From Dudresnaya verticillata (lineage: Eukaryota), in NCBI GenBank assembly GCA_977862235.1, contig OZ374563.1, forward strand, positions 744,001 through 808,000: a stretch of DNA of 64,000 bases, read 5' to 3'. Position 1 is the first letter of the stretch. Each line of letters opens with the position of its first letter. Below, one piece after another: positions 1-64,000 of this stretch. A model generated the notes under the pieces. That model worked only from the letters and a program-made list of their open reading frames with translations. It made no database searches and had not been told where the DNA came from. The position numbers and the translations under genes are program-made.

Positions 1-582
1 GGGTTCGAGGACAAGTATGCCGGTTTGCGGGCATTGGATGCTGGGACGTGGGCGCGTACCAAGGTGCTCTTCCTGATGGGTGCAGATGACATCGACAATA
101 TTGATGTGCCAGATGACTGCTTCGTTGTCTATCAAGGGCACCATGGTGACCGCGGTGCGTCTATTGCGAACGTGGTGCTCCCGGGCGCTGCGTACACCGA
201 GAAGGATTCAACATACGTCAACACTGAGGGAAGGGTGCAGGCTTCCAAGCTGGCGTTCTTCCCGCCTGGTCTGGCACGGGACGACTCGCATGTTCTTCGT
301 GACCTACTCGGCGCTGACGAAGATTTGGAGAGTGTGGCGCGTGAGCTGCGATCGCCGACTCTTGAGATTCTCGCGCCTCATTTGCTTCAACAAAACTCTT
401 TGCAAGCGGCAGACCGCATTCTTGGGACTGACTCGGTGCTTCCGATACGGGAGACTGAGTTCTCCGCCACCCCGCTCCAACCGCCTGTGGACAACTTTTA
501 CATGACTGACCCGATTACCCGTAGCTCGAAGACGATGGCAAAATGCACACGAGTGCGCAATACGAACAATTTCACGCAGTAG
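1..582 (+). CDS. NDUFS1: NADH:ubiquinone oxidoreductase 75 kDa subunit (Nad11/NuoG), C-terminal part, 5' truncated by the window edge
   Basis: The frame is open from base 1. Diagnostic motifs: FVVYQGHHGDRGA, VVLPGAAYTEK, TYVNTEGRVQ and FYMTDPITRSSKTMAKC. Confidence 0.95.
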   Translation, partial: GFEDKYAGLRALDAGTWARTKVLFLMGADDIDNIDVPDDCFVVYQGHHGDRGASIANVVLPGAAYTEKDSTYVNTEGRVQASKLAFFPPGLARDDSHVLRDLLGADEDLESVARELRSPTLEILAPHLLQQNSLQAADRILGTDSVLPIRETEFSATPLQPPVDNFYMTDPITRSSKTMAKCTRVRNTNNFTQ

Positions 583-1151
583 ATGGTTGCTGTTTGACGA
601 TTTTTTGTGACTGAGTTACCTCAGCAACCTGTAAAAGTGTCAGTGTTTCAACGCGTCGTTGGAGCTGCTGAAGCGTAGCAAATCATGACGTGCTCTGAAG
701 CAGGATTGATATCCGGTTGAGATGGCGACACGGAAGAATATCTCCTTAAACCAACAAAAGTCTATGTCCGAGATTCGATGGGAGAGAGCCTCAGGAAAAT
801 AAGGCAAGATGCTGAGGTTGAAAGGCGAAGAATCGCCCGGCTGCGTGGTGTGGTTTCTGTGGTGTCGACTGAGCAGGGGAGGCGGATCACGCCGGAACGG
901 CGTTGCTGATGCACTCTGCGGGTATCTCTAGGGCCAATCAGGTTGCTTTCCTGCCACCGCCAAAGCCTCCCTAGCGTCACTCTGAAAACACCCTTCGAAA
1001 TGTCGAAATGCCTCTCCGAGCGCTGCTATGCTGTGCCCAACCTCCTCGGACTCCTCAACCTCCAGAGCTGGCTGCCGTCGGTTCCACTCGCTCACGAGCT
1101 CATCCGTCTCGCTGCTTCGGCTAGCTACACGACACTCCGGGGTCGCCCGAG

Positions 1152-2993
1152 ATGCAGGCATTCATCTCCCCAGGGGTGTCGGCCTTTAGGGGCTCGCAAC
1201 TCCGGCCATCCGTGACCCGCACCCGACCTGCCCGGCAGGCACGCCCGCGGTCGCGGACCCGCTGCGTTGCCGAGCCTCCGGCATCGCCGGACGATGTTCG
1301 TGCTCTCATCACCTCGAAGGGCAAGGCAGAACAGCAGAAGGGCCTTCTTCTCGTGAAGCGGCTCCCGCCGGCGATTGCCCTCGAGCTGCTACTGCTCTGC
1401 GTGCACACATCAACAAATGAGTTCATTCGCTCCACCGCAGCTATTGCCATCGGCCAAGTCGATTTCTCGGACCCGGCCATCTGCAACAGCGCCGTCGATG
1501 CAATGATCGGCCTGCTCACCACGGACGCGGATTACTCTGTACGGGCCGCTGCCGCCGCTGGCATGGGTTACGTCTCTGGGGCATCTGATGATGTCGTCTC
1601 ACGGCTACTTGAAGCGCTTAGAAGGGCGTTGTTGGAGGATACGGAATGGCAGGTACACTTTAGTTGCCTCGCGTCCTTGGGAAACTTGCATGACCTGCGC
1701 GCCATTCCCGTCCTCATGCCATGGCTTAGTTCGGAGACGGACCTACTCGTACAGGCTTCGGTTGGTGCGCTAGGGGATATTGGAAGCGCGTCAGTGGTCC
1801 CGGACCTGCTCAAGCTGCTGGGATCTAATGACATGATGACACGACAGCGTTTAGCGCAGGCCCTGGGCCAGATTACAGATGCTACGAATGAACCTGCTGT
1901 CATTGATGCCTTGCGTACGTTGAGCAAGGATCAGTCCTTTGCTGTTCGCGATGTAGCCACAGAAGCGCTGTCAGTGCTTGGGTGTGCAGACCCTGCAAGG
2001 GCGGGAGCGCTTTCGGATGACGAGCTCATTGATCTTGAGGTTGCCAATTTGCTTGAGGGGGATGAGGGGAGGAGCGCTGGAGCAAGTGCTAGTGAGGCTC
2101 TGCGTCGGCGGTTGGAAAGATCATTCGACAAGGAATGTACCTACCATGGCACTCAGGTTGACAGTCGGCGCACGAAAGACCACAGCGACGGGCAGTTCGG
2201 AAATGCAGGTTCATCTGTTGCACCAGAGGACCATGTGGATCCAGCAGGGACGACTGATGGCGAACCAGAAATGTCGGATGCAGAGTATCAAGATCTTGTC
2301 AACGATCTGAAGCACGGGAATTCTTTGGCTCGAACAATGGCTGGAATTCGCTTGCGGAAGTGTGACGGCAAGCGAGCAGTTGAAGCGGTGCTGTCATCAT
2401 CTTCTTTAGACCCAGCGTGCGCATCTGAGAGAGTGCGATCGCTTTGTGTTGCGCTCCTTGCGCGTGGCGGGGAGATGGATAGGATTGTCCACACGCTTAA
2501 TGCTGATCCCGACCAAAATGTTCGAAGTGCTTGCTGTGATGCTTTAACAGATATTGGAGGTGGTCCAAAGGCTATTTGTGCTTGCATTGAAGCATTCAAG
2601 TCTGATGAACATTGGCTTGTACGCGTCAGCGCTGCTATTGCATTGGGGACAATCGGGAAGGGTTCCAAGGAATCTGAAGCGGAACTCATCAAGAGCCTAA
2701 GACCAGGTGGAGTGATAGGCCTTGAGAGTCTTCAAGATTCGGTCATTCGGCGGCACGCTGTAACGGCCCTAGGATTTCTGGGGTCCCAGGCCTCTTTGCC
2801 CGTAATTGCAGACCTGCTCAAGTCTGAAGATTGTGATTCAGCTATAAGATTACGTGTCGCTGGAGCATTGCGTGGAATTCATTCAAAGGAAAGCGTAGCA
2901 CTTGTTCAATCACTAATAGACGATGGCGACGAGGAAGTTGCGGAAATGGCCCAAGGCACTCTGGACGCTCTGGCGCATTACGGCTTTAGGTAG
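1152..2993 (+). CDS. Plastid-targeted PBS-lyase HEAT-repeat protein with two tandem NblB-like modules
   Basis: 613 aa with an MQAFISPG/Arg-Ser-rich transit peptide. HEAT motifs DADYSVRAAAAAGMG...EDTEWQVHFSCLASLGNLHD recur in the second half as DPDQNVRSA...SDEHWLVRVSAAIALG, resembling cyanobacterial NblB. Confidence 0.8.
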   Translation: MQAFISPGVSAFRGSQLRPSVTRTRPARQARPRSRTRCVAEPPASPDDVRALITSKGKAEQQKGLLLVKRLPPAIALELLLLCVHTSTNEFIRSTAAIAIGQVDFSDPAICNSAVDAMIGLLTTDADYSVRAAAAAGMGYVSGASDDVVSRLLEALRRALLEDTEWQVHFSCLASLGNLHDLRAIPVLMPWLSSETDLLVQASVGALGDIGSASVVPDLLKLLGSNDMMTRQRLAQALGQITDATNEPAVIDALRTLSKDQSFAVRDVATEALSVLGCADPARAGALSDDELIDLEVANLLEGDEGRSAGASASEALRRRLERSFDKECTYHGTQVDSRRTKDHSDGQFGNAGSSVAPEDHVDPAGTTDGEPEMSDAEYQDLVNDLKHGNSLARTMAGIRLRKCDGKRAVEAVLSSSSLDPACASERVRSLCVALLARGGEMDRIVHTLNADPDQNVRSACCDALTDIGGGPKAICACIEAFKSDEHWLVRVSAAIALGTIGKGSKESEAELIKSLRPGGVIGLESLQDSVIRRHAVTALGFLGSQASLPVIADLLKSEDCDSAIRLRVAGALRGIHSKESVALVQSLIDDGDEEVAEMAQGTLDALAHYGFR

Positions 2994-3163
2994 GGAGATT
3001 TGTTTTATCCTCGCTCTGGGATTACGAGCGAATTGTCGTGGTAGTTTGCTGTGCTATCTGTATCAACACACACTCATCACGTTGCGGCCGTACTCTATTG
3101 AGACATACTATAAAGTTAAGATAGGGAGGTGGGATATACGAAACCAAGATATTTGCTCTCTAG

Positions 3164-3868
3164 TCACACGCGCTCACTGATCCTTATGGCTGCATGGCAG
3201 CCAGCCTTGATAACCTTGCTCATAGCAGAATAGAGCGGCGCTTGTTCAGCATCATGTTCAAGTCCAGTGTGTTTGTGCTCTAGTTCGTCATCTCTAAATT
3301 CGCGAAAGATGGCTCTCAGCTCTGCTTCGTTTTCCCAGTCCAGCAGCGTGCGCACTTGATCGTTGTAGTGCTCAGCGATGACTTCTTCCACAGCTACAGT
3401 ACATGCCATGGCGGCTTCCTTTCCAATAAGTGCTGTTCCTAGGCCTAGAGCATAGCCTGCAGCGTTCCAGATTGGCAGCATAGCGGTTGGGCGTACTCTG
3501 CGGTCGACAATTAGCCTGTCGAACGCATCCAGGTGTTTCTTTTCTTGGTCAGCCATTTCCTGGATGACGTTCCCCACTGGTGTCCCCCCAAAGACAGCGA
3601 GCTGGCCGGCGTAGATCTGGCGGGCACCAAGTTCTCCGGCATGATCAACTCGAATCATTTTATCGATTATCTTCTTCTTCTTGCGATCTGCGAGCAATGG
3701 GGATGATATTTTCTCATGTTGCGCAGGCCGCCCTTCCGAAGAGTCAGGTGCTGGAGGTGGCGGTTGAGAGTGGGCTGACGCGTACCTAAGCACCTTCAGA
3801 TTCGTTGATGGCCGGGTTCTGCTATACCTGTTCCCTCCCTTGAATGCAGCTTGGCGTAGCGCTTGCAT
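3164..3868 (-). CDS. COQ7: 5-demethoxyubiquinone hydroxylase (di-iron, CLK-1/COQ7), mitochondrial
   Basis: IRVDHAGELGARQIYAGQ, AAMACTVAVEEVIAEHYNDQ and FRDDELEH motifs; basic presequence. Confidence 0.96.
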   Translation of the reverse strand: MQALRQAAFKGGNRYSRTRPSTNLKVLRYASAHSQPPPPAPDSSEGRPAQHEKISSPLLADRKKKKIIDKMIRVDHAGELGARQIYAGQLAVFGGTPVGNVIQEMADQEKKHLDAFDRLIVDRRVRPTAMLPIWNAAGYALGLGTALIGKEAAMACTVAVEEVIAEHYNDQVRTLLDWENEAELRAIFREFRDDELEHKHTGLEHDAEQAPLYSAMSKVIKAGCHAAIRISERV

Positions 3869-4371
3869 GACTGCTGAGATCGCAATTGAGGGAGGCTTTG
3901 GTATTGTAAGCGCAAGGCGCGGAACGCGAGCTTAGTCTGAATTTTTTTCTTCCAGTGGTCGACTCTGCCCCCTACAGATAGAGACAAACGGTGAAGGCCA
4001 GGAAAGACGGTACGCCCAGCCCAGCATTGAGCCCTCAGCCCGGGGCCGTAGAATAGAAAACCTCGATTTTGAGCCCAAATAATGGCCCAGGCCCAAGGAC
4101 AAAGCCCACTATCTTGACAGCTGCTGTTGCCTTTCAACATTCCCACGAAAGGTTGCTTCTGAGCTCTCGTCGGCAGTTACAACCTCCATTTCGCTGGCAG
4201 GGACCGGTAGGCTAACTCACGGATCGGAATAACTTCGTATCCCGTATCCCCGTTCCGTTTTAGCCAAGGAAGGCTTTCCTCAAAGATCAAATTGTCCCGA
4301 GTCAACAGCGCGAGCAAGCTTTTGGATAACATTGTCGAGGCTCTGCACAGGCTCCGAATGTAACTACACCG

Positions 4372-6687
4372 ATGCTCCCATGTGCCACGGTGCGCACGCG
4401 TCATTTTGTGAAACTAATCAGTGCACCACAACAAAGTCAATGGAGGCTAACGCCACACCGCACGCATTCATCTCGCAATGCTTCTCCAAACAAGCAAGAC
4501 GCGAACGAAGAGATTCCTTTCTCGCGCTTGAAAGGAGTGACGATCGTGAGCGGCGTTAACGATGCTGCTCATTCTCTCCGAAATTTCATTGAGCTCGGGC
4601 CAGGGCAGCCTGTAGCATGGAGTCTACAGCCTCTATCGCCCGGATCTGCGTCAGAACCTTCTAACGCATCGTTCACGTTGAGTGCGTATGCGGGGGATGA
4701 CATTGATTTTGGAAACGGTCCGCATTTATTCTTTCGTGGCAGAGATGGACCTGAGAAACGCCAGATATGGAGCCTTCTAAAGGAATACTTCAGAGACCCA
4801 TTGTGCGCGAAAGTTTGGTTGGACTACCCATCAGCTTTCAGAATTTTGAAAGCGTGTGGTGCAGAAGTAGGAGGCTTTGTTGGGGACTTGGATAGTATGG
4901 CTCAGCTCATGGATAAGAAGGTCAAGTCCAGGAGCTTGGACTCTCTTGCGAAGGTGACCTTGAAGCGGACGGAGAGGACCGCGATTAACTCCATTTTGAG
5001 GGAGAACAAGCTGCGCGTGCGAGCAAGTCGCCCATGGAAAGATCTCCGGCAGGGAGGAGAACAGAAGCTGAATGACCTTTGGGTTGGAAAAGCTTGCGCA
5101 GACGCCCGTCTCATCTATCGCCTATTCGAAACGCTTCGTGATGAAATGCGGTTACAAGCGATTCACGGGCACAACTGTACATATGACTTTGAGACCAAAT
5201 ATTATGACGCATACAGTGTATACAACGCTTTCTTTGTGCCGCTCATTCGGCAGATCTGCAACACACAGTCCTTGGGTGTAGCGGCAAGGATCGATACCCT
5301 GGATTCTGAAGACGAAACCTTGGTAGATGAGATTAATACTAGGGAGACCAGATTTGTCGAATGGGCCTCAAGCTTCTCCCCCGAGGCAAACCTTATGAAT
5401 ATGCATTCAACTGCACAGCTACGTCAGCTACTCTTCGCACCCTGTGTGAATATCCATTCTAAGACAAGGGTTCTGCCACGTGAGCAAACCTTCCAGAACA
5501 CAAAACAAAATTCTGATCCTGAAAGCTTTTTGTTGTGTGGAAGGGGAGCAAACGCCGTCGAATTTACGGCAACGGGATGGCCATCTACGTCCGTCAAGTC
5601 GTTACGCAAGGCAGCGGGCTACCCACGACGAGCAGAGCCAACATTTGGGCAAAAGGACAAAGAATTTTGCTATGCAGTCGATGACCTACTCGTTGCGAAG
5701 GAATTGCGCAAGAACGAACCAGGACAGGTGGAAGTCAAGGATATCGTGGTAAAAGATGGTCGGGCTCGCATTGAAATTGCCATGCGGTCAGAAACAGGAC
5801 GCCTTCATGCTTATTTCGGCAACAGCGGTGTTAAAGCACGAGGCAAGAATGCCACGTTCTTGAAGTCAGGTTTGTGCGCGGGGCCTGGAAAAACCCTGAT
5901 CGTTGGAACATATAAGGACTTAGACCTTTGGGTATTGGCACAAGTCAGCGAATGTGAAGAATTGTTGCGTCGGTTAGGAGCTGAGTCAGACCCATACGAG
6001 TTGGGCGCATACGATCTCTTTAACAGCGTGCGAGACTCTGTAGAGAAACGCAAGTGCACATTCAAGTTAGTAGGGCACTCGCAAGCACTGCCCTTGGTGT
6101 CCTCCTTCCACAGGAATGAATATGATCAAGCAAGACTGCTGGACCTTGCTATAGCAAGAGGTGAATCAGAAGCAGGGGTAATGAAGAAGCTTGGAGTGGC
6201 AAGAAAGGATGCAAATCTCCTGTTAGAGAGATGGTATAGTTCAAACCCGGGCGTTGGCGCGTGGCGCAAAGAATGCCTAGAGAAGGCAAGAGCTGATGGG
6301 TTTGTGGAGACAATGCTTGGAAGACGGAGGCAGTTCATGCCGGGTAAAAGGGGCTCACGATTTGCTCAGGAGATGGCAGAGAAGGTTATTCTCCGTCATG
6401 CTGTCAGCGGGTCTGCCGGGGAGGTCATGCTGGGCGCTTTTGTGAACCTCGGGCGCCACGAAACTTTGAAAGCTCTGGGCTGGAACATCGTCTTCGTTGA
6501 CGGAGACATGGTTGTTCTGGAGGGCCCGCAATACTCAAGTGACAAGGCCGTCCCGCTTGTGTATGCGACCATGCGGGCGCCGATGGATTTTGAACTTGGC
6601 ATCGAGCTAAACGTTGAATTAATGACCGGGGAGTCGATGGAAAATGTCACCAGCAGGACAGAAGAGGAGCACTCGTCCACTGCATAG
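4372..6687 (+). CDS. Degenerate POP-type family A DNA polymerase paralog (probable pseudo-polymerase), organelle-targeted
   Basis: Intact 771-aa ORF collinear with the POP at 11340-13760 (AGDDIDFGNG, QLRQLLFAP, TATGWPSTS, SETGRL, GFVETMLGRRR, LEGP). Key exonuclease and polymerase catalytic residues are substituted. Confidence 0.85.
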   Translation: MLPCATVRTRHFVKLISAPQQSQWRLTPHRTHSSRNASPNKQDANEEIPFSRLKGVTIVSGVNDAAHSLRNFIELGPGQPVAWSLQPLSPGSASEPSNASFTLSAYAGDDIDFGNGPHLFFRGRDGPEKRQIWSLLKEYFRDPLCAKVWLDYPSAFRILKACGAEVGGFVGDLDSMAQLMDKKVKSRSLDSLAKVTLKRTERTAINSILRENKLRVRASRPWKDLRQGGEQKLNDLWVGKACADARLIYRLFETLRDEMRLQAIHGHNCTYDFETKYYDAYSVYNAFFVPLIRQICNTQSLGVAARIDTLDSEDETLVDEINTRETRFVEWASSFSPEANLMNMHSTAQLRQLLFAPCVNIHSKTRVLPREQTFQNTKQNSDPESFLLCGRGANAVEFTATGWPSTSVKSLRKAAGYPRRAEPTFGQKDKEFCYAVDDLLVAKELRKNEPGQVEVKDIVVKDGRARIEIAMRSETGRLHAYFGNSGVKARGKNATFLKSGLCAGPGKTLIVGTYKDLDLWVLAQVSECEELLRRLGAESDPYELGAYDLFNSVRDSVEKRKCTFKLVGHSQALPLVSSFHRNEYDQARLLDLAIARGESEAGVMKKLGVARKDANLLLERWYSSNPGVGAWRKECLEKARADGFVETMLGRRRQFMPGKRGSRFAQEMAEKVILRHAVSGSAGEVMLGAFVNLGRHETLKALGWNIVFVDGDMVVLEGPQYSSDKAVPLVYATMRAPMDFELGIELNVELMTGESMENVTSRTEEEHSSTA

Positions 6688-7438
6688 TGCGATGGCACTC
6701 TATAGAAGGTGGATACGTAAGCCATACCGTGTGAAGAAACAGCCGTGATGCAGCAGGCAATGCTTCAATCGAAAGCTCCATCACTCCAGGACTTTCGATG
6801 CTCGTATTTCTGCGGCATATTGGGGTCCCTAGAGCACTGTGCAGGTTGCAGTACGAGGCATGCGAACTCGGGGGCTTGCGCTGTGATATGCGCTGCAGAG
6901 TGCTCAATCTTCCCAGCGGCTGACGTGGGGTTGTGGAAGGCAGCAGCCATGATGGCACGCCATTTCGTTCGCATCGCCACTCTGTTCAACATCTCGACCG
7001 GCGCAGAAACTGCTCGATTCTTCCCGCAGTCAGATCCACACTGGAAGGAGTTCTTATGCATAAACCCATCTGTTCATTCTTCTTCGAGTTTTGGGATCGT
7101 TGCGAGTGCCAAGATGTGCCACTGCCAATTTGACAACACTTCCATGGATGGAGTTGGAAATTAGCATTTTTGGTGTTGATGACCTCTCTGCACCGCACAG
7201 CAAGGTGGTTGTGGTGAGGTTGAAATGATGAGCTTGGCTCGTTCGCACAACATCTAATCGCGCTCTTGTGCTTGGCTTGCTAGTGGGATTGTCCGACACT
7301 ACTAGTATCTTTTATGCCCTGGCGTGAAACGAGAAGCAAAGAGAAAACAGGAGAACGGTGTTTTACACACGATAGCACTCTCCGAGTGCGGGCCCAAGGA
7401 ATCCACCGGCACGAAAACTATCCTTCATCACAAGCAAA

Positions 7439-8485
7439 ATGCCCCTACCGAGCTTCGCAGCACCAACGCTCCTTCGCCCATCGAAACTTTGGTTCACACC
7501 TATCCAAACGACCTGTTCTCAAATGCGGCGTCCGGGCGTGATTCGCTCCTCTGCGACTGTGCAACCGGCACCAGTCGCCCACATCGAAACCGCGCAAACG
7601 TCTAGTACGCGAGCCGAGAAAGCCATCTTCCAATGCCCGTCTTGCAAAACGCCATACCCTCCCATCCCACCACAGCAGCTTTCGGACCTTCCCGCAAATT
7701 GCCCAAACTGTAACACACCGGTGCAACAGAAGTCGGGCTATGTCGACATGACACCCGAAGCTGCAGCCACCACATCTGTCCTGCGCAACTGGTTCCGGCA
7801 GCCTCAAAAACAGGCACTCTTCCAGCTTCCGACTGTCTCGTTCGCGTACGAGCGCGGTTGGCGTAACAACTTCAAACGTGCTGGCTTTCCCGGTATCGAC
7901 CGCGAGTTCGCACTGTTTTTGGACCATGTGTTGCCGGCTGAGTCTGTTTTGGACATGTCCTGCGGCTCGGGACTAATGTCGCGCCGTCTAGCGTCGTCCG
8001 GCCACTTTTCCCGAGTTATCGCAGCGGACTACTCTGACGCAATGCTGCGGGAGACAGTTTCACGTGCCAAGTCTGATACTACTGTACCTGAGTTTGATGT
8101 CGTCCGAGCGGATGTTGCAGCACTGCCGTTTACGGATGGGGCTTTTGATGCCGTTCATGCTGGTGCTGCACTGCACTGTTGGCCTAACGTCCAGGACGGG
8201 CTCGGAGAAGTGCGCCGGGTGCTCAGGCCTGGTGGAAAGTTCTTCGCCACCACATTTATGAGGCTGGCATACGTGCCTAATCGGGAGGCGTTGGTGGCAA
8301 GACCGGCGCTGTATCGTGCGGTAAAGCGGGCTGAGGAGCTCTTTCCTGGGGAAGTGCCGTACAGATTCTTTGAAAAGGATGAGCTCGAGTTTCTATTTCG
8401 GGCTGCCGGATTTGCTTCAGTTGAAGTCCAAGTGCTCAAGGGTTGTGCTATTATTCGATGTGAGGCACCAGCGGAATGGGCTTGA
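7439..8485 (+). CDS. Plastid-targeted SAM-dependent methyltransferase (Methyltransf_11) with N-terminal zinc ribbon
   Basis: Transit-like N-terminus; CPSC...CPNC; VSFAYERGWR; VLDMSCGSG motif I; DAVHAGAALHCWP; RVLRPGG. Confidence 0.9.
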   Translation: MPLPSFAAPTLLRPSKLWFTPIQTTCSQMRRPGVIRSSATVQPAPVAHIETAQTSSTRAEKAIFQCPSCKTPYPPIPPQQLSDLPANCPNCNTPVQQKSGYVDMTPEAAATTSVLRNWFRQPQKQALFQLPTVSFAYERGWRNNFKRAGFPGIDREFALFLDHVLPAESVLDMSCGSGLMSRRLASSGHFSRVIAADYSDAMLRETVSRAKSDTTVPEFDVVRADVAALPFTDGAFDAVHAGAALHCWPNVQDGLGEVRRVLRPGGKFFATTFMRLAYVPNREALVARPALYRAVKRAEELFPGEVPYRFFEKDELEFLFRAAGFASVEVQVLKGCAIIRCEAPAEWA

Positions 8486-9897
8486 AGAGTTTCGGCGTGC
8501 AATAGCGGCCGTAGGATGATGATCATAGGTTCGAAATCTCATAGGCCTTGTCCAATTGTGAATGCTTCCAAGTAGATATTCATTCTACTTGATCACCGTG
8601 TTTGTGCGAAATCCCTATAGCCCACACCAAGAACCGGACTGGCTACTCAAGGACGTCGATTGTTGAACTGGAAATTGTTATAGCCCACAACTTGTAGGAG
8701 AAACACAGTGCTTCTTCCGTCACCGTAAGAACGCAACAGGTGACCTACCTTCCTGGATTGATCCGTCAAGCGGAAAAAAGCTCTACGAGATCACAGATAT
8801 GGGTAAACCACGTCCGTTCAAGTTGCACTCTTTTGGAGGACAAACATCATTGGTTGCCGTTGTGCCTAGGAAGGACAGCTCTCTGTATTAACAGAAGAAG
8901 TTTCATTTGAAAATGGAATCAGATGCACAGAATGAACGCTTGTAGCCGTCACCCTAAGAGTATACAAAGTTGCGCGTAACTTCTCTGGAGGAAGAGTTTG
9001 TTCTGCACCAATATGTAGTTTTTATTTCTGATTGCTGCAACATTTGTTTCTGTAAATCGGCCGTTCTCTAGGACTCAAAGCTGGAAAAACGGGCTCGATA
9101 ACAGTCCAGCATTGATCTTGGAATTTAAAAAAGGTTGCAGTGCTGCGTAACATGGTCTGTGCTCATGCGACGACGAATTTCTTCGCTGAATGCTTGTGGC
9201 TTCTGTAGCCACGTTCTGGTGCTTGTAGCATAGCTACTTGTAACATCAAGGAGGGGGTTATGCTGCATACTGTAGGAAAAACGGAACAGCCTTGAATTGC
9301 AGTTCCAAGCTGTCCTGTAACATGTTTATGGCGGCTGCAGTGCTCCGTGTTGCAGAAATAGGAAAAGCCCCTCTCATTTACGAGGCCCACCGTTGCTGTG
9401 TTCGTCAGTTGCGAGATTGCCCTTGTCGCTTGGCTTTCAGTTGTGGAAGACTAGATCATGTCCGAGGATGGATAGAACAACGATGGGAGTACTGTACCAT
9501 TAAGTTATAATGGCATTAAGTCGCCCTCCCACGTCTTCGACAGAAGTTTATTGATTGCCGGCAAAACACGCTCAACGGTGGTCGAAGGAACCGGTCTAAT
9601 AGCCATTGCTGCCGTGATAGATTTTGTTAGAAACATCCAATGGAGAGGTTCAGAATTCAGATTCCAGCAGTCGTACTCATCCAAGTGGCACCAGTTCTGA
9701 TTGCCCTACCGCAAAAAGCTGTACCGCCTGCCCAGGTTGGCAAAAAATGGTAGACGATACAATAGAGCGCCACCCGTCCCATCCCCCAACGGAAGGAGTC
9801 AACTTTAACTCGCTAGCAAACAGTACTGTTCCCACCAAGGCACATCCGGCAAGTTAACTGTATAAAGACTGAAAAACTTCTCACAAGACTGACGATC

Positions 9898-10542
9898 ATG
9901 CAGGCGTTCGCACTTCCAGTTCCACGCACTTTCCCAAGGGGCAAAATGCAAGACACCAAGTGCCGACACTACTCTGCGAGAAGGCGTCTCGCGATAGGGC
10001 CTGTTACCAGTTCCTTGCAAGAAGATAGGCAAAAGGTCGTGAAGACTTTGGAGAGAGATTTGCCCATGCAGTACGAGGCACCCCTCTCACTTGACTGGAG
10101 CATTTTCGACGACAAAGTTACGTTTGATGATCCTAATACAACGCTCAACGGGAAGCTCATGTACCAGGTTTGTTCGCGCATTGCAAAGTCGGGAATTTAG
10201 ACAGGGCAGCCTTCCACTTGAGCCAATAAGTTCTAACCGCCTCGTCTTTGGAGGTTGAGTCCATTGTAGGGTATGCTCTTAACAATAGGGCTTTTCATCG
10301 TCCCTTTCCTCTTCAGGAGCGACGCTGTTTTCGAACTGCGTGAATGCGGCTTAACGGAGGATGGCGAGAAGGTGCGGACAAGATTTTGGTCGAGGGGTAC
10401 CACGAGATGGGGCAGTCAGGTCCTCATTTCAGGCGTCGACTTCTTCTGGTTTAGAGCCAACTCGAGCAATATCATTCGGCATGAGTCCACCTGGGATCAA
10501 ACTCTTGAGGAGGTTGTACGCTCGTTTAGAGGTGATACCTAA
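9898..10542 (+). CDS. DUF2358/NTF2-like plastid protein, two exons (9898-10167, 10270-10542)
   Basis: MQAF transit start and DWSIFDDKVTFDDP motif. A 102-nt phase-0 GT..AG intron (10168-10269) with a TTCTAAC branch site joins the two ORFs in frame. Confidence 0.8.
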
Positions 10543-11339
10543 CAGAGCAGCACCTTGCTTCAATGCCTAGTTTAACCCTCTTCGCCAGGGACAATTGCTT
10601 GCGGCAGCTCCGAGAAATCGCTGTTGCTCGCATGACCACCAACGCGAATACCGCCATTTCCTTTAGTTTGGCGTGAACGACGGGTAGCTGGAAACGAGAG
10701 CCTCAGCATTTCTTGTCTCGTTTGCTCTACGGCATTGGGTTACCCGAACAGCATCATACGGCGAACTCTCATTCCGCTGTCCAGCCTTAACCCCAAACGG
10801 AGTGCCGATGGCACACAGTCCAGCACTTTATGCTCTCCGGCAAGCTTTTTGACTTCATCCCATTCGAGAGACCAACCATGCATAACTTGATGCAACTAGA
10901 AACCTACGAATTGCAGTTCATAAGCATTCCCAGTCCACCTGTCCACCATGCCGTCGTAAGCATTTGGCCTCTGCCTGCTGCCAGATCTCAAAGTCACGGT
11001 TTGGCAAAGCAAGTGTAGCGCGACAACAATAGCCCCAAAAAACACCCTTTCCAACGCGCCCTTTTTGGGTGATACTGTACTGTTCGTCGAAAATCAGCAA
11101 CTGAAATGCCCAAAACCCACAAAAACCCACGTTCTCCTTGTTCTCACACATACCTGTTGCGGACCGCCGGCGGCGCGATACCCAGCGCTCTGTTGTTCCC
11201 ACGCGCGTTCGCTTGAGGACTGCGTGCTGACGGCTCTTCCCTATCCGCAACTCCCGCACTTGCTGCCCGCATCTTGTGGTCTCGCTGCGAGCCACGAGCT
11301 CAGGGCGGGCCTGTGGGAAATGCCTTAGTTCGATCGGCG

Positions 11340-13760
11340 ATGCTGGCATCGCATCTTGCCAGTCGTGTTCGCGCGGCGCGCCGCTACCTATCTCGTTTGG
11401 CACAGACGAGTCCTAATCCTGCCCGCCAAGTCGAAGACCAAGCCGAGCCATGGCCCAAGCCTCCTGTGGTGGACGGACCTGTGCGCGCCTCTACTGCTCA
11501 TCTCGTTCCGACTACGGTTGTTCAAGACAAACGCACCGCTGCGCAAGTAGTCGCAAAGCTCATGAGCCTTCCCTCTGAGACGCTTGTGGCGTGGGATACT
11601 GAGACTACCGATGTAAATCCTGCGAAAGAATCCCCCGTTGGGAAGGGCAGAGTGATATGTGCTACTGCCTTTGCCGGCGACAATGTCGACTTCGGGAATG
11701 GCTCAAGGTTGTTCGTGGATTGCTTAGATGGAGAGGGTGGCCGTGGTATGCTTGATGTCTTCAAAGGCTATTTCGAGAACCAGAGCTGCAAGAAAGTGTG
11801 GCATAATTACGCGTTTGATCGTCACGTGTTGGCCAACCATGGCATTGTTACCAGAGGTTTCGGCGGCGATTCAATGCACATGGCTCGGTTGTTAGACACG
11901 GCAAGGCAGAGGTATTCGCTAGAGGCGCTATGCAGATCCTTCCTGGATGACAGTGCTCTTGAGAAGCGTAGCATGATGGAGCGATTTGGAAGGCCAGAGG
12001 TATTGAAGGACGGACGCCTAGGACAGAAGGTGGTGATACCAACAACAATTGAACTCCAACGTGCTCAAGAGTTTCGTGACGAGTGGATAGAGTATGCAGC
12101 TTCAGACGCAGAACTCACGTATCGTCTTTGTAATACCCTGAGGACAAGGCTTGAACATGAGCGTATTGTTGGTGAGAACTGCATGCCTGAAATTGCTGAA
12201 AGGTTTGGGAGTATGTACGAATTGTACAAAAGTCTTTTGCTACCGTTTGGCGAGGTGTTGACGGATATTGAACGCACCGGGTTCAAGGTCGATGTTAATT
12301 GGCTACAGAAAGCCCAAATGCAAGCGGATGGTGATCGGCTGGAGCTGGAAGCAAAGTTTAGGGAATGGGCAGAGACAAGATCCCCAGATGCGCGGTATAT
12401 GAATGTGAATTCTGATGCCCAAAAGAAGTTCCTCTTTTTCGCACCGTACAAGAACAAGAAGACAAATGAGAGCCTTCCTGCTGCAAAGACTTTCTGTATT
12501 GAACCTGCGGAGTTCCTACCTGAATCGCTAGTCGCAGAAATAGCAAGCGAACAAGAGGTCGCTGAGAAGGAAGCAGAGAGGAAGAATGGCAAGCGCCGCA
12601 AGCTGAAGAAACACATTGAGCTTCACGGCTTGCGAAAACCTGTTGTGGAAACGACTGTCGGTGGCTGGCCAAGTGTGTCGGGGGCTACATTGCAGAAGCT
12701 CGCTGGGAAGCCAAGGGCAGACCCACCTCAATACGGTGATGGAAGCGACCCTGCAATGTGTGTTGCGGTAGATGAATTGATATCTGCGTCTCGAATATCT
12801 ACATTGATCTCGACTTTCATCGTTCCATTGCAGCAGTGGCCAGGAAGCGATGGGCGCATCCATGCATCTCTAAATCTCAATACGGAGACGGGACGGCTCT
12901 CATCTCGGCGTCCAAATCTTCAGAACCAACCGGCCTTGGACAAGGACCGTTATAGGGTGCGCCAAGCGTTTGTTCCTGAACAAGGTAATAGTCTTATTGT
13001 GGCTGACTATGGGCAGTTGGAGCTCAGGCTATTGGCGCACATTACTAACTGCAAGTCGATGATTGAAGCATTTGAGGCTGGAGGGGACTTTCATTCCAGA
13101 ACTGCGTTAACAATGTTTGATGAAGTGGCACTAGCCGTTGATCGGGGCGATTGCGTGCTTGAGAGGGAAGATGGATGGGAGGCAGCCAGCAGCCCTCCGC
13201 TTTTGAAGGATATGTTTGGTTCGCAAAGGCGAAAAGCAAAGACTCTCAATTTTTCCATTGCCTACGGAAAGACAGTACGGGGTCTTTCAAGGGACTGGAA
13301 TGTGTCTCTTAAGGAGGCGAAAGACACATTAGACTTGTGGTACAAGGAAAGGCAAGAAGTTTTGCATTGGCAGGAGAATTGCAAGCAGTTCTTGCACGAA
13401 GAGCATTACGTTGAAACAATCCTGGGGAGAAGAAGACATCTCCCTGATATTGCCAAGAAGGACTTCAAGAGCAGAGGTCACGCGGAGCGAGCGGCGATTA
13501 ATGCACCGTTACAAGGATCTGCTGCAGACCTTGTGATGGCGGCCATGGTCAAACTTCATCGGAACCGTGTGCTGTCCATGCTGGGATGGAAGATTATTTT
13601 GCAGGTGCATGATGAGATAATATTGGAAGGCCCGGATGAGACTGCAGAGGTAGCGCTTCCGATTGTGATCGAACAAATGAAGAACCCTGTCGACGTCCCG
13701 CTGCGCGTTGATCTGACGGTGGATGCGAAGTGTGCCAAATCATGGTACGAAGCGAAGTGA
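11340..13760 (+). CDS. POP: Plant/protist organellar DNA polymerase (POP, family A, 3'-5' exonuclease + polymerase)
   Basis: ExoI AWDTET, ExoII HNYAFD, ExoIII YAASD, TETGRLSSRRPNLQNQP, motif A ADYGQLELR, motif B RRKAKTLNFSIAYG and motif C QVHDE. First in-frame ATG is at 11340, followed by a presequence. Confidence 0.96.
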   Translation: MLASHLASRVRAARRYLSRLAQTSPNPARQVEDQAEPWPKPPVVDGPVRASTAHLVPTTVVQDKRTAAQVVAKLMSLPSETLVAWDTETTDVNPAKESPVGKGRVICATAFAGDNVDFGNGSRLFVDCLDGEGGRGMLDVFKGYFENQSCKKVWHNYAFDRHVLANHGIVTRGFGGDSMHMARLLDTARQRYSLEALCRSFLDDSALEKRSMMERFGRPEVLKDGRLGQKVVIPTTIELQRAQEFRDEWIEYAASDAELTYRLCNTLRTRLEHERIVGENCMPEIAERFGSMYELYKSLLLPFGEVLTDIERTGFKVDVNWLQKAQMQADGDRLELEAKFREWAETRSPDARYMNVNSDAQKKFLFFAPYKNKKTNESLPAAKTFCIEPAEFLPESLVAEIASEQEVAEKEAERKNGKRRKLKKHIELHGLRKPVVETTVGGWPSVSGATLQKLAGKPRADPPQYGDGSDPAMCVAVDELISASRISTLISTFIVPLQQWPGSDGRIHASLNLNTETGRLSSRRPNLQNQPALDKDRYRVRQAFVPEQGNSLIVADYGQLELRLLAHITNCKSMIEAFEAGGDFHSRTALTMFDEVALAVDRGDCVLEREDGWEAASSPPLLKDMFGSQRRKAKTLNFSIAYGKTVRGLSRDWNVSLKEAKDTLDLWYKERQEVLHWQENCKQFLHEEHYVETILGRRRHLPDIAKKDFKSRGHAERAAINAPLQGSAADLVMAAMVKLHRNRVLSMLGWKIILQVHDEIILEGPDETAEVALPIVIEQMKNPVDVPLRVDLTVDAKCAKSWYEAK

Positions 13761-14076
13761 GGGGTAAAGGTGCCAGGTTTATCAAGATGATTATGCATAC
13801 TGTACGGTACATTGTGCGTCTGCAGCCGTGTCACAAGCAATCGCCGCATTTCGTGATGGCAATCATCGGACAAAGTCAGCGAGAGGGCTGTCCCCTTCGC
13901 CTTATTCAAACGAAGTGAAACAAAAATGATTGTACATGGGACGACCGCTGTGTTTGCTTTACATTCCGGTGTCTTGTCGGGGCGCTTGGTTTCATTGTTA
14001 AGCGAAGGCCGTGCAGCCAGAGTTCAGGAACGCTCTTGGTGATCTTGTCACACAGTCTGATCGAACAAGGGTTCGC

Positions 14077-15861
14077 TTAGGGGGCTGGTGGTTTCTCTAC
14101 TGAGACAATGCGGCCAAGCCCCTTTGTTCGTCCCTCACGGAAGATAAAGCGAGCGCCTGGCTTAACGTACTCAGGGTAGTACATGAAGCGGAACTTGATC
14201 GTCGCGCGGTCACCAGTGCGGATGATTGGAGTGTCAATCGACAGTACTCTTGCAGCCTGTCGAATCGTCTCGCAATGCAACACTGGTTCGTAACCCTCAC
14301 GAATAGTCGTACCATGGTACAGTACCAAAACCTCGGCTATGAATTCGCGCACTGCTCCCGGGCGTATGGTAGCATCTAGCAAGACCATTCCCTTTCTTAC
14401 GGCAGAGCGCTTCACCTTCTTCAAGGCCAAAGATCCCGCCTGTCCTGCTACCACACGCTTAACAGGTGTCCGTTTGTAATGTACAGATTTCACCTGCGCT
14501 TTGATGAACTTTCCGCGACCGTCAGGGCCGAGGTTCAATACTTGGCCAAGGCTAACGGCGCCAGACGTTGTTGTTCCTGCTACAACTGTACCCACTCCAG
14601 GGACGACGAATGTTTCGTCAATTGCAAACTCAGCTGGCTTGTCCATATGCTCGCGCCAGTTTCTTCTTGATGGAACAAGGTTGAGGAAGGCTCGCAGCAG
14701 ATCAAGGCCCTCCCCGGTGACATTGGACAGCGAGAAAATTGGTACAACGCGATCGTTAACGATATTTTGGGCGCTTAGAGTGACCTCGTCCATGCCCTTG
14801 ACCATGACGGGCAGCTTCTTTCCAGCGCTAGGGCTCTTCAACAAGCGCTGCAGATGGTTTACAGTTCGCTCATACACGTGCTCCGGTGCAAGGTCGATCT
14901 TGGTTATGACGATGTACACGGGGACCTTGAGTGCGAGAGTGATAGCGAGGTGCTCCTTTGTCATTCTGAGGACACCCATGTTTGCTCCTACAACCAACAT
15001 ACAATAGTCGGGGGCATGGGCCGTGAGACCAAATACTGTTGTCTTGAGGTAACGCTCATGGCCGGCCAAATCGAAGAATGTGAGTACCTTGGAGGCCTTC
15101 TCGACGACGTCAGACCAGGTGAGGTTTCTTACGTTTGTGTAGTTTACAATCTCTCCTGAAGGAGCAAAACCGATAATTGCTTGCGAAACGGCTGATGTGC
15201 GACCAGTTTCTAGCTCGTGCTTGTGGGTGAAGATCTGCGAGCGCGCAAGTCCCCTACCATTGTCCAGGGCCCCAGACCCTGTTAGGACACCAACGAGGGT
15301 ACTCTTTCCAGAGTCGACATTCCCCGCTACGGCGATACGAATATCCAAATAATCCTCCAGGGCTTTGGGGACCTTGCGAACCAGGACCTGAGCTACGCGT
15401 CCTTCCTTTCCATCGGCCTCGCGCAGGACCTGGGTCTCGGCGCCGAGCTCGTGGGCCATGCGGGTAAGAGTCTCCAGCGACGCAGCTAGATGGGCGGCAG
15501 GCAAGCCCTTCTTGCGGCCGTTATCCTCGACACCGAGCTCGTAAATGGCTTCACCGTTACCCTCAGACAGACGGAATTTGAGCTGGGTTACAAGCTGTAC
15601 AAAGCGGTCGCCCGTTGGGTTGACCAGACGCCACTTGTACTCGACTGCGCCCTCGTCATCCTCGGGCAGGAGGTCGTCGGCATCGCGGACGCGCTCGTCG
15701 TCGAGGGACGAGCGGGTGGTGTCGGTGTCCGAGTGGGCGGGGTGTGCCGCGGCATGTGCTGCGGCTGACGCGGGAGGTATTCGGTCCTCGGCCATGGCGG
15801 GGGCGGATGTATTTGGAGCGCCACGCGAAACGGACTTGACCCAGTCGTGCGTGGAAGCCAT
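14077..15861 (-). CDS. GTPBP1: GTP-binding protein 1/2 (translational GTPase, GTPBP1/GTPBP2 family)
   Basis: EYKWRL..EGNGEAIYELGV, GNVDSGKST, HELETGRTS, DLAGHERYLKTT, TKID and FREGRTKGLG motifs; first ATG at 15861. Confidence 0.92.
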   Translation of the reverse strand: MASTHDWVKSVSRGAPNTSAPAMAEDRIPPASAAAHAAAHPAHSDTDTTRSSLDDERVRDADDLLPEDDEGAVEYKWRLVNPTGDRFVQLVTQLKFRLSEGNGEAIYELGVEDNGRKKGLPAAHLAASLETLTRMAHELGAETQVLREADGKEGRVAQVLVRKVPKALEDYLDIRIAVAGNVDSGKSTLVGVLTGSGALDNGRGLARSQIFTHKHELETGRTSAVSQAIIGFAPSGEIVNYTNVRNLTWSDVVEKASKVLTFFDLAGHERYLKTTVFGLTAHAPDYCMLVVGANMGVLRMTKEHLAITLALKVPVYIVITKIDLAPEHVYERTVNHLQRLLKSPSAGKKLPVMVKGMDEVTLSAQNIVNDRVVPIFSLSNVTGEGLDLLRAFLNLVPSRRNWREHMDKPAEFAIDETFVVPGVGTVVAGTTTSGAVSLGQVLNLGPDGRGKFIKAQVKSVHYKRTPVKRVVAGQAGSLALKKVKRSAVRKGMVLLDATIRPGAVREFIAEVLVLYHGTTIREGYEPVLHCETIRQAARVLSIDTPIIRTGDRATIKFRFMYYPEYVKPGARFIFREGRTKGLGRIVSVEKPPAP

Positions 15862-17768
15862 TGCCCGCGGGGGTACTGCGGAGGAGGGGGTGCGGGGCGG
15901 GGGTGCGGGCGGGGGAGCTACGAGGCTTTTGTGCGCGCTTGGAGACAAAGAGGAGATGCGGAGGGGGAGGGTCTGCGCAAGCGGCGGCAGAGGCAGGTGC
16001 AGCTACGGATGCAGCAGGGGCAGCGCTGGACAGCGGTGTGGTGAGGTGGTGCGGGAGGATAAGCGTGAGGAGGGCGTGGGAGCGAGGCGGGCAGCGGGGG
16101 AGGAGCGGGGCGCGATGTAACGCTGGCTGCCACGGAGACGAGGCGCGCAGAACGTGCGCGAGCGGCTGCGCGCGCGGCTATTGCGCGTGCGCGCTGCTCG
16201 CGGGGCGCCATGTCATGCGGGCGGCGGCCCGCCCGCGGGCCCGGCGGGGCTGAATTGCGGGCGAGCGTTGCGCCGCCGAGATTTGTGGCCGCTCGCAGCC
16301 CAATGGCGCTGGATGGCGGCGCACCCGCCGCCTGCCGAGCGCTGAATCCAACGGAATCTGAGCAATCTTCGCGCCTTCCCGCGCCCACTTCGAAATGCCG
16401 CTTGTTTTTTCGCACGCCCGGCAAATGACTGAACGGACCGCGGGGCCGTGCGACCCAGCGCCAAGGCACCTGCCCTCTCGCGGCTACCGCGCACCGTACG
16501 TGTCTTCCACGGGCCCACCGGTCCGTTTTCGAACGTGTGCCTGCGCTCCTCGCGGCTACTCACGTGAGGTCCGGCACGCAATAAATAAAATGCTGGAGTC
16601 CACCTGGCTTTAGGAATAAGAATACGCCACCCGAATCGGGATGCACACGGCGCACATCGAGATTCCGAAGATCGAGATTTGGGTATCCAGATTTGTCGTC
16701 ATTCAAGGCAAAGTGACAGGCTGTCCCCATTCTTCCTCATTACAGTCCGGCAGCGAGAGACAGCCTGTCGCGACTCTCATGCCATAGTGCTCCCCATCCC
16801 CGCTCGTGGGGCGAGCCGCGGAGTCCTCTCGACCCACACCACGCTGCGACAACAAACGCTTCCACGTAGGCGAGCTCACTCTTTTGATCTCACACATCGT
16901 GCCCTTGCAGCGTTGTGGCCCTGCAACTTGCAGGCTAAAAGTCTTCTTCTTCATCTCCCCACCCGCGAGATTTTCTCCCTCCCTCCGTCTTCCACTGCAC
17001 GTCCGGCCACCTGCTCACACACGTCGTCGCCGCGCCCAGCTTGCGTGCAGCCCCCCGTCACATTATACATTCTCAGATGCCTGCACGGGTGGCGCATCAC
17101 GCGCTTGCATTCCTGCTTCTTGCATGATGTACATAACGGGTAATGCGTTTCTGTACCGTGCTCTTCTCGCCTCGAAGGGATAACAATCTTCCAAAAAGGT
17201 TTGGTCTAAGAGTTGGGAGCACGGCCACAGTCCTTCCCAAATATCCTCTAGTTTGCCGGTCTCGGGTTTGTTTATTGCGCCTCCCGATGTATGCTGTTTG
17301 CAATTCTTGCTTCTTCCAAAGCTACTTGCGCGTGTTCTCACAGTGCGCAGCATTCGCGCTGTGCCGAGCGCGCACTGTACTGTTTCTATTCTCGGGCCTG
17401 TGCGAGCATGGCTGTGCTGCAAATTTTCGCTAGACGCCAAGTCCCAGAGCAATCGACTTTTCGCGGGGCACTTCGTCTCGTGACTGAACACCAATAGACA
17501 AACCGTAATGGAGCATCAAAACGTTCAAGCTTTTACGGGCAGTCTATTCCATATCCATCCTGCACAATACCCGCCGTTCCATCTAGTAAACAAATCTTCT
17601 CAACCAAGGCCACGTCAACTTTTCTCGGATCCCCGAAAATGCTACCAAAAGAAGAAGAAGATCGCCGGCCCCTGAGTCCAAGACACTTGAACAAACACAT
17701 AGCCCCAATTCCAGTTAGCGTTTGCAAGACAACTACGCCTGTCTACAGCACGATCCCTCCAGTGCCTC

Positions 17769-18692
17769 CTATCCAAGCTTCGTACCCTTCTCCTTCGCAG
17801 CACGCTCCGCAGCAGCTGCCAGTCGCCGTCTCCGCCGACGGTCCAACCGTCCGTGAAAACGGAAGCCCACCCGGGTGAGGTACATGGAGGAGATCAGTGC
17901 GAAGAGGAGAAAGGTAAAGTGCTGAAGCACGGAAAAGTCGTTTTGGAACGGATAGGGCCAGAGGCCGCCGTTGAACCTGGTGCAAAACGCCGTCCAGAAA
18001 AAGTAGCCCGTGCCGTAGCCCATGATCGTCTTGACGGCGCGGCGCTGTTTCAGGCCGTATTTGAGAAGCAACTCGGCGTCCTTGAGCACCGAGTCACCAA
18101 GGGCAAACACCAACGGATTGAGGTGCAGCAAGGCCATTTTTGAGTCATGATCCGGCACCAGCTGCGCGCGTAGCCTGTTCAGAGGATGAAAGTGCAGAAT
18201 GAGGTAGTATGCGAGGCCTACAAACGCGGCGAGAGGGAACACGACCGAGGTGAAGCGGTGCACAACAGCCTCGATAGACCGGGCGGTCCTGCTGAGGCGG
18301 CGGCGCAGCGAGAGCGACAGGAAGGCGTTGAGCAGGCACAGGCAGGCGTACCAGGTGCAATGGAGGTTTCCATGAAAGGTGAGGAAGAGCGAGTCGCGGC
18401 CAAAGCCTACAGACGCCGGGAGCGGGGTGCGCCCGGGGCCTTTCAGGACGACGAGCTGCACGTACAGCGCATAAAGGAAGGTCGGGGCCGCCACGGCGTA
18501 GAACAGAAAGCGCACCCAACGCAGCGCGCGCGGTGGCGAGTGCGGCGCTGACGCCGGCGCGCGCGACGGTGACCGCAGCACGGACGCGTTGGCGGCGCCG
18601 GCGACAGCGGTGCGGCGCGTGCGACGCGCGCGGGCGGCGGCGGGCGCGGGCATGGGCGCGGGCGCGGGTGCGGGGGAGGCTGGGGCGGACAT
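17769..18692 (-). CDS. FAR-17a/AIG1/ADTRP-like polytopic membrane protein
   Basis: About 6 hydrophobic segments; FLTF (conserved Thr), LLHLNP (His) and GLWPYPF motifs. Confidence 0.7.
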   Translation of the reverse strand: MSAPASPAPAPAPMPAPAAARARRTRRTAVAGAANASVLRSPSRAPASAPHSPPRALRWVRFLFYAVAAPTFLYALYVQLVVLKGPGRTPLPASVGFGRDSLFLTFHGNLHCTWYACLCLLNAFLSLSLRRRLSRTARSIEAVVHRFTSVVFPLAAFVGLAYYLILHFHPLNRLRAQLVPDHDSKMALLHLNPLVFALGDSVLKDAELLLKYGLKQRRAVKTIMGYGTGYFFWTAFCTRFNGGLWPYPFQNDFSVLQHFTFLLFALISSMYLTRVGFRFHGRLDRRRRRRLAAAAERAAKEKGTKLG

Positions 18693-18708
18693 GGCGGAGT
18701 CGCGGGGA

Positions 18709-18709
<1 letters not shown>

Positions 18710-18742
<33 letters not shown>
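18710..18742 (+). repeat. Poly-G homopolymer (33 nt)
   Basis: Uninterrupted G run 17 nt upstream of the minus-strand ATG at 18692. Confidence 0.95.
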
Positions 18743-18744
<2 letters not shown>

Positions 18745-20009
18745 TCGGAAGGGGCGGGACGGAGGGGGGGCTGCTCGAGGCGCGTGCGAGCGACGAATAA
18801 TAAATAGCGGCAGCTGGCTGCTGTTTCTGTACAACAAGCTGCCGCGGCGAAATTTCAGCATTAGCGGACAGCAGTGCGAAAATTGTGACGCGGTCGGCGC
18901 ATGGCGGCGGCGCAGCGCCGCTGTGCCGTGCCGACGTCACGCGCGCGGGTGCGGCGCGCACACGTGGCGCGCGGTTCCGGATGTGTCTGTCGGGCCGCGG
19001 GTTTTTCTCGCGCTCGTTTCGACGTCGGGGCCGGCAGACGCGCGGCCAAGCCCTTCGGCGCGCCGCAGATTCCACAGCCCGCGAGCGCGGCACGCAGTCC
19101 CCGCTAGCGCCGCTTGCCGCCCGCTCCTCGCGCCGCTGAGCTCCCGCAGCGCCGAGGTCACACCGCGCGCGCCGCGGTCACACCGCGCGCGCCGGTCCCG
19201 TGGAATGTGCCGACTGGATACGCGCGCCCTCCGCGCTGTGTGGCCTTCCCGCCAGTGCTGGTCCCGCGCGCAGAGCAGCGCCGGTCTCTATTGCTGACCC
19301 CGGCGTTTTTGCCTCCGCAACGGCATCTTATCTCTGCGTGAGGCGCGGTGCAGGCAGCTTTCGCCGCGGCCGCGTTCTTCCACGCAACCAAATCAAGGTA
19401 TCTAAGCTAAGGCAAGATAGATGGCTCATCACTGTTGCAATCACCACCGCGAACGGCACGTTGAGCGCATTTGCGTAAGGTTTAACAGAATCACCACGTT
19501 GGCGTTTTCATTATTATCTTTTACCGAACTTCTCTCCGCGCCGACATCCCTCCCCAACCCGTACGGACACGTGTCCTGGTATACCCTATGATGACCTTCA
19601 CCGCGCAATTGCCCTCAACGCACACGCCTCGCGCCATGCAAACCACCTGCTGCAATCGCCAGCAATCATGTCCGCACATCGCACCCGCCGGCCCCGGCCC
19701 CGCCCCACCGTCCCGATCGCATAGAGCAGCCACCCCGCAACACCCCCACCCGCCGCGCCTCGCGAAAGCCACCGTGACCCGACACACGCCGGCACCCCAC
19801 CACCACCACCACCGCCACCAGCGCAACCGAACCCTCAGCCCCTAAAAACCATCCGCAAACACCCCCGCTAAACCCACAGCACCCCAAGCGCCCGACCGCC
19901 GCCGCCATTCCGGCACGACCCAGCGCCTCTCCCCAGAGCCCGTGCTCAACGCGCGGGCAGGCCCGCCCCGGCAGACGGCCGCGAGCGCGCCGGGGGCCCA
20001 GCCGCGGCC

Positions 20010-20252
20010 CTACTCGTCGTCGTCGCGCTTCTTCGGCTTGTCCTTCGGCTGCCGCTGGTCGCGGTCGTCGCTGCCGGGGCCGCGCGCGCGCCGCGCAGAG
20101 CCCGCGCCGGGCAGCTGCATCCCGTCCGACCCGCGCTGTCTGTCGCGCCCGGCGTCGAACCCGTTGCCCATCAGCAGCAGCGCCATGGCGCCCAGCGCCA
20201 CCACCGCCCCTCCGAACGCTACGTCTGCCGGTGTTCCCACCGGTGCTGGCAT
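20010..20252 (-). CDS. Small (80 aa) hypothetical single-pass membrane protein
   Basis: ATG start, one hydrophobic segment (VAFGGAVVALGAMALLL), charged tail and GC3-rich codons. A TATA-like CATATAAG lies about 80 nt upstream (~20330-20337). Confidence 0.5.
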   Translation of the reverse strand: MPAPVGTPADVAFGGAVVALGAMALLLMGNGFDAGRDRQRGSDGMQLPGAGSARRARGPGSDDRDQRQPKDKPKKRDDDE

Positions 20253-20633
20253 TGCTTGTGTGCTTGTTCCGCCACGGCTGCCTCTGCTTTCGTCCCACGC
20301 CTTGAGCCTTTTCGATACCTCGCTACCCGCTTATATGCTCGCGAGTGGAAGCTCAGCCGCACGATTCGTGCCGCTTGCGAAATGCGTCTCCCGAGCTCAA
20401 AATCACCCCTGTAAGGCGCAATTCGTGGGGCAATCAGCTCGAGCCCTCTGTGTCCTCGCAGCGTTTGCAGGCCCCAGTCCTCTCTCCTTTGCCCTTCGTC
20501 GCTTCCAAAAAGTTCGTTGCACATTCAATGCATATCGACCCAATTTCAACAGCATGCACTGGCATGACAACGCCCTAGCCATGCTTCGGTCCAAACACTG
20601 CAACGCGACAGGACCTGACTCACTGGAAACCTC

Positions 20634-21687
20634 TCACGTAGCACGCTCTTTAGTGATTTCCTCGTAGATCTCATCCAAGTTGTCAAAGCCTTTCCTACTG
20701 CGGTGATCCATGTGTGCAGGAACATACCCATGTGCCACATAGTAGATTTCCTTCGACGCCTTTTTGCTAGCAGCAGGTTTCACAGCCTTGACCTTTACGA
20801 AGCTGGATTCCAAGTCCTTTCGAAACGCATTTTCCTCGGCTCCCATGAAAACCTTGCAGCAGAACACCCCACCGTTACGCAAAATTCGTTGTGAAAGCGC
20901 AAGCGCTTCATCGGCCAGTTGCATAATGAGTAGGTGGTCCCGCTCCTTTTCTCCTGTTGTGTTTGGAGCCATGTCTGAGAGAACGACATCAGCCTCTCGA
21001 CCAGCGAGCCCGAACAATATCTTTTGATAAGTGCCATCATCGTTTATATCCCCTTGCGCGTACATAGCTCCCGGGATGCACTCCATGTCTTGTAAATCCA
21101 CGCAAATAAGCTATTGACATCATTAACATCACAAGTCAGTACCACAATTGACCTTGGCCCTTCGCAACGAGAACTGCGCAGCGGGTGTCTGGAATATACA
21201 TACCTTCCCATACTTGTGCGGTGGAAAAGATCCGCCGATGGTTGGATTCAAAGGCTTCGGTAGTTGCATGGGAGCTTTCCTCTCGAGCAAGTTCCAGCAA
21301 TCGTCAGCCCTGTCCAGTCGAATGAGCTTTCCAGCTATCATTGAAAACCCCCCCGGCGACGCCCCCAAGTCAACCACAGCTGCCCCCTGTTCACAAGAAA
21401 GCGTACCCCAACTCCACTCTGTTAGAAGTCTATGTATGTCGTTCCAGCTCTAACGTTCGTGGCAAGAAAAAGACACTTACTTGACGCAAAAATCTGCCGG
21501 CGCGTTTGTTGATTTCATCAAGCTTGTACGCTGCTCGAGACCTCAACCCCTCTGCTATCGCCTTGTTTGCGTACATATCAGAATCCCTTTGCTGCTTCCA
21601 ACGACTGCTAAATGCTCTCGCTCTGCCCTGTACAGCCCTGTTGCAAATGTCCAACGCGGTCGGCACTGTCTTCTTTCCAAGTCCCAT
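20634..21687 (-). CDS. MRM2: RlmE/FtsJ-family rRNA 2'-O-methyltransferase (MRM2-like), three exons (21687-21481, 21386-21204, 21110-20634)
   Basis: RSRAAYKLDEI, VVDLGASPGG, DVVLSDMAPN, FCCKVF and KPAASKKASKEIY motifs. Phase-0 introns GTAAGT..AG (94 nt) and GTATGT..AG (93 nt) join the exons in frame. Confidence 0.9.
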
Positions 21688-21730
21688 TTTCCAGCTTTTC
21701 CGTTGGTCTCAACTAGACTTTGGCTAGTAG

Positions 21731-21809
21731 CAGTTCAGCTACGTCTAGTTTATGGACACGCGCTTCCCTCAGTTCAGCTACGTCTAGTTTATGGACATGC
21801 GCTTCCCTC
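21731..21809. repeat. 39-bp tandem duplication (2 copies, 1 mismatch)
   Basis: CAGTTCAGCTACGTCTAGTTTATGGACA(C/T)GCGCTTCCCT occurs twice in the divergent MRM2/PRP4 intergenic region. Confidence 0.95.
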
Positions 21810-22182
21810 CTACAGCAAGCGCTTTGCAAATCCACTCGCCGTCGTTGCTCCTGATGGTATCCTTTGTTTCTTCAGTTGTGCAAGCCTTTTTTCATCAATT
21901 TGGTAAAATTTCAAGAGAATCATTGATCCCGCCGGAGTTGCGGGAGTGAGGCCTAGGGCTCGCCCAGTACAAGTAGGTTCGTCGGCTGCGATTTGGGCGG
22001 CAAGAAACCGAGAATCTGGCATTTCTTCCGACAGCGAGCAACCAAGACCTCGCTATCTTCATTTATAGGTTGTTTTTCTGCTGGACGAATGCTTTGGACT
22101 CAGTCTCAGGAAGTTGGATGAGGGCTGATCTGCGAAGCATGCCATCAGTTCATGTCGATACTTGCCCCTGTTGTGCTAAAAC

Positions 22183-23637
22183 ATGAACATGGACGTCGAC
22201 AAGGTAGAAACCCTTCCCAACAGCGCTCTTGAAGCGGCCAAGGCAGAGCAAGCTGAGAAATTGGCGCACTTTGAAGCCAAGAGAATTGCTAGATCCCTCA
22301 TCGTACCCACAGATGACCTGGAAGTGCGTCAGAATCTCCGCAATCGCAGATTGCCCATATGCCTTTTCGGAGAAGATGGGCATGATAGAAGAGAACGGCT
22401 TCGAGCCGTTATGGCTAAGGAGGCCATGGAAGGGACCCCGCACCCCAAAAAGGAGGGGGACGTGCAGCAACTTGTTCAGCGAGATGACAGGGTACCCGAA
22501 CAGAAGGAAGAAAAGCACGAGGAGTACTACACTGAAGGTTCTCCAGAACTAAAAGAGCTAAGAGTTTTGCTGTCGGAGCCCTCTCTCACTCGAGCGGCGT
22601 ACAGACTTCGTGCTGAACGGCACCTACACGCAATCAAGGATAAAACGCATCCTGACCGCCAGCGCGTAAGGGACGAAGAGAAGAAGATTGTCGATGTTGT
22701 GCGGTCAAGTCACATGATATCTTCGCAGATTGGAGACCGCCGACCATTGTCCGCAATTTCATTTGGATCCATTCGACAAAGCAAGGGTGCAGTTGTCGTG
22801 ACCGGTTCATGGAATGGGAACGTAAAGGTATGGGAGAGCGAAGACGCTTGTGCGAATCTACAAACCCTAACAACGCACTCCGAACGCATCTCCACAGTTT
22901 CAATTCCGCGCGAGAACAGCGAATTCTTACTAACCTCTTCCGCGGATTGCACGGCGGGCGTACATCGCATCAACGAAACAGGTGGTGACCTCTTCAAGTT
23001 GCAATGTACACTGCGTGGACACAGCTCGCGAGTTGCCGACGCAAAGATGCACCCATTTCGCAGTTCCCTGATTGCAACATGCTCCTTCGACGGGACGTTT
23101 ATGCTACATGACAACGGGAGGCTTTTGCTGCAACAAGAAAGCGGGCACGAGCGCGTCTACCGTGTCAACTTTCATACAGACGGCGGACTGCTGGGGACAT
23201 GTGGGCTGGATGGAGGCTTGCGATTCTGGGATCTGCGGTCTGGACGGGCGGTAATGACGATGGCGAAGGCGCATGCTGACGACGTGCTCGGGGTGGAGTT
23301 CAGCGGGGATGGGCGAGTCGTGGCCAGCTGCGGAAAGGACAATGTGGTGAAGATCTGGGACCTGAGGACGCGGAGGTGCGCAAAGACCATCGCTGCACAT
23401 CGAAAGCTAATTAGCGGCATGCGCTTCGGGGGTGGGGAGAACTGCTCCGACGTGTTGTTCACTGGGAGTTTCGACCGCACCGTCAAGTGCTGGAGCGCTC
23501 GTAGGAATTGGGGCTTGCTTGCAGCGCACACCAGTCATGAGGAGAAAGTTACAGCTGTTGATTGCTCAGCTGACGGACAGCGGGTTGTAAGCGCATGCTA
23601 CGATAAGACATGGAAGCTTTGGGGTGAGGTTGTTTAG
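22183..23637 (+). CDS. PRPF4: U4/U6 snRNP WD40 protein Prp4
   Basis: SFM motif VPTDDLEVRQNLR..PICLFGEDGHDRRERLR; YYTEGS; SQIGDRRPLS; WD40 repeats. Confidence 0.95.
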   Translation: MNMDVDKVETLPNSALEAAKAEQAEKLAHFEAKRIARSLIVPTDDLEVRQNLRNRRLPICLFGEDGHDRRERLRAVMAKEAMEGTPHPKKEGDVQQLVQRDDRVPEQKEEKHEEYYTEGSPELKELRVLLSEPSLTRAAYRLRAERHLHAIKDKTHPDRQRVRDEEKKIVDVVRSSHMISSQIGDRRPLSAISFGSIRQSKGAVVVTGSWNGNVKVWESEDACANLQTLTTHSERISTVSIPRENSEFLLTSSADCTAGVHRINETGGDLFKLQCTLRGHSSRVADAKMHPFRSSLIATCSFDGTFMLHDNGRLLLQQESGHERVYRVNFHTDGGLLGTCGLDGGLRFWDLRSGRAVMTMAKAHADDVLGVEFSGDGRVVASCGKDNVVKIWDLRTRRCAKTIAAHRKLISGMRFGGGENCSDVLFTGSFDRTVKCWSARRNWGLLAAHTSHEEKVTAVDCSADGQRVVSACYDKTWKLWGEVV

Positions 23638-24112
23638 TTGCGAAATGAGGCTGAGCGCGGTTGGATGCATGCGATAACCTTGACGGCACTGGTCGCATTA
23701 AGGGTTGGTGCAGTTGCATTGTGCGATAAAACCTCAGCATTGTCCTCATGGCCGTTGGGGTCGGAGGTCGGTCTCTACGGGTCGGGTGAGGTGTGTCGCA
23801 GCGGGTGAAGCGGGAGGAGGAACAAGCATGCGCGCCCGCCATTCGCGCCAAGGGGACAGGGACAGCTTGCGAGGCGGTCAGGCCGGTGGGGTGAGGGGCG
23901 GAAGGAACTTTTTTGAGTAAATTTTGGTTGCTGCATGCCGTTTTTCAATTCGCGCCAGCTCTTCCCGCCGCACTCGTTCGCCGGCCTCATGTGGTTGACA
24001 TCATTCCGCGCAGTGCCGTCTGGGAAACAACAGTCCTTCCGCGCACGCTTCAGGCCGCAGGCACCCACAACTTGACCACAGCCTCACTGCAGAGCGGGCG
24101 CACACCTTCGCG

Positions 24113-27100
24113 ATGGATGAGGCGGCGGCACTGCGGGGCATGTGGGAGTTCCCCGCCGCGTGGAAGCTCCTCAAGCTCCTCGCACAACCGCTCTCATTTG
24201 CGGCACCCACCGCGACGTTGCTTGAAGCCGCCTTGCTCAGCCCAAGCGACCATGTTGATGTCCTTGCCAATTTCCACGGTCGTCTGCTCGGTCTCTCAGT
24301 AGGGAACACATCTGCTAAGAAATGGATGCAGACTACAGCGCGCTTTGTTCGACAGCGCCCTGAAGAGTTCACGTTTCTGGCTGAAGATATCCCGCCTCCG
24401 TTTGACCCAAAGGACGAACATGCTGTTGTAAACGCGAAGGAAGAGCCTCATCCCCAAGCTGCTAGCGAAGTCGCGAAGGAAGAGCCTGTACAGCTCCTGG
24501 ATCCTATTACGAATCCACAGCCTTTCCCCACAGATGAACGGGACTATTTTCGGTTGCTTCCGGTGACTAGGCTCCTTGTATTGTATACCATCGCAGAAAT
24601 CGTTCTTTCAGAACACGATTCCCTCTTGTGCACAGGAAGCTTGGCCGACATCGGCCTCGACGACTTGCGAGTATTCCCTTTTGCAAGCGATGCTGCCGGA
24701 AACAACTACTGGTACTTCGGCGATTTTGTGCGGATCTACCGCGAACCAGGCCGAAAGGTTTTGAAGACCCGGCGAGAAAAAGCAGACGACGATGCGAAAG
24801 CTGTAAGGAATGCCGCGGAGAAAGCTCAGCAGGAAGCCGCAGCGATGGCAGCTAGGCTTGCACGCGAGGAAAAGCGGAGAGAGGCCATGAAGAAACAGGA
24901 GGAAGTACAGCGAAGGCGAGAAGAGCGCGAAAAGAGGCGACAAGCGAAATGGGCACCACGTGTTGCGGCTCAGAGGACAACGCGTGCTTCAAGAAAAGCT
25001 GCAGATGCTCTTATCTCTGGCCAAGCACATTCTGCTGCCCAGGATGACGTTCAAAGTCGACTCAATGGCGATACCATGGCTGCTGCCAGTCGCTCTCGTC
25101 GGAGAACGAAAGCTGCTGATCAGAATATTGCGGCCCAAGAAGACGACGACGACGAGGATGATAAGTATGTCGCTGTTGAAAGTGGGAAGGGCCAGTATTT
25201 ATCGAAAAGGAGGAAGAGGCAGTCAGAGCCAGAGCCACCCACTAGAAGCAATAGAACACCAAAGCGACCTCGCAGGGCAGAACCATTTGCCGACCCGACT
25301 TTGCGAAAATGCGAAGCCTGGGAAGTGTTTTCTCAAGGAGGAGACAACCTGAAGCAGTTGATTGAGAGGTTTCGCCCAAATGATGATATTCTTTCTTCCG
25401 AAAAGGCCCTTGTTCGCCGACTGGAGGAGGAAATCCTGCCCTCCATATTGGAGAGCGAAGAGAAGGCCAGAAAAGAGCTCGAACGTCTGGAAAGGAAGAG
25501 AAGGAATGAGCTATTACTCCTTACGTTCCAAAAGCGATCATCGCGAGTACAGGCGCTCGCAGAAAAGCGCGCAGAGGAAGCGAAACAAGCTGCTATTGAG
25601 GAGGAAAAGGAAAAGGAGCGCCTCCAACGTCTAGCACAACACGAGGAAATTGTGAAATCCCAAATAGCTCATCTTGAGAAAGAACAGTCTCGCGAGATCA
25701 GGATCGCGAGGAGAGCACACGGTCGGACAGAGGCGATAGAAAGAGACGAGCTTTTGCATCGAACAGAGGATAAGAAGTCACGAAGGAAAGAAGCGCATCC
25801 AGAAGGGCTCCCAACCAGACGGAGCACAAGAGGGCATCGGGCTTCTCGACGTAGTATGACAGACCTTGCTGACGAAGATGCTAATCCAAATCCCAAAATG
25901 CCAGAACAATCGCAAAGCCCCGCTAGCGAAGGATCGGCTGTAGAGACAGCACCCAGCAAGACAGATGAAGCTGGACAACGAGACGTGATGGGTACTGAAG
26001 CAGGTAGTTCTGATGCTAATGGGCATTCACTCCCGACGGAAGGGGATGCAGCTTCTGATCCTGATCATACAACCAAGGATCCGGACGCTGCAGATGGGCT
26101 TCTGGGTGCTGATAAGGTGGTACAGGAAGAGTCAGACCCAGATGGATTTAACTTGACATCGAGCAGAACACTCCCATCCACAGTTCCAGAATCGGCTGTG
26201 ACTAACTCCCACACCTGGTTGACGAACCAAGATGATGGGCAGCCAATAAGAGTGTTGGACAAGTTCTTCTTTGTATCGCAAACTGGTTTTGAAGACGCCC
26301 AATTGGAGACGTGCGAGCTCCCGGACGCTCACGTTGTTGGTTTTGGCATCTTACATCCATTGCCCTCATCAGCCTCAGATGCAATTAGGGTTGAAATCCC
26401 GCGCGTTGCTGAATGGGTCGTTGAGTACGGTGCGGAACCGAAGATTTGGGCACGATCGGAGGATGCATGGTACGAGCTTCGGGAACCTGCCATTGAATAC
26501 AGCGACGCATTCAAATCTGCGAAACGGAAGTTTGAGATATGTGTTCGCATTGCAATTCTCGGGAGCACTATGCGAACGGCAGACTTGACATATGCAACGA
26601 TTGTGGAGCTTCTCTCGTACCGATACGAAGAAATGCAGTCGTACTCTGAAGAAGATCTTCTGCAAGAGAAACGGTTTATCGCTTCCCAAATGGCAGCACT
26701 CAATAAGCGCTCGATTGTTACGTCCGGTTTCATGAAAGAGTTGCACAAGAAGATCAGGGCGGAAGACAGCAAGGCGGCATCCGAAAAGCGAAAGGCAATG
26801 GCGAAAGCTGCCGCACAGCGAGCTGCTGCCGAAGCTTCAGTCAGACCTAGTCCTCAGGAATCAACAAAGACTGTGACAAAGAAAGCGCAGGCGAATGGGG
26901 TTCACGGAGCGAGCGCACCACGAAGGCAAATCAGACGTCGTGTGTCTGCGAATGGTCAACCTGTGGTTCCTAGGGTCGTGTCTGTAATTATCACTTCCCT
27001 ACTCAGGACAGCAACCAAATCTGCTGCTGCGAAAAAGAGAAAAAGAAAGCATGACCCTCCTCAGGACAGACCCGTTGCTCCAGGGAGTGCCCCAAGCCCT

Positions 27101-27730
27101 GAAAATCGAGAGCACCCCAGACCCGTTACGCCAGGGAATGCTCCAAGCTCTAGCATTGGAGAGCACCCCAATGGGACCCTCACACTCGAAGAAGGAGCAA
27201 GCCCCCTTGTAGGAAAACCAAGTTCTAATGGATACGGTACCGGTGAACACACGCACCTGGCCAACGGTGCCCGGTCACCCCAAGCAGCAACGGCAGTTCA
27301 ACAAGCAACAGCTCCTCTCCATAAGGAAAGTAAGAAGAACATTGCAACACTGCCAAATGGAATTCCCAGTGTTTGGGGTTCAGCGATTGTCACCGGCACT
27401 GCTCCAGGGCAGGCTGCTACTGCTGTCCCAAGACTGGGCATCCCACTGAATTATCCACAGAATTCCGCCTCCCCTAGTCACGCATTGCTCGCAGAATCTA
27501 CATCGCTTGAGGATGGAGAGGAAAGTCTGAAAGTGGACCAAGGAAACGATTCTGCCGACGTGCAAATGTCCGATGCGGAGGTTCCAGAGTCAAGTCACCT
27601 CGAGTCCGCCCCACCAAGCCTTCCTGTAGTAACGCAACAGCTGGACAAAATGGTTGATGTCACAGGGTCGAGCCTCGCGCATGTTCCGAACGGCACAAGT
27701 GAACACCATGTACAGGACACCTTGTCGTGA
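24113..27730 (+). CDS. Nuclear chromatin protein: N-terminal DDT-like/WHIM/WSD modules, coiled coil, and DNMT1-RFD (RFTS)-like domain
   Basis: LRGMWEFPAAWKLLKL (DDT-like), YFRLLPVTRLLVLYTIAE (WHIM1), PFASDAAGNNYWYF (WHIM2/WSD), WEVFSQ (WHIM3) and EWVVEYGAEPKIWARSEDAWYELREPAIEY (RFTS-like); KKRKRK NLS-like motif. Confidence 0.7.
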   Translation: MDEAAALRGMWEFPAAWKLLKLLAQPLSFAAPTATLLEAALLSPSDHVDVLANFHGRLLGLSVGNTSAKKWMQTTARFVRQRPEEFTFLAEDIPPPFDPKDEHAVVNAKEEPHPQAASEVAKEEPVQLLDPITNPQPFPTDERDYFRLLPVTRLLVLYTIAEIVLSEHDSLLCTGSLADIGLDDLRVFPFASDAAGNNYWYFGDFVRIYREPGRKVLKTRREKADDDAKAVRNAAEKAQQEAAAMAARLAREEKRREAMKKQEEVQRRREEREKRRQAKWAPRVAAQRTTRASRKAADALISGQAHSAAQDDVQSRLNGDTMAAASRSRRRTKAADQNIAAQEDDDDEDDKYVAVESGKGQYLSKRRKRQSEPEPPTRSNRTPKRPRRAEPFADPTLRKCEAWEVFSQGGDNLKQLIERFRPNDDILSSEKALVRRLEEEILPSILESEEKARKELERLERKRRNELLLLTFQKRSSRVQALAEKRAEEAKQAAIEEEKEKERLQRLAQHEEIVKSQIAHLEKEQSREIRIARRAHGRTEAIERDELLHRTEDKKSRRKEAHPEGLPTRRSTRGHRASRRSMTDLADEDANPNPKMPEQSQSPASEGSAVETAPSKTDEAGQRDVMGTEAGSSDANGHSLPTEGDAASDPDHTTKDPDAADGLLGADKVVQEESDPDGFNLTSSRTLPSTVPESAVTNSHTWLTNQDDGQPIRVLDKFFFVSQTGFEDAQLETCELPDAHVVGFGILHPLPSSASDAIRVEIPRVAEWVVEYGAEPKIWARSEDAWYELREPAIEYSDAFKSAKRKFEICVRIAILGSTMRTADLTYATIVELLSYRYEEMQSYSEEDLLQEKRFIASQMAALNKRSIVTSGFMKELHKKIRAEDSKAASEKRKAMAKAAAQRAAAEASVRPSPQESTKTVTKKAQANGVHGASAPRRQIRRRVSANGQPVVPRVVSVIITSLLRTATKSAAAKKRKRKHDPPQDRPVAPGSAPSPENREHPRPVTPGNAPSSSIGEHPNGTLTLEEGASPLVGKPSSNGYGTGEHTHLANGARSPQAATAVQQATAPLHKESKKNIATLPNGIPSVWGSAIVTGTAPGQAATAVPRLGIPLNYPQNSASPSHALLAESTSLEDGEESLKVDQGNDSADVQMSDAEVPESSHLESAPPSLPVVTQQLDKMVDVTGSSLAHVPNGTSEHHVQDTLS

Positions 27731-27900
27731 GCGAGGCAGTATTGAATCTTCTGCTGCGTTTCGTCGAAGGCATAATAACATAAAAATATTCCCTTCGTAA
27801 CTTTATTGAAATGCCGCACTAACAGCTTCATCTTTGTTTTACCACCGTTGTACACAATAGCACAATTTTCCGGACATCCTAAGTGGATTGTTCGAAACCA

Positions 27901-29013
27901 CTACCGTTGCCGATCTTCATCGCGAGTTGCTACATTTGGGTCCCATGGGAGCGGCCCATCATAAACCTTGCTTCCGCAATGCCGAAACAGCGGGGCAAGT
28001 TCTGGGCATCCTTGAGGATATGGATGATATCGTAGGTAAGGATTTCTTATCTCTTTCTTGTCACTCAGCACGGAAGTATGACATCCATATGGATCTCGGG
28101 CAAACGGCCCCATTGCACGTGCTCGTTCACCGGCTGATAAAGCGCGCGTGCTGTCAATCCCTTCTGGGTCTACACCGTAAAACTGGAAGCGACGCTGCGG
28201 GAATCGCAAGGCCTTCCTATGAATTTCTTCAAATCGGATCTTCTTGAAACCAAAACTGACCACTTTGATGAGTCGTGGATACCTCCCAACAACCTGGTTA
28301 AACCTGCACACGGAAAACAGCAGGTTTTCTAGCGAGTCGCGCGCGTATTCCTCAGCCAAGGAGCGATTTCTCACCCCCTCGCCCTCGTGGCCGTACCATG
28401 CAGACGATTCCGCAGCCATCCAATACGTCAAGCCCTCGCTCCTCGGCCCAGCACCTGTCCGTGTCTGTCCCCCAGAGAAGACCAGCAACGCTGACGAGTC
28501 ATTCGCAGCCAACTCGACACCTTTCTCAATATGCTTGAGAAAGGTGGCGACCTGTCCCTTCTGGAAGTCCTCCAAAATCCAATTGCCCTCATCGTGAAGC
28601 GAAGCTGCCTCCCAGCTATGGCCTGTAAAAATAGCGTGGCCAGCAACAAGCACGAGGGTGGAAAGCTGTTGCCATTCCGGATCTCGGAGGTGCTCCGACG
28701 CGGATTGCGCAAAGCGGTCCAGCGGAAGATATGTGGTGCGTTGGGTCGACATCGTGGTGCACAGCGAGGCGCTCAGGGCAAGCAGGGCTGGAGCGTCGAG
28801 GATGACGAAGACGACAAAGGCGAAGAAGGCCAAGAAGGCGAGAGCGCGCGACGAGCTGGACAGACGGGCCATGAGGCGTGCTAACGAGACGCCGGCAGAC
28901 GGGCGGAACTTGTCTCCGACATAGTCGGTGGCCACGCGGGTCGGCAGCAGCGACTCGTCACGGTGCCCCGCGCGGCGCAGAAGCGGGACGGCTGGGCGAG
29001 TGGATTGGGCCAT
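27901..29013 (-). CDS. Conserved DUF218-like membrane-anchored protein (YOR238W-like)
   Basis: N-terminal TM segment; LVLVAGHAIF, LLVFSGGQT, EEYARDSLENLLFSVCRF and FKKIRFEEIH motifs. Confidence 0.75.
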   Translation of the reverse strand: MAQSTRPAVPLLRRAGHRDESLLPTRVATDYVGDKFRPSAGVSLARLMARLSSSSRALAFLAFFAFVVFVILDAPALLALSASLCTTMSTQRTTYLPLDRFAQSASEHLRDPEWQQLSTLVLVAGHAIFTGHSWEAASLHDEGNWILEDFQKGQVATFLKHIEKGVELAANDSSALLVFSGGQTRTGAGPRSEGLTYWMAAESSAWYGHEGEGVRNRSLAEEYARDSLENLLFSVCRFNQVVGRYPRLIKVVSFGFKKIRFEEIHRKALRFPQRRFQFYGVDPEGIDSTRALSAGERARAMGPFARDPYGCHTSVLSDKKEIRNPYLRYHPYPQGCPELAPLFRHCGSKVYDGPLPWDPNVATRDEDRQR

Positions 29014-30178
29014 GGCGGCTTGTGCGCGGGCGAGCTCGGCTGCCCGGGTAGGGCAGGTGCGGGAATAGGACTGTGCGGCGGTGTGGGCAAGAAGTTGTGC
29101 GGCGCGGCGCGGTCCTGAAGGGGAAGCGAGGTAGCCGCAGGGCTGCCTTCAAGCGCGCGCGCTTGTCGGTTGGCTTGGATGCTTCATGGGGGAGTCATGG
29201 GACAGACACGGCGGAGCCCGAGATGGCGGTAGGAGGAGAAGCGCAGCAGCGTTTGGCTGACGCTGATGAATGCGCGCTGAAATGCTACAGTATCATTGCA
29301 GCGCCAATTGGCACACGGTCGAATTGCACCGGTTGCTATGCGGCCCCTGTTTTTGGACGACTGTCAACAGTCGTTGGGCCGTGACGCGAGGATATGTCTT
29401 GCTGCTGCTCTGCTAAGATGCAATGCTTCGAACCCGTGCTCCGCGACAAGGAGAGCCGCCGCTGGCATGGCATATCCGCGCCCTAATCCTCAACTTTCAG
29501 AGAGGGGATAACACGCAAAAACGGGAATGTGCGGGGGATAGAATGTGCCGGTAATAGCACCACTGTCTCTTGCGAAACAACTGCAGCAACGATCCCAACC
29601 TGAAACACAATGTCTGATGCTTCTGAGTTTTATGTGCATCTGTATCCTCTCTGAACAAGGGCAGCGGGGCTTTAAGAAGCCCATATCTCTTGCCCAGGTG
29701 TTTCTTAACGGCTGCTGCCATTGATTTGACCTCGTTGCATTTGAAGAACTGAGCAATATTGCCTGTCTTCCACAACCAAGCCAACGGAGAACTAGTACGG
29801 TAGATATATCGTTATATCAACGCCAGGAAGCGGCCCTTTTGAGGAGAGGAGAGGCAGTGGAAGGGCTTGCGATCTGCATAACTGGCGGTCGGAGGATCAA
29901 CTCCTGAGCATTCTCGCATGAGCACATCATGGCCTGCCAGTCCTGAATGATTTTGCAAAAATTCCTCGTCCAGTTTATTCACACGACGATAGGGTCGTCG
30001 GTCGCCCTTGGTGGGCGGCAAAACGGCAAAATGGATCAAACAGAGTAATCTTCACCTGCAACCGCCAGGACAAATCTTAGTCTTCCGCCCACAACACGTC
30101 AAGCAAACAAGCCACACAACAGAAGGCCCTGCCCTCCTTGAGAAGCTTCCCACAGGCAAGTTAAGCACGCACGACACA

Positions 30179-30553
30179 ATGAAGCTGGTGCGCTTCCTGG
30201 TAAAGCTGCGCAACGAGACGGTGACCGTCGAGCTGAAGAACGGCACGGTGGCACACGGCACGGTGGCAGGCGTGGACCACAGCATGAACATCCACCTGAA
30301 GGGCGTCAAGCTGGAGGTGCGGGGCTGCAACCCGACCAAATTGCAGGCCCTGTCCGTGCGCGGCTCAACCGTGCGTTACGTCCTGTTGCCGGACTCGCTC
30401 GCGCTCGACTCGCTGCTCGTCGACGACGGGCTCCGTCCGCGGCGAACCACTAACCCTGATCGTGTCGCCGGCGTCGCTTCAGGGCGCGTTGTTCGTGGTC
30501 GCGGGAGGGGCAGAGGGCGCGGTGGTGGCCGAGGGCGCGGATCAAGGCGTTGA
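30179..30553 (+). CDS. SNRPD1: Small nuclear ribonucleoprotein Sm D1
   Basis: [37 protein letters not shown] and an RG-repeat tail. Confidence 0.96.
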
Positions 30554-30791
30554 AGCCGAGCAGAGCTGGCACAGCAATTTCTTAACTGTTTAATAGGGAA
30601 TGTGCACTACGGTCGGAGAAGCAAAGCCTGTACAGTCGCTTCCTGGATTTCTATGTACATGACGCCTCAAGTAAACGACTGCCTCGGCAATGGCATCTTT
30701 AACTTTCAAATCTTAGTAGTAGTGCCTTTGTGCCGCTCATGAATCGATTTCAGTAATCTGCAAAACTTCGTTTTGTGTGGGCATTGTCATG

Positions 30792-32468
30792 TCACGTCTT
30801 CGCTTGCCGTGGAGGCAGTGGTGGCAAGTCGCCAGTTGGGGCAGCAGGACCAGAGTTGTCCGCAAGCCCAAGGCCTCCTGAGCGCCCAAGGGACTCTAGA
30901 ACAGAATAGTTCAACTTCTTTGACGGCTTTGGTGGTGGTGGTGGCGTCGGAGGAGCATCGCGATCCTCTGCTCCCTTAGCATCCTTTGCTGCCGGATCCA
31001 CTTTCTTTTTCTTCTGTGACCTCCAAGGCCTGAGTCGCTTGTACTCTTCTGGTCGTTCCCTCTTCATTTCCTCCAGTCGCTCTTGCTTTTCGAGATACTC
31101 CTTGTTAATCTCGGTCCACAGCCGCTTCTTCGCCTCGTACTCCACTTCTGAGTTAATATAGTCTCGGGCTTCATCATCATCGAGGTCACTCAACTCGTCG
31201 TCCTCATCTACAGTTTCCTTCTCGGTTGTGTCCTGTTCATTCTCTGCGATCTTATCCTCCTGCTCCTGTCTCTGCTTGATGTCCATCGCAGACTCACCGC
31301 CATTCTTGTGCGCCGGAGCAGCCACAGCAGCATCAAACGCCTCACACACATCCCCCTCCTTATCAAGCTCCTGAAGCTCAGCACTTGCAAGAGCCTGCTG
31401 TAATTCGCTCTCAAGCTGGCTGTCCTCCGCAGTTCTGACTCCTTTCTCAACGGCAAACTTAATTGACCTCGAGCTTTGCGTTCGTACATCAACATCGCCG
31501 GTCTCCTTCTCTGCTTCTGCACCATCCTTGGACAAATCACTTTTCTTCGCTTGCGATCGTTGGAAAGCTGGAGGATCACAGCTTTCGATACGCTCACTCG
31601 GAGCTAGAGAAGTGGCCTTTCCATCATCGCCGCCTCCTGCCTCAATCTGCGCTGTAGTCATAGCGGCAGTCGGTGTTTTGTTCAGTTCCTTGAGGCGCTC
31701 TCGCAAGGAGACGTTACCAACCCTGACGACACGCGCAATATCCGCAATTGATCGGTAAAAGTCGTGCATTCGAGAGGCAACAGCCAAGGCAGCGCCGCAA
31801 ATACCGCTCGGGCGACGCCCGTCGTTCATCCAGTCGCGCTGCATTCTTGCCATCAAGCGCAGGGCACTCATGGCGACAGCGTGGGCCTTGTCAGCAAACT
31901 CGAGCTTGCTCGCAAAACGGTGAATGTACAGACTCGGATCGACGATGGGTAGGTCAACAGAGAGCAGTTGGGCAAGCTTCAAAAAGGTATGCCCCAATAC
32001 GTATACATTTGTTTCAAGCTGGTCCGAGAAGTCGATGAGCATGTGCGGGGTCTTCTCCGTTCTACAAACAATGTACAAGCAGGCGCAGCAGACATTTCCC
32101 ATACGCCTTCCCTTGTGAAAGTTGCGCTCAACAGCCAGACGAAACAGACGAAGGGCAAAATCAGTGTGGCGGGTCTTGAGCCCAAGCGACGAGACCATCT
32201 GGGTAATGTGTCGGCGTCCGTTACTCATGGTGATCTCGGTAGCCTCGCGGGAAAACCCGGGCAGCACGCCGAACGAGCTGATGCGACCGTCGGCACGCAC
32301 GTGCTGCCCCACGAGATTGCTGCGGCCGCGCGCGTCCTCCGCGAAGGTGACCTCGTTGACGATGAGGTTCTGCTCCAGCACGGTTCCGCAGCTCTCGCAC
32401 GCGGCGACACCGCGAGCTGGGTCATAGTCGATGTCGTCGCTGCCGCAGCTGGAGCATTTCATGGACAT
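30792..32468 (-). CDS. BRF1: TFIIIB subunit Brf1
   Basis: Zn ribbon CSSC..CESC; cyclin repeats CLYIVCR..HMLIDFSD, DPSLYIHRF and GRRPSGICGAAL; C-terminal Brf1 blocks LSDLDD, KKRLW..N and SKKLNY. Confidence 0.95.
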   Translation of the reverse strand: MSMKCSSCGSDDIDYDPARGVAACESCGTVLEQNLIVNEVTFAEDARGRSNLVGQHVRADGRISSFGVLPGFSREATEITMSNGRRHITQMVSSLGLKTRHTDFALRLFRLAVERNFHKGRRMGNVCCACLYIVCRTEKTPHMLIDFSDQLETNVYVLGHTFLKLAQLLSVDLPIVDPSLYIHRFASKLEFADKAHAVAMSALRLMARMQRDWMNDGRRPSGICGAALAVASRMHDFYRSIADIARVVRVGNVSLRERLKELNKTPTAAMTTAQIEAGGGDDGKATSLAPSERIESCDPPAFQRSQAKKSDLSKDGAEAEKETGDVDVRTQSSRSIKFAVEKGVRTAEDSQLESELQQALASAELQELDKEGDVCEAFDAAVAAPAHKNGGESAMDIKQRQEQEDKIAENEQDTTEKETVDEDDELSDLDDDEARDYINSEVEYEAKKRLWTEINKEYLEKQERLEEMKRERPEEYKRLRPWRSQKKKKVDPAAKDAKGAEDRDAPPTPPPPPKPSKKLNYSVLESLGRSGGLGLADNSGPAAPTGDLPPLPPRQAKT

Positions 32469-33386
32469 GCTGGGTGCGCGTAGGCCGCGGGCGGTGCTGC
32501 GGCGCGCTTGCGGGAGAGAGGGCTGTGGCGGGCTGTCTGGCGGGTTGGGCGCGCAGAGGTGGGACGCGCGCACGCTCCCGGGTTCCTTTCAAGCTGCCTT
32601 CGCACTCCACAGCCGGTGGTCAGACGCCCGACGGTGAGTCGGGTTCGTCGGCGGTTGCGCGGAGACTTGTCACGCGAAAGCGAAAGCCGACGGCGTGCGT
32701 GCGGGAGCGCGGATTGGGCTGGCCGATCCGCCGGCGGCCGAATGCATCGCATGCCAAATGCGGTCAGGGACGGCATAGGGTGACGTCGTTTGCCGCGCTG
32801 GCCGCAATGATCTGGGGGTTCAAATTTTGCATAATTTTGGGAACCCTTCGAAAACGACAGCGCTGCAGAGTATATGCGTTTATCGAGGGGTTTTGCATCC
32901 CACAAGCACTCGGGCATCACTCTCATCACGAGAACTGCATGACACCCCACAGCCAGAAGCTCCAAACTTCGTTGATCCCTTTTACCGCGTTCTTCTCTGC
33001 TGCTGTTGAGCGTGTGCGCGCGCGGTACGCGCGGGGCGCGCGCGCTGAAGCCGTCGCCACGCCCCGCCTGCGGCCACTCCACCGCGGCGACCACGCAGCG
33101 CCGCCCGTCTTTGCCGCTGCAACCCCGACTAACAGCTAGACCTTGTAGATTCTACTTGAGAAGTGCAAAACACGCGGTAGTCTTACTAGATACAAGTCAG
33201 TAGTTCTTTGTTTACCGTTTTGCTAACGAAAAGTAATCACGCATTGCTAGCGTGAAATGCCTCGACCCCTCTCTCGGCTTGTGCGGCAATTGCCCATTAG
33301 AGTGCCACAGCGCAGTTGTCCACGAGCCGCTCAGCATGGCTGTATCGACGCCCCTCACCATAAAGCCGTACGAAACAATGCTATGC

Positions 33387-34058
33387 CTATGCAGCGCCCA
33401 CCTCTGCCGGATACTTGCTAGGATCAAGAGGTACGTGAATCTCGTTCCGCTTAAGATGGGGTAGCGTGTACGGCGGATTATATCCTTGCGTAGTCCACTC
33501 CCCGTGCGGCGCAACCTGGTCGCGCTTGAGCATTTGCAACAACTCCTTCGCCTTCTTTGCAGAAACCTTCATATTCAGGTCTCCCGAGAACGGGAGCACA
33601 GCCTCAACGCGCCCTCCCTCCACCATCTCCAACTTGACGGCCGGGTTAGTCGGCACAGGCGCCTCCTCAATCGAGCGATACTTTGCCGGGAGCAAAAACT
33701 TCATGCACTCGCCGTTACACGGCAGCGGGGCGCTCAGGACGACCGCAGCCGTCGCGGCGATCTTCTCGGGGGCCGCTTGCACGACTGGCGCGGTCATGGC
33801 AACCTTCTCGGGGGCGGTCCCCGCCGCGGCCGTGTTCTGCGGTGTGGAGAAGACGCCGATGTAGCGCGCCAGCGTCCCGAAGGCCGCGCTGCTGAACGCC
33901 TTCCCTGTGGGCGCGTCCTCGCCCTCCTTCGCTAGGTCCGACGCGTACACCACGGCCGCCACCGACGCCGGGTAGCGCCAGATCTCGTACTCGTCGGTGC
34001 GCTTCACCACCTCGTGCGCTGGCGTTTCGCTCGAGATTTTGCCCACAGCGGAACCCAT
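33387..34058 (-). CDS. SOUL heme-binding protein (possible N-myristoylation, MGSAVGK)
   Basis: ETPAHEVV..YEIWRY, AFGTLARYIG, EKVAMTAPV (repeated), MKFLLP and YNPPYTLP..RNE motifs; TATAAAT upstream at ~34210-34217. Confidence 0.92.
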   Translation of the reverse strand: MGSAVGKISSETPAHEVVKRTDEYEIWRYPASVAAVVYASDLAKEGEDAPTGKAFSSAAFGTLARYIGVFSTPQNTAAAGTAPEKVAMTAPVVQAAPEKIAATAAVVLSAPLPCNGECMKFLLPAKYRSIEEAPVPTNPAVKLEMVEGGRVEAVLPFSGDLNMKVSAKKAKELLQMLKRDQVAPHGEWTTQGYNPPYTLPHLKRNEIHVPLDPSKYPAEVGAA

Positions 34059-36398
34059 TGTTGTGCGCGGTAGTTGTGTAGCGGGGCAGTACTGGAGCGG
34101 CTCTTTGTCTTGTCTGATTGAAGCGCTGGGCAAGGTGTGGAGTAGTCACAAGAACGTCATAGAGGAAGTCCCGAGTCGGCACTCAGTTGCCATCGTAAGG
34201 CACCGTGCTATTTATACAAAATAGCGAAGCGGTCCGCCTTGGACAAAAGCATCATTTCATCTTCTTCGAGATGAACGCGAGGAGAAGGACGGGGTTGCTC
34301 CTGGGCCTTTCGCTGAGAAGATTGCGGTCAAAATTTATCGAAGCATCCAGAAAGCACCGTGGGCCTTGCCGAGATTGTCCCATCTGCGGCATCACGCGCA
34401 AACATGACAAGGCCGCCCGTGCACAACTGCCGACACCCGATCACAGCCCATGCCATGCATGAAAGGACCATCCTGGCGCCCGCCCCCCAGAATGCAACGA
34501 CAGCATCACTCAGTGATGTCCCGCCACTTCCCAGCCGTAGGCAGAGCTCACGACGGCCAGAAGTGCCGATAGGTTCGGCGCTGAGTCCCCCAGGAGCTCG
34601 ATGCAACAGCCGAGGCCGTTTCACCAGATGCAGATTCGGTGTTCAAAACGTCGAGTATGTCGCGTTCAGAAGTTGTCTCCCTTCGAGGCTGAGCTGCCAT
34701 CAAGGCCATCATCAGCTACCCCTCGTACCGAGCGCATGGCCTGTCTCCTGACTCTGCGATTGTCAAGGTGGGGCCACGGACTGAAGAACGGACAAAGATC
34801 AAACATCTGTGAAGGTTCCTTATGCGTTCTCCAGCGCCCGTATAACGGCTGCTCCACCCAGGTACATTGTCGCGATATCTGCCTCTCGTGCAAATGCTGT
34901 TGAAAAAGTGGAAGGCGGTTCGAGACCCCTTCCGTTATTCGCGATGTGTGGCAAAAAATGAAAACGTTCTGTAGTCTGAAAACTGCTGCAACAGACACGT
35001 CTCATACATTCTGTAGCATGCTGCGAGCTGAAGACAATGACATGGAGCGGAAAGGTATGCGTAACATGTCGTGACATTGTCTCCTGAACCATTTCCATCT
35101 AGAACCTGCTGCAACATCTGTTGCTAGTGCTAGTAGTTGCATAAGACACGTATTCGTCTCGACTTAATGCAAAGGGACAGGGATACTGTCCCATGCTGCC
35201 TCTATGGTACATCATTTGGAACGTGGGTGCGTCATCCAAGAAATCTGGGACTCACCCCAGCAGATATGTATTCATCAACCCGCTTTCTGAAGTTCGAATG
35301 AAGAGAAAGCACTCCACGATTTTTGCCTAGAATCCAATAGTGGATGCCTCATTTGCAAAAGGTCTAGTTAGAAGATTTCCGACTTGACACTCACTAGAAG
35401 ACTCCGATGAGAACTGATGGGGAAAAGTTTCGCGATTCAGACGAATGGCAGAATCGCCCGAATCGTCAAGGCTACCGCATCAGTTCTTATTCAGCAATGG
35501 CGCATGGCCAGACCTGACATGCCAGTTGGGACATGGTACAGCAAAGTAGAGGAAGAAGAAAAGAGCAGCGTTTGGGTTGTTGAGTTCGAGAAAGCCGAAG
35601 TGTTCCAAGTCGGATCTAAATGCCCCAGATTTCAAGTCACGTGATTTGCCTTTCAGAAGCCTCCCATTTGTCGTTTCCCTTCCGGAAGCCCTATGGAAGT
35701 ACTGTACAATAATTGATGTTACGTCACGCGCTCATCCGCGTGCAAATCGCTCACCTTTCCTCACCTTTGCACGCTGCAAACAAGTCTGATCTTTACGCTT
35801 GTGCAATTGCAATGCCTTGTGTAGAGCCCCGATCACATTATAATTCAATACGTCGCTTCGATGTTTTCGTCTCTGCACGACAGCTACATGTTGGGATAAG
35901 TCACTCTCGATGTTTTAACGTCTCTTTCATTCGAGAAGCAGTCGCAGCATCTTGCCAAAACTCTTCCTTACCAAGCTCTGTATCCATAAATGAGGATTCG
36001 TAAGGAACGCATTTAGCTGGACTACAACTTGGAACCACTAAGACGTGCCGGAGACAGAGTTCTCGACTGAATTCGAGCCCGATCTCCCCCACATTCAGCA
36101 TGACGTTCAGCACGAACGGGGGAGCTCGGGCTCGAATTCATTCGAAACGGATACGATACTCCTTCTGAGTCATTCGTTTCCCCTGTGATTCTTGTGTCGC
36201 ATGGCACCAAAGCATTCTCAGTTGCTCAGGTTTGCGTATTTAAGCATCTGCAACGCAACCATGTGACCACCCATCTCACCGCCCCGCTTACCACAACCAC
36301 CTTCGCCCTCACCTTCTGCTACGTCTTTCACTTTCGCTGCTTCGTCTCCTTCGCTGCTCGTTAGTTCTCACGGAGAGACATACCCCCCTGATCCCGCA

Positions 36399-37729
36399 AT
36401 GGCTTTCTTGTTCAAAAAGGCTTCTTCTTTGTTTGCTTCTTTGTTTTCTTCCCAGAATCCTACATCTGTGGAAGATTCCCGTGACCAGCAACCAACCAGT
36501 AACTCCCATGATGACACAGGTTGTGACGACACGTCAACGACATCTTCAACGCAGAAGAAGGAGAACGGGAACGAATTCCGAAAACGCACGATGCCCGGGT
36601 CGGAGTGGGAACTGGATGCCCAACCGCCGACGAGAAAGAAGGCCTGTCATGACACATTGTCGTCTCTCGCTACTTCACAAGTTCAAGACGTGACAGAATC
36701 GAGGTCGCGCAGACCCCTTCAGTCTCAACAATCTAGACAGTGCAAAAGGACTTCCAACCAACAACGAAGAGTTCAACAGTCCAGAGAATGGATGCAGTGG
36801 CCGAACAACTCATCCCACTATCCTCAAAGGGGTCAACCTGTACCAAACCCATGTCTTACCCCCCTTCCAAGGTCTCTGACACTGAAACGGTCGGCACCGG
36901 ACGTTGAACAAAGACCGGACCTTCAAACCCCGGAACCAAAGCGGGTTCGACGAGTCGTGCGCTGCATAAATCCCGCTTCAGTCAGCCAAGCCCAAGCCAC
37001 TACACACCTGGGTACATCACAGGCTGTGCAGTTGAAGCTGTCCGACTCAGGCGTGAAGCGAGAATCTGTACCTCAGCAACCCCAGCTATCCAACTATCTC
37101 GCGGCATCGCTCACTCCTCGACATGACGGCCTTGCAACCGTTTCAGCTCCCAAGCGCATCTGTAGCGCAGCTTTGCTTCGGAAATCAGTCCCAGTGAGGA
37201 CCCGCATATCTCCACCGCGCAAGATAGATTTTGATGGACCACCACCGCCTATGTCAGGCGCCCCCGAAGGCTATTTCTCTCCAGATGCTCATGGGTCGTT
37301 TCATGTCGGCACGCGGTCGAGCTTGGAGTACATTTTCGATGCGCCTGCCGGTCCAAAGCCGTTGCTGAGTTCACCTTCAACACGGCCGACCCAATCCGCG
37401 CGGATAAAGTCCCGCATCCCGACTTGGCTCCTGTTATCAACAAGCGAAAGCAAAAAGGAGCGGCGGAAGGATCGTCCACGAAGGGCATTTCTGCCGACCA
37501 GCAACCCAAGGATGCTGGGCGTGATGGTGACGACCGGCCGTTTTATGCGGATTGGGGTGTTGACGAGCCAGGCTTCAAGGAGAGAGTGCGGGCAACTCGG
37601 CGGGGATGGTTGAGAGAAAGGAAAAGGCCGCACGAGTCGGATGGGTATCAACTGGTTTTGAGGAGGTTTCGATGGACTTTTGCGGAGGAACATAGCATTC
37701 CGCATGGGTTTCGTTATTGCCCGTTTTGA
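36399..37729 (+). pseudogene. Unknown family member X1a, 1-nt frameshift at ~37349
   Basis: ORFs 36399-37613 and 37424-37729 join into one protein matching 50864-51628 if one base is restored (GCCGGTCC vs GCACGGTCC). Confidence 0.7.
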
Positions 37730-40285
37730 GGTCGGGAAAGTATTGTACTGCAGCGGGTAGGACGAAAACTCGGCATGGCTAGGGCCTCCCAACTTTTTCA
37801 AGCTGACATATCGAGATAAGTAAAGGACATTGGAATTCTGCTGAGACGTGTCACATCATGTGGCCCACATGTGCACATGTAGTTTCCACCAGGCTGCATG
37901 AAGCCGAGTACCCTCTCCGCGAAGTGTGACTTAGGTTACCCTTTTTCGGTGGCGTCATGGCTGGAAGGAGGAGGGAGAAGATCTTCACAGCAGCAGGGGG
38001 TACTTGAACGATGAATCGGTTTGTACGAGTGATGAGCGGAGGAAGCGGAGCGAGCGGCATCTGTCGAAACATGAGACTGTTTAAAACTGTTCGCGGTTCT
38101 GCTTGCAGATTGGGCATATCGCTGTAACGAACAGTAAAACTTTACGTGTCAGGTTTGCGACGGAGGGGATGATCATCACATGACTTGATGCGTCGTCACG
38201 AAACCGCCACGAGAGTGTGGATTGCGTTAGTGATGCATTAAGTGGATGATTGTGTGCACAACTACTACGCTATTTTCTGAAACCGCCCAACCTGTACATA
38301 ATGGTACTGCCCTCGTCCAGTTTGAACATTTGAGAGATAGAGAATGTGCTGGCTTAGTACGTAGAGAACTTGACTGCGTGCTGCATTACTGCTGTTCTGT
38401 GCTCCCGCCGAGACGGTGCCAGTCGTACTCTCTTGGCTCCAACTTATGCTGCTCTTGCTCTTCCGTGCCTGGGATCCCGCCCTCGCCGAGTATCACCGTC
38501 TCCATCGGATCTGTGCCCAAACATTTCCGTTTCACTTATGTACAACATTTGTTTTACCACGGTCACACACACATGTTTTCACTCGACTTTGATTGTGCTG
38601 CTCCGACCAGCTCTCCGATTTGTCTGAACGCTTCCCGTTCTCCCTTTGTCCGCACTTGTGATCGCAGTGCGGAGGAAACAGAAAGACAGAAGTCTGCGTA
38701 ACAAGCACGCAACTACGTACTTGGTTACTTCGCCGGAAATTTTCTGTGCCAAAAGTGTGCCCAAACTCGCTTCTGCTATAACTTGCATTCAGTATCGACC
38801 ACAATATGCTCGACTCCTTCTGCAGGATTCTTGCAGTCACTTTCCACCACAGGCCTGACACCACCACGCCACCGCATTGTTCTGCTCCTATCCCTGAATT
38901 CATGCCTAGGACACAAAAAGCAAAAGAGCAATCTGCGATAGTCGAACAAACTAGGGTGCCAGGAAATGCGAGTGTATCACGACTTGTACGCCTGTTCTCG
39001 CCTGAGTATTCATCATGAGCTCTCTTGCGTTCGATTCCAAGGTTTCCTTGCAGAGAGAACGGCAGGTCTCTCTCCCTTCTACTCTCTCTCATTTCTGGAC
39101 CGCTGCAAAGCTTGAGTACTAGAAAACGGAAGCCATTTCATCAGCCAGAAGCTGCTCGTGAACGAAAAACTCGTGAACAACAGCTCTGACTGCACCCGAC
39201 AAGGTATTCATGGCCGTGGCCTGCAATCGATGCCTAAATAGTGCCCCTCTTGATAAGGGTTTCTTCCATACCTAAAACCTGGCTTAACGGTATTGCGGCT
39301 TCGGTGCTGTGCATGGGCATTCCATGAAAAATGCAAGGAGTATCCATTCCTTCCTAGGTTTTACGATTCCGAACGAGCTGGTGTAGTAGGTGCGCAGAAG
39401 ACCTATTGTGAAGTTTGCCGTTCCCCTTTTTGCGCGAGGATCTCAGAAACCAACCTTGCGTTCAATCCAATGGCCATTGTCATCCAAAAATTGAGCCGTG
39501 CCCTGCAACTGAGGACCGGAGGTGAACAGCGCAAGCGGTTCAGTTGGATTATGGCGGGCGGGTGACGCATAAGCCGAGATTTGCTGCCACAAGCACTTCG
39601 ACGCGGATCATGTGTCTGATCTCAAAACGATTGCGCGGAAAGAGATTAAAATTGCCACCTGTTTCGGCGTCAAAAAGATGCCATACAGATGACTCCCATT
39701 CGCTGTTTCCTTTCCACAGCGTTCGAATGTGAGCTTGCGAATGTGCCACTGCAGTTCACACTTGTCCATGACCAGTCAGTTGCACATTGCCTCTTTCCCC
39801 AACCCCCACCCCCACCCGCAGTTTTGCCCGGGAACCCTGAGCCGTGCTCACACAAACACACTCCCGGGCTAAGCGAACCCTTCTCCTCTTCACACAAGTG
39901 CAGCTGATGGAAGGCTGAGCCTTTAAATGGACGGTGAACTGCACTCTTCTTCCGATTGCCTCCATCTGTTCTGCACTGCTCCCAAACCGTGCCAAAAGTT
40001 CTCACTCCTGCCCACCCTGCAAAAGTTGTTTTTACGCTTGTTTTGTTGCACTCCTCGCTTTGTGCTTCTTCGTTGAAGGCTTCAAGTCTTTTTTATTCGC
40101 CCCGAACTGAATACCAAGCTTTAAGTTCACTCTACTATTTCCCGCCGCATGCCGCACTCATTTCTATCGTCTTTTTCTACAGCTTGTTATCTTCGCAGAA
40201 GCGTTTACTATCTCCGCATCCTCTCTTTTCTTTTCTCCAGACCAATCCTCTTGACATAACCTTGCCGACAGATACACTCCCTACT

Positions 40286-41295
40286 ATGCCAAATTTCAAG
40301 CGCAAAAAGGGGGGTGCGAACTCCAAACCAGTGGAACAACCTTCTCAACCGAAAAATACTCATCTCGAGTCCCATACTCCTCGCTCGGGTCACAAACGCA
40401 GGAATTCGGTTGTGGGTCGCAAGCCAAATGAGAAACTGCGTCCATCAAAAAGAGTCGTAGCCGATGATCTCCCTCTTCGCTCGTCGCCGGGACAGAAGGG
40501 CACAGCCAGGAAATGGTTATCGAGGAAGTCTCCCAATGTTCGAAAAAAGGAATCACCGCGAGTCAACTTTGACGACCCGCCACCTCACACGTCAAAGGTG
40601 CCGAAGGGGTACTTTGAGAGCTCCAATCAAGGAATGTTTCACCCGGGGGCAACAACAGTTCGTGAATATGTGTTCCACACATGGCCTAGAACAAAGGCCA
40701 TTGGGGAGTACTTGGTGAACCTGGCCGACCCCATACGAGCCGACAAAGTACCACATCCTGCTGCAGCACAGTTTGCAAATAAATGCAACAGTTCTGTACT
40801 AGTGGAAGCTCAACGCAGTCCAAGTTCGATCACTTTCGCTGGAATGACTCCTGACAACGAGGTGATAAAGGTTTCGGGGAAGTCTGTAGACGGAAAGACA
40901 CTTGAATGTTTCCGGGCACACCGGGATGCTCCTTTGGAGATCATCGAAAAGAAGGTGAGAAGACGGTACAATTCAGGGCATCTAATGTTGGGACTGTGCA
41001 AGTATTCGGAAGTGGGCAAACGCCAAGGCGCTACTTGGTGCTACCCATTGTGGAAGACGGAGAAACCGAAAGTGGTAAACAGCAACGCAAAGGGTGCGAG
41101 CAAACACAGGAGTTGAGCTTGAATAAGGCGGCCTTTAAGGAGGAGATGCGTGCGCGGCGGCGGAGTTGGCTGGGAGAAAGAAAGGCGCCGGTGGGTTCTG
41201 AAAACTTTGCGGTGGTTCTCAAGAAGTTTCGGTGGACGTTTTCCGAGGATCATAGGGTCCCACACGGCAGACGGTTTTGTCCTTGTCCCTTTTGA
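40286..41295 (+). pseudogene. Unknown family member X2a, 1-nt frameshift at ~40915
   Basis: MPNFKRKK start; CGGG here vs CGGGG in the paralog at 55178-55182; shares two motifs with X1. Confidence 0.7.
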
Positions 41296-42665
41296 AGGAA
41301 GGGAAAAGGGTAAGAACGTGGGGTCGAGGTGAGGGGCTGATGTCAGGCTGAGGTGATGGTAAACTTTTATTGGTTGTTTTGGGTGGTCCCGCGGTGAAGT
41401 CGTGGAGATGCCAGCTTTGGCAAGAAGAATAATAAGAAAGTTATTCTCTTCGTGTAGCTGTGCACGTCTCCGATAGGCAAGATGACAACACAAGCAACAT
41501 TTTTGTTCCTTGGTAGTCCAAGGTTAGTCTAATGCACTCAAGCCCGATAACAAAAAAGTACAATCCTTATTGTTGCAGTAACGCTGTTTATACTGCTTGG
41601 AACTCTAAGCCCTCAGGAGGGTACAAATTTTGCATTGGGACCGAGGATCTGGGACTTTTCTTCTTTACCATTAGCTTTCGATTATGCAGTAGGTGCTTTA
41701 AGCTGCTTTAAGCAACTTGCTTGTGGCGGTAAAAAGTGATTTGGTGGTTACTGTTGCGATTGTCTTTGCACTCCCCTTTAGGGAGAGTGCAAAGGAGTTG
41801 GTGGTTCGTGAGCTTGTCAGCACAATGGCGGTCCTGTTGTTTAAGGCCCATGCCCTATCGGCGGTTATTGGCCACTCGTTGAGTTACACGTTTTGACAGT
41901 CGCCTTATTCTCGTTTCAGGAATTCCGCTGGTGCCTCGCATGTACTCTACCTTCGATACGAATAGACAAACTGTCCATGCCAGGCCACGGAAAAGGACCA
42001 GCTGCCCTGCAGATCCATTTAGAGGTGTAAGCGCTGTCAACGCTGTTGTTGTTGTCAGTGCTGCTGTACTGTACGTGGGGTACTTAGGGTCTGAAAAAAC
42101 ATGAATGTCTCATAGCCCATACAAGTGTACACGTTGAAAATCTCACTTTGACAAACACTCGAGCTGAAGCTAGAGAGCTACGGAGCTTTCACCGTGGCGA
42201 ATACCGCGCCGTGCCAAAACAACTCATCTCGAGCTTGCGCTCATCTGCACGTCGCCTCGCCTCTTTCCTTCCCTAGGTCTACAATCCCTTCTACGACCCA
42301 CTGGTTTGGTCAAAACCTTGCATACCGGGAGCATCCCGAGAACGCAAACTTTTCAGGCAGTGCAGAATCAGGAGAGCCGGTGCAATGTCGTGGAGACGTG
42401 CAAACGTTGGACAGGACGAAGAAAGGTCCGTGATTGAATAGGGTGGAGGCGTTACGGGCATCGGATACTCTACACGGGATGATTCCAGGACGTTTCTCTA
42501 AGGAACGGACTGAACTCAGCAAAGTTCTCAAAAATGCACGGCAAGAAATCGTTTACTCATTCCACTCGCCAAATGTACACGAGCGATACCTGCTACGAGA
42601 GCAACAACAGGCGACGTGCGAGACAAGGAAAAGCCCGAACCGACGGAGAGGGCGTAAGCACCACG

Positions 42666-42881
42666 TTAGGCAAACGGACAGGGATAATGGTCAAAGATGC
42701 AGATGAAACCCTGGTCGGGAATGACACAACATTTTTTCTCGGGCGAGCAGATGCCGTCCGGACACTGCCCGATTTTCAAACTGGTAGGAGGGCTCCTGGC
42801 CTCCGGCGGGGTGGGTGCGGCCGCTGTGAGCAAGAAGAGAAGGGCTGTGGCGGAGAGGAGGAGGAGGAGAAGACGAGGCAT
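42666..42881 (-). CDS. Secreted cysteine-rich peptide A (71 aa; C-x4-C-x5-CC-x8-C-x6-C)
   Basis: Leu-rich signal peptide, Pro-rich spacer and 6 Cys; TATAAAA at ~42987-42993; paralog at 57291-57518 keeps the frame and all cysteines. Confidence 0.85.
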   Translation of the reverse strand: MPRLLLLLLSATALLFLLTAAAPTPPEARSPPTSLKIGQCPDGICSPEKKCCVIPDQGFICIFDHYPCPFA

Positions 42882-45185
42882 GGTGAAGGTCGGGTTTGCT
42901 GCTTGGAGGGGGTGAAGAATGATGTCGAAGGGGCGAAGTGCGATGGTGGCGAGCAACTCAGAGTGGTGAGGATGACGGGGGCGTGCTTTTATACCAAACC
43001 TAAGGACTCATATTTCTTACAGTGCTCTCTGGAACATACGCTACGTAGTTCTTACTGACACGACGAGCAAGCACAACATGCACACACCCTGCCAGCTGCA
43101 TACTGCCAGATGCGAGGCAGATCCGCCTAGATACACACATAGATTTCCGGGGACGTTCGGCGATGGCAGCAGGGCGCTGGAAGCAGCCCGCGGATCTGAC
43201 TGCTGTTTCCTGTACAAAGGCCTGCGGCGTTCCGAGTCCGAACTTTGCAACCTCGTGAGAAATGGCAGGGTCCGGTAAGACTACCTAAATTGTCTCTTGC
43301 CGCACAGCCTTCTGTGCGGGGTCGCGCGCAACCTCTCGCCGGCAGCGAACATCACAGCACTACTTAGCCTCCACAGCCCCGACGCTACTCGCGCTTCCGA
43401 GGAGACAAGAGGGATAATTAGTAAACTGTGTGCTACAACTAGCCGCGCTTCACTAACGCTCTTGCCCACTTTCGCTTTCGCACGCTCTGTCGCTCGCTTC
43501 GCGCGCGCGCTCTCTCTCTCCCTCCCTGTTGCGTCGCGTGCCCTGCCGAGTATTTGACTATTCGGGGACGCTCAAGAGGCCACTCACGCGGTTGAGCGAT
43601 ATGGTCTTACCTTAGTAGCAGAGTTCTGGCCTAAAATTTTACAGAGTTGACGCAAGTGGTTTGTGGTTTACGCAAGTGGCCCTGCCTTGGAATACTCATA
43701 CTTTGCTTCCAAGTTGTTGGAAGCAAAGCATATCAAAAGTATAAGGTCGTCAGTGCGGAATACAGCAACGGACAGCCTTGCGGTGCTGCAAGGGCTTTTC
43801 TCACACGGCATTCCATCCTTCCGGCCCTCGGCGAAGGCAACCCATTCAGGACGCAAATATGCGTCGCTGTTCGATAAATCTGCGTCCACGATTTTATCTG
43901 TCTGAGCGAGCTCAACAGACGGCTGTCCTTTCGTCACTAGACCGCAGCAGACTCGCCGGAAACCCGGTAACACCATTGGTATTACCTCATGAAATCAAAC
44001 CGTACCATCCCAAACAACAGCTCAGAAAGGAGCAAATTTGAATCGACCGAACCTGTGTTCTTTTTGTTTTCTGTCTTCGCTTACCCGAAGCCTTCCTCAA
44101 CAACACACTTCCACACACCCTGCAGGTCCTCAACGGAACCATCCGTCACGGCGTTCTGCACTACCGCCGCTGTGCGCTCCGCATACAAACTCCTAATAAT
44201 AGAGCAGATTTCATCTCCCGCCTGTGCTATCCATCTCAATCTTTTCTCGTTCACGTACTTTCAGATGGGGAAAAGAAGAGGTCAGGGCACAAATTGCCCT
44301 GCAGCGTGGAAAAGTGTCGCTTTGGAGTTCTCACGGAATCGCGAGAGGCCGATAGCATTACCGTGGAGCCCAACAGGCCTACATCCCTACTACTAGCCGA
44401 CAATCCAGGAATCCATGCGAGAAATGGGCAGTGGGCAAACAAAACCGCGGGGCGAAACCCCCTTGAAAATGTACAACCGTCAGACCTGTCGGGAATCGAA
44501 CTCAGTTTCCCGATCGACGATGCACCTGTTAGCGACTACAGTCATCTCTCGATAAGAGGAACCAGTCCGTGGACCCAAGTTGGTTCCTCTAATAAGGGGG
44601 TTTCACTTAGGAAAAGGTAGAAAACATTTTAATATCAACCTGAAGAGAGGAAACAACCCTCATACCGCACAGCACTTAAAAAATCTACTGGAAGTAGTTC
44701 TCTATCCTAGTCTGCCTGGCAGATGTGCATGACTCCGCCTTGACAGCCCGCTGTGTCTGCGCAATACAACGTCTAAAGGGCGGCATGTCCTCCCCATATC
44801 TCTCCGCAATTCGCTGGCATATTTTTTTCTGGAGAATTGTAAGGGTGATAAGCGTCATGGTAGAGTGTCTGGGAGTTAGTCTACTCTAACGTTGCCGTGA
44901 AAGGCGTTTCTGTTAAATAAGACTACATTTCAGCTCTACCGCCGTCGTTATCATCGCCTGGAGGCCTTTAACGGTCGTTTTTTTACAATATGAACGTTGT
45001 AGTGGTGCCCCTCGGGCGTGAATTGTCGGTTTCAGATATCGAAAGTGGAACTACTGTTGTTTTTTTTATATAATTTCGCTTCTCCCAAGTGCGGAGACCC
45101 GTTTCGGTTTCTGTAATAGGGGGGTTCCCGTTATGACGGGTTTCACTAATCGAGAGATGACTGTACTTAAGAAATTCTCACAATG

Positions 45186-45791
45186 TGTCACGTGCCATGC
45201 ACACGCCCCCCATTCGCTGTTTCCATTTCATTACGAGCCCCGCAGTACGTGACGTACAATACTGTACAATCCATCCGAATTTCACAAATGCACAGTACCT
45301 TCCCTCACCCTCTCACGCATTCGCTTCGGCAGTTGTCGGCGCGTGCAGGCTTGCAGTGCATTGCACTTCGCCGCGTGCGGATGACAATCCAGTACTTTAC
45401 TTCACATTCAACCCCGAGCAACAATTCCGATACAATTGAGCCCACTGCAGCGCCATTCCGAATATAGCTCCATCGCCGTTTCGGGCGACCAACTGCATCA
45501 CACTTTGGGTTACATCACGTCCGATGTATAACGGCTTTTTGTCACTCTATGACCTCTCAGGGAAGCATAACATCCAGAAAAGATGCCCACTGAATTCGAG
45601 TCGCGCCTCGCTGCACATGTGGGTGACACAACGGTTTATTGGTAAGAATCCGATGACTATGATAGCGGAGTGGCGCGGGTACTGTGTCCCTTGATATAGG
45701 GTTCGGTCCCACGCTCGTCGAGGGATCCGGCCTCGTCCGTACCGACGGTGCTAGCCTATCTTACAGTAAATAACTTACACTACCCGTTACA
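45186..45791 (-). mobile_element. Putative 3' LTR of the truncated Copia element
   Basis: On the minus strand a polypurine tract GGGAGGAGTGAA (45792-45803) is followed directly by TGTAACG. A candidate end CGTGACA at 45186 gives a 6/7 terminal inverted repeat. There is no TSD, consistent with a non-solo LTR; the distal end is uncertain. Confidence 0.45.
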
Positions 45792-46272
45792 TTCACTCCT
45801 CCCAAACTTAGGAAAAATATGCCAATGAGTGCAGTACCGGCAAATTCGCCTACGGTGGCCGAGGAGTGTGTGAGTACTTGCACATATATATAGCTATAGC
45901 TGCCCGCCTAAACCGCTCGAGCGCAGCCTGGTCATCACTCTGGAGCCGTGTTGCTGCGTCTGCGTCCCTCGTTCCCGTTGGTGTGCAGCCGTGTCTCAAG
46001 TACGGTGTCAACTGCGCACTGGAGTGCGCCGGAGCGCCGTTTCTCCTACCGGTTACTGTGCGGTGCGCTTGTACACTGCGTACACTACTGTACCGAATTC
46101 CCGGTATACCAGTATAGCGTGCGCCATTTTTGTGCTGCGTGGCGGAGCCCTCAGGCTACTTCGTGAACCTGGTCAGTATCCCTTTTGCTCTTCGGACGAT
46201 ATTGGGCTTCTGTAAGGGGGAACAACCAACCGTGAGGAGGACGCGCGATCTGCATTGCAGTAACCGACAGCG

Positions 46273-47190
46273 ATGGCGCAGGGAACTGTGGAAAGCGTGC
46301 CTGGTGTCCCGTGGGAGTTCGAAGCAATTCTTGTGGGTGATGGCTCCAAGGGCAGTGGTGAAAACGAAAAACGCTTGCTTGACGGTTGTGTGTACGCTTC
46401 TGCGAAGATGACGGGTGGTCACGAAAATTTCCACACCATTGATCCAGAGTCTATTTTGCTGTTGTATCGCGGAGAAGTTGGCTTCAAGTTCCCAACGCTG
46501 GCTTTGGACAGGTCGCGGAACAATTATCCAAGACAGTGTGTCCTAACCGAAGAGGACCTTAACTGGAATGTCGGACAGGAGTGGGACGACAATCTTGTCG
46601 ACTGTCTGCTGTGCTTCTGCAGACGCAATAAGGGCGTTGCAATTCTGCTTGGCGGTCCCGGTGCGCGTAATGAGAACGCATCGTTGGTTCAGCATCATTA
46701 CCGAGAGGCAAACCGTGTATTTGCGCGGAGCAATCTCAAGTCCTGTGCTCGGGCTTCAGTCGTGAATGCTGTTACTTGTCTCGGCGGGATTGAGATGGGT
46801 CTCAAGGTGCAAGAGAAATTGAAGGACATGCCACAGCATATTTGCAAGCTGGGTCAGCTTGGTCCATTGATTCACCAGTTGGGTGAAGGGCTCACTATTG
46901 TGGGCTTATCCAGAAAAGTGAAGAAGGAAATGAGGAAGGATGGGTTTAGTTGGATAACTAACCAAGACAGGGGTGTGTGGCTTGTGAGGTTGTGTGATCC
47001 TCCGTCGATGGATCATTGCGTTGTAGTCGATTCAGGAAGAAGTCTCATCTGGGACTCGGAAGAAGAGTGGCCCGTCAAGTTGTCCAAGGTTACCTTGAAC
47101 ATGTGTGCCGGTAATGCTTCCAAGAAATTACATGTGGGAGAAGTGTATGAGTTGAAGGCACAATTATTGGGGAAGCGTAGACGTAGTTAA
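46273..47190 (+). CDS. 305-aa ORF antisense to Copia pol, with a putative papain-like Cys-His-Asp triad
   Basis: Intact ORF with SCARASVVNAV, DHCVVVD and IWDS motifs; its stop overlaps the pol stop (TTAA, 47187-47190). Confidence 0.6.
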   Translation: MAQGTVESVPGVPWEFEAILVGDGSKGSGENEKRLLDGCVYASAKMTGGHENFHTIDPESILLLYRGEVGFKFPTLALDRSRNNYPRQCVLTEEDLNWNVGQEWDDNLVDCLLCFCRRNKGVAILLGGPGARNENASLVQHHYREANRVFARSNLKSCARASVVNAVTCLGGIEMGLKVQEKLKDMPQHICKLGQLGPLIHQLGEGLTIVGLSRKVKKEMRKDGFSWITNQDRGVWLVRLCDPPSMDHCVVVDSGRSLIWDSEEEWPVKLSKVTLNMCAGNASKKLHVGEVYELKAQLLGKRRRS

Positions 47191-49310
47191 TTCTTGTTCT
47201 CGGCTGTTGCTCGGGGCATGGGGACAGTTGCTGTTGGAATCCACGGGGTGTCTCGATACTTGGAATCTTGGAGCATGAACACTCTTTTGCTAGGTGTTTC
47301 GCAGCGGTTCTCGGAGATAGCGGCGGCTAGTATCTTGATTGGTTTCGCCTTGGTCATTGCATCTGCGGGGTTGCTGTCACCAGGAATATGGCATACTGAA
47401 GCCATTCTTCCGTCGTGAATCGGCTCGCGGCATCGGTACCCAATCTCAGGGATAGAAGGAACCGTTTCATTCATGAGGTTGTCCCAGAGAGTCTGGTTGT
47501 CGATGTACACAACAATTGGTACCTCCTTCTTGGCAAGCTGGAAGACGATATTTCGCAAGTTGTTGATACAGCGAAGTGCGGCATCTAATGCCATAAGCTC
47601 GGACTCTTCCGTCGAGTGTGCTCGTCGTGGTGCACGGCAACTCTGCCAGTGGATCATGTTGAAGACATCGTTGCGATCTGAGATGCTGATAAGGAAGCCA
47701 ATTTGCGAGTGCTTCGTGGCCAGGTTTTGGAAGGAGGCATCTGAGTATACCCGGATATGGGTGGACTCCCCATCGAGCGGAGCGAATATGAGGCTTGCGT
47801 GTCCACTGTTCTTGATTGCAGCTAATGCATTTTGCGTGTCTACGAGAAGCTGGAGTTGCGGGTTGGTCTTTTCACCGTTACGCTGTAGGGCAACACTTGC
47901 ATGGAACGAGGACAAGGGAGATGTTTCAGTGGCAACCCATGCCAGTTTTCCAGCGACTGATCGTAGCTCGGAGATCTCTTCATCAGTCATTGGCCTCTGC
48001 AGCTCTGGCTTCGTTAAGGCTGTGAGTTCTTCGGAAGCGGTAATGGTCTCAAGGTATGCCTTCTGGGACGCGATAACGTGTTCGCCATCCTGTAAGATGT
48101 CCAGTCCCTTGAAGTCCGCCGGAGGACGTTGCCTGTCGCGGCATTTGAAGCGTGTTGCGATCTTGGCTTCTTCTGCTTCTTGAGACTTGGGAATTGCTGA
48201 AAGCATGTCATCGGTGCAGAGCAATGTTGCTGCGTTTATCGTCGGGCTATACAGGAGAGATGGATCGTATATGGACTGCTTGAGGTCGACGATGTTGTCG
48301 CAGAGCCATGGAACCAATGTCTTGTTCCAGTACTTACCTGCTTCGACGTCTCCGTAGACTTGAACGACACCTTTCCAGATGAAGTGCTTCTTGTCGGTGT
48401 ACATATCGTAGTACTCCCTTGGAGGCCGGTAGTAGATGAGTCGCTTTGTCTGCATGCTCTGAAGATAAGCTTTGGTGACGTCTCGGACAATGATGGAGAT
48501 GCTGTCGTTTTCCTTGCTTAGAGAGTCATTCCAAGTTGGGATGATCGCTAGGAGACATCTTATGGTGCACATGGCGACAGTCGGAGCGTTTCCATTGAGG
48601 GAGTGTCGAAGTTTCGTGCGATGTGAGGCGCTCACAAGTCTTGCTCGGTAACGAATCGGAGGGTCTTGTGTGGGTGACCTTTTTATGTGTAGTACCCACT
48701 TCATCGGTTGTATCTCGCAATCCGGCTCTGTAGATTGTCGAGGGGTCTCGATGACTGCGCGATTATCCAGGAGGAACTTGATTTCGCCCTGTTTTTCTTT
48801 CAAGAACTCGGCTTGCTGGGTTTCGGATAAGTTCTTGATGGACTTGATCTCCTCAGCAGATGTTAACAACGTGAGCTCATCTTCGTCGTTAATGATGTCC
48901 GTTTCCCGGAGGGAGATACAGTTGGAGACAATGGTTCCGGCATCGGAAGTGGAGATGGACAGCATGATTGCATCGTCGTCTGTCTCGATGAGTGTACCTG
49001 AACGGGTGTTGTCAGTGCTGGCAATGAATGTAGAGTTCAGGAGTTGCGCAATCGGGGCGTTTCCAGTGGGCGTTGTCGAAGGCACAATGCTATTGTGTTC
49101 CTGATCCTGTGTTGGAGTGATGTCAAGTGTCTCGATGTTTTCTGCGTCCTGCTGGGCTATCTCAGGTGGAAAGTATGCTTCTCCGAAAAATGGCCTGACA
49201 CGAGTCTCATGGGTAGGGTATAACTTGAAAGAATGAGACACGTATATCGTGGGGCGATCGATTCTGGCCACAATGCCTTCGCGCCAGCCGTACTTGCTAA
49301 CCGTGGAACG
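47187..49310 (-). mobile_element. Ty1/Copia retrotransposon pol fragment (integrase C-terminal tail, RT, RNase H), 5' truncated
   Basis: RT: KWVLHIK, YRARLV, APTV, DVTKAYLQ, YGDVEAGKYW, DPSLLY, CTDD. RNase H: YSDASF, SQIG, STEESE, IDN, NPADAMTK. No gag, protease or integrase core is visible upstream. Confidence 0.92.
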
Positions 49311-49813
49311 TTATTATTTGTACCCATTTTCGTTCTTTCCGGTTACAAACAACGTAACAGCAACATTGCTATTTCCCGTCATACCAACGCAACAGCAATA
49401 TTTTCAATTCATCGCCGTTATGCATTTATGTAGCTGCTGCAGTGCCCATCTCCGGTCTCGCCGCCCGGCACTGATCTACCTCACCCCTCCGCGTTCCTGT
49501 GCCTCCCCACAGGTGTTGCAATACCTATCTTGTCTCCGCTTCAAAGTCTATCCTTGTCCCTAGTTTTCCGGTTCTTTTACACCCCTAGCGTTGTTTGAAA
49601 CTCTGAGTCCGCCGGAGAAAACGCTTATCCGCCTTGGCGCAGAGCGACGCAAACTGTATCGGTCTTCTTTCCCTTTCTCCTCTGCCCAACTCGCCGGAAA
49701 GTTGCTACGACCTCATTCACACCCCCCGAGTGCTTCGCCTAACTCGCTCATCTCCATTTCTCCTTCCCTGCCCGTTCGTTCTCAACGGCAACACACATTC
49801 CACTGATCTCGCA

Positions 49814-51628
49814 ATGCCCTTCTTGTTCAATAGGGTTACTTCTCTGTTTGCTAGTCTGCAGACTTCTGCAATTGTGAGTGTAACAACGTTCGGGCTGTGC
49901 CAGCCAAAGCGCAGCGCAGCGTGAGAGATGGATAGCAGTAGAGGTAAATCTACCGAAGGGTAGAGTAGAGTAGTGTAGGCAAAAGGCAAAAGGCAAAAGG
50001 TGTGCAAAGCTCCGCGTGGATCTCCCCCTTCGCTCAGGGATCTCAACCCAGCGGCCTGCCTTTATAGTGCCGATCGGCAGTGGATCCGGCGCCGTCGCCC
50101 GGGCGTCCGGAGCCCACAGTAAATGGAGCGCCATGTCTGATCAGCCAGATCAGAACACGCAGGCAGCGTGTGCTGTGCCGCCATGAGCTCAAGCGTGGCA
50201 CAGACTGACATCTAGTCATCAGTGCAGTGACTACGCAGTCATCTAAAGGCTAAACTAAAATGGGGGAGCGAAATCGCTTGCGACCCCGGCAGGAACCCTG
50301 TGCTGGGAATCCGCCACAGGAATCCCTGTGCTGGGAGACCTGACGCGCATCGCAGCCAGCGAGCGCTAGGCGTTACATGAGGAAATTTTCTCGGACTCGG
50401 TCACCATCCGATAACTCCAACCCTGATGCACGGTGTGACGTCGCACCGGCCACGACGGGAGCGGAACAGAAGAATAAGTCTCGAAAGCATACTACGGTGA
50501 ACTCACAGTTGGAACCGGATACTCAACTGCCCGCAAGTAAGAAGACTCGCCGTGGTCTGGCGTCGCCTCCAGCTTCTAGAAGATCTGAGTCCATCCCAGA
50601 TTGGGGTCCTTCTCGACCAACAAAGCCTCAACACCTGAAACAGTGCATACCGACTTTGAAACGAGAGAGACGCCCACAGCTGCCCCCGCAAGAGGAATGC
50701 TAGTCGCTCAGTCAGCTCCCCTCAACAAGCTAGGTCACTGTCAAATCCGTGCCTCAATAATCGTCCAAGGTCTCAAAATCTGAAACGCTCGGCACCGGAC
50801 CCTGAACAGGACCCCGACCTTCAAAACACAGGACTGAAGAAGGTTTGTCGTGAGACGGGCGCTATGGAACCTGTTGCAGTCAGTCAAGCCCCAGTCACTA
50901 CCAATCTGAGAACGTCACAGGCTGTGCAGTTGAGACAGTCCAACTCGGATGTGGAGCGAGAATCTGCACCTCAGCAACCCCGGCTCGTAAACTCTCGTAT
51001 GGCATCGCGTTTTCCTCGACAGCTCAACATTGCATCTGTTTCAGCTTCCAAGCGCATTTATACCGCAGCTTTGCTTCGGAAATCAGTCCCGGTGAAGAAC
51101 CGCATACCCCCACCACGCAAGATAGACTTTGATGGACCACCACCGCCTATGCCAGGCGTCCCCGAAGGCTATTTCTCTCCAGATGCTCGTGGGTCGTTTC
51201 ATGCCGGCACGCGGTCGAGCTTGGAGTACATTTTCGATGTGTCTGCACGGTCCAAAGCCATTGCCGAGTTCACCTTCAACACGGCCGACCCAATCCGCGC
51301 GGATAAAGTCCCACATCCCGACTTGGCTCCTGTTATCAAGAAGCAAAAGCGAGAAGGAGCGGCGGAAGGATCGTCCACGAAGGGCATTTCTGCCGACCAG
51401 CAACCCAAGGATGCTGGGCGTGATGGTGACGACCGGCCGTTTTATGCGGATTGGGGTGTTGACGAGCCAGGCTGCAAGGAGAGGGTGAGGTCAACTCGGC
51501 GGGGATGGTTGAGAGAAAGGAAAAGGCCGCACGAGTCGGATGGGTACCAACTGGTTTTGAGGAGGTTTCGATGGGCTTTTGCCGAGGAACATAGCATTCC
51601 GCATGGGTCTCGGTATAGCCCGTTTTGA
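49814..51628 (+). pseudogene. Unknown family member X1b; N-terminus interrupted by a solo LTR and a frameshift, C-terminal 254 aa (50864-51628) intact
   Basis: MPFLFNRVTSLFAS matches X1a MAFLFKKASSLFAS. Removing the LTR plus one TSD restores the frame into RKFSRTRSP, which stops at 50703. Confidence 0.75.
49879..50377. mobile_element. Solo LTR (499 bp)
   Basis: TGTAAC...GTTACA termini; 4-bp TSD TGAG (49875-49878 and 50378-50381); absent from copy A. Confidence 0.88.
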
Positions 51629-54567
51629 CGCGGTCTCAATGCTGCAGTGGGTACAACGCAAGCTTACATTATCATCAGCTGCTACTTCCGAACATTTTCA
51701 AGTTAACATTGGAGAACAAGTAAAGGACGCTGGAAATCTGCGGAGAAATGCCGCACATGCTTTCACGTTACGTCGGGCTACTGGTATTGTGCTTCTTATT
51801 GTGTTCTCTGCCTGCCTCAGATTCAGATCTTTTGCATGCCCCAGAGTTAGACTTTGTAGTACCGTCATGACTAGAAGGAGGAGGGGTGAAGAATTCGCAC
51901 CGAACCCGTGGACATGACAAACCAGCTCTTGCACTCTCCTCATGATGAACGGCGGAAACGAAGCTGACGACAAGCTATTTTTGTGGCGCGAGAGTGGCGA
52001 GATTGCATGGATGTTGCGAATCAATCGCCTTCGCCGTTGTATTCGCTTCTTGGAAGTGCACTACAGTATCTTGATCGTCTACGGCCCGCGCTAATTCGCA
52101 AGCGCGGCCATAATGAGAGATAGAGATAGTACCCGAAGTGGACTTGAAAGTAGAAAAATCGACAACGTTCTACATTGCCACATTTTCCTGTCCCGATTTG
52201 CTAGCGGCGGCAGTTCAACTCTCGTAAATGTTTTCTCGAGATGCTCTTGCTCCCCCGCTCTGCCCCGTGACCCATCAGCACCAACTTCGTTTCATGTCTT
52301 CAAACATCCCTGTGCTGCTACTCAAATTCACTCTTGTTGGCAGCGCGTTCGACTCTATCGGTCGCCTGCTGCTCTGTTGCTCAATGACACTCAATATATG
52401 CGCGTCCCCCGCAATATTCTCTGTTTCTCGCACTATTTGAATCTCTTTCCATACGATCTCTCGCTCTAACGCACGCAGATAGCACAACATGCGAAAACGT
52501 ATTATTGGAAGCAGCCAAGCCCTGAACGGAACATGTTCCAGGGAAGGTGAATAGAGTGTGTGAACAAGATTGTGCCTGCCCCTGTTTTGTACCCGGCACT
52601 CATCTGGAAGTTTCTCGCGTTCGCTAGCCATGTTTCCCTACACAACGCACTGTATGTCCCTCTGTCCTCCATTCTCTCTAATTCCCTGACTACTGCAAAA
52701 ACTCATGTGCAAACAAACCAAGACCTTCTCATCATCAAAAATTGCTTGACATTTGTCTGAAAACTTGCAACAGGGTCCATGACTGCAACCGACAAGATAG
52801 TCCTAGCCATGGTCCGCCGTCGTTTTACTTTGTGATGAGTACCTGTTCGTTATTTGAACTCTGGCCAATCGTTTCCTCGGCTGTTAATGCGTAGGTGGTG
52901 AGTGCATCGAGTACAAACATGAATGCAAGCCGTCTCCGGTGCTTACATGGTTTTCAAACACTGGGCAATCAAAAAGAGTATCGGTTATATTTGGGAACCG
53001 GAACGTTTTCCTTCGACGAGAGGGCTGAGGATGGAGTGCGTAAGCCGTTCAATAGGTTTAAGGCAGGCGGATGCGTCTGACGGAGAAGGTAGCGGTTATG
53101 GGCAGTTCACATCGACATGGGACACTCTTTCCGCATGGATGGAACCACGGACTGGATCCTTATTTCTGAAAGAAATGTGAAGGTGCCACTTGGCTTCGCT
53201 GCAGAATAGAATGCCATACAGATTACTCCCATTCGCCGTTTCCATTATGCGTTGTGGTTGAGGGCACCACCAGTACCTTGCGACTTTTAGAGAAGTTATA
53301 GGACACTTTCTCGTAGGTTTCGGTTAAATGATAGATCTCTTCACTATGTCCGTGTTCAGATACCTAGTTTATTAGAGGCACTACTCTATGCCTCTATTTA
53401 TACCCAGCTAGCTAATACTAGGGATAATCTATTACACTTACCTTTCCCTTAACAGGTAAGCATACACGATGTTAAAGTGACTTCTTATATGACAAGGATA
53501 CAGTAACTGTTTCTGTCAACTTCCACTTGGATGCTTTGGCAAGGAAGCAAGTGTATACAACATATATCCTGTATGTCAAATAACTAATATAGCTGTATTG
53601 CAACATTGTTCACAGACTCCTCTTCTCACCTCCCTGTCGGACTTGCCTTCTGAAAACGATGTCAGTGCTTGTAGAACGCAGACCAGACAGAGCACAGATA
53701 CTACTTCCGCGCCTCGTTGCTACTCTCACCCATCATTTTATGGGAGGCTTCCGTATGGATATACAGTTATTAGCAGAAACCTGTGTGGTGGAATGCACAT
53801 ATCTATTGTCAGTTGCCACCATACGTACCGCTGTTCGCTTCGAATGAAGAGCTTTCCCTCTAGTTAACTCTGTCGTCACGCTAATTAGAACACAAGAATG
53901 ATTGACACAATCTCATCTCATAGTATCATCCTGCATTGTGTAGGTTCCATGTAATCTCGGGAAAGTTGTGACGATTCAATTTTAATGGGTTGTTAAGGTG
54001 GTCCTGCGTGGGCGACGCGGACCCATTAGCAGGCACAATTGTGCGCTTCCGGCTGCGAAGCGAGGTTGGGAAAGACTCACAGCTCTCCTCCAATACAAGA
54101 TATCCCGCGACGCGTGATAATTTCAACTCTCCTGTGCACCAAAGTCCCGTTGAAGGTTTAATTAATGGCATCATTGATCCAATATTTGTACTTCTACTAT
54201 ATGCTTTCCCGTCAAATTCACGCCCGGCCATGACCAGTCAGTTGCACTTTGCCCTGTACCCCTATCTCAACCCCCACCCGCACTCTTGCCCCGCAAACCT
54301 GACCCGTGTTCACACAAATACACCCCCGGGCTAAGCGATCCCTTCCCCTGCTCACACAAGTGCAGCTGACGGAAGGCTTGGCCTTTAAATGTACTGTGAA
54401 CAGTGCTCTTCTTCCGATTGCCTCGTTCTGTTCTGCTCTGTTCCCAAACCTTGCCACAAGTGTTCACTCCTGCCCAACCTACACAAGTTGCCTTAAGCTT
54501 GCTATTATTGCACTACTCGCTTCGCCCTACCTCGTTGGAATTTCCACTACTTCTTTTTATCCTTCCC

Positions 54568-55561
54568 AAAAAGGGGGATGCGAACTCCAAACCAGTGGAA
54601 CAACCTTCTCAACCGAAAAATACTCTTCTCGAGTCTCATACTCCTCGCTCGGGTCACAAACGCAGGAAGTCGGTTGTGGGTCGCAACCCGAAGTGAGAAA
54701 CTGCGTCCATCAAAAAGAGTCGTAGCCGACGAGCTCCCTCTTCGCTCGTCGTCGGGACAGAAGGGCACAGCCAGGAGATGGCGATCTGGGAAATGGCCCA
54801 CTGTCCGAGAAAAAGAATCACCGCGAGTCAACTTTCACGACGCGCAACCTCACAAGCCAAAGGCACCGAAGGGGTATTTTGAGAGCTCCAAACAAGGAAT
54901 GTTCCACACGGGGGCAACGACAGTCCGTGAATATGTGTTCCACACATGGCCTAGAACAAAGGCCATTGGGGAGTACTTACTTAACTTGGCCGACCCCATA
55001 CGAGCCGACAAAGTACCACATCCTGCTGCAGCACAGTTTGCAAATAAATGCAATAGTTCTGTACTAGTGGAAGCTCAACGTAGTCCAAGCTCGATCACTT
55101 TCGCTGGCGTGACTCCTGGCAACGAGGTGATAAAGGTTTCGGGGAAGTCTGTAGACGGAAAGACACTGGAATGTTACCGGGGCACACCGGGGTGCTCCTC
55201 TGGAGATCATCAAAAAGAATGTGAGAAGACGGTACAATTCAGAGCATCTAATGTTGGGACTGTGCAAGTATTCGGAAGTGGGCAAACGGCAAGGCGCTAC
55301 TGGGTGCTGCCCATTGTGGAAGACGGAGAAACCGAAAGTGGTAAAAAGCAACGCAAAGGGTGCGAGCAAACACAGGACTTGAGCTTGAATAAGGCGGCCT
55401 TTAAGGAGGAGATGCGTGCGCGGCGGCGGAGTTGGCTGGGAGAAAGAAAGGCGCCGGTGGGTTCTGAAAACTTTGCGGTGGTTCTCAAGAAGTTTCGGTG
55501 GACGTTTTCCGAGGATCATAGGGTCCAACACGGCGGACGGTTTTGTCCTTGCCCGTTTTGA
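54568..55561 (+). pseudogene. Unknown family member X2b; start region lost, frameshift at ~54693
   Basis: Closely similar to 40305-41295 but lacks the ATG context. An extra base gives CCGAAGTGAG where X2a has CCAAATGAG. Confidence 0.7.
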
Positions 55562-55887
55562 AGGAAGGGAAAAGGGCAAGAACGTGGGGTCGAGGTGAGG
55601 GGCTGATGGCAGGCCGAGGTGAGGGGCTGATGGCAGGCTGAGGTGAAGTCGTGGAGACGCCAGCTTTGGCAAGAAGAACAATAAGAAAGTTATTCTCTTC
55701 GTGTAACTGTCCACGTCTCCGATAGGTAAGATTACAACACAAGCAATATTTTTGTTCCTTGGTAGTCCAAGGTTAGTCTAATGCACTCAAGACCGATAAC
55801 AAAAACGTACAATCCTTATTGTTGCAGTACCGCTGTTTTATACTGCTTGGAACTCTAAGCCCTCAGGAGGGTACACGTTTTGCACTG

Positions 55888-56450
55888 TGTAACGCAGTCC
55901 GGATAAAGAGAGCCACTCGCGTACGCGGTGGTTGGTAAAAGAGAGAAAGGGAAAAGCGGGAAGGCGAGGTTGGAGGCTAGGTGACCGCAGGTTGTTGGGA
56001 GTTCCCCTCGTCTGTGCTGACGCCCGCGGGCTGCCGTTATTAGGTAAGAAGCAGAGTGTGAGCTGTGCTGCTCAGGTCCTACGACCCACGCTATTTAGTG
56101 GACTGCACGATCGCAGCCTCCGCCCTGGATCGGGCAGATCCAGGCTGGCGCAGCTACAGTAGTCGCGCACTGTCATATTGTACAATACGTACAGTCCTGT
56201 ACCCAGACAGGGTACCCTGCAGACATCCAATCAGATAGAGAGGAATGTACAGGCATTGCTGTGCTGCAGGGAGGAGGTACCATACACTGTGTACAGTGCA
56301 CAGCGTTGCCTATGCTGGCAGGGTCCGTCGGACTACGGTAATAGACTCTTTCCGGACAGGCTCCCTTCCTGGGATTGCACCTGTCCGCACTGCCCCAAGC
56401 TCCCTGTGCCGGGAGTACTCCCAGGCGGGCTGCGCTACTCGGGTGTTACA
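55888..56450. mobile_element. Solo LTR (563 bp)
   Basis: TGTAAC...GTTACA termini; 4-bp TSD ACTG (55884-55887 and 56451-56454); the empty site TTTTGCATTGGGACCG is present in copy A (~41628-41643). Confidence 0.92.
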
Positions 56451-57290
56451 ACTGGGACCGAGGATCTGGGACTTTTCTTCATTACCTTTAGCTTTCGATC
56501 ATGCAGTAGTTGCTTCAAGCTGCTTTAAGCAACTTGCTTGTGCCGGCAAAAAGTGATTTGGTGGTTGCTGTTGCGATTGTCTTTGCACTCCCCTTAAGGG
56601 CCTTAGGAAGCGGAGTTGGTACTGTAGTTCGTAGAGCTTGTTGACATCAGCACCATGGCTGGTCTTGTTGTTTAAGGCCCATGCCATATCGGCGGTTATT
56701 GACCACTCGTTGAGTTACACGTTTTGACCTGCTCGCCTTATTCGCTTTTCAGGAACTACTGAGCTTTTACCGGTGGCGAATACCGCGCCGTGCCAAAACA
56801 ACAAATGATCTCGAGCTTCAGCTGATCTGCACATCGCCTCGTCTCTTTCCGCCCTTAGGTCTACAATCCCTACAACGAGCAACTGGTTAGGTCAAAACCT
56901 TGCATACCGGGAGCATTCCGGGAAGGCGAACTTCTCAGGCAGTGCAGAATCAGGAGAGACGGTGCCATGTCGTGGAGACGAGCAAACGTTGGACAGGACG
57001 AAGAAACGGTCCGTGATTCAATAGGATGGAGGCGTTACGGGCACCGCATAATCTACACCGGATGAGTCCAGGGCGTTTCTTCGAAAAGAGCGGCACTCAA
57101 CTCAGCAAATCCCGCTCTAAAATGCACGGCAAGAAACCGTTTACTCATTCCACTCCCCAAATGTAAAGTCACGGCTGTACTACACATAACACGAGCGATA
57201 CCTACTACTGAGAGCAACAACAAGCGACGTGCGACACAAGGAAAAGCCCGAGCTGACGGAGAGGGCGTGTGGACTGGCGTAAGCGTCACG

Positions 57291-57518
57291 TTAGCCAAAC
57301 GGACAGGGATAACCGTCATACAAGCAGGTGTAGCCTAAGGTGGGAACGGCGCAACATTGGAGCCCAGACGGGCAGTCGTCGCCGCCAGGCGGACAGGGTA
57401 TAATGATTTTGACACCGGTGGAGAGGCTTTTGGCCTTCGGGGGGGCGGGGGCGGCCGCAGCGAACGAGAAGAGCAGGGCTGTGGCGGAGAGGAGGAGGAG
57501 GAGGAGGAGACGAGGCAT
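57291..57518 (-). CDS. Secreted cysteine-rich peptide B (75 aa; C-x6-C-x5-CC-x8-C-x6-C)
   Basis: Signal peptide nearly identical to peptide A; 6 Cys conserved; TATAAAA at ~57618-57624. Confidence 0.85.
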   Translation of the reverse strand: MPRLLLLLLLSATALLFSFAAAAPAPPKAKSLSTGVKIIIPCPPGGDDCPSGLQCCAVPTLGYTCLYDGYPCPFG

Positions 57519-58416
57519 GGTGAAGGTCGAGTTGGTTGCTTGGAGGGGGTGAAGAATGACGTCGAAGCGGCGAAGGGCGGCGATGGTGGCAGAGCGATGA
57601 GGATGACGGAAGTGTGCTTTTATACCAAACCTACGGACTCATCTCATCTTTCTTACAGTGCTTTCTAGAATATACGCTACGCAGTTCTTACGAGACGACG
57701 AGCTAACAAAACATGCACACACCCTCCCAGCTGCACACTGCTGGAATTCTGGCACCAGATGCGAGGCAGATCGGCCGAGATGCAGGCAGAGATTGCCGGG
57801 GACGTTCAGCGATGGCAGCAGGACGCTGGAAGCAGATCGTGAGAGAAATGGCAGGGTCCGGTAAGATTGCATAACTTGTCTCCTGCCGCACAGCCTTCTG
57901 TGCGGGGTCGCGCGCAACCTCTCGCCGTCGGCGAACATCACAGCACTACTTAGCCTCCAATGAAGATTGGAGGCAATGCCCCGACGCTAGACGAGCTTCC
58001 GAGGCAGACAGGAGGATAATTACTAAACTGTGTGCTACATACAACTAGCCGCGCTTTGCTAACGCTCTTGTCCGCTTTCGCTTTCGCGCCCTCTGTCGTT
58101 CGCTTCGCGCGCGCGCGCTCTCTCTCCCTCCCTGTTGCGTCGCCCCCTCTCGAGTATCTGGCTATTCGGAGACGCTCAGGAGGCCACTCAGGCGGTTGAG
58201 CGACCTTACCCTTAGTAGCAGAGTTCTGGCCTACAGAGCTGACGCAAGTCGTTCGCCCCTGCCTCGGAATACTCATACTTTAACACTCATACTTTGCTTC
58301 CAAGTTGCTGGAAGCAAGCATATCAATAGTATGTATAAGGTCGTTCGGAATACAGCAACGGACAGCCCTACGGAGCTGCAAGAGCTTTTCTCATACAGCA
58401 TTCCATCCTTCCGGCC

Positions 58417-61400
58417 AGGGCTGTCGTGCAATTAATTGCAATAGCAATAATATACAATAGCAATAACTTGTCGCAGCCCATCCAGTGCAAATACAGGTTG
58501 TCCGCCCTGGATGGAGTGACGATATCAGGGTATCAAGCTTGGCCCAGAAAAAGCATTGTTTTTATTAAATCTATTCTCAATTCTATGCTGTTGCAACAGT
58601 ACACAAGCTTCTGTGTACCCACCTGTAACGGTGGTCGCGGAGGCTCTGAGCGACGGCCCCAGAGTGTCGATTTGGACCCATCTGTGTCGCAGAGTCGCAC
58701 TGTAAGATACCTTACAGTGCTCCTGCCGTCGGCGACCAACGCGCCGTCCGCGCGCGCCGCGTGCGCCCGACTGCAACTGGCTGGGCTACTTCAAGCCCCG
58801 CTGACCACTGCAGACCACCCCCGCTCCTCTCGGTACGATCGAAGTAGAAGAGTAAGCCGCGTTGACGAGAACGTCCGTTGCGTCAGCCGCAGTGGTCTGC
58901 CGTAACCCTCTTCCCTTGCTTCGATAAACCTCGCCCGCCTCTCTGATCCGCTCGCTCCCCTCGCGCCCCTCTCACCCCCCGCCTCGCCCCGTTCGCGCCC
59001 CTTTCCCCGCGTTCCGCGATTCTGCGCGCCGTGCCCGCAGAGTGGTGATTGTACACCACTCTCACGCCGCGCGCGCGTGTCGACCAGCTACGGACGACAA
59101 TCCGGATTCCTACCCGGTTCCACTGTAGTAGAATGGCCCTCGGCCAGGTAGTCGTCGATAAAACGGCGCGACAGCTGTCCCGGGGAAAACCACTCACGGT
59201 GGGCGGTAGCGCAAAGGAAAAGGAAAAAGGGAGTGTGGTAGAGACTTGTAATGGGTGTAATACCCAGGAACAAAGAAAAGAGAAGGCGAACCCTACAGCG
59301 TAGAGCAATCGTCATAGACGATAAGGCTTGAAGACGCCCAAGGCAAGGAAACAACGGTGACACCGTAGGAAGACCAGAAAATCGGTACAGCCAAAAGTGC
59401 ACACCTGTGGTACAATGAGCCGCCAGCGACTGTAAGCACGTACACGTGTTTTGCGCTTGTAATGCGCGGATAACATTGCGCGTGGGATGCGCCTGTAAGG
59501 CGCTGCACGTGCTGGTGCGCTGTAAGGCCCAGTGCATTGCTGGCCACTCCATATGGCATTGCTGGGAACAGCACGGCGCCAATGAGATGGCTAGCCGTGA
59601 TTGGCTGATTTACCATGGCCTTACGCGCAGGTGCGCACCCGAGTCATAAGCACCTTACGTGCGCAGGGCGGAGTGCGACCGCTCAATACCTCATTTTAAT
59701 TATTAATGCTAACTTCAATAGCTTAGAATAGGAATAGCGGCGAAGGCGCTTTCGGCCTTCGCCATATTTATTGCGCCCCTGACTAGCAGGGGTCTGCTGA
59801 ATAGAACCCCACGGTGGGTTTCGGGTCTGTACCCTTTCTTTGGTCTACACGGGCTCACCGTACTCCCCCTTCCAGGTGCTTTACAAGCTTTAGCCTCGTA
59901 CGGCTTTGTACTCTACGAGTGTTAGGGTGGCGCCGCCCCTTTTTCCCTTTCTTTCAGGCACGCTAGCCTTTTCCCCTTTTCCCTCAAAGTCTCTACCAAC
60001 TCCCCATTGAGCTACCCTCGTTAGAGTGTGTGCGCGCACGGGACAGCTGTCCTTGCCGTTTAGCGGGCTACTGGCTCGTCGCGCCATACTACTACAACAC
60101 CGCTGCCGGTTTAGTGTGGCACAACGACGATTTGCGCCAAGTGGGCGTTCGACTCTGTAAGTCGTAACGGGCCAATGCCCTGTAAGATGAAGAAGGGGTA
60201 CGCACGCACTGGAGTCCCTCCTGACGACGAAGGTGTCGGTCAAGGGTAGGGAGGTGTGTGTCGTAGAGCCCGAGCTTGGCTTGTTTACTGAATGAGGGCG
60301 CGCCAATAGCTCTAATATACTATGTACACGCGGGTGCGCCGCAAATGAAGTGGGGAAGGGAGCGTGCCATTTGGAGATTTGTGACACGCGAAAAGGGATA
60401 AACTAAAATTAACTAAAATTAAGGGTGGCTGACAGTGCGTACAGTAGCGAAGATCCGCCACCATAATCTGCCACCCGTTGCCGCCGGCGCGCAGGACTTA
60501 CAGGCCGGGCGCCTTACAGGGGCAGTTCCCAAGTGCATTGCTGGCAGGGAGTCCGCGATTTGAGGCAAATGAGCACCGGTGAATTGCACCACATCTCCCC
60601 CCCGTTAAGAGGTGAGCCCCTGCGAGCCCGACCCACTAACTCTATCTTGAATGCGGATTTCCGCTGTCTGAGCTCACCCCTATGAGTAAACAGGGGGCCC
60701 TTTCGAAAATAGGGGACTTCCCCGGCCGGGTTCGCGAATTTGCAGATTGTCTGCTTCCGGCGTTGGTCATCATGTCGATGTCAGTACTGCAAGCGGATGA
60801 ACCGCAATACGCCTTCGGAGCTTAGGAGCAACTGGCGCGACCCTCGGTATTTCAGGGGGTGGGGGTTCCCGGCTTTGCGTCGTGTGCTTGGGTGCACATG
60901 CGCAACACCATGTGGGTATACCACTTAATGTTGCCTCGTGTCCCTCAGCAGGCATATACTGCAATAGTGCCATTGTTCCATGTAGCAATACGACTTCTAA
61001 ACTTACTTTCGGCATCACCAGATGGTGTCGGCTGGTAGACGGTTTGTACCGCACGACCTCTCGTTGCACTCGTGCTTACGAAACCTTACTTTCCATTCGC
61101 AAGCAGTTTCCTCAAATCGGACCACAAGGGGGACCGATTGGTCCTTAGTTTGCCCCGATTGGTCCTGCAGTGGACCGCCCGGTCCGGGCCGCTGTAAGCA
61201 CATTACAGTAACCGTGGTAACTTTTCGGCTACCCAGGGGTTGTTGTGGCCCCTTTTTCGGCCTCTTGCGGCCCTGTACCATTTGTTTCATAGATTGGCCG
61301 TGTATGAGACATTTCCCCTGTGCAGCATTGCGCACTTCAAAAGAGCATGAAGTCGAAAACCGACAAGTCCCAGAGCATTCAGAGTCACCGCCACTTCGAC

Positions 61401-64000
61401 GTTGGCGCCTGTGACTGCCTTCACAGCGGAAAAACGGCATCATCTGTAGTCGACCGGAACATCCGGGGCCCCAACGCGGGGGATAAAACAGCAAACAGCC
61501 GAATACGGCAAATGCAGGTGCGGACGAATAAGCGGATGTCTCCGCAGAATGGCAGCTGCAAAAGTGGAAACCCACGAATAGACTTCAGCATAAGGCGTTC
61601 CCCAATACTCGGTTTGCCCGATGCCGAACCGGGCGCGGTTCGGAAAAGGCGGCAATTCCGCATTGCAGTTGTTGCGAAACGGCGTCCGCGGTCAAATGCA
61701 TTGGAGTATTCCCCATTTCACGGCCATAAAAATGCAGCAGCTCAAGGCGCGTACGCCAGACTTAAAGTACAGTTGAATACAACATTTTCATTTCCATAGC
61801 CCGTTGTTTGCGTAGTTTTAACGTCCCTAGACCAGCATTCTGCAATTATTTGCAAGTTGAAACCAACAAGCCAAGGTTCTTTGGGCTTAGAACCGGAATC
61901 CCGGGAAGCGTATTGTAGATACACTGCTTGGTAGGTGTTTCAATGAAGTTTTCTTCTTCATGACGACTTCGTCTTGACAGGGGTCGTTGGGACCGCCTGG
62001 GCCAGCATGGGCCTATCGGGTCAAACCCGTAAAACACCGCGTTTGTCATGGACGAAGCTGGCTCAAAGCGGGTTTCGGCTACGCTGAGCAACGAGAATTT
62101 TAGTTTGCAGACTCGTTACGAACTTCAAAAACGCCGGTATCGCGATGAATGAAAGGCAAATAGGCCAACAGGAGTTCCTGAGTAGTATGCAAACGGTTTC
62201 CCGTGTGGAACGCCAGAAGGAGCGCCTTAGAGGTATGGAAACCGAGCCGAGGGATGTCTCCAAATGCCCAGGCGTTTGTGGGAGAATCCATGGAATGATT
62301 CCATTTAGAGCCAAGCGGAGCACCCGCATGACGTGGTCACGTGTGTCGACTTATTGTGTCACTCTCGATCGGGCATGACCCGGATGCTCCGGGTGGTAAC
62401 AAACAGGCGCATGCCGATTGAAACCCATGCACGCAATCCCGTTTTTTCCTGCTAAGGGAGTTTCCCAATTGTGTCGGGATGGTTACCGACCTGGCCTCCG
62501 CCGTCTTGAGGCAGCAACTACGGGTATCCGTTTTTGGCATAACCCGATAATGGGTTAGTCGAAATCCGACATTGTGTCGAGGAAGCGAGTCGGCGAAGTA
62601 GGATTCGTCCAAGGGTCGCTACTGCCAAGATGGTGGCACCTGATTGGATAAATTGAATTTTGGGCAAACGGCAGCCAATCGAACTCGCAATCTTGGCGTA
62701 CAGTGCGTAACTTGCGAGGACTGTCCGCACTATGGCAGCGGCTTCTCGTTGAGGTTTGACCACGCCAATTGTGCCTCAGCAGGTAACTGCAATGGGAGCG
62801 CTTGTGGAATGCCGCGCAATAGCAATTCCAATTGATGCCAATGGACTTGGGCGTGAACTTCCTGTCGTGTGGGGTACCACTTTTGCGAATGACGGGCGCG
62901 GGGGCATTCCCTGACCGTTGGGGTGTGTGAATGCTCAAGGCCATTAATGGCTCAGATTAGCTGTTACGGAATTCCGTTTTGAACAGGGTTGTCTTTTTCG
63001 ATTTAGCCGCAGACGGCTTGGGGGAGGCAGCAGCGGTTTGCCGTAGGCTGTGTAGGGGTGTGCCCCACATGATTTCATTAATGGGTTCTGCGGGGCGCCG
63101 CACATTGGATTGGTAGGGAGCGTCGCGTCGGTTTTGACGCGAACGTTCCGCGATATGGGATTCCACTTCTCTTGTACGACCTGCGCAAAGGCGTTCCCCA
63201 CTTCATGGGGAACGGATGCTCAAGGCCGTTGTCGGCTCGGGGTAGTCATTACGGAACTCCGTTTTGGGCATACTTGCCTTTGTTGACTTAGCCGTATTCG
63301 ACTTCGAGAGAGACGAAGGTGATCAATTGCGGCCAACCGCTAGGGTGAGTGGGTGCGCGTAGGGTGTGTCTGATTGGCGCTGCGATAATTATTATCGTGC
63401 CTGACCAATGCGATTCTACACCGTGGCGTACAGTACTCCCATTGTGTGCGCGGTGTCTACTGTGGCATCGACTCCTGAACCCGACTCTTCAACGTGGTAT
63501 GTCCACTTCATTTGCAACTTAGCAGCTGCCTGCACGCGTCCCGTTTTGGCGCTAGCCCACCATCGCCTTTTCTATCGTAGCCGGAACGCCAAAGCGTTTC
63601 CGTTTGCAGTAGGAGATGATTTGACTCCTTGGTAGATGTTGTATGGGTTCCCATGTATCAGACGACGGATACCCGTACCATTTGACTTCAAACAGAGCTC
63701 TGTATTGGCGTACTCGTGGTCCACCACTTTCTCATTGACCTGTCCAACAAGAAGGAGTAGCCGATTCACAACTACTCCGTGTGCGGATTGGCCGCAAAGG
63801 ACAGCCGCACAGCAGCAGTCGACTCTGGATCCATCTCGAGCGGTATCCCGCAATTCTCCATCGCCGCTGAACAAGTCAGCTGGCACCTCTGGACCACGGT
63901 CAGCGTATTGTTGACCGAACCCGAGTGCGATATGCGTGGGGAACTCCCCTGCTGCAATCCATGCGTATCATGACATCTGCACATTTTGTTTGGCTTCGTA
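58417..64000. other. Uncharacterised repeat-like/degenerate sequence, probably transposon-derived
   Basis: No long ORF. Features include an LTR-like TGTAAC at 58624, GC hairpins, short direct and inverted motifs, and a diverged internal repeat at ~62930/63215. Confidence 0.35.

Follow-up and report, generated by a model that had tools for sequence, protein, structure and literature searches.

The organelle genomes of plants, algae and many protists are replicated by the DNA polymerase POP. In the red alga Dudresnaya verticillata the gene of this enzyme is preceded on the same strand by a second POP-like reading frame, in which the catalytic residues are replaced. This raises the question whether the second frame is a duplicate in decay or a protein which was retained for something other than catalysis, and in the latter case what it might do. 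The stretch of DNA analysed, called the window in the following, comprises 64,000 nucleotides (contig OZ374563.1, positions 744,001 to 808,000).

The Gene and Its Neighbourhood

The pseudo-POP gene (4372..6687, plus strand; protein P0001) is a single exon for 771 amino acids with a predicted full Klenow-type fold and replaced exonuclease and polymerase catalytic residues, and in the reading of the open frames of the window it proved to be free of stop codons and frameshifts. The active-type POP gene (11340..13760, plus strand; protein P0002), which is its presumed partner, encodes 806 amino acids with all exonuclease and polymerase motifs intact. The two proteins align over 750 columns with 28% identity (E 6e-90), as had been claimed in the original prediction, which described an uninterrupted frame of 771 residues aligning end to end with a POP on the same strand. 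At the DNA level no match between the two genes was found by blastn at E<1, so the duplication must be old. Judged by its sequence, P0001 is a full-length POP paralog and not a product of local decay. It is recognized by the Pfam DNA_pol_A model with a weak score of 78 bits, as compared to 282 bits for POP, and no Pfam match was obtained for its exonuclease domain.

The earlier description of the gene as lying next to the active one holds for the strand and for the distance of 4.65 kb upstream, but a methyltransferase gene (7439-8485) and a DUF2358-like gene (9898-10542, plus strand) intervene. The latter appears to consist of two open frames, 9898-10200 and 10273-10542, with a short intron between them. 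On the other side, 503 bases upstream of the pseudo-POP gene, the gene of the mitochondrial ubiquinone enzyme COQ7 (3164-3868, minus strand) is arranged head to head with it, and a shared promoter of the two is possible. The plus strand at 1152-2993 encodes a protein of 613 amino acids with HEAT/PBS-lyase-like repeats and an N-terminus of plastid type.

A Family of Inactivated Paralogs

A protein search with P0001 yielded 107 matches, the top seven of which were full-length, had 33-42% identity and ranked above every active POP. From an exhaustive search of 50% representatives the best 150 of 3,512 matches were used. In total 223 proteins were aligned and their catalytic columns read, and 33 of them carried a residue other than aspartate at motif A or motif C. 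These comprised 27 proteins of a new family, the two proteins P0300 and P0318 treated below, and four ordinary POPs which were truncated, misaligned or changed at a single residue. After two near-copies of P0008 had been dropped, 25 family members were counted. The search for orthologs with the same losses thus added 24 to P0001, none of them with the motif A aspartate, the motif B tyrosine or the ExoI aspartate or glutamate.

The POP phylogeny which had been proposed was calculated with a mixture model on 90 rows. All 25 dead members form a single clade (SH-aLRT 100) with long branches, which is nested in the florideophyte POPs (SH-aLRT 99 and 98), and the best matches outside the family are POPs as well. 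By this phylogeny the family descends from within the POP clade. When each member was left out in turn, the family profile scored better than the florideophyte POP profile in 25 of 25 cases. That the dead clade is an artefact of long-branch attraction is disfavoured by these leave-one-out profiles and by shared derived residues. A bacterial Pol I type origin, as in the Rhodothermales-related rgPolA, was also considered and rejected on the basis of the family profile, on which POPs reach about 330 bits and bacterial Pol I 119 bits, the trees being built without an rgPolA sequence.

The family includes Agarophyton chilense CAN8067450.1 (P0193) and Gracilariopsis chorda PXF42331.1, which belongs to the 90% cluster of P0251 and is annotated as 'DNA polymerase I B, chloroplastic/mitochondrial'. 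This dead copy of G. chorda scores 159 bits to P0001 versus 128 bits to the POP of its own species. In the tree the POP of the window falls together with the POPs of Gracilariopsis chorda, Gracilaria domingensis and Agarophyton chilense (59-61% identity), which would place its source among the florideophyte red algae beyond the branch of the Gracilariales. A metagenome scan yielded 14 loci, all of which resemble the active POP more closely than the dead copy, and a search of the ESM Atlas returned generic family A clusters only.

Loss of the Catalytic Residues

All six motif changes which had been quoted for P0001 in comparison with POP were found to be correct in the alignment. In the dead 3'-5' exonuclease domain (4522..5166, plus strand, residues about 51-265) the aspartate and glutamate of ExoI and the aspartate of ExoII are replaced. 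These losses extend to the family columns, where the ExoI aspartate is found in 0/24, the ExoI glutamate in 0/25, the ExoII aspartate in 0/24 and the ExoIII tyrosine in 0/22 members; the ExoIII aspartate occurs in 16/24. The position of the catalytic aspartate of motif A is occupied by Thr513 in P0001 (5908..5910, plus strand), and throughout the family the aspartate is present in 0/25 and replaced by lysine or arginine in 9/25, as compared to its presence in 46/46 and 39/39 active POPs. From motif B the arginine and the lysine are each left in five of the 25, the phenylalanine in one and the tyrosine in none, and Asn721 and Gln725 are likewise found in 0/25. Motif C has its histidine in two, its aspartate in six and its glutamate in two of the 25 members. 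Among 45-46 florideophyte POPs, 43-46 retain the residue at each of these catalytic positions. The original prediction had P0001 keep the motif C aspartate, which is true for this protein but not for the family, and with only six carriers this aspartate is not under selection.

The chemistry of family A polymerases requires both aspartates, the one of motif A and the one of motif C. As far as can be read from the sequences, the polymerase residues of motifs A, B and C together with the ExoI and ExoII carboxylates which characterize POP are lost from all or most members of the P0001 family. It is very unlikely by the same reading that the 'DNA polymerase I B' of G. chorda is a polymerase, and its annotation should be corrected.

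Some enzymatic activity, as a weak polymerase, as a nuclease or as a dRP lyase, might nevertheless have persisted by means of acidic residues which have moved, such as Asp710 and Asp518, or by means of a lysine. Asp710 is located in the motif C hairpin (6499..6507, plus strand), where it precedes the catalytic position Asp712 by two residues, and is aspartate or glutamate in 20/25 members; at position 518 an acidic residue occurs in 14/25. A precedent is archaeal PolB2, which was predicted to be inactive (PMC2527604) and later shown to be active, but it had kept its metal-binding aspartate (PMC8764526), which motif A of the dead family has in no member. Asp710, the sole new acidic residue close to the site, has no conserved acidic partner, so that moved catalysis is unlikely. 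Furthermore, the family has lost the O-helix residues and does not conserve any pair of acidic residues. The dRP-lyase lysine of AtPolIB was sought in the family and is not kept, its column being variable. Taken with these losses a residual enzyme is very improbable.

Other POPs with damaged active sites were encountered as well. P0300 (JGI, 823 aa) and P0318 (Logan, 847 aa) are POP-like with intact exonuclease motifs and a dead polymerase site. Both branch outside the red-algal dead clade, so that they represent separate inactivations, and they may be exonuclease-only POPs. In P0259 (KAJ1459934.1, Pelagophyceae sp. CCMP2097), a POP of divergent sequence, the exonuclease motifs are degenerate and motifs B and C are altered; its branch is very long and its placement unsure. 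POP may thus have been inactivated several times, in P0300, P0318 and P0259 besides the red-algal family.

Evidence for Selection

Neutral drift of the window gene was simulated with substitutions only, down to 65% identity, which is half the distance to the nearest ortholog. A stop-free frame resulted in 0 of 300 runs, with a mean of 15 stops and a minimum of 6. The real family consists of 25 open frames which share 22-43% identity with P0001; 11 of the columns are invariant and 28 nearly so. The dead copy does evolve faster than POP, by a median factor of 3.3 in 13 pairs including the window, as a decaying duplicate, a pseudogene in progress, would. Against decay, however, stand the 25 open frames across deep divergence, the invariant columns, the kept fold and the at least six stops in every neutral run, which leave this explanation with hardly any probability. 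The central claim of the original prediction, a selected pseudo-enzyme instead of a decaying duplicate, is therefore upheld by 25 intact orthologs with the same losses in one clade, by a divergence which tracks that of the linked POP and by the outcome of the simulation. P0001 is very probably a selected, non-enzymatic pseudo-polymerase, a dead paralog which appears to be retained under selection in the manner of the prozymes.

Linkage, Age and Distribution

Twelve of 32 dead-copy contigs are exactly equal in size to one of 46 florideophyte POP contigs, with a mean of 0.05 expected by chance. The size-matched pairs include the genomes of G. chorda and A. chilense and contigs down to 7,256 bases, implying that the linkage of dead copy and POP is conserved, as read from equal contig sizes. 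Over 13 pairs, that of the window among them, the distances among dead copies correlate with those among POPs (Mantel r 0.71, p 1e-5), which reflects shared species history and not co-evolution. All 12 POP partners fall into one clade of 31 POP rows which includes the Gracilariales (subclass Rhodymeniophycidae). Among POP contigs of at least 7 kb a matched dead copy was found for 12 of 22 inside this clade versus 0 of 8 outside (Fisher p 0.01); the other 10 of the 22 have no matched dead copy. Rhodosorus (Stylonematophyceae) branches outside in both trees. When 35 rows out of the 90 were subjected to AU tests, a duplication at the base of the 31-row clade was not rejected (p 0.23), nor was a placement beneath the whole set of florideophyte POPs (p 0.115). 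From this distribution many red seaweeds appear to keep an old full-length dead POP twin near their POP gene.

Predicted Fold and Conserved Regions

A structure prediction of P0001 alone had been suggested and was carried out with AlphaFold2. With an alignment of 110 sequences, 85 rows of which were active POPs, a model with a pLDDT of 90.3 and a pTM of 0.87 was obtained, in which disorder is confined to residues 1-44 and the last few; an alignment of eight sequences gave a poor model with a pLDDT of 47. The top Foldseek matches of the model are Pol I large fragments with a TMt of about 0.8, and POP insertion 1 is aligned in P0001. The model is that of a Klenow-type exonuclease and polymerase fold with POP insertions.

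Retention of the individual regions was counted over those columns which are conserved in 90% or more of the florideophyte POPs. Of these, the dead members retain 17/35 in the thumb, 18/59 in the exonuclease domain, 8/24 in the C-terminal palm, 16/81 in the fingers, 4/20 in motif A and 1/34 in the palm segment before motif A. The best-kept region (5392..5610, plus strand, residues 341-413) consists of two thumb motifs, QLRQLLFAP..N and GWPS.S..L, on either side of POP insertion 1, with F355, P357 and L411 present in 25/25 members. These motifs match the Klenow thumb segments flanking POP insertion 1, which contact the backbone of the primer strand in Pol I structures; the palm segment erased here contacts the minor groove of the primer-template in those structures. 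In a homology model of POP, insertions 1 and 2 are placed against double-stranded DNA (PMC7699545). The template-side motif of Gly650 and Arg651 is also kept (24/25 and 23/25). At Leu350 (5419-5421) within the thumb motif the dead family has leucine versus lysine in 46/46 florideophyte POPs and in Rhodosorus, and residues 625-626 (6244-6249) are mostly His-Pro versus Arg-Gln in POPs. At both sites the dead family resembles bacterial Pol I more than the parent POP does.

The family also has conserved residues of its own. Within 5971..6144 (plus strand) these are Arg534 (24/25; alanine in POP) and the O-helix residue Asp591 (23/25; asparagine in POP); one member lacks both and another only Asp591. 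Altogether L531, R534, D591, H625, E684 and D710 are newly conserved and cluster in sequence around the old fingers/palm junction, where they may fix the fingers in one position. As constraints unrelated to the chemistry of POP they would also suit a scaffold repurposed away from DNA replication, for instance in organellar RNA, translation or membrane complexes, but the best-kept region is the DNA-contacting thumb, and such a role is improbable.

The same features can be read as those of a stand-alone organellar DNA-binding protein, a nucleoid, DNA-end or replication-intermediate factor which uses the scaffold and the thumb without contact to POP. The thumb and the Gly650-Arg651 motif are kept, the new conserved residues lie in the fingers and palm of the pseudo-enzyme itself, and both its fast evolution and the lack of a new patch on POP fit independence. 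Most palm DNA contacts are lost, however, no DNA-binding domain has been added, and the mature family proteins have a pI of 6.0-9.4 and are not uniformly basic, so that a stand-alone factor is rather unlikely. A negative regulator or decoy would contend with POP for the ends of DNA molecules or for partners in the replisome (Twinkle, SSB), and organellar DNA copy number or recombination would thereby be limited. Such a decoy would have to retain the whole surface and fold of POP with both chemistries dead, as is seen here, but loss of the palm segment for primer/template binding would weaken its competition at primer ends, and we regard this explanation as distinctly unlikely.

Proposed Function

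The destination of the protein is suggested by its N-terminus. Codons 1-44 (4372..4503, plus strand) encode a disordered, arginine-rich, acid-free and presequence-like segment (pLDDT <50), with five arginines or lysines and no aspartate or glutamate in the first 30 residues. The N-termini of the family are arginine-rich, and in 17 of 19 members examined the first 30 residues contain at most one aspartate or glutamate. A cleavage-like motif was found in 8/22 N-termini, not including P0001. The composition and the disorder would fit a presequence for organelle targeting, mitochondrial import being likelier.

As the leading but still tentative reading, to which a probability of roughly 0.4 is assigned, P0001 is a non-catalytic mitochondrial partner of POP, by analogy with dead paralogs which act on their active relatives. 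POP would have been duplicated locally early in the florideophyte radiation that includes the Gracilariales, and the arginine-rich N-terminus would direct the dead copy into mitochondria. Having inherited the self-association surface of POP, it would form a POP/pseudo-POP heterodimer. Its thumb, as a second one beside that of POP, might grip a DNA duplex or another DNA end without engaging the primer terminus, and the dead partner might in this way tether, activate or restrain POP in replication or end-joining repair. Arabidopsis PolIB is a dimer by SEC-MALS in the presence or absence of DNA (PMC6451138), so a POP duplicate would begin with the ability to heterodimerise. Dead-paralog partners are known from other families, for example DHSp of the trypanosomatid deoxyhypusine synthase (PMC3663545). 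The linkage to POP and the good retention of the thumb, as compared to the erased palm segment before motif A, likewise speak for a partner.

Several observations speak against a partner of POP. According to a 2014 review POPs are processive as single subunits, with 1,300 nt for the Cyanidioschyzon POP, so that a helper is not required (PMC4166229). No clear new conserved interface patch was found on the active POP after the duplication, the 18 florideophyte-specific columns being scattered and several of them common to the dead copy. An about 3.3 times faster evolution than that of POP is fast for an obligate subunit, and the linkage may be left over from local duplication. With the palm DNA contacts gone and the pI not uniformly basic DNA binding may be weak, the insertion-1 lysine which AtPolIB needs for end-joining is not conserved in the family, and the cleavage-like motif is missing from most N-termini and from P0001.

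That the mitochondrial DNA of most florideophytes is replicated or repaired by a two-subunit replicase of POP and its own dead twin is, if anything, a shade more doubtful than the partner role as such. If true, an accessory subunit of a POP would be known for the first time, as would a family A pseudo-polymerase which acts on the enzyme it is derived from, and the dual-targeted POP might thereby possess a mitochondrion-specific regulator. The dead twin may also account for a separate control of a single dual-targeted polymerase in mitochondria. A full-length dead twin across a large seaweed radiation is in any case a concrete candidate for a POP accessory protein.

Comparison with Known Systems

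No description of a dead POP was found in the literature covered, which lies largely outside the subscription journals, and the earlier statement that no POP pseudo-polymerase has been described stands within this scope. The accession PXF42331 did not appear in any paper searched. In the Gracilariaceae transcriptome papers searched 'DNA polymerase I' occurs solely as a library reagent, and the supplements searched contained neither the accession nor the name. POP duplicates of land plants, chlorarachniophytes, dinoflagellates and euglenids are treated as polymerases in the sections consulted of a 2019 survey, which reports a single POP gene for rhodophytes (PMC6523293). Euglenid POPs without exonuclease domain have been noted, with no discussion of catalysis in the part of the text seen (PMC7238167). 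No POP accessory protein was known to the 2014 review (PMC4166229), and the question is left open in PMC7699545. The second family A polymerase of red algae and glaucophytes, rgPolA, is of bacterial Pol I type, of Rhodothermales origin and plastid-located, whereas P0001 is derived from POP; that main text, as far as available, contains nothing on inactive, catalytic or motif aspects, and the names and accessions sought were absent from its supplement as searched (PMC10877234).

With POP, its direct parent, P0001 shares the length, the domain order, the POP-type thumb insertion and the presequence-like N-terminus, and the dead clade nests among florideophyte POPs; unlike POP, the dead clade as a whole has lost the exonuclease and polymerase catalytic residues. 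The animal mitochondrial PolgB is not a paralog of its polymerase and is derived from a tRNA synthetase. It resembles the proposed partner in that, without catalysis of its own, it serves an organellar family A replicase as a processivity subunit (PMC4166229). In family B the C-terminal module of Pol epsilon and archaeal PolB2 are polymerase-exonuclease scaffolds with degenerate motifs which were proposed to be structural beside an active enzyme, so that a dead POP is not a wholly new kind of protein. These modules are nuclear or archaeal, however, that of Pol epsilon is fused, and PolB2 kept its key aspartate and is active (PMC8764526).

The trypanosomatid prozymes differ from P0001 in being metabolic enzymes with a proven complex, whereas P0001 is a paralog of a DNA polymerase and its complex is a proposed one. 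Another dead paralog of the trypanosomatids is reportedly the AdoMetDC prozyme. In common with prozyme-type paralogs such as DHSp, P0001 has a lineage-specific duplication, a lost catalysis and retention under selection (PMC3663545). The P0001 family thus belongs to POP by descent though not by its catalytic residues, and by its likely way of working it would be a prozyme-type partner.
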